Source: Tetramitus jugosus (lineage: Eukaryota > Protista > Heterolobosea). From it: a stretch of 64,000 nt of DNA. Shown piece after piece: positions 1-64,000 of the stretch. The stretch is taken from contig OW569378.1 of assembly GCA_937625935.1 (NCBI GenBank), positions 1-64,000 of the forward strand, written 5' to 3'. Every line of letters starts with the position of its first letter. Within the stretch, counting starts at the first letter, position 1. The notes under the pieces were generated by a model. That model saw nothing but the letters and a program-made list of their open reading frames with translations. It made no database searches and was not told the DNA's origin. A program made the position numbers and the translations under genes.

Positions 1-731
1 CCAACCCAAACCAACAACCCAAACCCAAACCCAAACCCAAACCCAAACCCAAACCCAAACCCAAACCCAAACCCAAACCCAAACCCAAACCCAAACCCAA
101 ACCCAAACCCAAACCCAAACCCAAACCCAAACCCAAACCCAAACCCAAACCCAAACCCAAACCCAAACCCAAACCCAAACCCAAACCCAAACCCAAACCC
201 AAACCCAAACCCAAACCCAAACCCAAACCCAAACCCAAACCCAAACCCAAACCCAAACCCAAACCCAAACCCAAACCCAAACCCAAACCCAAACCCAAAC
301 CCAAACCCAAACCCAAACCCAAACCCAAACCCAAACCCAAACCCAAACCCAAACCCAAACCCAAACCCAAACCCAAACCCAAACCCAAACCCAAACCCAA
401 ACCCAAACCCAAACCCAAACCCAAACCCAAACCCAAACCCAAACCCAAACCCAAACCCAAACCCAAACCCAAACCCAAACCCAAACCCAAACCCAAACCC
501 AAACCCAAACCCAAACCCAAACCCAAACCCAAACCCAAACCCAAACCCAAACCCAAACCCAAACCCAAACCCAAACCCAAACCCAAACCCAAACCCAAAC
601 CCAAACCCAAACCCAAACCCAAACCCAAACCCAAACCCAAACCCAAACCCAAACCCAAACCCAAACCCAAACCCAAACCCAAACCCAAACCCAAACCCAA
701 ACCCAAACCCAAACCCAAACCCAAACCCAAA
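1..731. repeat. Telomeric repeat array (CCCAAA)n / (TTTGGG)n, left chromosome end
   Basis: About 120 tandem CCCAAA units from the window start, C-rich strand on +. The first ~17 nt are slightly degenerate. Confidence 0.97.
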
Positions 732-3729
732 TTCACTTTCTTTTCAAAAATCAAAAACTTCATCCAAATTCAAAACAAAATCGATCTATCATCTAAAGTC
801 TGATCAAACATGATTAATGAAAGCTCAAATCACTCATTCCATTTCTTTATCCATCTCTTGACTTTCACTCCTTACTCTTTGTCGAAAACGGATATTCTCT
901 CATTCAATGCTCAACATCTGGATGTTTTTGAAGCAATCTAGTGAGTCAATATATGTTGAATGAGTAATTATTCCTACTTCTCTTCAGTTATGATGGGTTG
1001 GGTCTGGGTATTCAACTCTGCATTCAATACAAACACAAAGTTTAGTTGTCACTTTTTGAGAGCTAATCTCTCTCAAAATAACAATTTTTCCCAAAGACTC
1101 TCAGTCTATTTCAATCATAAATCTGAATTGTCACTCAGAAAAAGCTAGTTATCTGGATTTCTGACGGTTTGGATGTGGCCTTTCAACTATAAACACGATT
1201 CAAATTTGAAACTTCACTATTTCACTGTTTTAAAGTATTTTGAATCGAAAAGTCTCAATAATAGATAAAACATCTGATCATACTGTGATTATTTGATAAA
1301 AATTGTCGATTCTATTCAGAAAAACGCAAAATCAAGTCAGTCAAAATTTCAGAAAAATCAAGTCATAAGACATCAAGTCAAAAAATATATTTAGTAGGAA
1401 ATCATGTTAAAAATGATCAAATAATGTCTCAATACTCTGGTCTAAGACAAAGAAATCATGTTTAACATGTACCTCTTATCCCCAGTATAGGATCAAAATC
1501 GTCTACAAGCTATTGCAGTTTTAACACTGTTGCCGATAAAAATCTGTTAAATACAGCACAGATATATCGGCTCTACGAGCCGATAAAGCTCAAATCGAGT
1601 TGAAAACCTCGCCAATCTCTTCACCTCAACCAGATGAAGCTCCTAGAGCAATAAAAAATCTCAAAAAAAAAATTACCATATAAGGAAATCGTTTCCTTAG
1701 GTTGGGGAATCCAGGATGTATCCCCAAACCCAAACCCAACCCATGATTCTTGAATCTTAGAGAAGACCACCAAAACGTCATATGCTTCTTCTTTGTCCGG
1801 CACAGATGAGATTGAGAAAGTAAGGCTTAAGATTCTGTGTGATCGGCTCATGCGTCTTGAGATATAACTTTCTCGCCTCCGGGAACCAAAGTCGAGTATT
1901 GGACAACATGGTAAATAGTTCTTGTTCCGTGATACGGACTCAAAGTTCATTGACCAGAGGATGAAACCTTTTCCAAAAGTATGTCTCCAGAGTAGTAATG
2001 GAAGTAGCAGTATGAGTAGGTCATATCAACGCCTATGCTGTAAAAATGAAGAATATACCCTTCACAGAACTCCAAATGGTAATCAAGAACCGTGAGACCG
2101 ATTCTTCCCAATCCAACAAGTCTATCAATCATCGATCCATGGTGAGGGAATTGAATTGTGAGAGTGGACTTCAGATTGAATAAATCTTGTGATATAGTGC
2201 ATAGCAAAAGAGATTACTTTCTTTTCATGAGCTCTAAAATAACTTATCCCCTGAATGTAGATTGAGGTCCCCGAGATTTTGATACTCACTCAAAACGTCA
2301 AGCATCAAGTTCCTCCTTGGGGACTCGCTTTTTGGTATTCATGATAGATCAACAAGATGACTTACTTCAATTCATGCAGTCTAGCGTTGAATACCTTTTG
2401 ATTTCGAACTGATAGCTCAATCAATTGTCCGTCTTGAACAGTTCGACTCTGACCAAAACGGAGGACAGTATACTCAATTCTCTCACTCACCCACTTTGTA
2501 AAAGATTTTATAGTCTTTGCTTCTAAGTCTACTTCCTTATTCGAGTCTAACTTGTCAATTGATTTTTTTTCATTCCAATAACCATTGTTCCTTTCTACTC
2601 CGTTTGTCGTATTTATTCCAAAAATTTTGTTGCTATCAGCTCTTGTTTTGGTTTCTTGGAGGAGAAAGAAGGTGGAAGCAAAGTGTGTCATCGATTTGAT
2701 GTGTTTTGAATAGTAGATGTAGTTGCGCGTACAAACGTAGATGCACAAAAGTATACAAATCAGAAGATAAACGGCTTTGTTCACAAAACTACGTTCACTG
2801 CAACTAAGTAAAGATTGAAATAGAAGAAAAGGAAATCCAATCCAAATCCATCAATCAACATCCAATCAATCACCAACTTTCACGAACAAAATTTTGGGTC
2901 ATTTGAAATTGTGTAATGAATGACAAGTAGGAAACCTGTTGTTGCTACACTACTATCATTTGATTCTTTTGTGTGATACTACAAATTGATGTAACACTGG
3001 AATTGATCTTCACAAAGTTGAATGATTCTAGTTGGTATTGCAGCCAATGGCAATATTTTTTGAGCTAACAAAGGTTGGAAAGTTTCCAATTGTACAATAC
3101 ACCATCATATATTCAGTTCTATCTTTCAAGTAACATTCCACTCCATTATCATTTCTCATTTCTCATTTCCTACCTACAAATCTCAAATACAACAACGCCA
3201 ATACTTTTTCTCGTCGCTTTCCGTTGTGTCATTGACATCCACTCACATGGTGTTGATTTTGAGACGTTGATGTTCTCTGATGCTGTAGGAGAGTGATCAG
3301 GTGAAAGCCTTAGTCAGCCAACGGACAATTTGTATCAATCTCTAAAAATAAAGGCAGGAGAAGAATCGAATTTTTGTTAATTTATTCTAAATCAATTAAC
3401 AAAAAAGAATATTCGCAAAAGAAGAATGATAACCATAGACCAGATATATGTGATAAATTTATTCTTAAGATAAGAAATAATCATCATACAGAGAGAGAGA
3501 AGAGAGTTTACGACCTTTTTTCCAGAATAAGCACAGCAAATGTTTCTCATATTCCAATTTTTAGTGTATTAAAAATGGTTTTACTTAATGGCGAGCCATT
3601 GGATGAGAAATTTCATTGTATTCTTCTGGTCATATGAAGGACGGAGTTTTCTTGAGCTAAAGAGAAGTGATAAAATTAGACAGTGTTACATATTCTCTTT
3701 CAAGTATATTTTTCCATGGCGCCTCTCCC

Positions 3730-4140
3730 TTCAATGATGATATAAATGCTTCGAATATCGGTCTAGACGTCACCAACAAAAAATTAGCATTGACTCCATT
3801 AGTTATCGATTGAAGACAAAATTTGTTGTTAACTACATTGATTTTGGATTACCTCCATCTCCATCGAAATCAAATGAACAAATACATGTACTCAATGTTC
3901 AATTCGGCAGCACCTTTTGCAATGCGAAAATGTTTGATAACAGGAGAGCTAGTCCGATACGCCAGACTTGCGGATAATTTCCAACAATGTGATCAGAGAC
4001 GACTTCGTTTCAGACAAAAACTATTGAATAGAGGCTACACTGCCTCATTTATTTTCTCCAATAACAACTGCTTCACTCTAATAGAGAAGTGCTGTTTGGG
4101 TACGCGAATGCCAGATTGGAAGTACTTTCAACAAAGTTGA
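3730..4140 (+). pseudogene. Decayed Penelope-like element reverse transcriptase fragment (thumb region)
   Basis: ORF 3823-4140 reads YSMFNSAAPFAMRKCLITGELVRYARL...FRQKLLNRGY, matching the PLE RT thumb pattern (YLxxxSxHP...GQxxRxxR...LxxRGY). A possible degenerate FNDDI motif lies near 3730. Stops are present upstream. Confidence 0.6.
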
Positions 4141-4280
4141 GCTCCCTGTGTTGGTATTACTGCTCATTGTTACTGTTAGTTTTATGTAGTGATTGGTGTT
4201 GTAGACTGTATCATCCTTTTAAAAGAGAGTAAAAGCGTAACGGTAGCCCATTGATTCCCCCTATATATATTATTTTTTAT

Positions 4281-5000
4281 TTATAAATGGTTGTATGAAG
4301 CAATGGACAAATCACTGAGTCGTTCCTTGATGTTATCCATGATACCCTGAAAATGAGCCGTTTGACACTTGACGAATAAACGAGTTCCATCTTTGATCGA
4401 GTCTTCAGGAACTCCAATCTTCAAAGGCTGATCAGCTGGACGTTTCTCATCGATCCAAATGTGGAGCAAAATCATGAAACAAGCAAACTTGAGATCCTCA
4501 GTCTTGATGCCTTCCATGTTGATGCTCTTTCCTTCAATCTTCTTGAAGACTGTGTAATATCCTCTAGGTTTCAAAGGGTTCTTCTCCTCATCAAGCACCA
4601 AGACCAATACACTCTGGCCAGCATGAACAAGGATATCTTCGTCATATCTTTGATAGAGAGGCTTCTAAACTCTTGGCGGCCAACCATGATGTCCCACAAT
4701 AGAGTAGTTGGCAGATGACAATTGCATATTGAAGTTCACCTCACACTTGGAATGAAGGAACTCAACCCATTGTAGACCTGATCAGCAGAAACAGGACGAG
4801 GATTCGACTTCTTCTTACCAGATCTTGTTCTTTCTGGTCCAGGCTCTGGTTCAGGCTCACATTCGCTCTCAGGCTCAGATCCCTCCGTCTCAGTTACTTC
4901 AGGTTCAATTTCAGGCTGGCCCTCTATGTGCAGAGAACGAAAAATCCTGTAAGGTGTTTCTGCCAGTTCGTAGGTGACCTGAGGAACAAGGACGCTTTGT
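4281..5000 (-). pseudogene. Disrupted ORF of unknown function adjacent to the transposase remnant
   Basis: 108-aa C-terminal ORF plus interrupted upstream coding-like sequence with an EPE-rich tract. Confidence 0.35.
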
Positions 5001-5049
5001 TTGCCCTGTACAGCCTGAGTTCTTTCCCATCAAGAAAGGATCTTTTCTT

Positions 5050-5810
5050 TTGTTCCTGCTAGGTGCACGAATCAACGAGAATTATGCGTACAAGACGGTG
5101 AGAGATGTGTTTACCAACTCTTTGTGTAACCATATCCGTGATCGTCGTCTTGGTGGGGGCCCAAAAGTTGAATATGATTCAATTAAGAAAGTTCTTCGTT
5201 TTCTCTTGCGAAAATTTGGTAACCAAGTGGATAAGGTTCAACCATTGTTGAACTACGATAGAAAAACTTTGCGAGAGAAACTCGACAAGTATGTCTTGGC
5301 AGAGAGTAGAGCTGATGTTTTGTTCAGTTGGTGTCGCTCAAGCACTACCCAATCACTTCGTTCGATCAACAGGATTTAGTCGTGACGACTTCATGCAGAT
5401 TCATCAAGAACTAGAATTTCTCCAAAACAGATTGGTGACTAATAATCAGAAATATTGACATCCATTTAGACATATATCCATTGACGAAATGATGGTAAAG
5501 TTCGAGGTCCATCTAAACATAGTTGTTCGAGCCATCCAAACCCACAAAATGGGGCTTAAAGTTCTACTGCCTGGTGTGTGAAGCGCACTATTTGTACTGG
5601 TTCAAGATGCACAAGAAGAGGGAGGAAGCATAAGATGAAGTTTTGAGAAAGTTGTGCAATTCGGCACTGGATAAACCCTCCCTCAGGATTCTGGACAGTT
5701 TCGTTGTTATTGGGACAATTATTATGGAGGTGACAAGTTGACTTTGGATGTAGTACAGAGAGGTCTTGGTATCACGAGTACAGCCCGTAGCAATCGTACC
5801 ACAAAAACCA
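5050..5810 (+). mobile_element. piggyBac-like DDD transposase remnant (pseudogene)
   Basis: Frameshifted fragments in the expected piggyBac order: SRDDFMQIHQELEF, SIDEMMVKF (~5477), EPSKPTKWGLKFYCL (~5529), YWDNYY (~5710), RGLGITSTARSNR. Confidence 0.85.
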
Positions 5811-6582
5811 TTGGTTTGAAACTATCCAGCTTTCAGTGTCATCATCCAACTGTTCATCGATTAACTCGATTATTCGTTTTCTCTTCTTACTACCTCTGCT
5901 TGATTTTTTCTTCTCAAATAATCAATATGATTTTCTTTTTCGACCCAGTTCTTCAAACACTTGGATCTTCTCATCCTTCATGATTTTATACCAATTACCT
6001 CGATGGTAGTGATAAACATCAGTAATAACACTGATCATTGTACCATGTTATAGGAAAAAACTGCATTTCACTGGAATCTTATGGAAATGATTGCATTTTC
6101 CGTTTCCAGGAAGAACAAAAAAGCTCTATCGCGAAAAATAAAACCTCCTCATTGAGGTCGTGTTATTTTATGGCAAACACACATTTCAAAATACAAGATC
6201 ATTGACCGATATGAATTTCTCTGGTCACTCACATTTCAAAATTGGTCGAACGCGTTATGACCTAAGTAGATTCTATCGCAGTGATAAGAGATATTCATAT
6301 CATTATTGGAAAGGTAAACGTTGATCGATGTTGAAATATTATTCACATGTCAGTAGGAGATTGCGGTGCATCAAACGACAATTAATGAAGTTGTATTTTC
6401 CCTGAAATCGATTTTGGGGGAGTGAAATCGGTATATAGTCATGGGAAGGAAATCACAAGGTTTTCCAAAGTCAGTAAAGGAAACATTGAAAGATGTATTA
6501 GGTAATGAAGGAGAAGGTGAAATTGTTCCATGGTCTCATGATGAAAAGGGCTCCACATTGGATGAAGCATATTTGATTTTAC

Positions 6583-7835
6583 TTGAGGATAAAATACCAC
6601 GTCAATGCCAAATGGGAGCGTCCAGATATTATTTCTTACAGATTCAAAGAAGGAGAGGTGATCTTTTACTCTATTGATGTGTATTCATCACTGTACTTTA
6701 TCTTGTCTGGTAAGGTTATGCTGAGTTTCAGACCTGAAGAGCAGGAAAATAATCCAGATCAGAACACTGAGACTGTTGATGTTTCATCTACAGCAGATCT
6801 GAATGAAACTGATATTCCAGATCTGATGTGTAAGGAATGCAAGGAAATGGGCCAATACGATGTATTTGGTCAAAACTATATGCATCCCATGTCCAACAAA
6901 CCAGTGGTTGCGATCGCCAAGTGTTTGCAGTAATACTCAGACTAGAGGCATCAGATATTGAAGCTATATTGCGCAGAAGGACTGAGTTTCAAGAGGAGTT
7001 TCATGAATTAAACAGAGATGCTGAAGAGATGGATCAATTACTCCATACATCCTATGTGTCCAAATCCAAAAGTTGCATGACTGAACTCGATGATTTGATA
7101 TTATCACCATCAGATAATGATGCCATTGAGAATGGTGATCAAAAAAACACTGATCAATTAGCATCGATCCAAAATGCTGAGCAAATACAAGCAGATGAGA
7201 AAATTGAGGTAACCAAAGAATTGGATGAGATCATAGAAGCTCCATTGGAACATGAAGCTGATCTTCAGATCAAGGATGAAGATGCTTTGCATCACGCTGG
7301 CAAAGACCATTCTGCTGCTATTGCCATCTGGTTGGGTATATTGATAGATGGTATTCCAGAATCGATTGTGATCGGTATCATTGCAGCTGAAAGCCTTGTA
7401 GGTCCTCTGCCTCTAGTCGTTGGTGTATTTTTATCCAACTTTCCAGAAGCTCTCTCCAGTTCTGTATCGCTTCGAAAGGCCAAGATGCATCCCATCAAAA
7501 TATTTCTCATGTGGTTCTCTCTGTGCGTTGCCACTGCAATTGGTAGTGGTATTGGTTCACTTCTATTTTTGGTTTCGCACCACAAACCAGTCAAGTATCT
7601 GATCGAGGGAGTTGCTGCTGGGAGTATGATGACCGTGATCACCAGAACTATGCTTCCAGAGGCCTTTGAGCTTGGTGGTGGCTTGGTTGGTTTGAGTGCT
7701 TTATTTGGATTCCTATCAGCCGTGAGCGTGAAACTGGCATTCCTTCCATTACCCCGGGCCACGATGGGGCCATGTAATTTCAACGTGACAGAGATCTACA
7801 ACACAACAGATTTATTCAGTTTGTTGGATCAATAA
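6583..7835 (+). pseudogene. cNMP-binding domain plus ZIP-family metal transporter fusion, frameshifted
   Basis: FKEGEVIF...LYFILSGKV...FG (cNMP-binding fold) followed by GILIDGIPES...SNFPEA...TMLPEA (ZIP). One frameshift near 6924-6926 and a disrupted 5' part. Confidence 0.75.
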
Positions 7836-7922
7836 ACTTGAACCACTGTGGATCGCTGTATTTTGCTCTTATTTTTATGAATACATTGTAAAATGAGTTG
7901 TTGTCAAAGTGTTCTCACCAGT

Positions 7923-8888
7923 TTACAAAGGTGACATGTCTATAGGGAATGCAAATAGAAACACATCTACCAGATCATGATAGTCATTCTTGTTCGTTGG
8001 TTTCTGTAATTCAAACATGGCAGCCAATCCATCCAGACACTCCAAACAATATGCATCATCAAATGGATCATATCCTCCTTCATGTGACATAACACAAATA
8101 TCAAAGTTCAAGTCCTCTGATGTCAATTTCAAGTTGATGAAATCAGATATATCTTGATGGTATTTCGATCCAGTGTATTTCAATACAATATCTGTAGTTG
8201 ATCCAGTTTCTGTTGCAGGAAATCGTATCTCAGCCGTTCGTTTCACTGCAACATTACCAGTGTCATGATTAGTCAATCCACGTTTAATAGTTGATGATTC
8301 GAATCTAACACGACCATATATCTTGTCATATATATCTCGTTTCTGTTGGTCAGACAATTTCAGATTATGAGGGTATTGTATTTTCATACGAGCACTTTGT
8401 GGTCGTGAACCATTCACCCAATCATCCCAGATTAACTTCCATGTCTTATACTTATTTACTAGTTCTAACTTATCAATAGATTTATCCAATAATTGACGCA
8501 AGAGTTTCAATTCTGTTTCACAATGATCTGGTTGATTGCTATCATGCAGATATTGTAGAGCAGATGATAATGAACTTTTAACATGATGAAATACATATCT
8601 AGGATGTTTCTGAAATGCATCTGCAACTGTTTTACATGTCAATTGAAAGTGTGACATTGTACTATGTCCATCCATATTGTTATCAATAACATCCAAATTA
8701 TCATCAAAGTCATACATGAATGAGAATGCCTTCTTTTTAGGTTCTCTTTCTCCCTGCAATGGAATGAAATCAATAATGTTTGAAATGAGTTCTCGTGGCA
8801 GTTCATTGAAACGTGTTGGTTGTCCAGTGGTTATATTGTAAGTAGTACTTGCTTTGTGACTGCTCTTTTGACGTTTGCATTTAGGCAT
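7923..8888 (-). CDS. F-box-like domain protein
   Basis: 321-aa ORF with an N-terminal FNELPRELISNIIDFI F-box-like motif. Confidence 0.6.
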   Translation of the reverse strand: MPKCKRQKSSHKASTTYNITTGQPTRFNELPRELISNIIDFIPLQGEREPKKKAFSFMYDFDDNLDVIDNNMDGHSTMSHFQLTCKTVADAFQKHPRYVFHHVKSSLSSALQYLHDSNQPDHCETELKLLRQLLDKSIDKLELVNKYKTWKLIWDDWVNGSRPQSARMKIQYPHNLKLSDQQKRDIYDKIYGRVRFESSTIKRGLTNHDTGNVAVKRTAEIRFPATETGSTTDIVLKYTGSKYHQDISDFINLKLTSEDLNFDICVMSHEGGYDPFDDAYCLECLDGLAAMFELQKPTNKNDYHDLVDVFLFAFPIDMSPL

Positions 8889-9093
8889 AATGTTGATGAT
8901 GGGAAGTTGTGCGTTTGTTGAATACTATTGCGCGCGCAGAATTTCTTCTTGACTCGTTTCAAAACGAAAAATAAATAGAGACACAAACGAAACATGATGA
9001 TCAAGAAGAGCGTGTATAGAAAGTAACAGTATACTTTCAATGATGAACATCTTATCTCAATATTTGGGAGTGTTTTTTCGTTTTCATGGTACA

Positions 9094-9717
9094 CTATTCG
9101 TCATATTGATCCTCCCATAATACAAATCTACGAGACCCACTCACTTTTCTAGCTAATTGATCAATATTCTGACCACGAGCTATTGGATGAATCTCTCCTT
9201 CCAGTGTATCATAATTGAAAACTGAAATCGGAAGAAGTTTCAATGGATAGAACTTTGCTCTATGTGGACCATAAAAATCAGAGTAATTCTTCTTTGAAAT
9301 GTCCAACTCAGTTGTTGACATGGCAGCTTTGCATTTGGTACAATGGACTGTGTGTTTTGTTACACCGTCCTCGACTGTTTCTTCGAACTGTAAGTCACAA
9401 CATTCACTTCCTGTTCCAGTTCTTCTCCAATAACAAAATGTTGGTACGATTCTATGCCAATTTGGAGCACTACAAAGATACGAAGAACAAGCATCCTTCT
9501 GCAATTCAGTTAATTTCTGCTTAAGATCAGCATTTCTATTCATTTTCTCCAAATGATACCAATACATCCTTTCCCAGTATCTCACCAATTCATTCACTCT
9601 AAATTGATGATGGAATGATTCACAATTTTCATCCTTTTTCATGCTCTTCTTCTTATGCTTCTTGTTTCTCCTCATTCTTTGTAATTGTCCCTTGTTCAAT
9701 TCTGTTCCGTTTGACAA
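9094..9717 (-). CDS. Hypothetical protein (start uncertain, possibly degraded)
   Basis: 207-aa ORF with a non-ATG start in the track and a CxxC motif. Confidence 0.35.
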   Translation of the reverse strand: MSNGTELNKGQLQRMRRNKKHKKKSMKKDENCESFHHQFRVNELVRYWERMYWYHLEKMNRNADLKQKLTELQKDACSSYLCSAPNWHRIVPTFCYWRRTGTGSECCDLQFEETVEDGVTKHTVHCTKCKAAMSTTELDISKKNYSDFYGPHRAKFYPLKLLPISVFNYDTLEGEIHPIARGQNIDQLARKVSGSRRFVLWEDQYDE

Positions 9718-10265
9718 CTTTCTGGATCAAATCGTTCATTGTTTCTTCTGATAGATGTTGAGCCAAGTCACGAACAAACAATCTATACCAAAGAATGTTC
9801 ATTTCCTTCAATTCATCTCCATCTCCAACAACGGCCGTTTTCCATTGTTGACAAACTTGTCACGCCTTATAAACATCTTTTGGTTCAAGATACAGGAAAA
9901 TATCCTGAAGAGTATCATTAAATAATGTAGCCATTGTGTGTTGATCCATTATCATTTGTTGCCTCTCAAAACCCCATTTTTATTCTGTCAATCCCAGTTC
10001 AGGATCAGCAAGAACTCGGAAATTGCAAATGAAACAACCTTCCGAAACGACATCTTCCGAAAAAACAACACGTGGTCTGCAGGAATCAACACTTTGTATG
10101 AAACCCTGCCCATATGTGAAAGTGTTTAGGCAGCGACTCATATCAAGCATTCTGAAAAATTTTCAGTTTCATTTCCGTTTTTGGTGTCCGCTGAAACTTG
10201 GTTTGTAGTCGTGTAAGAGCGGACTCCACGAAGGACTTTAGTTTGGTCACTGCTGGGCCCTTCGC

Positions 10266-11065
10266 TTGCACTTTCTTACCCTTGATGGCTACACCACCTT
10301 TTGGTCCCAAAGAAATAACTTGAAGAGCCTCAAAGTAGTTTTTCAAATGTTGTTCATTAGCAACTTTTTGCAGATCAAGGACTTGATCTCAGCGTGTTCA
10401 TTCGTATTGAGTCGCTCAATATCCGAAGCCAATTGCTTCTATTATTTCATGTTGCCTCCGACAGAAGAGATGTTTGAACTCAAGAGACGAGGTAGAGTTC
10501 TTTGCAGAGAATAAGAGACGTAGTCTGTTGGATACTAATCTGTCGCACTTGTCTTTTGAGGTGCTTGTTGGACTGTTGGTGTCAAAGCCAATGAGGTTGT
10601 CAGAGGAGGAAACATCCATTCTTTTCGATTTCTGGAAGGCAGGTGATGTGGAGTCACACGAGTCATTGAGAGAACAATTCATGAATGATATTAAGGAACC
10701 GAGTGTCGAGAGCTTATCGTGGTATGAATCCAAGTTGAAGGATATAACAGAGGAGACCTTTGGAGTGTTCGAAGCTCTTAAATACATAAAGAGAGAGAGC
10801 AGAGTTTTGTGTATCGGATTGGACGCAGGTGGCAAGACCACCTTACTCTATCGATTGAAGTTGGGCGAGAGTGTCACTACAAGTCCAACGATTGGCTTCA
10901 ATGTGGCGCCATTACTTTAGTAATTGTAATGCCATCATAGTTGTAGTGGACAGTAATGATCGTGAACGTTTGAGTGAGCTCAAAGAAGCCGTCGACAATT
11001 ACATCTTAGGTGACAATGAAACATCTGGTCTTCGAATTTTATTCTGGGTGTATGAAGAGGTGTAA
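10266..11065 (+). pseudogene. BTB/BACK - ARF-family GTPase fusion pseudogene
   Basis: [30 protein letters not shown] (BTB/BACK boundary), then GLDAGGKTT...PTIGFNV and WRHYF...VVDSNDRER (ARF). Frameshifts and an internal deletion removing the WDVGGQ segment. Confidence 0.85.
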
Positions 11066-11357
11066 CTCGCCCACCTTCTTGAACCACGTTTCTAGCTTGG
11101 AGGGAGTAAAATGGATGGAGAATCAGGGGTACCAACTTGATCTTTTGTAAAGATGACAAGGGTCATAGAATCGTAAAAAAAAACTTGGACAGTGGACGAA
11201 GAGTTTGGACAAGTCGGAAGTATCAATAGTTCGCATATTTTATCAAAAATATTTCTTTCAATAAGAATGTGCAGATCGTCCTAATTAGATCTCCAAAAGA
11301 GCTTGCCTATTTAAGCAGAAAGAGTTGACACATAACAACCAAACAACAAATCAATAT

Positions 11358-12309
11358 ATGATGAATACTTGTAAGATGATTCTGGCACTATTGTTGAGTG
11401 CAACTCTAATTGCAGTCTGTATGGCGCAAGGAGTTCAACGACATCAAGATCGTATCAAGAGAAGTCTGTTCACTGTATCAAGTATCTCTCAATCCACCAC
11501 CACAGTGCTCAGCGCAACTCCAACAACGCCAACTAGCAAAAATAGTTGTTTCCCATTCTTTGCTGGTACTCAAGTAATTATTGGTAATCCAGACACTTGG
11601 TTGCCATACTTTTTTGGAATTTACAAAAACTTGCCAGCTGCAGAAATCAAAGCAGGAGATAAGATTGTATTTGATATGACCAATATTAATGAAGTGGCAA
11701 TCATTTGATATTGCTCTAGCTCACACATCAACAAATGGAGGAACTATACCTGATATCAACGGCTTCACAGTTATTGCACCAAGTAAGAGTCCACCTGTTC
11801 CTGGAGATTTCATTCTTGATAATTATGAACTGTCATTCGATGTTACCACTCCATTTTCTTTTGCCGGTGGAGGGTTAATGATTCGTTTCTCAGTTGCGAC
11901 ACCATCTTCATTTGCCTCTGACAATGTTTGTCAAGTTGGATTGAATGGTGCTTCGGCCTCTGATCCTTCGAATCTGTTTGTTGGAAGAGTGTATGCTGGA
12001 AGTGAATTCGGAAAACCACCACCTGTTCAAATTGACTCAAATGACTATATTCCAGCTTTTAAGATTATCAGAAGTGTGGGTGCTTGTACTCAAAGAACCT
12101 GTCCATGTGGAAAGAGTTGTAGATTCGTTCCTCCTTGCAGAACCACACCAATTGAAAAGTGCTTTGGTTCATCCAAATCTTGCATTTCTGATAATTTTAA
12201 TCCCACTCAAGCATGCTTGTGCAAGACTGGAGATGAATGTTGTAATCAGGTTTGTTATGATCCCAATAGATTCAGATGCAATTCTGCTGGCAAAATTGTC
12301 AGACTGTGA
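11358..12309 (+). pseudogene. Secreted protein with Cys-rich C-terminus, one frameshift (~11700)
   Basis: Signal peptide-like ILALLLSATLIAVCMA. C-terminal CCNQVCYDPNRFRC motif like those in the 42514 gene. Two overlapping ORFs join by one frameshift. Confidence 0.65.
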
Positions 12310-12533
12310 GTGAGTGGGTTACTGGAACTCAAATTGTACAGGAAAAAAGGCCAAATGTGGCTCGAATAGGTGCGATAATAAAACTGTTGTTTTATAGAAC
12401 GATTGTCTCAACGAATTATGTAGAGTTGTGTCGATATTCTGAACGCCCCATTGACGAAACACTACAGAAGAAACTGTAATTCATGGAAGTACCAGTCCAT
12501 GCTTGCCATTTATGCATAGCGCTATGATGGGGA

Positions 12534-13068
12534 ATGGTATCAGACCCCCATCAAGCTAACAATAGCTTGTTGTTTGAGGTCAGTGATGCTGAATACTGTC
12601 AGTTTGAACTGGTCGCTCAACCTTGCATCCTAATCTCTAACTTTACTCTGCAAGCACTCATAGTAGGTGAGATTCAGTTTGTACATGATGGCAGTATTCA
12701 AGAGCCCAGTTACCTTATTAGTGTGAGTAATGGTTATTTAAGCACAGTACCACAAATGGCTACCATCTACTTTACCTTAGCTTTACTCGTCTCTTTTCAG
12801 TAGTGATTTCCTGTTGAATCAAGTAAGATAGAATCCGAACTCACTGTATCCCCAGTCCAATTCAAAAGCGATGGTAAACAAGGATTCCAACCGAAAGGGT
12901 GCCATTATTGGTGGTGTAGTTGGTGGTGTAGGAAGCGGCGTTGCATTATTAAGTTTGTGCGTTGTTTTAGCAATTGCAGTCATTTGTTTCTTTGCAGTAA
13001 AGAAAAGAAGAAAATCAACCAAAGTACATGACTTGGAACAAGGAATAGAAATGAAAACAACTAATTAG
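12534..13068 (+). pseudogene. Remnant of a type I membrane surface protein with a CSPG/cadherin-like repeat
   Basis: NFT...GEIQFVHDGS...PSYLISVSNG repeat motif, then a TM segment AIIGGVVGG...FFAV plus KKRRK. Interrupted by stops. Confidence 0.6.
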
Positions 13069-13193
13069 CAGTTGAATTGAAAAGTCATAGGTAGATTTGT
13101 CAAAATGTTCATTCACTCAAATCAAAACGATATCTTGTAACTCACAGTTTTATTCTTCTTGAATCGTTTCGGTTGAGTGTCTGGGTGAGAGAT

Positions 13194-14219
13194 CTAACAA
13201 TCATCGAATGGAAAATCCCAATAATCTTTTCTTCTGGAGTCACAAGTACGTAGATGTTTGTCTAATCCACAAATCTGTTCCATATCTTCATCACTCAACT
13301 CAAAGTCGAAAATATCCAAATTTTGGCAAATTCTCTCTTCATGGACAGACTTTGGAATGGTGGACAATCCTCGCTGAATCAACCATCTGATTATGACTTG
13401 TCCAACTGTCTTGTTGTGTTTGGAGCCAATATCTCTCAACGTTTGCTTCTCAAACATGTCTTTCATTCCATTTCCAAATGGTGAATAAGCTGTTACGTGA
13501 ATACCGTATCCTTCACAAATTCTCTGCATATCCTTTCTGACAAACATTGGATGAACTTCAACTTGATTAATCACAGGTTTAATCTTGGCGTAAGAGAGCA
13601 GATCAAAAAGATTGGATGGCTCAAAGTTGGATACACCAATCGATCTGACCTTGCCTTGTTGTACGAACTCCTCCATCGTCTGCCATGTCTTGTACAATGG
13701 ACAATAAGAAAGTTTGAGTAAACCATTTTCATCTTTTGGAATGCCAAGTTTCTGATTCTCTCTGTACTCGAGTGCTAAAGGCCAATGAAGAAGGAACAGA
13801 TCCAAGAAGTCCAACTTTAGATCCTTAAGAGTTTGTTCAAGTGCTTCTCTTGCCCTGTCAGGTTCGAAACAAGTAATCCAAAGCTTGCTTGTAATCCACA
13901 ATTCTTCTCTTTTGATTCCAAATTCCTTCATTCCATCTGTTAAAGCTCTTCCAACAACACTCTGATTTCCATAAGCCATTGCGCAGTCTATGTGTCTGTA
14001 TCCTGCTTTCAAAGCATTTTTAACTGCATTGTACACTTTATCTTCTGAAGATTTCCATGTGCCCATACCAAGAGCTGGTATCTTTAATCCATTGTTCAAT
14101 GTATAGGTCTTTGATAATCCCTTGACCAACGAGGATGATGTAGATCCTTTCAATTTTTCTCTTGTCTGACTTGACAAATCCTTGCTCCCTTGTTGGACAG
14201 TGCTCTCTTGTTCTACCAT
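13194..14219 (-). CDS. Aldo/keto reductase
   Basis: GMGTW, GYRHIDCA.AY, ITSKLW, LFLLHWP, IGVSNF, IPKS motifs. Confidence 0.97.
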   Translation of the reverse strand: MVEQESTVQQGSKDLSSQTREKLKGSTSSSLVKGLSKTYTLNNGLKIPALGMGTWKSSEDKVYNAVKNALKAGYRHIDCAMAYGNQSVVGRALTDGMKEFGIKREELWITSKLWITCFEPDRAREALEQTLKDLKLDFLDLFLLHWPLALEYRENQKLGIPKDENGLLKLSYCPLYKTWQTMEEFVQQGKVRSIGVSNFEPSNLFDLLSYAKIKPVINQVEVHPMFVRKDMQRICEGYGIHVTAYSPFGNGMKDMFEKQTLRDIGSKHNKTVGQVIIRWLIQRGLSTIPKSVHEERICQNLDIFDFELSDEDMEQICGLDKHLRTCDSRRKDYWDFPFDDC

Positions 14220-14338
14220 TTTTTATTGGATCAAATTGTTTTATGTGTGATCAACTCAGATCTGATCTCGCTCTCATAACTTCTAAAAATCCAACAAAAA
14301 ATACATCCATTTCCTCTTTATTAATAACGAACGCATCC

Positions 14339-16540
14339 TCAATGATAAGGACAGCCTCCAGGACCGGGAACTCTTTTGGTAACGCCTCCTTTGGGTGCTC
14401 TCCCACCTCCAGGAATAAATTGACCTCCTTTGAAAAATTTTTCAGTGCATGTACATCCTCCACTGCTGGATTGACGTTGTGGTTGGCTCACTGATCCATA
14501 AGAGGAAACGAAAAGTCCTCCTTTAGGTGCTCTGCCACCTCCTGGAATGAATTGTCCACCCTTGTAGAATCTACGGTCGTCATCTTCCGCTTCCTCTTCT
14601 AATCTCCTCTGGTATTCTCGTTGTTCTTGAAGTCTTCTTTGATTCTCTCTGCGCTCCCTTTCCTCTTGTTCTTCTCTTCTCTGTTCTTCAAGTCTCCTTT
14701 GGTATTCTCTTTGTTGCTCTTGCATTCTTCTTTGAGCTTGCAACTGTCTTTGTTCTTCGAGCTTTCTTTGCGAAGATGCCCACTCAGCTTCACTATCATC
14801 ATCATCATCCTCATCCTCGTAGTCACTATTATAACTTTGGTATTGTTTTCTTATTGGCTCTTGCTTCACATTGATCTGTTTTGCCATTTCCATAAGTTTG
14901 TTTCTATATTCTTCTTGTCTGACCTCTTCCTGCTGTCTGGCCCAATTTTCTTTCTCTCTGATCCATTCTTCTTTCTGTCTGATCTGTTCTTCCTCTTGTC
15001 GCTTCAACTTCTCCTCATTTTGTCTCTGCATTTCTCTCATCTCTTCCATTTTCAATTCTGCTTGCTTCTTTTCTTCTGCTGCTCTTTCCTTTTCGAGTTG
15101 AAGTTCTGCCTCCTTCTCCTGAATCTTAAGGCGTTCCAAATGAAGATTCAAATCCTTCTCATACTCTTTTTCTATGTTGTCCCAAGCCTTCTCCTTACCT
15201 ATCCCAATGGCAACTTGTTCATAAGCGTCATGAATCTTTTTAAAATCTGAATGTGCTTCCTCAGATGCATCTTTCCCCTTGTAGTCTGAGATTTTGGATT
15301 GGAACTCCTTATACAACTCTTGAGCCTTCTGGGAACAAAATTCAATTGATTTCTCGTTGTTCTCCTGCTCTAATTGATGATAAAATCCTTTCTCGGTTCC
15401 TTTTCCAAGGATATATTCACACAATGATTGTTGAATTGACTCGTGAATATTTGGAATGCGCTTTGCATATTGCAATGACTTACCCAAAGCCTTGGATTTT
15501 GATTCCTCGTGATGCGTCTCAAATTGTTCAACAGAAATAGGAAATTTTTCTCTTACTTCTGTCCAACTTGAATTATATTGAGTGATTCCACAATCAATAG
15601 CTTTCTTCTTCTCCACTGTACATACATTTTCAAAAGCATCTGGAACGGACAGCATTTGCTCGTTATTAAGAGCATGAACAAAAGCACTAGCAGCTTGCAC
15701 GTAACTTCTTCCTGTTAACACCACATCTTTGACTCTTTTGACATTGTTTAGTCCTTGAATATCTTGAATCACAACATCAACCTTATCAATAAACTCTTGC
15801 TTAATGAGGTGAGGTTCGTCCATCATCTTTGACAAGTTTTTAGCAGGATCATCAACTGGCATTATTAATGTTCTTAGAATCATCAATGGGAATATCTCTT
15901 TGATCAATTGTTTCACATTGTTCAGGTTGGTGATCTGTGGTGATTTTCCTTTAGAGTTTTGCAAAGCTGTATTGAGATAACCCTGCTCGTCTCCACCTTC
16001 AATCTGCAGTGCGAAATCTCTTGCGAGAAAGATAAGATTGGGAAAATAAGAATTGAAATCTTCCCCATCTTCTTCTGAATGAAGAAGTTCCGTCAATCTT
16101 GTCACAAATCCCAATTTGTCGAGAATACTCTGATCCAAAGCTCCTTGAAAGTTAATCACAAGGACAGTCGTTAACAAAATGGAAAGACAAAATAAATTCA
16201 AGTCTCTGTCTTGATCATTCTCAACGTCATACAATCCTTCAGTATCCAGGGTGAGCATTGTTGAATCTTTCATCTTTTTACCCCAAAGCCAGATTCCACG
16301 AGTTTTACCTTTGGTGGTGTGACCCAAGTCAAACCCTCCCTTCTCAACCTCCAACAGTCTATTCATCACAAAAGATTTACCTGTTCGGTATTTTCCTATG
16401 ATGCCAACTGCTGATACTTCATCCTCTATTCCCTCAAGGAGTTCTATCGCTTCATCGGCTACGCGCCATTTTTCAACACCATGTTCATCGGTGTATTGTT
16501 CAATAAAAGGGACTGGTTTTTCACTAATAAGGCTCTCCAT
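14339..16540 (-). CDS. Guanylate-binding protein (GBP/atlastin-type large GTPase) with coiled coil and C-terminal KGGQF repeats
   Basis: GKYRTGKS P-loop, TRGIWLW, LDTEG, RDF motifs. Likely start MESLISE at 16540. Confidence 0.93.
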   Translation of the reverse strand: MESLISEKPVPFIEQYTDEHGVEKWRVADEAIELLEGIEDEVSAVGIIGKYRTGKSFVMNRLLEVEKGGFDLGHTTKGKTRGIWLWGKKMKDSTMLTLDTEGLYDVENDQDRDLNLFCLSILLTTVLVINFQGALDQSILDKLGFVTRLTELLHSEEDGEDFNSYFPNLIFLARDFALQIEGGDEQGYLNTALQNSKGKSPQITNLNNVKQLIKEIFPLMILRTLIMPVDDPAKNLSKMMDEPHLIKQEFIDKVDVVIQDIQGLNNVKRVKDVVLTGRSYVQAASAFVHALNNEQMLSVPDAFENVCTVEKKKAIDCGITQYNSSWTEVREKFPISVEQFETHHEESKSKALGKSLQYAKRIPNIHESIQQSLCEYILGKGTEKGFYHQLEQENNEKSIEFCSQKAQELYKEFQSKISDYKGKDASEEAHSDFKKIHDAYEQVAIGIGKEKAWDNIEKEYEKDLNLHLERLKIQEKEAELQLEKERAAEEKKQAELKMEEMREMQRQNEEKLKRQEEEQIRQKEEWIREKENWARQQEEVRQEEYRNKLMEMAKQINVKQEPIRKQYQSYNSDYEDEDDDDDSEAEWASSQRKLEEQRQLQAQRRMQEQQREYQRRLEEQRREEQEERERRENQRRLQEQREYQRRLEEEAEDDDRRFYKGGQFIPGGGRAPKGGLFVSSYGSVSQPQRQSSSGGCTCTEKFFKGGQFIPGGGRAPKGGVTKRVPGPGGCPYH

Positions 16541-16831
16541 TTGGTGTGTAAAGTGTTTACTAACGTTTGTGTTTGTTTTTGTTGGAAGCTTGTGGGTGAA
16601 GGAGATGCTTTCTTTTATGCGCATCCCTCATGATGACGTCATGAAGGAAAATATTTCCCATTCCTTCGATCGTGTTGTAAATATTCTAATAGGTGACATG
16701 GGTACCACAAATTTGTACCTGACGTACAAATACAGGCCACCACATATGTTTGTTTTTCATGTGAAGGTGTTGGAATTTTTTTGTTCAATTTTCCCGCTTC
16801 AATCTACAGCTTCTGAACATAACAAAGAACC

Positions 16832-17570
16832 ATGAGAACAAAAAGTGTCAGACTCCCAGGGAAAGAGCTTTCAGCCTCTGAACAACTCGCTCTGGAAGCA
16901 AAGCAAATGGAGGAGAAACTTCTTCGTCTGCGGCAAGATCTGGCAAAGGATCAAGAAGATCGAAGAAGTTTGAAGTATGATCGTTTTCTTTTTTTGAACA
17001 ACAAGGTAAAAAGAACTGAACGATTTCTTGTACAGACAGGGAATTTGGAGGAGTGCTAAAACAGCTTGGAAAACAAAAGAAATCCTTTTATCTTCTCAGA
17101 AAGAAACATTGGCTTCGAATTCTAAAGTTTACACTTCGAAAAGGATAGAAAACTCTGTTTATGAAGAGTTGATACCTTCAAGAGGAAAGTACAACAATGA
17201 AAGAATGATCCAAACGCCGCCAGAAAACAAAGAAAGTATCATTCTCAGAAACAACGAACAGGAACAGCCTGACAGTGGAGGAGCTCTATGGGGAGTGTAT
17301 GACGAAAAGGAAGCTAAGAATTCATTCCAGGAAGCTCTTTCTGCTTGGAGGTCTAATCCCAATATTCAGGGATCAATTGCGGATTCTCTTCCCACAATGT
17401 CGAGTAAAACGACGGAAAATGAAATACAAACCAACTTTGACACTGTGGATCGCAAGAGACAAGTCCCAGTTCTCTCTGAGGAATTCAAGAAGAATCTGAG
17501 TGAATGTACTCGGATCACATACTTTGAACAGCTGAAACAATATCAAACAAAAGAAAATCGCAACATATGA
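16832..17570 (+). CDS. ZBBX-like protein (two exons, intron 16975-17035)
   Basis: Removing the GTATGA...TACAG intron joins the frames. Motifs QMEEKL, WRS and YDEKEAKNSFQEALSAWR resemble ZBBX conserved blocks. No B-box is visible. Confidence 0.65.
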
Positions 17571-18018
17571 TATCGAGGTGATTCTTAAGTAGAGAGGGAG
17601 TATCAGGTTTACATTCTCATTGGTAGGTACTTGTTACACTTTTCCAGACGGAGAATGGAGAGCAGTGACCTGTCGTCGGGAGTTGGTTGGATCGTTCGAA
17701 GTCTATAGGGAGGATCGAACTCTTCTAATTGCTGGGTGTATTTTCCTAGTTTCAGACGTATCATAACAAACAACAGTACAGATCAATCTTCCTTGGTCAA
17801 ACATGATTTGGTCCAGAATTATCTCTTTGATATCTCGGGTTTTTCAATGGGAGCCACCTCCTTTGTGTCACAATGGTCAATTAGGAGGTGAGTCATATGT
17901 TTTCCTGTGTCACAAGAAATCATGAACGATCGTTCGCACAAACGGCCAAACCATTGTGCAAAAATAAAAAAATCAAGATCTTCCTTGTGGTTCAAGAAAA
18001 CAAATCGAACACAACAAC

Positions 18019-18654
18019 ATGACGCGATCAACACCGACAGAGGTACCACTATTTCTTCGCTTTGGTGCCCCTGTTCTCACCTTTATCATTGTTCTTCTCG
18101 TTTACATTGTTTTTATTCCTCAAATGAGTCAATTGAATGCTTTTCAAGAGAATACGTGCACCTACAAGGATCATGGCGTGACTGAAGCAGCTGCGAATAA
18201 ATGCCTTGCCTATTCCATTTTTGTCACCTATGAACATGCTCATGACACTATGCATCAAAACGCCAAGAATGCTGGAGATCAGCTACCAACCACTCAAACG
18301 CACACTCATCGTGGAGTGATCAATGCTGTCAATTGTGAGATCAAGAGTAAGCCAGAGTTGGATCAATGGATTATTAAAAAGTATGCAAAGAAGCCATTTA
18401 CTTGCTTTGTCAATGAGATTGATCCAGAGCATCAAGTGTTTACTGAGAAGCCTTCTGGATCCAACATGATGTACACGATTTTTCTCTTGTTTGGATTGGG
18501 TGGTGGAGCCATCTTTTTGTTGAAGAGCTATGTCGATTGGACCGCCAAGCAGAAACGTGCTGGATCTAGTGGCAAGAACGACAATACAAGAGCAGCCAGT
18601 GATATCAAGTCTGCTGTCGTAGAAAAGAAGAGAAAATCCAAAAAGATTGAATAA
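18019..18654 (+). CDS. Hypothetical two-TM membrane protein
   Basis: 211-aa ORF with two hydrophobic segments flanking a Cys-containing loop and a basic tail. Confidence 0.75.
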   Translation: MTRSTPTEVPLFLRFGAPVLTFIIVLLVYIVFIPQMSQLNAFQENTCTYKDHGVTEAAANKCLAYSIFVTYEHAHDTMHQNAKNAGDQLPTTQTHTHRGVINAVNCEIKSKPELDQWIIKKYAKKPFTCFVNEIDPEHQVFTEKPSGSNMMYTIFLLFGLGGGAIFLLKSYVDWTAKQKRAGSSGKNDNTRAASDIKSAVVEKKRKSKKIE

Positions 18655-18721
18655 ACAAGTGATCGAATCTAATTGTATAAGGATGGTGATGGTTGTCAAG
18701 CACAACTAACTCCCAAAGATT

Positions 18722-19918
18722 CTATTTTAAGGGAGTTTTAGCTATGTGTTGCTCTTTTCCGTTTTGACTTGATTCTTCGTAACTCTCGTCCAGATAGAAT
18801 GTGTCTGCACTCTCGTTCATCGAGGAATTTAGGGTGGAATAAGCTCCTATCATACTGTGACTCACATGTTTTCCAATAGAAATAGAAGGACTGTGGAATC
18901 CTTCTCCTCTTAATATGATCTTTGAGTTCAGGCGAGTGTCATATGTGTACAATAAGTCCAATACAATACCCGAGTGTTTAAATGATACAATATCGATTTG
19001 AATTCCTTCGTACTCCTCGGTTGTTTGAAGGAGATCTTGCAGTTCAGAGTGCCTATCCTTCAAAACTATTCTCAAGTCGTTACTCTTGGCAATCACAGGA
19101 ATGTTCTCCTTCATCAGACAGAGGTTGTATAAAATCTGGATGGTTTTAAAGGTGAGTTCTGGATCTCTCAAGGTCAAGCACTCCTTCATCTGGGACAACA
19201 ATTCTGGAGTTCTTGCGATGAGAAATTGATTATTAGAGTTTGAAGATAGGTACACTAGAGCTTGAAGTGCATGATTCTTTGTTTCTTTTGAACGTGAATT
19301 CTTCAACAAGTGAGCTGTCCCCTTCAGAAGATTATCAGTGGAGCAAACAAGTGTTTGATTTTCAGGTGTTACGCTCACATAATCCAAACATTTTGAAGCC
19401 AAATCCTGAGTTACTTTGTCATGAGAGAATAATATCTTTGCCAATCCAGGGAGCATATTCTCGTCATTTGCTATAAAAGCATCCATGATCGGGTCCTATG
19501 ACAGCTTGATTAGCATACTTGTTCAAAGAAAGATCATTGTCAGAAGTTAACAGCTTACCTCTAATAAAACATTATTGAGAATAGCAAGTGCATGTTGTTG
19601 ACATCTTCTATGTGCATCAGTGTTCTGCTCCATGAAGAGAACAGCACAAACCGACTCTATGAAATCTTTGCACATGCAAAGTGGAGTTCTAAATCGTTTG
19701 TTATCACTCAAATTCTTCAATCCAAATGCTGCATGAACTCTCTCCTTTGATTTCCCAGATATCATTACACTCGCTAAGTCAGGAACTTTTTCCAATATTA
19801 ATTCTGCTTCCTGCTTATTGGCCATATCAGGATTAGGATGGATGATTTGATTCTTGTCATAACGAAGTGTAAGTTCGTAGAGCTTTTTAAAGCTTTGATT
19901 TCTTTCGGATTCGTTCAT
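18722..19918 (-). CDS. Armadillo-repeat protein (intron 19496-19558)
   Basis: A GTAAGC...CTAAT...ATAG 63-nt intron joins two ORFs. ARM-like helices (HALQALVYLS, ILYNLC). Confidence 0.8.
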
Positions 19919-20323
19919 GCCTACGATCTAGTTGTGTAGCTATCTGAATGATCTTTGTTTATTATTCCAAACACACAACGGCCAAATCCAATCGTAAACG
20001 AAAACTCCGGCACTGAACAACATCATTGTTGCCCTATTCAAGACCCCCTTGGTTTTGTTCTTGACATGGAGAGTTTGGTCCAACTGTTCTTGTTGTTATC
20101 AAAGTGTTGCTCTTCAGCGAAGGTTCGAGGGTCTCCAAAACAGTATCGATGAAAATGACGAACCGTTGAGCTTCCATGGGCGATCTTGGGGGAGGAATTG
20201 TATGCGGCAATTTTATTCAATACATCAATACATCACTCCCGTGAGTGTTTTTGTGGACGAATGGTCCATTTTTACGGAGCCTCCAGCTTTTATATTGCCT
20301 AATTAAAGAAATTGAATACAACT

Positions 20324-20403
20324 GGCGGAATGGCCGAGAGGTCTAAGGCGGTACGTTCAGGTCGTATTCCGAAAGGGCGTGGGTTCGAACCCCACTTCCG
20401 TCA
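20324..20403 (+). tRNA. tRNA-Leu(CAG)
   Basis: GGCGGAA/TTCCGTC acceptor stem, A-box, anticodon CAG at 20358-20360, variable arm, GGTTCGAAC, downstream T-run. Confidence 0.97.
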
Positions 20404-20568
20404 AACCTTTTGTGTCACAAAACACAGAATCCTATAAATATCATTCATCGTTTTTGATTCAGGTGGCTTATTCCCTCACAAGAATTCCTTCCAAACTTCA
20501 AGCTTTCAACTGCTTCCCAGAATCCCACCTGAGTCTTCCCAAACAACAAGACGACAACAATTTATATA

Positions 20569-21510
20569 ATGATCCACTCAACAAAGAACAAATCACAACT
20601 GGTACAAAAGGCACGTAAAACGGATAACACAAAAGTGGATGACACGACCTGGACATGTGCAGGAGATATTACCTTACAAGCCAGTATTCCCAAAGTAATC
20701 TCTGAGGTAGACGAGCAAGCAACAACAGCTCTTCGTAAGGTTTACTTCTCGTGTCCGTGTTGTGCACCCTTTCACATCATGAACAGCAAGGCCGACGGTT
20801 CCTCATTCTCCACCTCTGACTACTACATGCCTAGCTTTGCAGAGGAATGTGCCAACCTTGTCACACATCTCATACCTGCTCTCATTGCAGTCTACGCACT
20901 GTACTACATGCTAAACACGGTGGTGAATACAACCAGGGAGAAAATTTCAGCCATAGTGTTCGGTGGATCATGTATCATGCTCTTCTCTGTCTCTGCCATC
21001 TATCACAGCACAGGTTTGTTGTTTGGTTATCGAGGGCGAATGCATAAAGTGCTTCAAAAGGCAGATCACACCATGATCTACACATTTATCGCCAGTACCT
21101 ACACACCTTGGTTAGCATTAGTTGATTTCACAATCTGTCAATTGTCCCTGTCCCAAATATTTTTGGCACTGATATGGGCTATTGCGATATTTGGTCTCGT
21201 CAAGAATGTGGCCAATGTATTCCCGTCCATTCAGGGATTCGTTGTCTACTTGTTCATGGGTTGGATCTCTGTGCTCTACGCTATTCTGTTTTTCTCGTTC
21301 ATTGCAGTAGGTGCATTTGAGACAAAACTACCGATGTGGAGTCTTGTGGAACTCGTGTGTGGTGGACTGTTTTATACCTTTGGAGCATTTGTATTCTTTA
21401 GACTAGATGGTTCCATACCGTTCAGTCATGCCATTTGGCACTTGTTCACCGTAGCGGCTGCATTCATTCACTATCATGCGATTCATGTCTATATCATGGC
21501 TATGGAATAA
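20569..21510 (+). CDS. Hemolysin III / PAQR family membrane protein (MMD-like)
   Basis: EECANLVTH, SAIYH, DHTMIY...YTPW, HAIWHLF motifs. Confidence 0.93.
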   Translation: MIHSTKNKSQLVQKARKTDNTKVDDTTWTCAGDITLQASIPKVISEVDEQATTALRKVYFSCPCCAPFHIMNSKADGSSFSTSDYYMPSFAEECANLVTHLIPALIAVYALYYMLNTVVNTTREKISAIVFGGSCIMLFSVSAIYHSTGLLFGYRGRMHKVLQKADHTMIYTFIASTYTPWLALVDFTICQLSLSQIFLALIWAIAIFGLVKNVANVFPSIQGFVVYLFMGWISVLYAILFFSFIAVGAFETKLPMWSLVELVCGGLFYTFGAFVFFRLDGSIPFSHAIWHLFTVAAAFIHYHAIHVYIMAME

Positions 21511-21693
21511 CAAGAACCATTCTCCAACAAGTTGAGGACAAGTATCGATAACAATTGCAACAGAATAAGCAGTGTCATTGCAGCTGTAAATAGAAAAACC
21601 ACCGTCACATAAAATACTAATGTGGCCACAGAGATGAGATATACAATTATTCTTATCAGAGGTCTACTACTTTTCAAATCATTAAGTCAATCT

Positions 21694-22572
21694 TTATTCT
21701 TCCTCTGTCAATTCCTTCACAGAACGAATCATATTTCTCTGTATTTTACCATATCTATCATAACGCAACAACAACTTGTAGTCTGAGATGTAACTTCTTC
21801 TCCACAATTGCTTATAGGTGGCACCGAACCAGTCCTGAATTCCCCCTCTATAGTTGTACACCAGATTGTAACCAGTGACAAATGAGCTCAAGAATTGACA
21901 TGCCAACTCAGTTTCCATCTCATCTTCACTAAACATGATCAAACTCTTGCCAACATCAGGTTTCTTGACTCCATATCTTGCACGGAAATCTGCACTAGTC
22001 AATTCAAATGCGGTTGTTAGCTCAGAGAGTGGAATATTGACGGATCCTGGTATAATGTAATGTTTTGCGGTCAATCTTCCACGAACATCAATCAACACAA
22101 AGTTGGAAATCAATGGATTCATTCCCTGCAGTGTTTCAATCACTGTCTTGTCAACGACAGGTGAGATATCAGAAAAGCCAAACAACTCCAACAATTGATC
22201 CACATTTTTGAGCATTACATTGTCGTCAAATGCTTTGCGCAGTGTAGAGTTCTTTCTTGGCATGAGTTTGTCCTCATAACGGTACTCTTCATCCTCTTCT
22301 TCCTTTTTTCTTCTCATTTCTTGTGTTTGCAAGTACTCATTAACACGTTCATAGCTCTTTAGTTGATAGTTGACTGGTTCTTCATTGATCACACGCAATT
22401 GACTGTCGAGCTTTCGAACGAGTTGTTTGGAGTGTTCTCTCTGAGCTCTCGTTTCTTGTTCTTTGGCTGCTGCGAATGAAACGGAGCGCAGTGTACTGAA
22501 TGATGCTTTGCTGGTGCTGCAGTGTTGCTTCACGGCAGTTGTGGCGACTCTGTGATTCAATCGAAGAAGCAT
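21694..22572 (-). CDS. Rhodanese-like domain protein, probably mitochondrial
   Basis: LIDVR...IPGSVNIP...NYRGGIQDW motifs. Presequence-like N-terminus MLLRLNHR. Catalytic Cys not evident. Confidence 0.8.
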   Translation of the reverse strand: MLLRLNHRVATTAVKQHCSTSKASFSTLRSVSFAAAKEQETRAQREHSKQLVRKLDSQLRVINEEPVNYQLKSYERVNEYLQTQEMRRKKEEEDEEYRYEDKLMPRKNSTLRKAFDDNVMLKNVDQLLELFGFSDISPVVDKTVIETLQGMNPLISNFVLIDVRGRLTAKHYIIPGSVNIPLSELTTAFELTSADFRARYGVKKPDVGKSLIMFSEDEMETELACQFLSSFVTGYNLVYNYRGGIQDWFGATYKQLWRRSYISDYKLLLRYDRYGKIQRNMIRSVKELTEEE

Positions 22573-22728
22573 TTTTGTGTGTGGATGTTGCGTTTTTTTT
22601 CTGGCTCTTGTGGAAAAAAAGAGCATTTCGCCGAAACACAAAAAAATTTTTGTTCGGATAATTGTTGGTTGACTCCAAGGTAGGAGAATTAGTGAACAAA
22701 TCTTGAGATGGGGAATTTGTGTATTCGA

Positions 22729-24180
22729 TTAGAGGAGTTGTCTGTTGCCAAAGTATTGTATCACTGGGATCACCTTGTCAGCACAGATGCCAATAATTGG
22801 ATTGAGTTGACGCAGTCTGTTTGTTTGTTCTCCCAGTACGGCTGGTTTGCCACTTGGATTGTTCTGTGCAACAGATAATCCACTCAAGGCATAGCATGTG
22901 TGATAGTAGTCACGTCCCTTCCCTGGCTTATCTCTCATTCCACCATTGCTCAATTGACTACATAGCATCAAATATTCTTGCAATGCAGTCTGGTTGAACA
23001 GCCATTCATTGTCCAACAGTTCCAAGGATGTTTTGTTATCAGAGTCTTCCACTTGTTCTTCTTCAAATTGTACACCGCTTGATGATGAGGATTGTCCAGT
23101 CAATGTTGAATCTTCACTCTTCTTCTGTTCTTGGCTGTGATCATTGGATGCAGGTGGTGCCCATTGCAAGTAAGCAAAGATATTGACATCGAGTTCGGAT
23201 CTTTCATCCTCGGTCTTGATGGCTGACAAAAGACCTTGAATCAGAGGGAATGTACCACCCATCCAGAAAGAGTAGCAAGAATCAACCAACTTGTTGGTTC
23301 TGCCTTGGAAACCTCCCTCGAAGCTCATTTGTCTCCTTGCGCACCAATAAATCATCTCGTCCAAGTTCAATCCTTGCCAATCCTTCAACAAAACAACGGA
23401 TGCCAATCCACAGAATGCATATCCACCGTGGGCTTCATGACCAGGAAAACTTCCCACGCCTCCTTCATACGTCTGACTGCTCACAACATACTTCTTCACA
23501 CCTCTCTTCAACTCATCTGTACAAATATTCAACAGAGTTGCAACAGACAAGACAGTGTAACATCCTCTAACATCCAATTCACCATCCTTGTGCACATGAA
23601 ATCCACCAGATGCCTCATCTTTCAAACTCATATAGAATTGATACAGTTTCTCACGATCAATCACATCCAATGCACTATTCGGAACACTCGTGTACGGATG
23701 AATAATACACAGTGCATTCACCGATGCGTACGTAGGTGCCGTGTGAGACAATTGATATGGTCCTCCACCGAATCCACCAGTCTCCCTGTTTTGACACCGA
23801 TTACCCAACAAATCAACAATTCCATCAATAGTTTCAATAGGCACACGATCCAACGCATTCAACAAATCCAATGCATGAACAATCCAATAAATGAGCCATG
23901 GCTTACTAGCGTCCAATGACTCAAAACCACTTGACAGTCCCTTTAATCCATTCAACAGATAAAAAATGTGAAAATCTCTCTGAAGTTTCATATTGTAGAA
24001 ATGATGATCAGAAGCCATCAAATAATTGTTCAGGTACTTTTGAATGGTTTGTTCAGTTTCTTCTTGTTCGATGGAAGTGTCCGTATCAATGAGATCATTG
24101 GTTCTTGGAGTTCTTCTTGGCACACGTTTTGCTGGTCGTTGCTGTTGTTGTTCTTGTTGATCGTTTGTTGTGTCGCTCAT
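22729..24180 (-). CDS. FNTB: Protein farnesyltransferase beta subunit
   Basis: LDASKPWLIYW, GGFGGGP.Q.SH.APTYA, EAHGGY, RTNKLVDSCYSFW, DKPGK.RDYYHTCY. Likely start MSDTT at 24180. Confidence 0.93.
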   Translation of the reverse strand: MSDTTNDQQEQQQQRPAKRVPRRTPRTNDLIDTDTSIEQEETEQTIQKYLNNYLMASDHHFYNMKLQRDFHIFYLLNGLKGLSSGFESLDASKPWLIYWIVHALDLLNALDRVPIETIDGIVDLLGNRCQNRETGGFGGGPYQLSHTAPTYASVNALCIIHPYTSVPNSALDVIDREKLYQFYMSLKDEASGGFHVHKDGELDVRGCYTVLSVATLLNICTDELKRGVKKYVVSSQTYEGGVGSFPGHEAHGGYAFCGLASVVLLKDWQGLNLDEMIYWCARRQMSFEGGFQGRTNKLVDSCYSFWMGGTFPLIQGLLSAIKTEDERSELDVNIFAYLQWAPPASNDHSQEQKKSEDSTLTGQSSSSSGVQFEEEQVEDSDNKTSLELLDNEWLFNQTALQEYLMLCSQLSNGGMRDKPGKGRDYYHTCYALSGLSVAQNNPSGKPAVLGEQTNRLRQLNPIIGICADKVIPVIQYFGNRQLL

Positions 24181-24393
24181 TGCTTCTTTTTTTTTCTGTG
24201 TGATCTGTGTTTTGTAAATGAATTGGTTGTTCAAAAGCTTTCTCAAGCAAGTTTTTTGATGATGGGTGTGCTGCTGAGAGCTATTTTTTGACTCGTTCTT
24301 GGCGATTTCCACAAGCTTGAGTCCCTCCCAAAACAAAAAAGCTTCGACCGCCACAAACAACATCAACAATTTGATTTTCCAATCACGTAAACA

Positions 24394-25893
24394 ATGAGTC
24401 ACGATCGACCAAGAGTCAGAAAAGAAGACATTGACCAACAAAAAGAACAAGTCAAAAAACTAAAAATCAAAGAATTTGTCTCATTCAAGAACAAGTTGGT
24501 CGATGGACGATCACAAGGCAATTATGACTTGAGTATTTTGGACGCATTGGACAAGGGTGTTATGTTGGGTCCTGATATCAACACACTGTGGAACTATAGA
24601 AAACAAATTCTGTGTCATTACATGCAACAGGAGATTGATCAAGGGAATATGCCATGGGTTTACAATGATGATGATGATCATAGTAAGAAGACTCCGTATC
24701 GAGTGGTTGTGACGAGTCATCAGGATGATGATCATTCGGAAACGTTTCCCTATGATTTGAATGCAGATCGTTTACAAATTTGTAAGCATGAAAAGTTGCG
24801 TCAATTGTTTGAACATGAATTGGATGTGACAGAGAAGGTGTTGCGAGAGAGACATTTGAAATCATATGGTTGTTGGTATCATAGAAGATGGATCATTAAA
24901 CATTTGCCTCACAAGTGGCAAAATGAGTTACAATTGACGGCAATGCTCTTGTCTGCAAGAGTCGATGAGAGAAATTTTCACTGTTGGAATTATCGTCGAT
25001 ATGTGCTTCAATTGGCAAACGTTTCACCAAAGGAGGAGTTGAATTTTACAATGGAGAAAATTATTGAACAAACATCCAACTATAGTGCATGGCACAATAG
25101 AAGTGCTCTCCTGTGGGAGTGTAACAAGATTGATAACGAACCTGTGGAGGAAGTGTTGAGTCGAGAGTTTGAAGTTGTTCAAGATTTGTTCTACACTGAT
25201 CCAAAGGATCAAAGTGCATGGATCTATCACCGATGGCTTCTGCACACACCAGAGAGCCAAAACCTGTTGGAGAAGAGTTTAGAGTCATGCAAGGATTTGT
25301 TAGAAGCACTAGAGGATCCAATAGAATGCAAATGGGTCATGTTAACAATCGTTCTCAACCAAATGCAAAGCGATAAGCAGTTGAGTGAAGAAGAAGTGCA
25401 ATACAATCTGGAACTCTTAGACAAATTGATTGAGATTGATGCAACACACAAGAACTATTATGAAGATTTAAAGAGTGATTTCAATGTCAGATTTAAGATA
25501 TCTTCAGGTGAATCCAATACTGTGCTTGCTCTTGCAGATTCTCATTTGACTCGAATTGACTATTTGGGAAAGTGTCCAGATCAAATGAAGACTATTGAAC
25601 GTGTAGAGTTAAGCAACAATGCCATTCGATTTATTCCTAAACTGAAAGTTGGCTCCAATGTCCAAGTTCTTGATCTGTCTTCCAACAATATCGAATTTGT
25701 CGAGAATTTGGATCAATTCCCGCTGTTGAAGGAGCTTAACCTGAGCAAGAACAAGATTACTCGTATCAGCACTGAGAATGGAGTTCTCAGTGACAGTGTA
25801 CGTCTTGTGCACTTGGAAGGAAATCCTCTTGGCTCAACAGTGAATCAAGAGTTGTTGCGCATCGTTTTCCCCAACGCCGAAGTGCGACTGTAA
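24394..25893 (+). CDS. RABGGTA: Rab geranylgeranyltransferase alpha subunit with C-terminal LRRs
   Basis: MSHDRPR N-terminus, PPTA repeats (KSYGCWYHR, DERNFHCWNYR, SNYSAWHNR, DPKDQSAWIYHRW), then LRRs. Confidence 0.9.
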   Translation: MSHDRPRVRKEDIDQQKEQVKKLKIKEFVSFKNKLVDGRSQGNYDLSILDALDKGVMLGPDINTLWNYRKQILCHYMQQEIDQGNMPWVYNDDDDHSKKTPYRVVVTSHQDDDHSETFPYDLNADRLQICKHEKLRQLFEHELDVTEKVLRERHLKSYGCWYHRRWIIKHLPHKWQNELQLTAMLLSARVDERNFHCWNYRRYVLQLANVSPKEELNFTMEKIIEQTSNYSAWHNRSALLWECNKIDNEPVEEVLSREFEVVQDLFYTDPKDQSAWIYHRWLLHTPESQNLLEKSLESCKDLLEALEDPIECKWVMLTIVLNQMQSDKQLSEEEVQYNLELLDKLIEIDATHKNYYEDLKSDFNVRFKISSGESNTVLALADSHLTRIDYLGKCPDQMKTIERVELSNNAIRFIPKLKVGSNVQVLDLSSNNIEFVENLDQFPLLKELNLSKNKITRISTENGVLSDSVRLVHLEGNPLGSTVNQELLRIVFPNAEVRL

Positions 25894-26087
25894 ACAACAA
25901 TGTCCTTGACGAAACGATATTTTGCTCTAGGGCGGAACTCAAAACGCCAAACTTCAATCCTCAACTCGACCAAATCCGATCAGCAGCCGAGCATTTTGAG
26001 TTCTGTTTTTTTTTCTCCATCTTTGATTTCGCAGCACCAACAAACACTCAACAGCAATACCAGAGCCTGACACAGACACACACAAAC

Positions 26088-27158
26088 ATGGACGAATCAT
26101 TAGTCATTGGACCAAAAGATGGCCTCTACAGCCGATCCTCATCTCAATATCATACACTGGTCAGAGATTTTCTCATCCAATCCTACGGTTGCCAAGATTG
26201 TGTCATTACCAGTTCAGGAATGGGAGCCATCAGTGCCACAATTCATGGAATATTGTCAAATCTCGATTTTATCAAGCCCATTACAATAGTTTACTCGCAA
26301 GAGACTTATTGTGATACTCCTCGACTGTTCAAGTACCTGGCAAACTTGCATCCATCCATTCAGCTTGTTTCTATTGATGTGAGAGAGTCGAAAGCCATTG
26401 TTGATCTTTTTGAAAAGGATATGCAAGGCAAAAATGTAATCTTGTTCTTTGAGAGTTGTAGCAATCCAAACGGTTACATTTTTGATTTCTCCATCTTGCC
26501 TCGTTTAAGAGCTGCTTGTCAATGCTTGTTTACTGTCGTGGATAATACATGGCTCACAGAAGTTGTGTTCAATCCACTGCAGGCCTCTGAACACGTTGAT
26601 ATTGTGTTGTTCTCCATGACAAAGTATTATAGTGCGGGAGTGGCGATTGGAGGAGCTATTGTTGGCAACCACAAAGTTATGAACGATATCGGTAACTGGG
26701 TGAGATTCAATGGACAACACACCAGTCCTCACAACTGCAAGCTTACTGCAGAGAACTTGCCATCAATGAAGGATAGAATTACTCGATCTTCCCTGTTGAC
26801 AGAACAAGTTGTCGCTTACATGGCAGAGCAACCAAAAGTTGTGTCGGTGAGTCACCCTTCAACACAAGACCATCCATCACACAAGCTAGCTCTCTCTTAC
26901 TTCAATAAGGAGAATAATGTGACACTATATCCGAGCGTCTTCACTTTTAAGGTCAAAGCTTCCAAGAGCAAGGTTCTAAAGGTGCTTAAGAAGGCACACA
27001 CAATCGAACACAAGACATCCTTTGGATCAGGCATGTCTCGAACTGATCCATGGCCGGAGAGAGATGGAGATTTGATGGTGTGCAGAATGGCAATAGGGTT
27101 CGAAGACAACCTCGAAAGGATCACCAAGGGTATAGATGAAATCATCCATAACCTGTAA
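26088..27158 (+). CDS. PLP-dependent Cys/Met metabolism enzyme (cystathionine gamma-lyase/synthase family, divergent)
   Basis: YSR, SSGMGAI, ESCSNP, VVDNT, SMTKY (PLP Lys), SFG motifs. Confidence 0.88.
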   Translation: MDESLVIGPKDGLYSRSSSQYHTLVRDFLIQSYGCQDCVITSSGMGAISATIHGILSNLDFIKPITIVYSQETYCDTPRLFKYLANLHPSIQLVSIDVRESKAIVDLFEKDMQGKNVILFFESCSNPNGYIFDFSILPRLRAACQCLFTVVDNTWLTEVVFNPLQASEHVDIVLFSMTKYYSAGVAIGGAIVGNHKVMNDIGNWVRFNGQHTSPHNCKLTAENLPSMKDRITRSSLLTEQVVAYMAEQPKVVSVSHPSTQDHPSHKLALSYFNKENNVTLYPSVFTFKVKASKSKVLKVLKKAHTIEHKTSFGSGMSRTDPWPERDGDLMVCRMAIGFEDNLERITKGIDEIIHNL

Positions 27159-27678
27159 ATCGGATTACGTGTTCCGATTCGACAGAATACTTGACTTCTT
27201 ATGGTACTTTTAGCGAGCAGTAACCGTTCTTCCCGAGGACAAACCTGCACGTCTCCCAAATAAAAGCTCAAACTCTCGGAGGATAATCGCACAAAAAGTT
27301 GCGTGCGCGTAGCGACGTGTTTGGATTTTCCAACATAACAAGACGAGACAGATGTTGGGCAGTGATTTATCCACGCACTCTCCTTGTAGGAGCCTGTCAA
27401 GTCCTACTCATCCCTTCGAACTCAAATAAAAAACCAATAGAAACACACTATCTCAACGTTTTATACTGTTCATTGTCAATTACTCATACCAAACACACTG
27501 CATTTCCTCTATTCCTATTGTGGCCGGAAAAGTACTACCGGGCTAAAAATAATCTTAACGTGATCCCATATTTATCCACCAGAACAGTGCGCTACCATTC
27601 CTTGCTTGATCAATCGATACCAATTAATCGATTCAAAAGAAGTAATTTGTGAGTGAATAAAGAGAGAGAAGGAAGAAC

Positions 27679-30525
27679 ATGAAGTTTGGAAAGCGGATCC
27701 AAGCCATTATGGTGCCAGAATGGCGCATCAAGTACGTCAATTACAAAGCACTCAAAAAATCAATTAAAAGAGCCAAGATACGAGCTCTCACGACTGCATC
27801 TGATCACAATGATCAAAGTGTGAGCTATTCGGACTCTTGCGCCACAGCAGCGGATTTTCCTGAGCACGAAGATCATGACTTTGAGCTACAAGAACATGAG
27901 AATCCTCCCGTCCGTCATGAACAAGTTCATTTGCAACCCCTGCAACAAAATGCTGCTCAACAACTAGTTGAGCAACAACGGCAGCATCTAGAACCCAACG
28001 TTCAACAAGTTGAACAAAGGAGGCCATCACAACATGATGAAAGTTGTGTAATAGAGCTACACGATGCTGTTGAATATACTCAACAACATCAAAATGAGCA
28101 GAGTGAATCATCGTCTTCATCAACAACGGCAAACACAACCAAACACTCTAGTGGCACGGTTGAAAGCGTTCCAAGCTCGCCAGAGCAACACCACCATCAA
28201 CATCAACAAGGAGCTAGGACAGAAAAGTCATGTGATGAACAACCAAAAGATGACACCATTATTCAAGTACAAGTCGACGAAGATGCAGACAAGGAAAAAA
28301 CATCCAATAAGGAAGAAGCTAACAATAGTGAGAAAAACAACACAAGAATGGCCTACATGGACGAGCAAGAAGCACTCAAGGAATGGTCAGAGTACATTTT
28401 CCCTAGTTCCTCTCAAGAATTCACTCATTTGCTGTTGAGTGAACTGAACAAAGTCAATGAGTTTTATGAGAGAACGGAGAGGCGGTATGCCACGAGACAG
28501 GGACAAATTCATCAACAGATTGATCTCTATCGGAAGATGAGAGCAAAACGTGGTAAGGGTATCAGCAAGAAGAAGGTTGCTCTGTTGACAAAGGTGTTTC
28601 AAGAACATTATCGGTCGTTGAACTTGTTGTTGAATTATCGTGTGTTAAATTATACAGCAGCCGTTAAGAGCGTGAAAAAGTATCAGAAGAATGTTCCAGA
28701 TGCACCCATAGGTATCTTGCAAGAATACATAACGCATCTAAAGAAACAATACTTTTATAGTTCACCGATTTTGCAAGCGTTGATTGTTCAGATGGAATAC
28801 GTGTTTACAAATGATATTTTCAAGGGAGATCGTAAGAAGGCAATGAATAATTTGAGAGAGCAGGAAAAAACGAGACGAGATTCAAAGAATGAAGTGTTTC
28901 GAATGGGATTGTCGTTCGGTGTTGCTATTGCTCTTACCCTTTATGCGATTTACTACTATTTTATGGAGTATCCGGGTTATCGGTACAAAAAGCCCCTGCC
29001 GAGTTACTCGAGCTCAGTGTTCTTTGGTTATCGATTGACACTGTTGCCGATTATCATGGGCTTATTAGGAACATTGAATATGAAGATTTGGAATCATGTG
29101 CGGATTAATTATGTTTTCATCTTTCAATTAAATCCGAGAGAGCACTTGTATCCGGCACAGATTGCAGAGATGTTGTTTTGGTTGTATAATATGACAATGT
29201 TTAGTTTGATTGGTTACATGTGGTCAGTAGTGATGGAGTATCGAAACATTATTAATTTTAAGGGACTCGCTTACATTTATCCAATCATCAACGGTGGATT
29301 AATTATTGTGTTTTGGTGTTTGCCTGTGAAATGGTTCTATGGAAAGGCAAGATACTGGCTCATACATACACTAGGTCGAATTGCTATAGCACCCTTTTGT
29401 GCTGTTAAATTTAAAGACTTTTTCATCGCGGATCAATTGACTTCTCTATCCAACGTACTGTTCGAGATTCAATTCGTTGTTTGTGTCTATCCCGTGATTA
29501 ATTCCGAGGGTGGAAAGGGATTCTGTGACAAGTATCAAGGATTAGGTATTCCAATTTTGAATGTACTACCCATGTGGTCTCGTTTTGCTCAATGCCTCAG
29601 AAGATTTCGAGACTCGCGTTGGAAACAGTGGAATCCTCACATGATCAATGCAGGAAAGTATTTCTTCTCCATTTTGGTCGCAATCATGGCGTTTGTAGAT
29701 CGTGCCGTGTTTCACTATACTTCCCCCATGTTATGGAATCCAGCAAAGGGTTTTTGGTTCGCTTTGGCAATAATCTCTTCGCTCTACAGTCTGTTGTGGG
29801 ATCTGATTATGGATTGGGGATTGATGCAACCAAAGTACTACATGTTGCGTAAGGATCTACTGTATCCGAAATGGGTCTATTATTCGAGTATGATAGCAGA
29901 CATTTTGATGAGATTCTTTTGGGTTGTTCCTTTCCTCGTAAAGGCTTATGCGGCTCATGCGACTGATCCATGGCTTCCATTCCTGTTCATTTTGGTGGAG
30001 TTGGTCAGAAGAGGCATGTGGAATGTGATTCGACTGGAGAATGAACATTTGAACAATTGTGGCCAGTTTAGAGCTGTGACCGATGTACCATTACCTTTTG
30101 AGGTGCAGGAAGATGATGCCAAGGCTATTTCTAAAACCTACAAGAAGAATAGTCCCAAATCAATCGTTGACAGAATCGTTCGCTTTGTCAGCTGTGGTAA
30201 ACTTCGATTGGTGGATGTATTCTTCTGTTTTTCGGGTAGCAGTGAATCGAAGGACAAGGATGTAAGATCAGATCCTATAGGCGATTTTGGTGAGGAGCAA
30301 ATCAATCAAGAGGATGATGACGATGAAGAAGAAGATGAAGAACGTTATAGTGATCAACAACGAGAGGATCGGAGTGAACAACATCTGCCCAACAGAAATG
30401 AAACAAGGGTACGGATCGAAGATTCAAGACGGAGGGTTCGACATGTGCTCTCAGAGCATTTAGACATACAGTCAACAGAGGACGAGAGCCACCACAGCCA
30501 CAAGAGTCATCTGGAATCATCATAA
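27679..30525 (+). CDS. SPX-EXS phosphate exporter (XPR1/SYG1/PHO1 family)
   Basis: MKFGK...EW...YVNYK.LKK (SPX), DFFIADQLTS, QCLRR, WDLIMDWG, RR.MWN.IRLENEHLNNCGQFRA (EXS). Confidence 0.96.
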   Translation: MKFGKRIQAIMVPEWRIKYVNYKALKKSIKRAKIRALTTASDHNDQSVSYSDSCATAADFPEHEDHDFELQEHENPPVRHEQVHLQPLQQNAAQQLVEQQRQHLEPNVQQVEQRRPSQHDESCVIELHDAVEYTQQHQNEQSESSSSSTTANTTKHSSGTVESVPSSPEQHHHQHQQGARTEKSCDEQPKDDTIIQVQVDEDADKEKTSNKEEANNSEKNNTRMAYMDEQEALKEWSEYIFPSSSQEFTHLLLSELNKVNEFYERTERRYATRQGQIHQQIDLYRKMRAKRGKGISKKKVALLTKVFQEHYRSLNLLLNYRVLNYTAAVKSVKKYQKNVPDAPIGILQEYITHLKKQYFYSSPILQALIVQMEYVFTNDIFKGDRKKAMNNLREQEKTRRDSKNEVFRMGLSFGVAIALTLYAIYYYFMEYPGYRYKKPLPSYSSSVFFGYRLTLLPIIMGLLGTLNMKIWNHVRINYVFIFQLNPREHLYPAQIAEMLFWLYNMTMFSLIGYMWSVVMEYRNIINFKGLAYIYPIINGGLIIVFWCLPVKWFYGKARYWLIHTLGRIAIAPFCAVKFKDFFIADQLTSLSNVLFEIQFVVCVYPVINSEGGKGFCDKYQGLGIPILNVLPMWSRFAQCLRRFRDSRWKQWNPHMINAGKYFFSILVAIMAFVDRAVFHYTSPMLWNPAKGFWFALAIISSLYSLLWDLIMDWGLMQPKYYMLRKDLLYPKWVYYSSMIADILMRFFWVVPFLVKAYAAHATDPWLPFLFILVELVRRGMWNVIRLENEHLNNCGQFRAVTDVPLPFEVQEDDAKAISKTYKKNSPKSIVDRIVRFVSCGKLRLVDVFFCFSGSSESKDKDVRSDPIGDFGEEQINQEDDDDEEEDEERYSDQQREDRSEQHLPNRNETRVRIEDSRRRVRHVLSEHLDIQSTEDESHHSHKSHLESS

Positions 30526-30709
30526 AACGATAGAAGTTGCATGATAGATACCAAATAAACATAATTAAGTTATTACACAATTCCCATCGCTTCCAGCAGG
30601 TCACTGGAGCGGTGAACTTCAGTTTCCGAACCGAAAGATATCTCAACAAAAAGTGGCACAAAAGTGACAAAAAGATCGAAAGTAAACAATAGATTACGCC
30701 CAACAAGCA

Positions 30710-31342
30710 ATGGACCCACAAGAACAATACTCTAGTAAACCTCATTCATTTCAAGAACAACTTGATGACCCATCCACTGAAGATCCAACTCCAGATACTC
30801 TTCTATCAGTAGATACTGAACCAGAGCTGTACCTGAGCAATACTGCATTGAGAAAGAAACAAGAAAAGTTTGGTACGATATTATTACTACTGTCTACAGC
30901 GTTGTTTTTGGGTGGTGTCATATATTGGACGATACATGTGATCATCTTTGCAAAACAATTGAAAAGGAGTGACAAGAGTAGCAAGACACTGTTTGGACCA
31001 TGGTTTTTTGGTTTAGCTTTTCCAATTGCTGCCTTAATGACAATCACATCGATCGTTGGTATTGTGACCGCTCGATGCAACAAACCAGAGCAAACAAAGT
31101 TGCGCAACGGAACTGCATTGGTTCATATCATTGGACTACTTCTCTTGCTTGGTTTGGAATCGCTCAAAACTCTGATTTTGATTATTGGCATTAGTCGGAT
31201 TGCTGGTTGGTTTACTCTGTATTACATTGCAGTCTTAGGTTTTATGGTGCTGTATTCTTTTGTGCCTTCCTTAGGTGTCGCTGCCTACAGATTTCACTTG
31301 ATGAGGAAAATGCCAGTTGATCAACTTGCACAAGATTCATGA
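30710..31342 (+). CDS. Hypothetical four-TM membrane protein
   Basis: 210-aa ORF with four hydrophobic segments. Confidence 0.75.
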   Translation: MDPQEQYSSKPHSFQEQLDDPSTEDPTPDTLLSVDTEPELYLSNTALRKKQEKFGTILLLLSTALFLGGVIYWTIHVIIFAKQLKRSDKSSKTLFGPWFFGLAFPIAALMTITSIVGIVTARCNKPEQTKLRNGTALVHIIGLLLLLGLESLKTLILIIGISRIAGWFTLYYIAVLGFMVLYSFVPSLGVAAYRFHLMRKMPVDQLAQDS

Positions 31343-31399
31343 CCTACTGGAATCCGCCACTGCCTCATTTTTGGGTCCCATGGAACTTCACATGCGGTT

Positions 31400-31505
31400 A
31401 CAGAAGTGAAAGCATGGGGTTCGTTTTTCCGATTGCTGCTCGATTCAACATGCCAGAGCAGGTTACGGTCGCTGTGAATAGATTTCACTTGATGAGGAAA
31501 CACGC
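31400..31505 (+). pseudogene. Collapsed tandem paralog remnant of the 30710 gene
   Basis: Three collinear blocks homologous to the upstream gene, including a 21-nt identity (31289-31309 = 31480-31500). Confidence 0.75.
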
Positions 31506-31679
31506 AGCATGTTTCAGGTTTAGGAACCTGTTACACAGTTTTTAACAGAGCTTTATCTTTGATATTTCTGACTGATGGATTGTGTTCCTAGGAGTTCAGG
31601 ACCTCCAAAGAAACAATCAAGCAACATTATAACAAACGAAACGGGAACACTTGCTACAAAATTTATTTACAATGCAATC

Positions 31680-31925
31680 TTATGGATTCTTTTGCAACAA
31701 GTCAAAAATGGATTTTACCTGATTAGCAAATGACCGACCACTGGCTTCACTCTGTGCTTGTTGTTGCTTATCTGCACTGAGTTCAAACAAGAGCTTTGAA
31801 AATTGTTCCAATTCTGTTTGACATGCTCTTCTGTCCTTTGTTTTCTCTACACAACTCAGGACATTGTTAAGAGACTCAAACAATTGTTGATCTGTGATTG
31901 GTATCTGTTGTTGATCTTGCGACAT
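31680..31925 (-). CDS. Small hypothetical protein
   Basis: 81-aa ATG ORF with typical composition, filling an intergenic gap. Confidence 0.55.
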   Translation of the reverse strand: MSQDQQQIPITDQQLFESLNNVLSCVEKTKDRRACQTELEQFSKLLFELSADKQQQAQSEASGRSFANQVKSIFDLLQKNP

Positions 31926-32105
31926 GATCTGCTATGATTTTTTGCTTTGAGCTTCTTGGAAGAACATTGGCCGTGAAAACAAGTTTTCCCGATCCTCTAG
32001 AAAAGACAATTGAAAGTAGGAAGCTATCGTATGGATTGGGGAGTGAACCGAATTTTTATTTACAATGGTTGTGGTTGTTCAACCACATTCAGGTGATGAG
32101 AAACT

Positions 32106-32975
32106 TTAGAACTTGCCTGCATAATAGTCCATGAAGGCTTGTCTAATCTCTTCGTCAGTATTCATGACAAATGGTCCATGTCGGGCCATTGGTTCATTGA
32201 GTGGTTCTCCACTGATGATGACCACTCGGAATGGCTTCTCAGGCGAAGCTTCTTCTGCTTCCCAAATAAACTCTTGATCATTGCCATTGGTCGATTCCTT
32301 GAAGAACAAGCAATGCTTGTGCGAAAATGGTTGTCCACTCTGAGTACCAGCAAGCTTACCTGCACCGCCCAAAACGTACATGAATCCCTGATGCTTTGCA
32401 GGTATCATATCCGCATAACTCTCACCAGGCTTGGTCAAAACAACGTCCAAATAGAACAAGTCTTGATGAAGCTTCAGAATGGACTCGAGTCCCGTCGTAG
32501 TGGACTTTCCAGCAATGACTGTGACCTTGCAATTGTCTGTCACTTGCTTCACCACCATATTCTCCGCAGTGAGATCTTGATAACTTGGTTCGACCATTTT
32601 GGCTGCTTTTGGCAAGTTGACCCACAGTTGCATTCCATGAGAATTGTTAGCCATTGGCATTTCACTATGAACAATACCTCTTCCAGCTGTCATCCACTGA
32701 ACTTCTCCCGGTTTGATCACTCCACTGTTGCCCTTGTTGTCCTTGTGCTTGAATGAACCGTCAATCATGTATGTTACGGTTTGAAATCCTCGGTGAGGGT
32801 GGTTAGGGAAGCCGTGAGGTGGTGATACATTGAATTCATCCAACAATAGGAATGGATCCCAGTAGTCAACCATGGATCCGACTGTTCGAATGACTTTTGC
32901 TCCGACTCCTTCACTTTGTTCACGTCCGAGGGCAGTCTTGAAAATTTTAACTAGATTACTGTTACTTGCTGACAT
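32106..32975 (-). CDS. Pirin family protein
   Basis: DPFLLLDEF, HPHRGF, WMTAGRGIVHSE, QLWVNLP, GPFVMNT motifs. Confidence 0.97.
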   Translation of the reverse strand: MSASNSNLVKIFKTALGREQSEGVGAKVIRTVGSMVDYWDPFLLLDEFNVSPPHGFPNHPHRGFQTVTYMIDGSFKHKDNKGNSGVIKPGEVQWMTAGRGIVHSEMPMANNSHGMQLWVNLPKAAKMVEPSYQDLTAENMVVKQVTDNCKVTVIAGKSTTTGLESILKLHQDLFYLDVVLTKPGESYADMIPAKHQGFMYVLGGAGKLAGTQSGQPFSHKHCLFFKESTNGNDQEFIWEAEEASPEKPFRVVIISGEPLNEPMARHGPFVMNTDEEIRQAFMDYYAGKF

Positions 32976-33313
32976 TGTTTGTCCTAGATTACTGTTGTTG
33001 TTGTTGGTTGTTGTTATTTACTTGTTTTTTTTTGTTGTTGTTGTTTGTTGGATCTGAAAACATTGGGGCTTAAATATGGTTGTGGCAAATGGTATTGTTA
33101 CGTCGGCCAAATATTCGGAGGTACGTCGGACAATGTAATTCCGTTGGAGCTTTAGTGAAAATTTGAAGCACTGCATGTGGTGTGCATTACTATTTGTGTC
33201 TATTACTGTATTTATGTGTTATGTTTGATCAATGTGTTGGTGTGATTTATTCAGATGGATGGAGCACTGCTGCTGGAACAACAGGACATCTGCCTGAGTC
33301 TCCATGAAACTGA

Positions 33314-34378
33314 CTAGGCGAAATGAATCACGGATCCTGGACCAAAGTATTCCTCGAAAGGAGCAATGTTACCATCTGGGTTATGCTTCTTGTTCGCATT
33401 GTGGTCGTTAAAGATTGCAAAGTGTACATGCTCAAAGGCACCTTCGTAGTCTGGTAGTACCTTGTGAAAGAGTCGAGCAATCTCTCTTGGTGGATTACTG
33501 TAAGCTCCACAGCCAAAAGCACTCAGTACAACAGCTTTCATGCCTTTCAACAGAGCCATATTCAGAATCAGTCTAATTTTCTTCTCCGTTTTCTCTGCCA
33601 TCTCGTCAGTGAAGCGCAGCACACCATTTCCATCATAATACGTCTTTGGTTTAAGATATGCCGCCACGGTGATAAAGTTCATTGTCTGATAGTCTGCAAG
33701 GAATTCGTAACCAGTTGCTTCCGATGATCTGAGTACAACAGCATCCGGAGTGAAGACACCAGAAAAGTCCTGCAACGGATACGACCATGTCCTGTTCTTT
33801 GCAATTTTGTCTGGATCGTGAAGACATTGGAACAAATTGGTTCTTCTGTGCAAGTTTTCTTCTTGAGCTCCACTTCCAGCAAGGTATCCACCTCCTGGTG
33901 TTTTCTGATTGGCCATATTGAGAACAGCAACAGGGTAATCTGGGCCATACTTTTGTTTGAGTAACAAACCAGCTTCAAGGCAATCGCCAATCAGGACACG
34001 AACATCTGTCGTCGAATACTTTGCGATCGAATTTCTCAGTGCTTCATTGATTGCATGTTCATCAACAGTTGCATCAATCAGTTCAGATGCCTCACTGGAA
34101 TGTCTAGTGATGCGTTCATCAATTGCAACACTTGTGCAAGTTGCGCTGCCAGATGAGCCATCTTTGTGGTACACGACATACCTACCATCTCTACATGCTT
34201 TCATTGTTTGATAGATGACGATTATTCTCAATTGAGCAATACTCGATCTGTTCACGGGTTGTTGACTCGTCACCTTCTGAAACTGAGTGGACCATTGCAC
34301 ATGATCATGAAAGTACTTTTCGCACACTAGTCGTTTGTCTTTCACTGCGACATAAACATCAATAGGTGGTGCTTCCAT
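33314..34378 (-). CDS. Microbial-type PARG macrodomain protein (TIGR02452/DUF2263-like)
   Basis: VLNMAN..PGGGYLAGSGAQEENL and LSAFGCGAYSNPP motifs. Confidence 0.9.
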   Translation of the reverse strand: MEAPPIDVYVAVKDKRLVCEKYFHDHVQWSTQFQKVTSQQPVNRSSIAQLRIIVIYQTMKACRDGRYVVYHKDGSSGSATCTSVAIDERITRHSSEASELIDATVDEHAINEALRNSIAKYSTTDVRVLIGDCLEAGLLLKQKYGPDYPVAVLNMANQKTPGGGYLAGSGAQEENLHRRTNLFQCLHDPDKIAKNRTWSYPLQDFSGVFTPDAVVLRSSEATGYEFLADYQTMNFITVAAYLKPKTYYDGNGVLRFTDEMAEKTEKKIRLILNMALLKGMKAVVLSAFGCGAYSNPPREIARLFHKVLPDYEGAFEHVHFAIFNDHNANKKHNPDGNIAPFEEYFGPGSVIHFA

Positions 34379-34550
34379 TATTTGTTGAGTTCTGTTTTTG
34401 GTGGATCTTCAATCCATGGATGGATTGTTTTTCTTTCGTCATTTGAAGCTAAACTGACAAAGCACCGTGTTTTCTATGCAACACCCACAATAGGAAATTT
34501 ACAACACATTGAAGAAGATTAACCAAGCAAACAAAGGAGCGCATGTGTTC

Positions 34551-34565
34551 TATTATTAGACCTTT
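34551..34565. repeat. Target-site duplication copy 1 (TATTATTAGACCTTT)
   Basis: Identical to 35875-35889 and 40867-40881. Confidence 0.93.
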
Positions 34566-35874
34566 TTTTTTTTTTTTTTTTTTTTGTTCCATACAACCAA
34601 GTGTGCGCAAGCACACGATTGCTCATTTATTGACTTGTTTTGTGAGTGACGACCCGTAGGGCGTCGCTCACTCTTCTTCTCTTGTTGTCCCCGACAGTGC
34701 ACCTACAGGTTGGAAGAATCACTCAAGTGAGTGTTTTGGTTGATGCCCTTCATCAAAGAGCGTAACCTTGTAGTAGGACCGCCGATGGACACAGAGCCAT
34801 CTGTTGTTTTTTTCTTGTCTTGGGCCTTGTTGCTCCTCAGATCACCCAGTGTGATCCTGGCACTCCTTTTCTTGTTGTCATTGAGTTGTGGACTCTGAAT
34901 CTCCTTTTCGGAGTCATCATCCACATCCACAATGACTGGTTCGTCCTCAGTCAAACCATACCTTTTGCGTGCACTGGCCAGTGCCAATGCAGCAATTTCC
35001 TTCTTCACTCTGGCAAACACTGGAGAAGTGGCATTCACTTTCTCCAGGATTTGCTGATTTTCAGTGCTGAGCTGTGCAACAGGCACTGTTGGCAGTGGTG
35101 TTGCACTCCTTTGTTCTTCTGCCTCCATTAGATCAGGAGCAGTTCTTTGTGCAACTTCTTGTTCCGGTATTGGAACCGGTTTGTTGCCCTCTCGACCCTT
35201 TGTCTTAGCCAATTCCTTGGTGAGTTCTGTGACCTGTCGACGCAGTCCGTCAACCACCGTCAGCAGCTCCTCGTACATCTTTGTCAACCTCTTGTTGACA
35301 GCCTTGAGAGGATCATGTGGTCTCTCGACGTATCGAGTGACCGTGGCCTTTACCTTGTTCTCTCCGCTGAGCACTGCTTGTGCATAGGTTTCATCACCCA
35401 TGACCACGAAAGCAGTGTCACGCTTCTTGAGCACACTGGCGACCTTTTCAGGTCCCAGTAGCTTCTTGATGTCGTCCACTGACATGTTCTTCATGCCATG
35501 GACGACCACCTTTCTTGTGCAATCAACACTGCGCTTGGGTGCAGCAGTGCTGTTGCCAATCCTCCTTTGCTTGTTGAACAAATCAACAAAGTCATAGATG
35601 CGGTCACCCTTGACCGTCACCCATGCAACAAAGCGTTGCTGGCCTTTCCTTTTGATGACTTGGACTCGGTTGAGCCAGTCACCAAACTCCTCTCCAATCT
35701 TTCTTGCCAAAGATGAGAGACGCCATTACCGTTGCCAGTAATGACGACCTCTCTGTCACTTGGCCTAGAGCCTTTCCGTGCAGTGGTCCACACTGCATAA
35801 CGGCTGTTGCCGTATTCCTTCACCAAATTTGTTGAATCACCAGACATGTGATTCCGTTTTTTCTGCGTTTTTTT
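34566..35874 (-). mobile_element. Non-autonomous ORF1-only retroelement (HAL1-like), ~1.3 kb
   Basis: Poly(A) tail, AATAAA (34626-34631), flanking TSDs, a single ORF homologous to ORF1 of the neighbouring LINE, and no EN/RT sequence. Confidence 0.9.
34703..35847 (-). CDS. ORF1 protein of the non-autonomous element (one -1 frameshift near 35709-35711)
   Basis: ATG at 35847 (MSGDST...YAVWT...EVVITG) continues into the 34703-35710 frame if one base is added. Aligns with ORF1 at 39825-40850. Confidence 0.8.
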
Positions 35875-35889
35875 TATTATTAGACCTTT
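35875..35889. repeat. Target-site duplication copy 2
   Basis: TATTATTAGACCTTT between the two elements. Confidence 0.93.
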
Positions 35890-35973
35890 TTTTTTTTTTT
35901 TTTTTTTTCCATACAACAATTGTTGCCTCTTTATTCAATACACTGCTGTGAGTCATGATTCCGCTCAGCACCG

Positions 35974-38900
35974 TCAGGTGCTGAGCAGTGTTTCACTCCT
36001 CTTCACGACGGAGTTAATATATACTTTGTGAAGTGCTTTGACACAGGCCCTCTTCATGGAGTCCACCATACCTCTTATTACTTTCTCTGCCTCCTTTTGT
36101 TTCCTGCCGGAGAGCACCATTACATCCAATAGTTCTTTCCTAAAACCTCCCTCTTTGCCCATTAGTCCCTCCAACAGTCTTTCGGGTGATCGCTTGACAT
36201 TTCGTGGCATAATCTTGCCCCTTTCATATATCGCATCGTCAAACCAGAGTACAATTTTGGCAGAATCAGGCAACCTCAGTCTATCTAATTTAAACTTCAT
36301 CTCTTCAACTAGTTTCTTTCTGGCTATAACGGCAAACTCGCATTCCACCAACAGATGCAGAATACTCTCCGGTGCGGCAGCACAGTTAAGACACACTTCA
36401 TCTACACTGGCCTTGTACAATTCTCTCATCACCGTCTTAGTGTGAAGTGTTCCACTCCTGACTTGATGATAGAACCAAAGTTCTTTCCTTTCTAGGCCAA
36501 ATGGACATTTCAGAAAGTGGTTCCACTCCTTTTCCTTCAACATTTCAGCTTCCAACCACCAGTTCTTATTTGTACCAATAGCCTCGGATCTAGCCTTCTT
36601 AAGCAGTTCTGTAAGACCTTCACTGACGTTAGGATTGTCAATTCTCACATCCTTCAACTTTACAACCAATTCCCCCTGACCTTTTCGTTTTGCAAGAAAT
36701 TTTTCATCACACGGCTTGCCGAGAAGTTCCATATATGCTCGTACTCTCATGTACTTGACTGGTCCGATTCCTTTCATTTTGTACCTTTTCTTCGCCTCTT
36801 CGTATGTCATCGCCATGACACCATCATCATCAAACAGCTGTGAGTTCCTAGTTATACCAGAACGGAGGAGCAATCTCGCCTCCCCACTAGGGAGGCTCCA
36901 AGCAATACTACACTTTTCGCACTCATGAGCATCATCAGTGCTGATGACCACACCAGAACCGTGGAGAAGTTTGGCGCACCATGCCAAGTATGAATGTTTT
37001 ACCTCACGAAGACGAGTACTGGATTTGAAGATGCTCGACCTTACGAGCGTATGATTATGCTTGACCTCATCAAGCGTATCCAGTAACAGTGTCCGTGCTT
37101 CTGTGTCCCTCTTCCCTTGAAGCATGGCTGAAACAAAAGCGCAAATTCTGGAGACCAGGCTATCCTTGAAACCATTAAGGCCAATACCACCATAATCTCT
37201 TCCCACTGACAATAAATCGGATGGAAACCTTTTCAGAGCACCAGACCCATGCTTAACTGCTTTTCGGCCAATACCCTCTATCTCATTCAGCCACCTCTTT
37301 GGCCAGTGGGTGAATTCAGACGCAAACAGAAAGACAGGATGTACACATGTGTTCACAATGCGTGCTGTCTGGGCTGGACTCAGCCTTAGAAGTTTCACTC
37401 TATTTAGTATTCGAAGTACCTTCATCTTGGCTTGTTTCTTTTGAGCTTCCGTCTCACCCTTCAGGTTTGTGTAAAGACCTAGTGCCCTGAACACCGTGGT
37501 CTTGTCCTTTGCTACAATTTGTTTTTCAGCAACTCTCATAGTTACAGGCTCCTTTCCAGTGATTCGAGCGTAGAACTCTAACTTGTCTGGGTGCATGCAA
37601 AGTCCCAACCAACTCAGAGCTCTGTACATCGCATTGGCTGTTGTTTCAATATCCAGAAGGTTGTCACTCAGTAGATTGCAGTCATCTACATATGCAACGT
37701 TCCATATCCTCTGTGATATTGCCTCATATCCTGTCGCTCTCACCCCTGCATATAGCAGCACCAGTTGATGGACGATTACATATGTGGTCGGGGAGAGAGA
37801 ATCTCCCTGTCTAGTTCCGCGATCAACATAGAACCTTCGGGACTTACACTGTGTTCCTATTCTAGCCTCATTTGACTCAAGCATATCATGGATGAGTGAA
37901 ATGATTCTCTCCGGATAGCCGAAATACCTGTAAGCTGACGTAATAGCATTGTGCGGCACACTATCAAATGCTTTCGATATATCTGTTAGGAGGACAAACA
38001 ACTGTTTATCTTTTCTATTCGCATGATCTATTACACCTCTGATGATGGACAACTTTTCGCGAATGTCCCGTAATTTGCGCCCCCCTCCCTGGGTATTGCT
38101 AAAGACTCCTGTCTTCTCTGCCGCTTCAGACACTCTTTTATTTAAGAGTCGAGTGAACACTTTTGACAAACCACTTAGTAGGCAAATGGGGCGGAAATTT
38201 GCTATTGTCATAGGACATCCCTTCTTATATGCTGGCACAATGACGCATTGCTTCCACATGACAGGAAAATGCCCTGTCTGTAATATGTTGTTGAAAAAGG
38301 AAGTGAGAAATTCTGCGAACTCATACCTAAAGTCTCTCTTTTTTGTCGAGGCCAGTTTCAACATTTCATTGAATACTCGATCCACCCCTGGGGCCTTGCC
38401 ATTCCTTAGCCACTTCAGTGCTTGTTGCACCTCTTCAACCTCAAACTCCGGGAAACAATCCTCCATGTTCTGCCTTCTGGGCCCCAGTTCATCGAGAAAT
38501 GACATATTTGCCATCTCATACTCAAATACCTCCTCGAAGTAATTAGCCGCATGTTCGGCTACTTTCACTGGATCAGTCACTATGCATTCATTACTCTTAT
38601 AGCTTTTAAACCTCAGCCTTAGCGATTTCTTTCCTGTAGCGGCATTGAAGAAGAATCGAGGATCAATGAATTCCGTAGTCCTGGCCTTAAAGAGCCATTT
38701 TGTGAACCTTTTGTTCCCCCTTCGGGCTCTTTCTTCTTGTATTCGCTTCTCAATTTTCTTCAGAGCCCTCAGCATGCCCTCTTGTGTGTTCTCCTCCCCG
38801 TACGTATTACAAATGCTTGCAACCTTCGGCGACTCTGTCCAGGTAGAGGAGAGTTTCTCTACAACCCACTCTCTGTCTTTCAACCACCTCCTGATCCTCC

Positions 38901-39828
38901 TATTGTCAATCCCTTTGTTCCTCTCCTTTTTGATAGGAAACACTTTCGCACTTTCTGTGAGCGTATTCGTCATGCGTTCACATTGCTCATCAACCGTTAA
39001 TGTCGAGAGTGGAATTCCTTCTAGCCTGCTCACAACTGACTGTGAGTACTTCACCCACCTTTGGTCATTCTTCTTCGGGAACCTAGGTTCTTCCTCTCTT
39101 ACATTGTGTTCTTCCTGAACTTTCCACTCCACCTTCACCAATGTAGGCACATGGTCACTATTCACACCATTTGCCGTGTATCTACATACATCACGGACTA
39201 CCTCTGCAGCAGCCGTGTTGCACCACACCGAGTCAATTCGTGATGAATAGCTCTTCCTAAAGAAGGTGTGGAAAAGTGGGCTTTCCACTATCGTGTTTAC
39301 ACATAGCAATTGTGTTCCCTCTATGAGCGCCCTGAAATGAGAGCTGTTGCCGTCGAGCTTCCCTGAGCTCCTCTCACTATTGACGATGACCGTATTGTGA
39401 TCTCCTCCGAAAAGAACTTTGCCTCTACAGGCAATTTCTCGCAGCCATTCATTTACAACAACATAATGTTGTCCTCCAGCAGCTTCTTTGTGGGGTCCGT
39501 AATGATTTACCAGTGTAATGCGCAGTTCACCGCTCGATACTTCCACTGCAAGGAGTCTCTCATTGCCTTCAATCACTCTACAATCTTGAATACTAGCACG
39601 GCGTACAATACTCATAACCCTGTCTGTTATCGAGTTACATATGAGTAAGCAACCCGCCATCTCAAGCTGTTTGGTGAAGGAAACCTTAAATTTCTCGCTA
39701 CCACAGCTGGCCTCTTGTAACATTAAGACATCGATATCGGGGCTCGATTCCATCATGGCTACAACATCACATCTCTTACTCTTAAGCCCCCTGATGTTGT
39801 ACCATACGACATTTAAAGTTGCACTCAT
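35974..39828 (-). CDS. LINE ORF2: APE endonuclease, reverse transcriptase, C-terminal CCHC zinc motif
   Basis: YNIRG, LQE, GDHN, SRID, SDH (APE); APGVD, FRPICL, DISKAFDSV, GTRQGDSLSP, YVDD (RT); CLNC-x7-SILHLLVEC. Confidence 0.97.
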   Translation of the reverse strand: MSATLNVVWYNIRGLKSKRCDVVAMMESSPDIDVLMLQEASCGSEKFKVSFTKQLEMAGCLLICNSITDRVMSIVRRASIQDCRVIEGNERLLAVEVSSGELRITLVNHYGPHKEAAGGQHYVVVNEWLREIACRGKVLFGGDHNTVIVNSERSSGKLDGNSSHFRALIEGTQLLCVNTIVESPLFHTFFRKSYSSRIDSVWCNTAAAEVVRDVCRYTANGVNSDHVPTLVKVEWKVQEEHNVREEEPRFPKKNDQRWVKYSQSVVSRLEGIPLSTLTVDEQCERMTNTLTESAKVFPIKKERNKGIDNRRIRRWLKDREWVVEKLSSTWTESPKVASICNTYGEENTQEGMLRALKKIEKRIQEERARRGNKRFTKWLFKARTTEFIDPRFFFNAATGKKSLRLRFKSYKSNECIVTDPVKVAEHAANYFEEVFEYEMANMSFLDELGPRRQNMEDCFPEFEVEEVQQALKWLRNGKAPGVDRVFNEMLKLASTKKRDFRYEFAEFLTSFFNNILQTGHFPVMWKQCVIVPAYKKGCPMTIANFRPICLLSGLSKVFTRLLNKRVSEAAEKTGVFSNTQGGGRKLRDIREKLSIIRGVIDHANRKDKQLFVLLTDISKAFDSVPHNAITSAYRYFGYPERIISLIHDMLESNEARIGTQCKSRRFYVDRGTRQGDSLSPTTYVIVHQLVLLYAGVRATGYEAISQRIWNVAYVDDCNLLSDNLLDIETTANAMYRALSWLGLCMHPDKLEFYARITGKEPVTMRVAEKQIVAKDKTTVFRALGLYTNLKGETEAQKKQAKMKVLRILNRVKLLRLSPAQTARIVNTCVHPVFLFASEFTHWPKRWLNEIEGIGRKAVKHGSGALKRFPSDLLSVGRDYGGIGLNGFKDSLVSRICAFVSAMLQGKRDTEARTLLLDTLDEVKHNHTLVRSSIFKSSTRLREVKHSYLAWCAKLLHGSGVVISTDDAHECEKCSIAWSLPSGEARLLLRSGITRNSQLFDDDGVMAMTYEEAKKRYKMKGIGPVKYMRVRAYMELLGKPCDEKFLAKRKGQGELVVKLKDVRIDNPNVSEGLTELLKKARSEAIGTNKNWWLEAEMLKEKEWNHFLKCPFGLERKELWFYHQVRSGTLHTKTVMRELYKASVDEVCLNCAAAPESILHLLVECEFAVIARKKLVEEMKFKLDRLRLPDSAKIVLWFDDAIYERGKIMPRNVKRSPERLLEGLMGKEGGFRKELLDVMVLSGRKQKEAEKVIRGMVDSMKRACVKALHKVYINSVVKRSETLLST

Positions 39829-40850
39829 AGTTCGTTTTGTTCTGTCTCTTGTGTGAGTTCATTTGTTGATACAACTTTACTCACCTTGACAGTACCTCCT
39901 GGAGAATTCCTCATTATAATTTTCCTCTGTACCTCGTCAACTTCTACTTCTGCAGCTTCTCTTTTTTTCCCTCTACTTTCAGTTCTCGTTGCATAGTCAG
40001 TCATTCTGGTCTGACTTTTGCTCGGTCTCTCTCCATCTCCTCGTTTTTCCCTTTTCTTATGTGCTACTGGCGTGTAGATATGCCCCTCTACTTCAGTTTC
40101 ATTATTGTCAATCTCATCTATCATATTCAATTGGATAGTGTTTGTCTGTTTGACCACTCTGGTTCTTTCTCCCATCAAATCGCTCACTCTGGCTCTCATC
40201 TTTGCCATTTCAGCTTTGAGACTTCTAATATCCTCAATGCTCTTCGCATACTGGTCTAACGCCTTGTGTAATTCCTCTTGGAGTTGAAACACATTCCTTT
40301 TCAGCTGCTCAGTAGGATCTTGGGTGCGGTTCACATATTTTCTTGTCTTCGTATTGGTCATTGGTACTTTTCCTAACAATACTGCTGCATAGGTTGAGTC
40401 CTTCGTTGAAACAATGGCTGAATTTCCTTTGAGTTCCACATTACAGATGTTATCCCTACCTGCCCACTCTACGATATCTTCGATATCCGCTTTTCCTGCT
40501 CCGACCAACACCACGTCATGTGTCGCTCTCATGCGACCGTTTGGAATGGCCTTCTCATGGTTCAACACTTTTGTGCGCTCAAGCCACTTGATAAATTCCC
40601 ACACTTTATCACCTTTAACAACAATCCATGCCTTGTATCTCTCTCCTCTTCTACTAACTTGAACCCTTTCCACCCACTCAGAACAACTACCGACAATCCT
40701 GTTCACGATAGCCTCGTTTCCGTTGTTGCTCTTTCCAGTAACAACTACCTCCTTTCTCTTCAATGCCTCTTCCTTGCTGACTAATGTCCATGCGACATAC
40801 TGCATTCTGCGAATGACTACCGCCTGTACTGACGGTCCTTGTGTTGACAT
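39825..40850 (-). CDS. LINE ORF1 (putative RRM-like domains plus coiled coil plus basic disordered tail)
   Basis: 341-aa ORF whose TGA overlaps the ORF2 ATG (ATGA). The domain assignment is inferred from residue patterning. Confidence 0.9.
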   Translation of the reverse strand: MSTQGPSVQAVVIRRMQYVAWTLVSKEEALKRKEVVVTGKSNNGNEAIVNRIVGSCSEWVERVQVSRRGERYKAWIVVKGDKVWEFIKWLERTKVLNHEKAIPNGRMRATHDVVLVGAGKADIEDIVEWAGRDNICNVELKGNSAIVSTKDSTYAAVLLGKVPMTNTKTRKYVNRTQDPTEQLKRNVFQLQEELHKALDQYAKSIEDIRSLKAEMAKMRARVSDLMGERTRVVKQTNTIQLNMIDEIDNNETEVEGHIYTPVAHKKREKRGDGERPSKSQTRMTDYATRTESRGKKREAAEVEVDEVQRKIIMRNSPGGTVKVSKVVSTNELTQETEQNEL

Positions 40851-40866
40851 GTGCTCGCGTTTTTTT

Positions 40867-40881
40867 TATTATTAGACCTTT
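40867..40881. repeat. Target-site duplication copy 3
   Basis: TATTATTAGACCTTT followed by AA, ending 29 nt before the tRNA. Confidence 0.93.
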
Positions 40882-40910
40882 AATTTATTATTCCGACTAA
40901 AGAAACATAT

Positions 40911-41014
40911 GGCGGAATGGCCGAGAGGTCTAAGGCGACACGTTTAGGAATACACTCAGGTTGAGTTAAAATCCGTGTTCCGAAAGGGCGTGGGTTCGAA
41001 CCCCACTTCCGTCA
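40911..41014 (+). tRNA. tRNA-Leu(TAG) with a 24-nt intron (40949-40972)
   Basis: Body nearly identical to the 20324 tRNA. ACACG/CGTGT anticodon stem, TAG at 40945-40947, intron at the canonical 37/38 position, downstream T-runs. Confidence 0.96.
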
Positions 41015-41038
41015 ACCTTTTATTTTTTGTTGCGAAGT

Positions 41039-42226
41039 TCACAAAGCTAGCTGTTTCTTTGGTTTGTGTGCAGGATGCACGCTCATGAATTCCTTTAGCT
41101 TTTCAAATGTTGCAAATGATATTGCCAAAGCAGGTATCACCTTAATATAATTGGGGAGCAAACCACGATAGAAACCCAAGATTCCCTCCTGCTTGTAAAT
41201 CTTTGAAAAGGCGTCCCAAGCTCCGTTGTAAACCTCAATTCTCTGTCCAACCTTCCTTGGTGCAATAGACTGGACTTGCAGTCGTCTGCGCACTAAATCA
41301 ATGGGGTATGCTAAGGTTTGTCCGATTGACCCCGCTATAGCACCAGCGGCAAGAGTGTGAACCGTGCTCATCGTTTCATCTGCTCTCCTCGGAATGTACT
41401 TCTTGAGGGTGTCATACACGGCAAAGTCAATACCTACATATGGTACTGCACCGAGAACGGAAGGAACTAAGCCTCTGTACACACCTCTGATTCCCTCTGT
41501 CCGAATGACCTTTCTGGCACACTTCAACAGTCCTTCGTTCGTGCTTTGAATGGTAATCCGAGCTCGAAGAAAATCCAAGGGATATGTGAGAACAAGTGAA
41601 GTGATTCCTGTGAGACCGCCACACAACAATCTCTCAGATATCGAACTGATTTGGTCCTTTTTGGTCCATTCGGCCAACAGTTTTTTGTAGTATTCAAAAG
41701 AAAAGAATTGAATGGCACTTGTAGGTGCAATTCTTAACACATTGATGCCATTTCCTCTAAACATTCCCCTAATACCTTCTTCCGCCCATATCAATCTCAG
41801 CGACTGTGTGATACCGTGGTACTTTAATGTTTCACCTGGTGTCTGCGCCTGTGTCTGAAAAATGATTTTCAACCGCTCAAAAGGAGCGACACAAGTCCTT
41901 GAAACTGCTCCTGCAATTCCTCCAGCCATTAAAGTTTTCATCGCATAATCCATATTAGTGTTATAGAAGAGAGTGTGCATACGACCGGGTACATTGACTT
42001 GCATCAGAGTATCCGTGTATCGCATAAATAGTTTGAATTCTTCAAATTCCAATTTCCGATTGTGGTCAAGGTCAAATTCATCGATTATGGCTTGCACCCG
42101 TTCGAGTGAGGCATCTCTTCCGACTTTTTTCAGTGCAATCTGAAGTTCTGTGGCATCAATGGATTGGTCATGGTTCAAATCGACTTCGTCGAACAGTGAG
42201 TGAAGTTGTTTGTCACTGAGTCCCAT
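41039..42226 (-). CDS. EF-hand mitochondrial solute carrier (SCaMC/SLC25-like)
   Basis: Two EF-hands (DLNHDQSID, DLDHNRKLE) and three PX(D/E)XX(K/R) carrier motifs. Likely start 42226. Confidence 0.93.
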   Translation of the reverse strand: MGLSDKQLHSLFDEVDLNHDQSIDATELQIALKKVGRDASLERVQAIIDEFDLDHNRKLEFEEFKLFMRYTDTLMQVNVPGRMHTLFYNTNMDYAMKTLMAGGIAGAVSRTCVAPFERLKIIFQTQAQTPGETLKYHGITQSLRLIWAEEGIRGMFRGNGINVLRIAPTSAIQFFSFEYYKKLLAEWTKKDQISSISERLLCGGLTGITSLVLTYPLDFLRARITIQSTNEGLLKCARKVIRTEGIRGVYRGLVPSVLGAVPYVGIDFAVYDTLKKYIPRRADETMSTVHTLAAGAIAGSIGQTLAYPIDLVRRRLQVQSIAPRKVGQRIEVYNGAWDAFSKIYKQEGILGFYRGLLPNYIKVIPALAISFATFEKLKEFMSVHPAHKPKKQLAL

Positions 42227-42513
42227 GTTGATCAAGTCGGGTTGTTTTTCGAAAATGGAGAGATTTTGGAAGGAGAATGTCGTGTCGCAGTGGAGTTGTA
42301 TTCGGCCGAATACGAAATACACGTGATCATGAAAAATTGTTTTTAATTTTAAATAACTGGTAAACTGTAAAAATATCTTTATTTTCCTTTGGATTTGTTA
42401 TTTACATGGTGCAAACAGGTGGAATCAAGAGAGTTATTCCTTGACCTTATAATATGTACAAATTGTTAAGTTGTGAGACCAATTCCCTCCAACCATCAAA
42501 GTTAACTTGGCTC

Positions 42514-43071
42514 TCAGTGTTTCTGGACAACCTTTCCATAGACACACTTGTAGGAATTAGTATCATAGCATACACCCTTGCAGCATCCATTACCCTTTGC
42601 ACAAAGACAGTTCTTTTGATGGTAGTAATCATCGGTAATGCACACATGAGTGTATGGTGAATAGCACACATCGTAGTAAGTACCAATAATGTTCTTATGG
42701 CAGCACAAATCATGCTTTCCACACTTGAAAATACCACACTTCTTGGTTGGTGGAGTGTATACCTTTTTCTTGATCTTTCCCTTAGTATCGCAGTAATACT
42801 TGTAAGGATTATAGCAGACGCCATTGCAACATTTTTCACTATATCCACACAAACAATTCTTGTATGGCTTGTACTGGTCAGGATAGCAACTGTGAGTAGT
42901 GGGGTTGTAACATTGATTGTTATAACCAACTAAGTTCTTATAACAGCACTTGTTTCCTTTTGGACACTTGTACTTGCCACAATAGAGAGGATAAAGGGAA
43001 GTCTGTGCATTCGAATAGCCGATGAAGGCTCCAACAATAGCCATAATAAATAGAAGGTAATAGAGTCTCAT
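42514..43071 (-). CDS. Secreted Cys/Tyr/Lys-rich repeat protein
   Basis: Signal peptide and a duplicated module with CCxGVCY(N/D)xxxYxC motifs. Confidence 0.85.
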   Translation of the reverse strand: MRLYYLLFIMAIVGAFIGYSNAQTSLYPLYCGKYKCPKGNKCCYKNLVGYNNQCYNPTTHSCYPDQYKPYKNCLCGYSEKCCNGVCYNPYKYYCDTKGKIKKKVYTPPTKKCGIFKCGKHDLCCHKNIIGTYYDVCYSPYTHVCITDDYYHQKNCLCAKGNGCCKGVCYDTNSYKCVYGKVVQKH

Positions 43072-43396
43072 TCTTCTTTGTAGTTCTAATCTCAAGCTGC
43101 GAAGGGTTCTATCTTGTTATTGGATTGTTTGTTGTATTGGTTATTTAATTGTACTTTCCTCGAGATCTCCATTAAATACAATTATTACGGTATTCAACGG
43201 TATAGAGGATTCAATGTATTAATGAAATCCTTTCTCCCTCGAAATTAATATTAACTGTTGGGAGCCAAATATTCTCAAATCCTTTTACACATTGTAATCA
43301 CTGATAACATAAATGACACTCGAAGGAGATCTAAACTATCAAAGGACTATTATCAAGTATTTTTATGATGAGAGCATCGTTCCATCAAAGATTATA

Positions 43397-44797
43397 CTAG
43401 TTAACTGGCATCATCTTTCTGAAAAAGGCATCCTGCCATCGTCGAGGAAAGCAATTCATCAACTCGATGAGAATTTTCTGAGAGATAATGTTAACAGGTT
43501 CTGGAGATTGAACAAGCATGCACTTCAATACAGCTCTTGCAACCTCCTCTGGTGCAACTCCATCATCATACGGATGCTTACCATTGTCCCTCCACTCTGC
43601 AAGTACCTTGCGGGTGCGTTCTCCAAATTGAGGATACACACTTTTCAGCAATGCTTTATCTGTTTCGAGAATTGATTCCGCATATGTTGGTGGATCATCT
43701 TTCTGCGTTGACTTGCGATAATTGTCTCTCACCAGTGCGTGATTAACCGTCACTGCTTGTACTCCATGTGCGTGGTTCTCATTTCTAATAGAATCTGTGA
43801 TTCTTTGGATACTAGCTTTTGATGCATTGTCTACAACATAATAATCATCATTAGATCCTATTATCCTGACAAATGATAACTACATCAACAATACTACATA
43901 CATATTCCGAGAGGATTACCAGACAACAATCCAGATACAGAAGTCAACATGACGATTCGAGCATTACCTTTACCCAAAATGCGAGCTCCTTCACGCAACG
44001 AAGGTAAGAATGTGTCAACTGTGGCCAGAGGACCCATGACATTGACACGGAACACATTTTGAACAATATCCAGTGGTACTAGCTCAACTGGTCCTAAACC
44101 CTCATTCATGACTCCAACAGTCTCGGATCCAATCTTGACCAATGCACCCATAAATGTTCGACCGTGTTGATAGCTTATCCTATGAACAAAATTCCTGGCA
44201 AGCTTCAACGAACTAACATCATCACAATCTACAACAACTGATGAAACAAACTGTGCATTTTCGCGATTCTCTATGCACTCATCAACCTGTTTCACAAGTT
44301 CTTCATTGGATACACCACTATTACAACAAATGATCCACAACAATCATGTCAGCCAACCGACAAGCACAAAACAACAAAAATTTGAAAGCTCAACCATACA
44401 CTGCAACCACAAATCCTGCCTCAGAAAAGGCGCGAATACAAGCCTTTACAACGGCGGACAAACCACTGCTCGATCCATTTGCAATGAACACACTGCAAGC
44501 TTTTGGATCCACCACAATTTTTTCACTGTACAATTTCGCATAGAGAACATTGTACAAGTAACCAAACAAGATCATAAGAAGCAAAGACAATGAATATCCC
44601 TCCAAAATATTCAATTGAGTTCCCTCATGCATCCATGCCATCAAAAAATTGATCACAGGTATCAAAGTAAGCTGAACCAACGGTGTAAGAGCCAATTGGT
44701 GCAAAGTAGGAGCATACTGCTTCTGAAATAAAGAGCTATGATTACCCAGTAGCTCTGATAAAGATTTCCTCTGTTTTGTCACCGCCATGCTACTCAT
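43397..44797 (-). CDS. Membrane-anchored short-chain dehydrogenase/reductase (introns 44318-44399 and 43831-43901)
   Basis: GSSSGL, VNVMGP, TSVSG motifs. Splicing recreates the catalytic YNASK. Confidence 0.88.
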
Positions 44798-44880
44798 TTA
44801 CAACAACTTGTTTTCTTCCCCTTTTGATCTGTCGGATCAAACCAAACAAACAACAAGAATTTTTCTTGTTCAAGTAAAAA

Positions 44881-46353
44881 ATGGATCAACAGAAGCGAAG
44901 AGCAATCAAGGAAGTTGTGAATCAAGCTTGTACTCGCAATTTGAAGTCAAATTCGGTCGAAATTGATGCCAATTACTTGAAACAAATCAAAAAGTTGTGC
45001 AGAGAGTCAGATGACAATGTTGATTGTGCGTTTGAGCAACTTTGGGCACTCTTGAAGCACAAAAAGTCATCACAAGTTCGATTCTATGCCCTGTTGATCA
45101 CAAATGAGCTATTCAAGAGGTCAAAGAAATTTAGGTCACTTTTAAGTGACTTGTTTCAAGAGTTTATTGCCTATGTCGTCACAGGTGACGAAGAAACTGC
45201 AAAAGAGATGAAAAAATGGAAGAGAAACAAGTCAATTCGAGCTGTGACTGACTTGGATCCGATTCCAAGTCGTCGTAGTAGTCGAAACGCTGCCTCTTCT
45301 TCAAGTCGCAGCAATGTTGATGTGAATCAACAACAGCAAATGATTGTTTATGAGTTGCCACCTCCGAATCGGTTTGCTACACTGTTGAGAGATACGGCAT
45401 TGCAGTGTATTGAAGAATGGGAGGAAGAGTTTGGTGATCATTATAAGACAATTAAAATTGGTTATCAATATTTAAAGAAAGTGAAGAATATTCGGATGCC
45501 GAATCTGAGAGAACAAAGACAACGAGCTCAGAGAGAACGAGAAGAGAGAGAAGAGCATACGAGAACCATAAACCTATTAAAGTACGAGCGAGTGAAGAAA
45601 GAGTACGAGGAGAATATTATAGGAATTGGAATTTGTTTGAAGCAAATTGATATTTGTATTAAGTTAATTGTACCGGATTTTAATGACTTGTTTGGCGTAT
45701 CGACGCCGAATCAAGAAAGTGAACAAGAAGTAGTTTCGAGCTCTGTCGCGGAGAGAAGCAGTGGTACTGTTGAGAATGATGATGACGATGATGAATGGGA
45801 ATCTACTAACTTGGATCAACCAATGGAATCAATGAATCCATCCGACTTGCAAGATGTGTTGATTCCAAAGTTGGATAATATCAATGATGGAGAGGGTTTA
45901 TTCGATCCTGAATCAGTGAATCCAGATAATGAGTCACTGATTGACGATGGATACACAGATTTGAATGACTTTTTGGCTGTCACAGGATTAGGTTACTCAA
46001 ATTATGAGATTCAAGTGAGTAGTTCCTTCGATAGTCTCAAGAATGCCGATAACGAATCAGCATTTGGAATATTGAAGGAAGGTCTCTTAGAGTTACAGAA
46101 AAAGTGGTTCCCCATGATAAAGGAGTGGCTTTCTGTGCTAACAAAAGTACAACTGCCCGAGGATACCTCAACGACAGAGAAGCAAAAATTTGAACAAATG
46201 CTTCGTTTTGTGATCACACTCAAGGAACAATCAAAAGAAAGCATTAAGAAGTGTGAGGATTTGGAAGTGTACAGCCATGACAAAAAGAGAAAGAGAGTGG
46301 ATGAGGACAGCAACGACAGCCAAGACTCTAGTAAGCGTTCAAAGCAGAGTTAA
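44881..46353 (+). CDS. UVSSA: UVSSA-like protein (VHS-like N-terminal half)
   Basis: LKQIKKLCR.SD, VR..AL.I.NELF.RS..FR.LL, LPPP...A..LR..AL..IEEW...FG..Y...IGY.YL. Confidence 0.78.
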   Translation: MDQQKRRAIKEVVNQACTRNLKSNSVEIDANYLKQIKKLCRESDDNVDCAFEQLWALLKHKKSSQVRFYALLITNELFKRSKKFRSLLSDLFQEFIAYVVTGDEETAKEMKKWKRNKSIRAVTDLDPIPSRRSSRNAASSSSRSNVDVNQQQQMIVYELPPPNRFATLLRDTALQCIEEWEEEFGDHYKTIKIGYQYLKKVKNIRMPNLREQRQRAQREREEREEHTRTINLLKYERVKKEYEENIIGIGICLKQIDICIKLIVPDFNDLFGVSTPNQESEQEVVSSSVAERSSGTVENDDDDDEWESTNLDQPMESMNPSDLQDVLIPKLDNINDGEGLFDPESVNPDNESLIDDGYTDLNDFLAVTGLGYSNYEIQVSSSFDSLKNADNESAFGILKEGLLELQKKWFPMIKEWLSVLTKVQLPEDTSTTEKQKFEQMLRFVITLKEQSKESIKKCEDLEVYSHDKKRKRVDEDSNDSQDSSKRSKQS

Positions 46354-46364
46354 TACGTTTTATA

Positions 46365-48374
46365 TTAGAGTAGTTTTCGTGTTAACGCATCATCTGACCT
46401 CCTGATCATGTGTTCCCAGAATAATTGATACTGATGTGTTTTGGTACCCTTTGGTTGTAGCTCGAAATAAAGAGCATGAAGGAGATATGGTGCCAATATA
46501 AATGGAATTCCACTTCTGACAGCTAATATTTGAAGGAACGCTATCAAGGATGAGTGAATGATAGAAATTGGAGGCACCTTGATCGATAAATCATTTGGAT
46601 TTTGATGGAACTTTTCGTGAGCACTCTTCACACTACGGTCCTTAATTTCATCTCTGAGAATAAAAGTACTGCCCAGTAATGTCGACACCATAGTAGATTT
46701 ACCTATGAGGGAATAATTTGGTGCGAGTGGCAGTTTCTTTAAGCGAATACGCAAAGCTGCCCATGCAAATGATGTACCGGCGATAAACATCACCTTGTAT
46801 ATATTGTCCAATATGGCTTCATTGCGCTCCTTCTCAACTAAAAACTTTTGTTGCTTTAGTTTTCCCTGAGACAAAAACACACCAAACGATGAATACATTT
46901 TGGTTTTCTTGTCCTTGCTCTTGCTGAACACATCCTCCAACAGATTTGTATAGGGCAGGAATTGAGTCTGAGACAACAATTCCCTCATATTCTCATTACA
47001 AAACATTCTTGTCATCATGTAGGCCGCCGTATAGAGAGACAAGTTATTATCTGATTCGACCATGAACCGGAACGTTGTGACCCATTCGACCAACTTGTCA
47101 TGAGTCGAGTACCGATCTGCCAAATTGCACAACACATCCGCTGCCAACTGCCTCAACGAATTGGACTGACAACGAAGCAACGTATTGAAAAAAGGACCCA
47201 CCATCTTATGATCCACAATTCGCTCTGCATAATCCTCGCGCAACAATATTAATCGATTCAAAATGGTCATGACATTAAAGTGCATTCGCTCGAGATCAAA
47301 CCTCACATGTGCGCTCGTGTCTTCACTGCCTGGACTCTCCCTCAAAATAGTCTTTGCATTCAAATTCAACAGAATGCAACTTCGCAATACATCATACGCC
47401 ACCACTTTTTCCAACGTGGACAATGACGTATCATTCGATCGATCCAATTGCGCCAATGGCAACGCACCACATACACTTTTACCACCAACACTCACACTAC
47501 TCTTACTATGATCACCCTTACTACCCATAATCATACTCATCTTACTTGTGAAACCATTGGCCATACTAACAAATTCCTCATCAGACAACAATGACATTTT
47601 CTCTGTTAAATGACTCATATTGCGTATCAATCCTCTGTACTGCTGCACCAAATATTCCATTTCATTCTTCATCTCAATCGATTGATCACTATTTGTTTTG
47701 ATGCCTGATCCAAATGGTAAATCATTGTTCATGAGTTCGAACCCCAGATTCGAAATTTGCTTCTCCAGTGATTGAGCCTCTTGGTTCATTAGACACAACT
47801 CTTCCAACAATTGAATCATTGTTTGACTCGCATCACAACATGACAAAATTTGTTCATTTTCACCAGCACCAGTACCACCACCATCAATCAAAGTACTACC
47901 ACTCGCAGAACTATTGTTTTTTACATCAATGGTCATATGTAAATAGGAGGAATCTTGATTGTTCTGAGCATCCCAAGTCTTCTTCTTCTTGTACAATTGG
48001 AACGCAGGTACAAGTGCAATCAGTAGTAAGCTACTGAGCCATACACTACGAATTTTGTTGTTGTTGTTGTTTTTATGGTTGTTGTACTGATTTTTCTTCT
48101 TGTTTTGAGTATAGGTGGAAAAATGATCATCAGAATCATCAGAATGATTGGTTGGTTGTTGAAAGAGTGGTTGTTCAGAAGCGACACGATCAAGTATGGA
48201 GATGCGCTTGCGTGCTTGTTTTGATTGTTTTGGTTGTTGTTGTTGTTGTGTTGTAGTTGTGGAGAAGAAGCTCAAGGAGGAAGGAGAAAGAAGATGATTG
48301 TGGGAGTGAGCACGATGGTGGATGTGACCTCTTGCTGTGATCGTGGTGGTAGGATTGATCAAGAATCGCTTCAT
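46365..48374 (-). CDS. Hypothetical protein, mitochondrial presequence-like, with TM and ARM-like segments
   Basis: 669-aa ORF. Confidence 0.75.
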   Translation of the reverse strand: MKRFLINPTTTITARGHIHHRAHSHNHLLSPSSLSFFSTTTTQQQQQPKQSKQARKRISILDRVASEQPLFQQPTNHSDDSDDHFSTYTQNKKKNQYNNHKNNNNNKIRSVWLSSLLLIALVPAFQLYKKKKTWDAQNNQDSSYLHMTIDVKNNSSASGSTLIDGGGTGAGENEQILSCCDASQTMIQLLEELCLMNQEAQSLEKQISNLGFELMNNDLPFGSGIKTNSDQSIEMKNEMEYLVQQYRGLIRNMSHLTEKMSLLSDEEFVSMANGFTSKMSMIMGSKGDHSKSSVSVGGKSVCGALPLAQLDRSNDTSLSTLEKVVAYDVLRSCILLNLNAKTILRESPGSEDTSAHVRFDLERMHFNVMTILNRLILLREDYAERIVDHKMVGPFFNTLLRCQSNSLRQLAADVLCNLADRYSTHDKLVEWVTTFRFMVESDNNLSLYTAAYMMTRMFCNENMRELLSQTQFLPYTNLLEDVFSKSKDKKTKMYSSFGVFLSQGKLKQQKFLVEKERNEAILDNIYKVMFIAGTSFAWAALRIRLKKLPLAPNYSLIGKSTMVSTLLGSTFILRDEIKDRSVKSAHEKFHQNPNDLSIKVPPISIIHSSLIAFLQILAVRSGIPFILAPYLLHALYFELQPKGTKTHQYQLFWEHMIRRSDDALTRKLL

Positions 48375-48525
48375 TGTTGCTCGACGTCGCTTTTTTGTTG
48401 ATCAGAGATCAAGTCCTATGTGTTTTGTTTTACCGCGACAAGCAAAGTGCTCCAATTTCTTTTTAAAAAGTTACTTTTGTTTTTATGTAAATGTGTGGAT
48501 TGCTTGTGTGTGCCAATGTGTTGTT

Positions 48526-49028
48526 TTACTTTGCTCGTTCATACTCCAAGTTGATATTCTTGCCAAACTTGGCATACAATTGTGCCTTCAGTTCCTTCAT
48601 CTTACCAGTCACCAATTCATATTCACTATCAAGCTTGTTGAGAGCGTCCTTGGTGCGTCTTCTCTCTCTTTCCAACATTTCTTCACCTGCGTCACTGTCT
48701 TGAACATCAACAAACACTTCACCGACTGTGAATTTGATGTCATCAGAGATGATAATCTCATCAGCAGCATCATTGATCTTGTTGATTTCTTCCTTTAGCT
48801 CTGCCATCTCATCTTCAATTTCTTCCTTTCTAATGTTTAATCGTCCAAATGTGTTGATTTTTTGTTGATCTTCCCAAGTGACATCGACTTCAGCTTCTTC
48901 TGCTGTCAAACCAGACTAAATTTTTTTTTATGAAGAACGGAATGTGATAAATGAGCATGTTGCTACGAGGTCCCAACAAGGAAAAAAAAAAGATGTGCAC
49001 AACAACATACTCTGCTTGCTAACGACAT
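48526..49028 (-). CDS. PFDN4: Prefoldin subunit 4 (intron 48916-49010)
   Basis: VTWEDQQKINTF.RLN and LYAKFGKNINLE. A GTATGT...TTTAG intron supplies an in-frame ATG exon. Confidence 0.95.
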
Positions 49029-49388
49029 GATTAATGATGATACAAGAAATGTTTGTTGTGTTTTCGGTGATTCGGCGATTGAGAAAAAAAAGCGGGAAAG
49101 AAAATTCGAGCGAAAAACCAAAGTAGAACAAAACGTTGTAACATGCACGGTGAAGCTCGTTCAAGGACTTGAAATCTACAGCAGTGACTGGATGCCCACG
49201 GAATTCCATAAAACTTGAAATCATATTTGGGCATGCCAGAAAGGACAAATGGGCTATTCATAAAACTAAAAGGAATTCCTTCCCTCTGCTGCGAAATCCC
49301 AAAAGATTTTACAACTAAGTTTTGGGTTTCCCATGGGATAAAGAGAAAACAACAATACAAAGGATTTTTTCAAAGAGAAACAACAAGT

Positions 49389-50579
49389 ATGAAATTTACC
49401 TCGAGATCTAACAAGAAATTTTCGGGCAATGATGGTTCAGTTGATAAGCCTGCCGCTGAAAAGAACAATCCATACTTGGATCATGTGTCCAAACTTGAAC
49501 AAGAGCTAAGAGATTATGTCATGAAGAAAAAGACTCTTGAAGTACAGTTGAGTGTAACATCTGATGATCTGACTCGAGTATCGGATGCTACTCCTTCCTC
49601 TAAAGAGATGAATGAATTGGATGAGTTGGAGCATGCAGAAAAGATGGTTGGTTTCTTGCAATTGGAACTTGAAAATGCAACAAATCTGGCTACAATTGAC
49701 AAAAAAGAAACAGTTCAATTACAATTCCTTGAAAAACAAATGGAACTCTTGAAGAGGACTCGGAAAAAGATTGCCACAGGAAAGTCTCTCATCGACAACA
49801 TTCACTTGATAAAAGAGTTGTCAGATGATCTGGAAAAGGTAAAGAATGAAAATGAAGCAATGAAGCAGAAGGTAAAGCTGGGTGAGATGTTTGAACAAGA
49901 ATATAGGATGATGGAAACCAACGTCCTGAAGCACAAGAAGAAGATTGCAGAACAAGACACTAGAATTGCCTCACTCGAACAACAAAATTTGAACCTTTCT
50001 TACTCCATGAAACAACAACAATCCAGTGATAGTTGTTTAAGAATTGCACAGCTAGTTGGGACCATGGAGCAGTTACAGAAGGAAGCAAATATCGAGCGTC
50101 AGACAAGGAAGGAAATGGAGGTTCTGTATGAGAAATTAGCTCTCATGTACAAGCAGTTGAAAAAGAGAGTGGAATTACCACCACCTACAGAGAGCAGCAT
50201 TGGCCATGAAAAGGATGAAGTTATTCGAACATTAAGAGCTAAAATCTCACTCCTTGAAGATATGAGATTCCAAAATGAGTTGGAGATGGAATATCGGTCA
50301 ACCAATAGTGCAATTTATCCTTCCGTTCTCTCCAATGCTCAGAATTCACAGTCTCATGACTGTCTCTCAAGTGCTCCACCTCCACCACCTGCGATGATGA
50401 TGAACACTCAACCTAAGAAATCCCCCAGCATGACAGTCATTAGAAAGTCAGTGACAATGAAACCAGCCAGCAAAAACGACAATGAGCCCTCACTAAAGGA
50501 CCTAATCATGAAAACAAAGCAATCCCTAAGAAGCACAGGCATCAGTTTGACAGAAGAGAATCAATCATCAACAGAGTGA
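49389..50579 (+). CDS. Coiled-coil protein with polyproline and a WH2-like C-terminus
   Basis: Long heptad region, APPPPPA, LKDLIMKTKQSLRSTG. Confidence 0.75.
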   Translation: MKFTSRSNKKFSGNDGSVDKPAAEKNNPYLDHVSKLEQELRDYVMKKKTLEVQLSVTSDDLTRVSDATPSSKEMNELDELEHAEKMVGFLQLELENATNLATIDKKETVQLQFLEKQMELLKRTRKKIATGKSLIDNIHLIKELSDDLEKVKNENEAMKQKVKLGEMFEQEYRMMETNVLKHKKKIAEQDTRIASLEQQNLNLSYSMKQQQSSDSCLRIAQLVGTMEQLQKEANIERQTRKEMEVLYEKLALMYKQLKKRVELPPPTESSIGHEKDEVIRTLRAKISLLEDMRFQNELEMEYRSTNSAIYPSVLSNAQNSQSHDCLSSAPPPPPAMMMNTQPKKSPSMTVIRKSVTMKPASKNDNEPSLKDLIMKTKQSLRSTGISLTEENQSSTE

Positions 50580-50807
50580 ATCTGGCACTGAAATGCAAGA
50601 ACAAGAAACTCCTACTCTAAAAATACAACCTTCCAAATTTCCTTCAGCTTCTTTTCTGCAGCGGCAGTGTCAAAAATACCTTTTTGTGCTGTTCTGCTGT
50701 TGTTCAAAAACACCTTGATTCCAAAAAACAAATCATCTGCATCAAGATAAAAAACACCTTATCGAATAATACACAACCCCCACATCCCAACAACAAAAAT
50801 CATCATC

Positions 50808-53800
50808 ATGATGCAACCAGACGAAGACGACGATTTTTTTCAACCAATAACGAAAAATACCAATCAGTCGTCCAAAAAAAAGAATGGAAAAAAGAAGAAC
50901 AGCACTCATCAACAAAATTTCAACACTTTTGCAATCTTATCCAACCTTGACTCATCCATCACAAGTAATTCTGCTGCTTGTTCACCTCCATCATCACCAC
51001 TCGCTGACAACAACTATAGTCAAAATGATAATGACGATGAGAATCCAATGACAAAATCTCTACTTTCTTCATTCATTATTGAAGATTATCAAAATAAGAA
51101 GACTGTTAATCACAACAACAATAAGAATTCAAGCAGTCGGAGTAATTCTTCTTCCATACAACAACAACAACAACAGGAATTGGAATATCAATCAGAGTTG
51201 AGTGATAGTTCACCAGAGAATGACTCAACAACCTATCATTCCATTGCCAATGAATCAACACGTGATTCATTAGCTTCTTCACCTGTTTCTCTCTCTTCAC
51301 CACCTCACAATGATGACAATGATGACAATGATGATGAGGAGTATGTGGTGGAAGAAGAACAACAACATCAACAACCCATGACTACTCAGAAGGAGAATAT
51401 CGATGATGAACAAGAACAAGATTTTATCAACCAACAACAACAACAACAACAACAACAAGAAGAAGAAGAAGTAGGAGAGTTGGTCAATCCGTTCCTATCG
51501 GATAACGATGAAGATGATGACCAAGAGGTAAACAATCAACAGTCTTCTTCGTCGTCCTATGCTCCAATGTACTCTCCTCTGTCATCTCTCATGTCAGCAG
51601 AACAGCAACAGCAGCAAGAGCAACAGAATGTAAATGAAGATCATGAAGAAGAAGATCGTGTGAGTGATCATGGTCATGTAGAATATGAAAGTGAGGTAAT
51701 AATGCCAGTGTACTATAATAATAATGATAACAACAGTGACAATGAGAGAGATGAAGTGGATTACAATGAAGATGAGGAGAATGATGCCTATTTCAAGCAA
51801 GAGAATGATTATTCTCAAGATATTCAAGAGTATCAACCAAATCTCGCTTTGCATTCCATTGCATTGAATGAAGAAAGTCATCGCCATGAAGAACAACACC
51901 AGGAGCAAGAAGAAGAAGAGGAGATTCAAGTTCCTGCTGTTTCTCCATCATCCAATCAGAAGAGGGATCAATCACGGCAAGCAGTTCTTGATCAAAATGA
52001 GAATGAGATAGAACAGTTGTTGTCACAGGAAGAGCAAGAGTTGATCAACAATAATGAACAAGCAAAACCATCAACAGCGCCACAAGAGTATCCTATCGTC
52101 AAGAATCAAACCACTCTGTATCCAACTCTCATGTCAGGAGCAACTCCAAAGAGAGCCAACACTCTCTATGAAATGAAGGCCCTTACTCACAAGGTTGTGG
52201 ACCGTGATGGCGTTCCATTGGATCACGAGTGTTTCAAAGGACAATGGACCGATCAAGAATACTTTCGACAATTGTCGTACAAACCAACAGAGTACACGTT
52301 CTTGATTGATGGATCAACGGGTGTTGCGACTTCGGGTCAATCCGGCAGTGATGGTGCTACAGGAAAGGCAGGTATGAGTGGGCGACGCGGTGGTTATGCT
52401 GAGAATGGTGAATCAGGCTCTGACGGAGAAGATGGATCCGATGGACTCAATGGTGCCAATGGCAAGCATGGAGTCAACGCATATCCCATTTACGTTCGTG
52501 TCGATGGTGATGAACAACAGTTGAGTTTGTCTGGTTCCTATCATGGAATGATACCTCTAGGGAATCCTAATCCTGATCAAGTTGGAAATCCATCTCTCGT
52601 ATATATCGATGCCTGTGGTGGAGATGGTGGACAAGGTGGCAACGGAGGTCGTGGAGGTAATGGAGGAAACGGAGGCAACGGTGGTCCAGGTGGTGAACCA
52701 GAGAGTCATGTGAGTGCCAATGGAAATGAAATGATTGGTGGTAGAGGAGGTGACGGAGGCAGTGGTGGTAACGGTGGTAATGGAGGTCATGGTGGCAATG
52801 GCGGAAACGGTGGCAAAGGTGGCAGTATTCTGATTGAAGCGACAAAGAGCGAGTTGTTCATGTTCATGGAAGTGAATGTCTTGGGTGGAAAGAGTGGAAA
52901 GGGTGGAGAAGGTGGCAAAGGTGGAGTGGGAGGTAAGGGTGGTTCAGCTGGTCACGGTTTTCTCACCTACGAGGATAAGATGAAGGGAGTCGATGGTCGA
53001 ATGGGAACCTCGGGCACGGAAGGACTAAATGGACGATCAGGTGTCGAAGGTGCGCCTGGTAACGTGTACTATGTCGTCCTAAATCCTGATTTATCCGTCA
53101 AGGAACAGGGATATAAGAAGTACACTGTCAAGGTTGTCAGTTACAATGTCAGAGGAGTGGATGATGATGGTATCTTTGAGCCAAATGATGAAATTATGAT
53201 CACTGATATTGTATTGGAGAATGATGGTCATATTACATTGCCAAAGGGATGCAAGTTATCGTTGACTCGAAATGACATGTTCACTCCTATTGAAAGTGGA
53301 GATTTGCTACCTGAAATTCCACCAAACTCTCGAATCACTGTCGGTTTCAACCTAAGAGGCAGAATCAATAGTGTTCCCACTCCAACAGCACCTGGTCGCT
53401 ACAATCAAAAGCTCGAGATTTGTACCAAATGTCATTTGCTCGGCAAGGAGTTTAGGGATTCGACATATGGAAAGAACATTGATGTCACTTATCCGATTCA
53501 GTTAGGAAGAGCCACTCATCCAAAGGCAATGGCACCGGGTGATGTTGCTACATTCAAGATTGAAGTTGCAAACATATCTACTGTGTACTATGGCACGAAA
53601 TCAGATGGTGGACAACCCATTGACTACAAGGTAACATTTGACGAACGCTTCCAACTGTTGAATCACGATCAAAAGAATTCAATGGAGGGATCCATTGAGA
53701 AACTAGCTCCTGGCAGTGCCAAAACAATTGAGTTCTCTGTTAAACTACTCAATAGTGCTGCTTTCTATGAACAGCTAACTTGGAAAGTAGAGTTAAGGTT

Positions 53801-55211
53801 CAGGGACACATTGATCGAGTTTTCAGAGATCCCTCTCAGAGTTTGTCCAAGATTCAACACTCAAGAAGCATCCAGCTCCGATTTACTGCTGATCACACAT
53901 TCAATGATTACTCAGAGAGAATACTTGTTGTACAATAAGATATTTGAAGGATTAGGATTGAAAGCATCCTTCTTTGACTCTGAAATGTACAATGGCATTA
54001 GTGTGAATAGTATCACCAACAAACCCAATGAATGGGTTGGCAAGTTTGTAGGCAAACCAATTTTGCTCCCACTCAAGAACTTGAATGATATCTCCTTGCT
54101 CCATGGTGGCGATATAGTGTCTCATTTCCATGGAAATACAAATGACAACGAAGACAGAAACGAATCAGGATTTGTAATCATTGGAGTGTCTAAGAACATT
54201 TCTCAATTCAGAGAAAACATGAAACAACATTTGTTTGATAGCATGGGATCCGGTGCTGGTGTCTACGAAATTTCTGAAAAGAAACTGAGTGACTACTTTA
54301 TTATGACTGCTCCTACGGTGGAAACTATGAATTTATGTTTGAATAAGACAGTAGAGGATTACACGAAGAAGCAGCCATCTCAAGTGTTCAAAGCTTACAA
54401 GACTGAGTTTGCTCCTAGAAAGTTGAATATGTTCAACCTTTACACTCACGGTAAAGGAGTTCTCAAGCAGTTGCCACTGAACAAAATTCATCGATTCCAA
54501 TTGGTGACAAATGGCGATGAAACCTTGGAACACAATCCACTGTTTTTGTCAACATCTCGGACTTCGACTGACGATGACAATACATTCAGAGATTCACTGA
54601 ATCGCTCCGACTTTTACACAGAAGAGAGATTCTTTGAGGTATTGTTGGCCATTATCTCATCTCTCTCAATCACAAAGAAGATGCACATGTTAATGGATGA
54701 TCACCAACAATATATGAAGTGCAAAGACTGGAACTTTATTGTTGATGAGACATATGCAGGAAGGAGGAACTCTTCATCAAGACAAATGACATCTAGTCAT
54801 AAGAGGATAACCATCAACGATCTCTTGGCTGTTAGCTTGTATAACGACTTGAAGACTGAATACTTCTATCCAGATTTGGGACTGAGAAGAGCAATTCTCT
54901 TCTGTCAGATTGCCAAAGCCAACGCATCAAAACTTAGAACCATGAATGAAGCTTTGTACACAATCTGGTTGGTCATGTCCAGAATGGTCAGTCACACATT
55001 CTGGAGATCACTTCCCTATTTTTCAAGCTTGAGCGACAAGAGAAACAGCCTTATTGCACTCAGAGCTGAATTGGAGAAGGTTCTCTTTGATAATTCTTCA
55101 GTGACCAATGTGTCCTTGGAGATGAAGAGAAGAGCAGAGAGCGATGCTGAAAACAAGGACCGTTTGAAGATGGAGGATTTACAAAAAGTCACTGTGTCAC
55201 TCCTTCAATAA
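50808..55211 (+). CDS. Large protein with acidic low-complexity N-terminus, Gly-X-Y repeats and Ig-like C-terminal region
   Basis: 1467-aa ORF with several GxxGxx tracts at ~52330-53060. Confidence 0.85.
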   Translation: MMQPDEDDDFFQPITKNTNQSSKKKNGKKKNSTHQQNFNTFAILSNLDSSITSNSAACSPPSSPLADNNYSQNDNDDENPMTKSLLSSFIIEDYQNKKTVNHNNNKNSSSRSNSSSIQQQQQQELEYQSELSDSSPENDSTTYHSIANESTRDSLASSPVSLSSPPHNDDNDDNDDEEYVVEEEQQHQQPMTTQKENIDDEQEQDFINQQQQQQQQQEEEEVGELVNPFLSDNDEDDDQEVNNQQSSSSSYAPMYSPLSSLMSAEQQQQQEQQNVNEDHEEEDRVSDHGHVEYESEVIMPVYYNNNDNNSDNERDEVDYNEDEENDAYFKQENDYSQDIQEYQPNLALHSIALNEESHRHEEQHQEQEEEEEIQVPAVSPSSNQKRDQSRQAVLDQNENEIEQLLSQEEQELINNNEQAKPSTAPQEYPIVKNQTTLYPTLMSGATPKRANTLYEMKALTHKVVDRDGVPLDHECFKGQWTDQEYFRQLSYKPTEYTFLIDGSTGVATSGQSGSDGATGKAGMSGRRGGYAENGESGSDGEDGSDGLNGANGKHGVNAYPIYVRVDGDEQQLSLSGSYHGMIPLGNPNPDQVGNPSLVYIDACGGDGGQGGNGGRGGNGGNGGNGGPGGEPESHVSANGNEMIGGRGGDGGSGGNGGNGGHGGNGGNGGKGGSILIEATKSELFMFMEVNVLGGKSGKGGEGGKGGVGGKGGSAGHGFLTYEDKMKGVDGRMGTSGTEGLNGRSGVEGAPGNVYYVVLNPDLSVKEQGYKKYTVKVVSYNVRGVDDDGIFEPNDEIMITDIVLENDGHITLPKGCKLSLTRNDMFTPIESGDLLPEIPPNSRITVGFNLRGRINSVPTPTAPGRYNQKLEICTKCHLLGKEFRDSTYGKNIDVTYPIQLGRATHPKAMAPGDVATFKIEVANISTVYYGTKSDGGQPIDYKVTFDERFQLLNHDQKNSMEGSIEKLAPGSAKTIEFSVKLLNSAAFYEQLTWKVELRFRDTLIEFSEIPLRVCPRFNTQEASSSDLLLITHSMITQREYLLYNKIFEGLGLKASFFDSEMYNGISVNSITNKPNEWVGKFVGKPILLPLKNLNDISLLHGGDIVSHFHGNTNDNEDRNESGFVIIGVSKNISQFRENMKQHLFDSMGSGAGVYEISEKKLSDYFIMTAPTVETMNLCLNKTVEDYTKKQPSQVFKAYKTEFAPRKLNMFNLYTHGKGVLKQLPLNKIHRFQLVTNGDETLEHNPLFLSTSRTSTDDDNTFRDSLNRSDFYTEERFFEVLLAIISSLSITKKMHMLMDDHQQYMKCKDWNFIVDETYAGRRNSSSRQMTSSHKRITINDLLAVSLYNDLKTEYFYPDLGLRRAILFCQIAKANASKLRTMNEALYTIWLVMSRMVSHTFWRSLPYFSSLSDKRNSLIALRAELEKVLFDNSSVTNVSLEMKRRAESDAENKDRLKMEDLQKVTVSLLQ

Positions 55212-55342
55212 AAGTTCATACAACATAACCGACTTTTATGAGAATCAGTAAGCAATTGTAGTTTTTATTTGTATTTCTGTTAATCAGCCATGTTACGCTT
55301 TATGAAATCACATTTCATTGATTGAATTTGCTTTTGCCCTTG

Positions 55343-55735
55343 TTATTGACATCTTGGCTCAGGTTTTACAATGATTTCAATCTGAACATTCTTGGAGTTG
55401 TTGAGCGCCAGCAATGGAGCATTGATGGATACTCCAGCTCTGTACAATTCTGACATGACCTTGGAATAAGTAATGGTTGCTTGTTGAAATGCAGTCATTG
55501 CCTCTTTCTTGCACTCGTTGACAGGACTAACTTGCCCACAACCAAAATCACGCACAACAATCTTTGAGTTGGGATTTGCTCCGCTAATTTCGAACAAGAA
55601 GCGGTAAGTGTCAAGCAGACTATTGATTTTGCCAATGTCATCGGAACTGATTCTTACAGTACCATTATTGGTAATTGTAAAAACTTGGGTATAAGCTGCA
55701 ACATAGTTTGTGTAACTTTGTTTAATTGGGTCCAT
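55343..55735 (-). CDS. Hypothetical protein
   Basis: 130-aa ATG ORF with an AC-rich leader like other genes in the window. Confidence 0.65.
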   Translation of the reverse strand: MDPIKQSYTNYVAAYTQVFTITNNGTVRISSDDIGKINSLLDTYRFLFEISGANPNSKIVVRDFGCGQVSPVNECKKEAMTAFQQATITYSKVMSELYRAGVSINAPLLALNNSKNVQIEIIVKPEPRCQ

Positions 55736-56031
55736 GACTTGTTTGGGTTATTGTTTTGTTTGTGGTGTGTCACAACGATAATCTGGCCTTAAAAACCAAA
55801 AACCTGGTTGGTTTGCAGGACCCATCAAACAATAGTTCTGGCGCCAGAAACAAATTGTAACAGCGAGCGGAACATTTTTGCAAGGGAAAGTAAGACAAGA
55901 ATTCTGTAACTGGTTTTTTTGTATGCTGCTTCAATTTCCGTTGAAACTGTCTTTACAACGGCAAAGGCCATCTACCTCGGTTGAAAAAGCTGTCTTTTTC
56001 GCTGTTTGATTCAACCCACAAATACAACATT

Positions 56032-56320
56032 ATGCCACGAGGCGTGCCTAAGGACGGCAAGAGAAAAGCTGTCGACAAATACTCATCACACCATCAGAAA
56101 TGTCATCATTGCCATTCTCACATGAAGCCAGTCAAGCATTAGAGAATAGACAAGAATGGAGAATTGAATGTCTCTGTGGTCAGAGGTTAAACAGTGTGCA
56201 ACCACTAAATGTTTAGTGACTCACAACACAGACATCAACACGGCCAAGAACATGCTCCATCTACTGAGAAATGGATGGACAGTCACGTCCCGATGCCTTC
56301 AAGAGGAAGAAAAAGGTCGC
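56032..56320 (+). pseudogene. Internally deleted Fanzor1-like nuclease remnant
   Basis: MPRGVPKDGKRK fused to VDKYSSHHQKCHHCH...VRG/KQCATTKC...HNTDINTAKNM...GQSRPDAFKR. This matches VDEYxTSxxCxxC / CxxxxC / NRDxNAAxNI / RP. Stop codon and frameshifts present. Confidence 0.82.
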
Positions 56321-56334
56321 AAAAGAATTAATCA

Positions 56335-56471
56335 AAATGGTGGAACACCTTCAAAGGCTCACTCCATCAAGCTGCTATGTAAGTCCCGATTATGTAGGAG
56401 CGTTAAGGTGTCTTATCGGGAAACCATAATGTTTTTATTATGGCTTGATGGACAGTAGACCGCCACCTTAA
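56335..56471 (+). ncRNA. Putative omegaRNA scaffold
   Basis: Helices 56363-72/56443-52 (10 bp), 56384-90/56415-21 and 56424-30/56437-43. An 8-bp pseudoknot pairs TTAAGGTG (56403-10) with CACCTTAA (56464-71). Confidence 0.7.
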
Positions 56472-56481
56472 TTATGATATG

Positions 56482-57831
56482 TTAGAAGCACTTCTTGAGG
56501 CAAATTCTGCCACTTCCTTCTTCCTGATACTCTTGTCGTGTAATCCAGTCAATCTTTGTGTTGCCAGTTGCTTCTTCCGAAGCCCAAGCCTTTCCACCGA
56601 GCCAAACACTTGACGTTGTTCCTTGTTCTTCCTGATCCAAGTAGGCATGATTCACATTGACTGACTTTGCCAACTTGTCATCACACGTGTGTCTCACATA
56701 GTTGGACACTTCTTGCTGCAATCGAGCAGAGAAATTATGGAACAGTGTGTTACCACCAGACAACACAATATTAGAGTACAAGGCACTTCTATCCTCTGGT
56801 TTCACCTTTTGAACCGCATCGAAAATACTCTTTTGAATCGAAGAGTCATCAAATATGCCCAACACTTGCGGATTGAACATGGATTCCACAACTTTGAAAG
56901 CTTCACCACCAATTTCCAATGACTCACCACTAGGAAGCTCCAATTCTTGAACAAATTCCTCTGGACTCTGAGCCAACCCCTTCAACTCCTCATTGAGATC
57001 CATTGCCGTGTACGCCATATTTTTCTTGACGTGCTGAGCGACACGATGCGCATCAGAAGCAGCAAGCTCGAATCCCGCCGTTTTCACCATCTCCAAAATG
57101 TAACTCGACAAAACTTGTCCGGCGACGGGGAAATGCACAGTAGAAGTGTACAGCGGCTTATTGTTAAGCACGGGGGTAATGCTGGAGAAGGAAGCTCCAC
57201 TGGAGACGGCCAAACCGTTCAAGACACCACTTGGGCTCTGATTTCTCATGGCCAACACACCAGGAGCTTCCATATAGAAGCGTTCACAATTGAAGTACTC
57301 GACAAAAAGCTCGCAAGTTCCCTGTCGGTGAATCATGGAGCTCAACGGATCCGCAGTTACAATGACGGGGTTTCTTTCTGGTTGATAATTGGCGCCAAAT
57401 TTTTCGCTATTTTGATCGTAAGCAAACTGAATGATGGCTTCGTATTGATCCCAATCAACAATAGCTCCACTCTGATATGGATACCTCAATACTGTAGATG
57501 GTTCAGAACTCGTTGGTTTCTTTGTTCTTTGCTGTTGCTCCTTTACATTTCTCCGATTACTGCGCACAGAAGAAGATTGAGCATTTTGCTTCTTTTGATT
57601 GGCAAGCTTCGCCTTCTTGACAGCGTCCTTGCCCACTGTAAACTCTGGTTTCTTGTTCTTGGGCACAGGAAGCTCAAACGAAACGACAGTCGGAATAATT
57701 GTCGGATTTTTTTCCGTCTGTAAACCAAACTTGGTTTCGAATTGTCCAATATCAAATATGAGTGCGGCTTGACTGGCGTTGGTGTTACTCGATGATTGCA
57801 ACGATGTTTTTTGAGATGTAGGAGGCGGCAT
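56482..57831 (-). CDS. Divergent actin-related protein
   Basis: IFDIGQFETKFG, YP..SGAIVDWD, LYSNIVLSGGNTLF..F..RL, VWLGG, WITRQEYQEEG...KKCF. Confidence 0.92.
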   Translation of the reverse strand: MPPPTSQKTSLQSSSNTNASQAALIFDIGQFETKFGLQTEKNPTIIPTVVSFELPVPKNKKPEFTVGKDAVKKAKLANQKKQNAQSSSVRSNRRNVKEQQQRTKKPTSSEPSTVLRYPYQSGAIVDWDQYEAIIQFAYDQNSEKFGANYQPERNPVIVTADPLSSMIHRQGTCELFVEYFNCERFYMEAPGVLAMRNQSPSGVLNGLAVSSGASFSSITPVLNNKPLYTSTVHFPVAGQVLSSYILEMVKTAGFELAASDAHRVAQHVKKNMAYTAMDLNEELKGLAQSPEEFVQELELPSGESLEIGGEAFKVVESMFNPQVLGIFDDSSIQKSIFDAVQKVKPEDRSALYSNIVLSGGNTLFHNFSARLQQEVSNYVRHTCDDKLAKSVNVNHAYLDQEEQGTTSSVWLGGKAWASEEATGNTKIDWITRQEYQEEGSGRICLKKCF

Positions 57832-58103
57832 TTGGGATTATAAAAATGATGATGTGTTTTGTTTTTTGTTTTTTGTGTCACAAAACGCTGAACGATCGCT
57901 GGTAATGCACAACAAGGTGATCCGTGGAACGAATGATGGATCGTTTTTTTTCAGTTGTAATTCATGCTTGATTGTCACTGACAATGACGGACAGCTGACA
58001 CGAATGGGTCCGATCCAGGAATTACACCGATTGATGTTCAAACAACAAAAACAAAAAAAATTGAATCCACAGTCGAATGCATGATCTTTTGGTGAGTTGA
58101 TCA

Positions 58104-59999
58104 ATGTTGTCATCTTCTTTGTTTCCCAATCATCATCATTCTCTTACTGATGACAACGATAAAGATGACCAAAGTCCATCATTGATTCGTCCGTTTTCCT
58201 TCTCAGAGAACAGACAAGGTCTATTCGAGCAATTGTTTCATTTCCAGGATGAATTATTGAAGAATAGTCATGCCTCCATGGTAAATGAGTCGTTGGTTCA
58301 AGAGTCCAAACAACAATTGGATCATTTAATTGATCAAGTGTCAAGTGTGCATCAAATTCAGAGAGAACAGTGGATTGAAGAGTATGAGGACACCACTGCG
58401 AATCAAACTCGAGAAAAGAGACAAAAGTCAAGAGCAATGGCCGAAATGTATCAAGATGAAATGAAGCAAGTGTACAAGAATTGGTTATTGGAGAGAATGA
58501 ATGAGCTACAATATGATTCAGAGAACTGGAAGCGATTGCTACAACCAAAGTACGACAGAAGAATGTTGGATGAGTTGTTTGAGTTGCAATTGAGAGAGAG
58601 ACGACAGGAGAAGAATATTCATTTTTCGGAAGTGGACTTGCAGAGGATTGAAACTTTTGAGAAGAATTGGATATCAGATGAGTTGTTATTGACGAACAAA
58701 AACGATGAAAATGTGAAGGAGCAAAAACAAAAGCGAATTGACTTGTATCTAAAAATGATGAAGTGGATAGAGCGCAAGAGAGAGTATGACTTGGATGTGG
58801 AACAGGAGCAGATAAGAAAACAGAGCGAACAAACAGTTTGGAATGTTTTTGAGTTTCGGCTGCGGCTGTTAAAGTGGAGATTGAATAAGTACAATTTGAA
58901 CGAACTACAAACCTTGAAGAATGAATGTAATAGGATGGCAACAAGTGTAATTGAACAGTATTATAGCGATTATGAGACATTCTTATCTGTCCCAGAGTTA
59001 AATTTAGTGTTATCTAATTTACGATTCAATATATTAGACAATGAAGAGAAAAAGCGTATTAGGAAGGTTGTCGCGTTGATTGACTTTAGCCGAATGCCAG
59101 AGATACTATCTCTCTGGAAAATTATTCATTCATGTAACAGTGCTTTGAACAGTGAGCAGATACAATGGATGGATGCGAATATGAAACTCTGTGCAATCGA
59201 ATATATGAACATGGATTCTATCCATTGTACAAATATATTTGTATTCGTTTACCTACTACAAACAATGAAGCAATTGGCATTTTGGAACGAATTGGACGCC
59301 GAAAAACGAAGTGTGTATCTTTTCATTGAACTTTGTATTCAAACAGTTATCACAATAGCAGATATTGATTGGATAGCCGAGTTAGAGAAGCAGTGTTTCA
59401 CGTATGATATATCAGATACGCTCAAAATATACTTGGACGATATTCTTGGGACCTCCAATCGTGAACCTCTCATTCCAATGGACCCATCTTTCGAATCACT
59501 CTCGAATATTATTGGTGTTTCTTTGTCGAATAATGCATTTCTCAATCACTTACAAGTTGTGCATGCCTACCACTCATTGAAACAACTACTGTGTCCGCTA
59601 TCTTCATCTATTGATTTTCAACTGGATGAAACATACGATGTAGAAATTGATTTGATTGTCAGAACGTTGGTTATTTCTCTAACTGTAGCTCTGAAACAAT
59701 TAAAGAAAACCTCAAAAGCGTACCTGAGTAACGTAATACAGAAGATCACGCTTCTATCTCATGTGATAGAACAAGATATTGCCTGTACGCATCAAAAAAG
59801 AATGAACAGTCGAGCATGTATTCGAATTATTCAATTCGTGATGCGTTTATGGACGATTATAGCAACTCGGTGCAAAGAAATCTTTTCTCTCGATTCAACA
59901 GTCGTTAGGTACATGAGAATGATTGAACATGTTATTGCAGAAATAACAGACCATATAGACACTCGAATTGAAGCTCTGAATTTACTGACATACTCCTAG
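58104..59999 (+). CDS. Hypothetical helical/coiled-coil protein
   Basis: 631-aa ORF. Confidence 0.75.
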   Translation: MLSSSLFPNHHHSLTDDNDKDDQSPSLIRPFSFSENRQGLFEQLFHFQDELLKNSHASMVNESLVQESKQQLDHLIDQVSSVHQIQREQWIEEYEDTTANQTREKRQKSRAMAEMYQDEMKQVYKNWLLERMNELQYDSENWKRLLQPKYDRRMLDELFELQLRERRQEKNIHFSEVDLQRIETFEKNWISDELLLTNKNDENVKEQKQKRIDLYLKMMKWIERKREYDLDVEQEQIRKQSEQTVWNVFEFRLRLLKWRLNKYNLNELQTLKNECNRMATSVIEQYYSDYETFLSVPELNLVLSNLRFNILDNEEKKRIRKVVALIDFSRMPEILSLWKIIHSCNSALNSEQIQWMDANMKLCAIEYMNMDSIHCTNIFVFVYLLQTMKQLAFWNELDAEKRSVYLFIELCIQTVITIADIDWIAELEKQCFTYDISDTLKIYLDDILGTSNREPLIPMDPSFESLSNIIGVSLSNNAFLNHLQVVHAYHSLKQLLCPLSSSIDFQLDETYDVEIDLIVRTLVISLTVALKQLKKTSKAYLSNVIQKITLLSHVIEQDIACTHQKRMNSRACIRIIQFVMRLWTIIATRCKEIFSLDSTVVRYMRMIEHVIAEITDHIDTRIEALNLLTYS

Positions 60000-61567
60000 G
60001 TTCCGCTCCTTCTCCTCTTTACAGGAAGTTGATTCAAGACCGTAGATGCGAATACATTTTTTTGCCTTTCCTTTGGTCGAATTTGATTGGCTCTTGATAT
60101 GGCATGTCCATTTGAGATCATGTTATTCAAATCCTGATGGAAGTTGGATTGTATCTCCAGAGGTGAGAATGCATCGCAGCTCAGTGAATCTAGCATAGTC
60201 ACTATCTCAGGCACCATTGTGGGAGCACGGTTGTTTCTGACTGCTTGTGAAGGCAAGTATTCATCTGAAGTTACAACTTTCCTCACGTATAGGTTCTGTC
60301 CCTCCTGATCTCCGAACGCAGCATAATAGTGATTCATTTGCAATAATGAAGATCCGTGCACGAGATCTGTTGAACAATGGAGTAGAGCTGCTTGTTTTCG
60401 TTCAAATAGAGAAGAGCTCAGAGTATATAGATAGTGTTTTGAATTGACAGACGAGGCTACTAGGGACGAAGCATCCATTGACATGATTATAGTAGGACCA
60501 TAGACCAGCGAGTGCGAAAAATCGCTGAGATCTATCAAGCTCTTTATCACTAATTGTGCCGTATCATTATTCTCTGAGGAGCGACGATTGTTTCGAATAG
60601 GAATAATTTCTCGATCACCAACTTGGATGACTCGTGTTACATCATTGGAGTCTAGTTCTCTTCTCGACGATGCACAGAATAGGAAATCGGAATCCAGTTT
60701 ACATTGATTCACTGGTTTCCAATGACATTGACATACTACTTGCTCTTGAATCGAGCATTGTTCAACAATGTTCGAATACAGAATACATGGTATCTTCAGC
60801 TCAGTCTGAGCCTTCTTGAGGATTACAATTGCCTTGTTCACTACAAATGGCCGATAAGGCACGAACTCACTCATTGAATGGAACATTGCATATTCCACGT
60901 GTCTCAAATGATTGAAAGGATGTTTGATTGTACAATTTGGCATGGAAGCCAATCGATCCCAAATCATTCTCGGTTCTGTCGAATTGCTCGATGAACTGTA
61001 ATGCGTGAATGTTTCACTGTTCTGCCTCAGTTGAATCACATGAACAAACACATCACTCGTATAAAAGTGTTCCATCAATTGCATGCTGTCATGCGAGAAG
61101 TGAATCATTTGCTCCTGGTATCCAATCAACAGAATGACTCTCTTTGTTCTGTTGCTTGATGAAAGAGAAGCCTTGGCAACATCAAAACTAATCTTTAGTG
61201 TATCAATCGAGACATTGGCTTGGTGTGTCATGGATGATTGCTGTTGTTGTTGCTGTCTGGAGGACAACAACATTCGATCCAATCCTTGATGCATGGAATA
61301 GAGGTTCAATTCTTGCATTGGTGTGATTCTCTCAGCAGTGGAGTGGTCAAAACAAATGACACAACATCTCACAGTACTGTACTCAACAACAGGTGAGTGA
61401 TGCGAGGTAGTGAGATTGCACCATTTTTTCAAGCATTGAACAATGTTGTTCAAGTACAGTTGATGATAATAGTCGAGAGCTATGGTTGAACTGGGTTGTT
61501 GTTGTTGTTGTTGTTGGGCAATTGTTGTATTGATGATGAATATGATGTCTGTTGAGTTTGTTGACAT
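59996..61567 (-). CDS. Hypothetical protein, possibly M1AP (meiosis 1 arrest protein)-like
   Basis: 523-aa ORF. The C-terminal SLVYGP.I..., L..SL.ER and LYVRKVVT.DE.LP blocks recall M1AP, from memory only. Confidence 0.55.
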   Translation of the reverse strand: MSTNSTDIIFIINTTIAQQQQQQQPSSTIALDYYHQLYLNNIVQCLKKWCNLTTSHHSPVVEYSTVRCCVICFDHSTAERITPMQELNLYSMHQGLDRMLLSSRQQQQQQSSMTHQANVSIDTLKISFDVAKASLSSSNRTKRVILLIGYQEQMIHFSHDSMQLMEHFYTSDVFVHVIQLRQNSETFTHYSSSSNSTEPRMIWDRLASMPNCTIKHPFNHLRHVEYAMFHSMSEFVPYRPFVVNKAIVILKKAQTELKIPCILYSNIVEQCSIQEQVVCQCHWKPVNQCKLDSDFLFCASSRRELDSNDVTRVIQVGDREIIPIRNNRRSSENNDTAQLVIKSLIDLSDFSHSLVYGPTIIMSMDASSLVASSVNSKHYLYTLSSSLFERKQAALLHCSTDLVHGSSLLQMNHYYAAFGDQEGQNLYVRKVVTSDEYLPSQAVRNNRAPTMVPEIVTMLDSLSCDAFSPLEIQSNFHQDLNNMISNGHAISRANQIRPKERQKNVFASTVLNQLPVKRRRSGT

Positions 61568-61842
61568 GTTTGTAGTAAGCTTTTATGAATCATCAACGTT
61601 TTGTATTTATTGGTCTCTGTTGTCATCCGTAGATGAAACTGAATGAAGCGCCAAATTTTCCTCCGACAACCGCACGCCCTTCAGTGGAAGTTCCTGTGAA
61701 TACAGGAGAACAGCACATGACACCCAGTTGAGAAGGAAAATGAGACTCATGAGAAAGAACACAACAGACGAACCCCAACTTTTCAACAAAGCAAACTCAT
61801 CATCATCATAAACTAAACTGTATCATACACGCACAAACAACC

Positions 61843-64000
61843 ATGTCCTCACCTCTCCTATTTGGCAGTGACCACACACTCTTCCTCTCACCACAATCCT
61901 CTTCAACGTCTTCTTCCTCCACGACCATTACACTCAACAACAATGTGTCTTCTGCTGCTGCTGCAGCGCGACCACCACAAGAACAGGCGGCAGATAACAA
62001 TCACCTGGAGTTCTTTGAGAGTGAAATGATGTCTACTCGCACAATCACTCAACAATATCACTCTATGCAATCTGTTTCTCTGTCCAAGAGCTTTCAACAA
62101 CAAAACAATCATAGCTCTCATAGCTCCAAGAAAAAGTCTACAAGTTCCTCCAATGGACCACGACCATGTATTGTTGAAATGTTGGACACTGCTGGACAAG
62201 AAGAATATTCTGCACTCAGAGATCAATACTACAGGACATCTAGTGGCTTTATACTGGTTTATTCCATCAATGATGCCCGATCGTTGGAGGATTTGGAGAC
62301 AATTGCTGAACAGATTCTTCGCGTAAAGGACCAAGATCGATTTCCAATGCTCTTCCTAGGAAACAAGACTGATTTGGAGAGTTATCGTCAGGTGTCTCAA
62401 GCTGATGCAATGAGATTGGCTCAAAGGTTTGGTGCCTTGCATATGGAGTGTTCTGCCAAGTTGCGCCTCAATATTGATGAAGCTGTTCATGCAATCATTA
62501 GAATGATACCTCGAACTGGAATAGATTACCAGTTGGCTATTGTGGGAGCTGGAGGTGTTGGCAAGGTATGTTTTCCATTCTTGTGAAGTTCTTTTGTAGA
62601 TTTTCTCTTTTGACTCACATCTTCTTCTTTTCAGAGCGCATTCTGTGTTCAGTTTATTCAAAAGTAGGGCTTATACTGCTTTTGATCATCTTGTTTTACT
62701 TGATTTGTTTGCTAACATTGTTTAATATCAATTATGTTATTTCATTTGTTGTTTGTAGTGTGTTTGTGGAGGAATATGATCCAACGATTGAGGACTCTTA
62801 CAGGAAAATGATCAATGTCTCTGACATTCCAATCAATAGTGATTGGGCCGTTAATGGTAACTCATCGAGTAGTTCTGCCAATGGTGGTGGCACTTCTGCA
62901 ATTAGAAATTTGTTTTCTAAGCTGTTGAAGAAGTCATCATCACCACAGCCATCATCATCACCCTCTACACCTACTGTTGAGGAACCTGTCGTTGCCAGTA
63001 ACAAGCAATCAGAAGGATTTACATGTAGGAAAGCTGATGTCAACAGTGCTGTGATACGATTATCTAGTCTAGCTGATCCAGTTGATCTCGTTTTGCCCTG
63101 CAAGAGGAATGAGATGCTCCAATGCTCTCAGTGTATCGCTGCTTTGACTCCACTGAGCTATCAGAGAGGAGCTGTTGTTGGCAATTGCTGGTCATGTGAA
63201 TACTGTGGAACTAAGAACACTTTATCCAATGAACCAGCCTTTCGTGTCAATAGGAACAGCACCAATGAAATGATGTTGGAGTTTGTTGATTTTATTTATG
63301 AAACCCCTCAGGTTAAATCAGAAGATTCTGATGAAGAAGAATTGATCATTTTCTGTGTAGACACATCTGGTAGTATGTGTGTTTCCGATGAACTACCAAG
63401 CTACAGTGTACTTAATGTCGATATTAGAGGACAAGATAAGAAGATGAAAAAGTTGAGAGAGTTGAACATTGATGGTGGTTATCAATTTTTGCCTTCGGAG
63501 AGAAGAGATGTCACCTATGTGTCTCGATTGGAGTGCATGCAGTCTGCGATTGATCTTCAGTTGGACGAGCTTTCCAAGCAAAATCCAAACAGCAGAGTTA
63601 TCATGGTTACCTTTAACTCAACAGTGTCAGTCATTGGTGATGGTAACTTATCCAACAAGTATGTTGTGAGTGCAGCTGCCGATTTGAGTGACTTTGACCG
63701 CATGTTCACAGTGGGTGAAGTGTACGACGCCAATCAAATCCAAAGTATCTTCCTCTCCAAGGAGCAGTTGAGCAATGTCCTATTTGACATTGAGGAGGAG
63801 GGATCTACGGCTCTCGGTCCAGCCTTGGCTCTATGTTGCGGTTTAGCAGGTCAAAGCACAAAATCCAAAATTATTGTGTGTACCGATGGTATGGCCAATG
63901 TCGGTGTTGGTAACTCTGAATTATCAGATGCTGAGATCACAGCATTCTACGATCGGTTATCAACAACTGCTCGAAGTCAGGGAACTAGTATCAGTGTGAT
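61843..64000 (+). CDS. Circularly permuted Ras (cpRas) with zinc finger and vWA domain; runs off the window (introns 62566-62634 and 62664-62758)
   Basis: Motif order DTAGQEEY, NKTD, SAK, then GAGGVGK|S and YDPTIEDSYRK. CxxC...CxxC and FCVDTSGSM (MIDAS) follow. Confidence 0.92.

What the first reader, a model, noticed from the sequence alone, without database searches (positions are those of the whole stretch)
55787..56495. Dead Fanzor with an intact-looking pseudoknotted omegaRNA whose guide would cover the end of an actin-related gene
Seen: a short basic N-terminus is fused by deletion to the RuvC-II/zinc finger/RuvC-III tail of a Fanzor1-like protein. The catalytic-motif Glu reads Lys, and there is a stop and frameshifts. 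The ~135 nt downstream still form perfect helices and an 8-bp loop-to-3'-end pseudoknot ending in CACCTTAA. CCTTAA also occurs at 55787-55792, directly before a hairpin. Known: TnpB/Fanzor omegaRNAs overlap the element right end, end in a pseudoknot and use flanking DNA as the guide. Inference: the guide is about TTATGATATGTTAGAAGCAC (56472 onward, antisense to the ARP stop region) and the TAM may be TTAA-like. The RNA could work in trans with an intact Fanzor to cut empty alleles, implying an uncharacterised RNA-guided nuclease family in this genome.
Basis: partly seen in the sequence, partly recalled or inferred. Interest (0 to 1): 0.78.

Follow-up and report, generated by a model that had tools for sequence, protein, structure and literature searches.

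The report
Broken Fanzor copy keeps RNA end
This is a wrecked copy of a multi-copy jumping gene, probably of an amoeba, whose relatives encode a complete Fanzor protein (a eukaryotic cousin of CRISPR scissors); the copy has lost most of that gene but kept the end that likely makes the guide RNA, and a version of the chromosome without the insertion exists, so the likely cut site can be read off and tested.

Summary
Real, but smaller and more ordinary than proposed. About 55933-56471 is a left-truncated, internally deleted copy of a multi-copy Fanzor1 element. Complete relatives (648-743 aa, all three RuvC acids) exist in metagenomes; their only structural match is SpuFz1. The right end at 56471 is confirmed: loose ends start there in 7 of 7 runs laid. 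An element-free haplotype shows a single TTAA at the site, so TTAA is target sequence. Four corrections: 55787 is single-copy host DNA, not the left end; the empty site reads TTTTAA-TTATGATA, not GGCCTTAA; the catalytic Glu is deleted, not changed to Lys; and the pseudoknot is not required, because a nested three-hairpin fold of Fanzor1 type has the same energy (-39.7 against -39.9 kcal/mol). Published Fanzor1 RNAs lack a pseudoknot. The scaffold is unchanged while the gene fragments carry about ten private changes (p 0.02-0.1). The guide matches the empty allele for only 9 nt, then slips by 2, and barely touches the actin-related gene's stop codon. Expression and cutting are untested. Verdict: new member of a known kind, with a readable natural target and a predicted TAM longer than TTAA.

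The parts
55913..55932 (.). 20-nt junction sequence where host left flank, left TTAA and the element's left end are missing
   Evidence: Element-free haplotype leaves the window after 55912 and has about 71 other letters before 56482; family contigs match only from 55933
55933..56031 (+). Remnant of the element's upstream (likely promoter/5' UTR) region, multi-copy
   Evidence: Depth rises above flank level; loose ends before 55933 in X1, X2, X4
56032..56093 (+). Fanzor N-terminus (MPRGVPKDGKRK..DKYSSH), with a small internal deletion
   Evidence: tblastn to P0009 1-25 and P0010 1-26; loose ends behind 56066
56094..56382 (+). Fanzor C-terminal fragment: zinc finger, RuvC-III, RPxAF tail; stop at 56140-42, frameshifts near 56185 and 56266. 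About 518 codons (REC, WED, RuvC-I Asp, RuvC-II Glu) are missing before it, by P0009 numbering
56338..56471 (+). Predicted omegaRNA scaffold, overlapping the last codons and including the 3' TTAA; 5' end not determined
   Evidence: Folds; contigs identical to 56354-56414 and 56401-56471 in X2; expression not shown
56403..56410 (+). TTAAGGTG, exact complement of the last 8 nt (closing stem or pseudoknot)
56468..56471 (+). TTAA target sequence (likely 3' target-site duplication); element terminus ..CACC at 56467
   Evidence: One TTAA at the element-free site; different flanks follow in other copies
56472..56486 (+). Predicted 14-15 nt guide; TG at 56480-81 is absent from the element-free allele
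   Evidence: guide length by analogy with PMC10432273 and PMC10711439
56482..57837 (-). Host actin-related gene; stop codon at 56482-56484, next to the insertion
   Evidence: Pfam Actin E 5.7e-57
55787..55792 (+).

Best explanation
55933-56471 is a left-truncated, internally deleted copy of a multi-copy Fanzor1-carrying element that sits at a TTAA just past the stop codon of an actin-related gene; its unchanged right end likely still encodes the omegaRNA scaffold, which a complete Fanzor from another copy would load in trans. Shown: the family, the right end, the TTAA target, the empty allele, the loss of two of three catalytic residues. Inferred: a cut-and-paste DNA transposon with a TTAA duplication (Kolobok-like ..CC end) made the insertion; the scaffold runs from about 56338 through TTAA, most simply as three nested hairpins closed by the 8-bp stem; the guide is the next 14-15 nt; the TAM is TTAA plus at least one upstream base (T at the empty site, C in the element), which spares the filled allele; cutting the empty allele and repair from the filled one would copy the element back (homing). 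At this locus today the guide pairs with the observed empty allele for 9 nt only, so it would cut weakly or not at all, and the copy cannot transpose without its left end.
For: Protein family and SpuFz1 match. Shared right end in 7 of 7 runs and in L001. Element-free haplotype with one TTAA in X2, and the same haplotype's left joint in X1. Depth about 26-32 times the flank in X2 (1600.7 against 50.6-61.1; the tool warns that depth is no copy number). Other copies are open at the stop and at both frameshifts. About 10 private changes in 56094-56353 against 0-1 in 56354-56471, p 0.024-0.098. Nested fold with a 7-bp first stem, -39.7 kcal/mol, in line with the 7-bp SL1 of three Fz1 structures (PMC11423790 section 5) and the three-stem, TSD-in-scaffold shape (PMC10711439 section 27).
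Against: No small-RNA data: contigs give neither strand nor ends, and RNA-run contigs that join the actin-related gene to the element end may be host 3' UTR read antisense (AATAAA on the minus strand at 56434-39). The reverse strand folds equally well. The conservation contrast is weak, its boundary was chosen after seeing the data, the read tables list only part of the differences, and gene conversion among copies would give the same pattern. No complete ORF was shown in this organism; the complete proteins come from other samples, 61-75% identical to P0003. The left end, the left TTAA and any transposase were not seen (no transposase among the 35 frames scanned). Only one empty site is known, so the TAM rests on one case. 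At least one other copy has changes that break the lower helices.
Confidence: 0.62

Rival explanations
1. Same element, but the RNA is a three-way junction (10-bp stem 56363-72/56443-52) whose loop pairs with the last 8 nt as a TnpB-like pseudoknot; the invariant TTAA duplication would let a Fanzor1 keep or regain it.
For: The 10-bp stem has pair probabilities mostly near 0.82 (0.65-0.83) and crosses the 8-bp helix, so both together make a pseudoknot. Pseudoknot-ready fold -35.2 plus an 8-bp duplex of -8.3 kcal/mol before the pseudoknot penalty. 0 of 3000 shuffles have as many perfect 7-mer stems.
Against: A nested fold uses the same strands at equal energy, because TGGTGGA at 56338 offers a second partner. 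Three papers state that Fanzor1 RNAs lack the pseudoknot. The GtFz1 RNA in the Saito supplement has, by eye, a 10-bp stem closing at the 3' end of its scaffold. No covariation could be measured; the one variant seen changes the 3' strand while the contig upstream is unchanged.
Confidence: 0.22
2. The right end is an inert relic: the helices are inherited from the active family and survive by chance or by gene conversion among copies; no functional RNA is made at this locus, where the opposite strand is the 3' UTR of the actin-related gene.
For: Left end and part of the upstream region are lost. The guide is out of register with the empty allele. The conservation contrast is only p 0.02-0.1. 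RNA contigs of X15 and X5 run from the host gene into the element.
Against: Zero differences to an abundant family type over 118 nt while the neighbouring coding fragments have about ten; ATG-proximal upstream DNA is still there; ghost omegaRNAs work in Spu-1.
Confidence: 0.3
3. The carrier is not a TIR transposon with a TTAA duplication but an element without duplication (Helitron2- or IS-like) whose own end is CCTTAA and which prefers T-rich TTAA sites; truncated alleles arise by one-ended copying as in CRe-1.
For: No left end or TIR was seen; many copies are deleted or truncated (L001; loose ends); in X5 a contig carries the same left flank, then TTAATTAT, then only the last ~75 nt of the element. 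CRe-1 Fanzor elements show 5' truncation and variable duplications after TTTT (PMC3627910 passages).
Against: The overlap of filled and empty junctions is exactly TTAA; the ..CC end fits the Kolobok rule, and Kolobok is reported from Naegleria (PMC9587614 passage). Depth in X2 shows no strong excess of 3' ends over the C-terminal coding part. The X5 case is one low-depth contig.
Confidence: 0.15

Closest known systems
SpuFz1 / Spu-1 of Spizellomyces punctatus and its ghost loci (PMC10432273; PDB 8GKH)
   Same: Only solved-structure match of the family proteins; multi-copy element with full, partial and RNA-only loci; scaffold at the right end, guide from flanking DNA; TAM is TSD plus upstream bases.
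   Different: Target TTAA, not CA-TA; scaffold about 135 nt, not 75; this copy keeps coding fragments and has lost its left end, unlike ghost loci with both IRs; no IR seen.
GtFz1 of Guillardia theta (PMC10432273, PMC11423790)
   Same: TTAA-containing TAM (TTAAN), long RNA (about 150 nt) that overlaps the last codons, multi-stem scaffold.
   Different: No sequence match to GtFz1 in the PDB searches at E up to 1 or 10; here TTAA also ends the scaffold, so discrimination must come from bases upstream.
TnpB (IS200/605, IS607) and Fanzor2 reRNAs with a pseudoknot (PMC10711439)
   Same: A loop-to-3'-end pairing is possible just before the guide.
   Different: The protein is Fanzor1-like in size and sequence; the pairing is 8 bp, includes the target TTAA and has an equally stable nested alternative.
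Kolobok DNA transposons (PMC9587614)
   Same: TTAA target, YY-3' terminus, reported in Naegleria.
   Different: No transposase, TIR or left end seen. No Kolobok-Fanzor pairing was found in the passages read of the one paper, among 17 listed, that holds all three terms.
CRe-1/2/3 Fanzor1 elements of Chlamydomonas (PMC3627910)
   Same: Many 5'-truncated copies with a fixed 3' end, T-rich target.
   Different: Those are Helitron2-linked with variable duplications; here the end is fixed at TTAA.

Membership tests
Fanzor1 | RuvC triad with the RuvC-II Glu moved next to the zinc finger (DExxTS..C) | tested here: met
   GIDPG, DE[FY]MTS and NRD in 5 of 5 relatives checked (P0003, P0007-P0010). In the window copy the first two are deleted and the third reads NTD.
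Fanzor1 | Large protein (600-750 aa) with extended REC region, similar to SpuFz1 over its length | tested here: met
   648-743 aa; P0009 129-617 aligns to SpuFz1, E 2.1e-15; no Fanzor2 or TnpB chain at E below 0.07
Fanzor1 | Placement in the Fanzor1 clade on a tree | not tested
   No reference set was on hand as stored proteins
Fanzor1 | omegaRNA expressed from the right end with a 14-15 nt flanking guide | not testable with these tools
   Only contigs were available
Fanzor1 | Scaffold includes the 3' TSD and has no pseudoknot | tested here: inconclusive
   TTAA is paired in both folds; nested and pseudoknotted folds cannot be told apart
Fanzor1 | TAM-dependent, RNA-guided DNA cleavage | not testable with these tools
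   Needs a bench assay
Spu-1-type ghost locus | Both element ends present, Fanzor ORF absent | tested here: not met
   Left end lost, ORF fragments kept. It may still work like one.
Kolobok | TTAA target-site duplication | tested here: inconclusive
   TTAA at the right junction and once at the empty site; left junction deleted
Kolobok | YY-3' terminus | tested here: met
   ..CACC before TTAA in the window..CC kept in L001. Two bases are weak evidence.
Kolobok | 5'-RR terminus, TIRs, DDD/E transposase | not testable with these tools
   No genome held; no transposase among the 35 window frames scanned
TnpB/Fanzor2-type reRNA | Conserved pseudoknot between a stem loop and the scaffold 3' end | tested here: inconclusive
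   Exact 8-bp complement present; no covariation data; no Rfam family at gathering score

The most novel reading that the evidence does not exclude
A Fanzor1 family in a heterolobosean amoeba rides a TTAA-specific (Kolobok-like) transposon, has an 8-bp pseudoknot built on the invariant TTAA, against the published rule that Fanzor1 RNAs lost it, and the series of alleles at this one site (empty, left-deleted 540 nt, 75-nt remnant, filled without TG) is the scar record of Fanzor homing in a living eukaryote.
Probability: 0.15. Interest if true: 0.75.

Novelty: new member of a known kind. Interest (0 to 1): 0.45.

Why it matters
Homing by RNA-guided transposon nucleases is shown for bacterial TnpB and IscB; the 2026 review lists no Fanzor case among the experiments on restorative homing (PMC13565253, passage seen). 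A sample that holds both a filled and an empty allele, in a family with some tens of copies, is the setting in which it can be tested. The family also offers complete 648-743 aa Fanzor1 proteins with a mapped RNA end and a predicted T-rich TAM. The Naegleria Fanzors seen in the published tables were Fanzor2 or unassigned (5 of 5 rows in Saito file 3; 2 of 20 rows seen in Yoon), so a Fanzor1 from this group may be new. The copy in the window is itself only a dead remnant.

Tried and rejected
No whole genome is held, so copies were studied through contigs of public runs. Rfam: 3 weak C/D-box matches far below gathering score, ignored. Pfam on the broken fragments alone: no TnpB family; the match needs the complete relatives. 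Self-BLAST of the window: no second copy. P0006 is a repetitive protein matching upstream non-coding sequence, rejected. L002-L013 (12 of 13 loci) are distant TnpB or Fanzor hits with no DNA match to the region. Right-end pattern: 0 hits in viral and genome contigs; protein scans of those collections: none confirmed. AlphaFold model of P0003: mean pLDDT 43, not used, no fold search run. A covariation lead (variant 3' strand matching an S-R-S-S tail in P0004/P0007/P0008) was dropped: the motif is 3 residues out of register and the upstream contig in X4 (56354-56423) is unchanged. A TTAA near several left junctions was dropped as a statistic, since at least two of those loose ends are coding sequence of the element or a relative. 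Rising depth toward the right end in RNA runs is not used as evidence of expression. ESM Atlas: P0003 scores 0.98 with PF07282/DUF8286 clusters, in agreement but not independent.

Full report
Setting. The window starts with 119 CCCAAA repeats and is gene-dense with long open frames. TTTGGG is the candidate telomere repeat of Naegleria gruberi (PMC3622300, passage seen), and an earlier AI note on this genome also guessed a Naegleria-group amoeba. The host is therefore probably a heterolobosean; this was not tested by phylogeny. The finding lies between a 130-aa frame (55343-55735, minus) and the stop codon of an actin-related gene (Pfam Actin, E 5.7e-57).

The protein. The frame 55945-56208, read with X at its stops, finds P0003 (360 aa, PF07282, 70% identity, E 6.2e-11; 1 of 14 candidates). 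P0003 led to P0004 and P0005 and, with their alignment, to four complete proteins of 648-743 aa (4 of 6633 candidates). P0003 and all four carry GIDPG, DE[FY]MTS and NRD. The only significant solved-structure match is SpuFz1. P0009 begins MPRGVSKNGKRK..DKYSSHY, so the window's DKYSSHH is N-terminal sequence. The deletion joins residue 25 to residue 544 by P0009 numbering and removes REC, WED, the RuvC-I Asp and the RuvC-II Glu. The stop and both frameshifts are real; other copies are open at these places.

The boundaries. Seven public runs were laid (7 of 24 listed; all contigs; X1, X2 and X4 come from one study and may be the source of the assembly; their library type is not on record). Depth is high only from about 55933 to 56471; in X2 the main family contig has depth 1600.7 against 50.6-61.1 in the flanks, which suggests some tens of copies but is no copy number. 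Loose ends with different flanks begin at 56468-56474 in all seven runs. L001, a metagenome contig 98% identical to P0003, is another deleted copy that ends in CCTTAA. The CCTTAA at 55787 is in single-copy DNA, 146 nt before the first family base, with no unusual fold.

The empty site. One X2 contig (1434 nt, depth 61.1) follows the window to 55912, carries about 71 other letters and rejoins at 56482; X1 shows the left joint of the same haplotype and a contig that starts exactly at 56482. Its last letters before the gene read ..TACTTT TTAA TTATGATA. So TTAA occurs once at the empty site and is target sequence; the element ends in ..CACC. The window allele has lost about 59 nt of host flank, the left TTAA and the element's left end. 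The TG at 56480-81 is absent from the empty allele and from the filled alleles of X15 and X17, and present in X1, X4 and X5; it most likely arose on the filled haplotype. The guide therefore matches the empty allele for 9 nt and then slips by 2. That the two forms are alleles and not paralogues is inferred from the shared gene sequence and the branch at 56482. Because the filled allele also has TTAA before a perfect guide match, the TAM should include an upstream base, as CATA does in Spu-1 (inference; PMC10432273 section 7; PMC13565253 passage).

The RNA. But three folds compete: the free minimum (-39.9), a nested three-hairpin fold closed by the 8-bp helix and opened by a 7-bp stem (-39.7), and a pseudoknot-ready fold (-35.2, plus an 8-bp duplex of -8.3 before the penalty). 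The nested fold fits what is published for Fanzor1: a 7-bp first stem (PMC11423790 section 5), three stems with the TSD in the scaffold and no pseudoknot (PMC10711439 section 27 and discussion passage; PMC10432273 figure legend). Covariation could not be measured. The window copy is identical to abundant family contigs over 56354-56471, with one loop position (56431) variable among copies, whereas 56094-56353 has 10 events that differ from the other copies (two minority variants, 56146 and 56283, left out as not private). The contrast has p 0.024-0.098 and a boundary chosen afterwards. No call shows that the RNA is made. Contigs of RNA runs X15 and X5 join the actin-related gene to the element end, which fits host 3' UTR on the opposite strand.

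Mechanism. Most likely a TTAA-targeting DNA transposon carrying Fanzor1 inserted 8 nt past the stop codon; the copy then lost its left end and most of its gene. The right end would still give a scaffold plus guide that a complete Fanzor loads in trans, to cut the empty allele and restore the insertion by repair from the filled one. Family, end, target and empty allele are shown; carrier type, RNA, TAM, trans loading and cutting are inferred. The guide reaches only the stop codon, so the link to the actin-related gene is incidental. With the 2-nt slip, cutting of the present empty allele should be poor, which would explain why both alleles coexist.

What is known. Ghost loci, trans action and TTAA-type TAMs are published. 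Searches: Fanzor/omegaRNA (listing), Fanzor+Kolobok+TTAA (listing), Fanzor1+pseudoknot (listing), Fanzor+homing terms (listing). A family peptide motif was absent from the supplements searched of PMC10432273 (file 3), PMC10530073 and PMC10711439. One Saito file could not be read, the Jiang files gave no hit even for Naegleria, and only 2 of 20 Naegleria rows in Yoon were seen, so a prior listing of this family or of a heterolobosean Fanzor1 is not excluded. Papers were seen as passages or named sections, none whole: PMC3627910, PMC10530073, PMC9587614, PMC13565253 and PMC3622300 as passages only.

Verdict. Observation partly confirmed, interpretation partly supported. New member of a known kind; interest 0.45. 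The bold reading (pseudoknot on an invariant TTAA, Kolobok-like carrier, homing scars) stands at about 0.15.

Noticed in passing
window 55343-55882: The 130-aa frame (minus, 55343-55735) is mostly missing on the element-free haplotype: 412 nt are skipped and the rest has 8 other letters and 6 gaps in 112 nt (X1, X2). No Pfam family; Atlas hit only 0.90 to unnamed bacterial clusters. Looks like a hemizygous orphan gene.
   Followed up: partly
window 56396-56471, run X5: One contig has the empty allele's left flank, then TTAATTAT, then only the last ~75 nt of the element, lacking the TTAAGGT strand. Could be an aborted copy-in after a cut at the empty allele, or a plain deletion.
   Followed up: partly
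right flanks at 56471-56474: The same flanks recur across runs coded as different organisms (one in X2, X15, X17; one in X17, X5; one in X15 and L001), so several insertions are old or the organisms are close kin.
   Followed up: no
window 56434-56439 (minus strand): AATAAA inside the element, about 45 nt past the stop of the actin-related gene, whose own downstream flank is deleted on this allele; the element may supply the gene's poly(A) signal and the mRNA would be antisense to the omegaRNA.
   Followed up: no
window 35974-40865 (minus): Open 1294-aa frame with a reverse transcriptase domain (E 3e-25) overlapped by a 346-aa upstream frame: an intact-looking retroelement.
   Followed up: no
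window 1-731: Telomere array of 119 CCCAAA repeats.
   Followed up: partly
window 50751-55211 (+): 1486-aa protein with a Gly-rich collagen-like repeat and DUF7932.
   Followed up: no
window 56340-56387 against P0009 tail: The window's extra base at 56353 puts the tail in the frame of the more distant P0009 (VEHL.RL.PSS..V.P), while most copies read another frame; the tail seems conserved as DNA or RNA, not as protein.
   Followed up: partly
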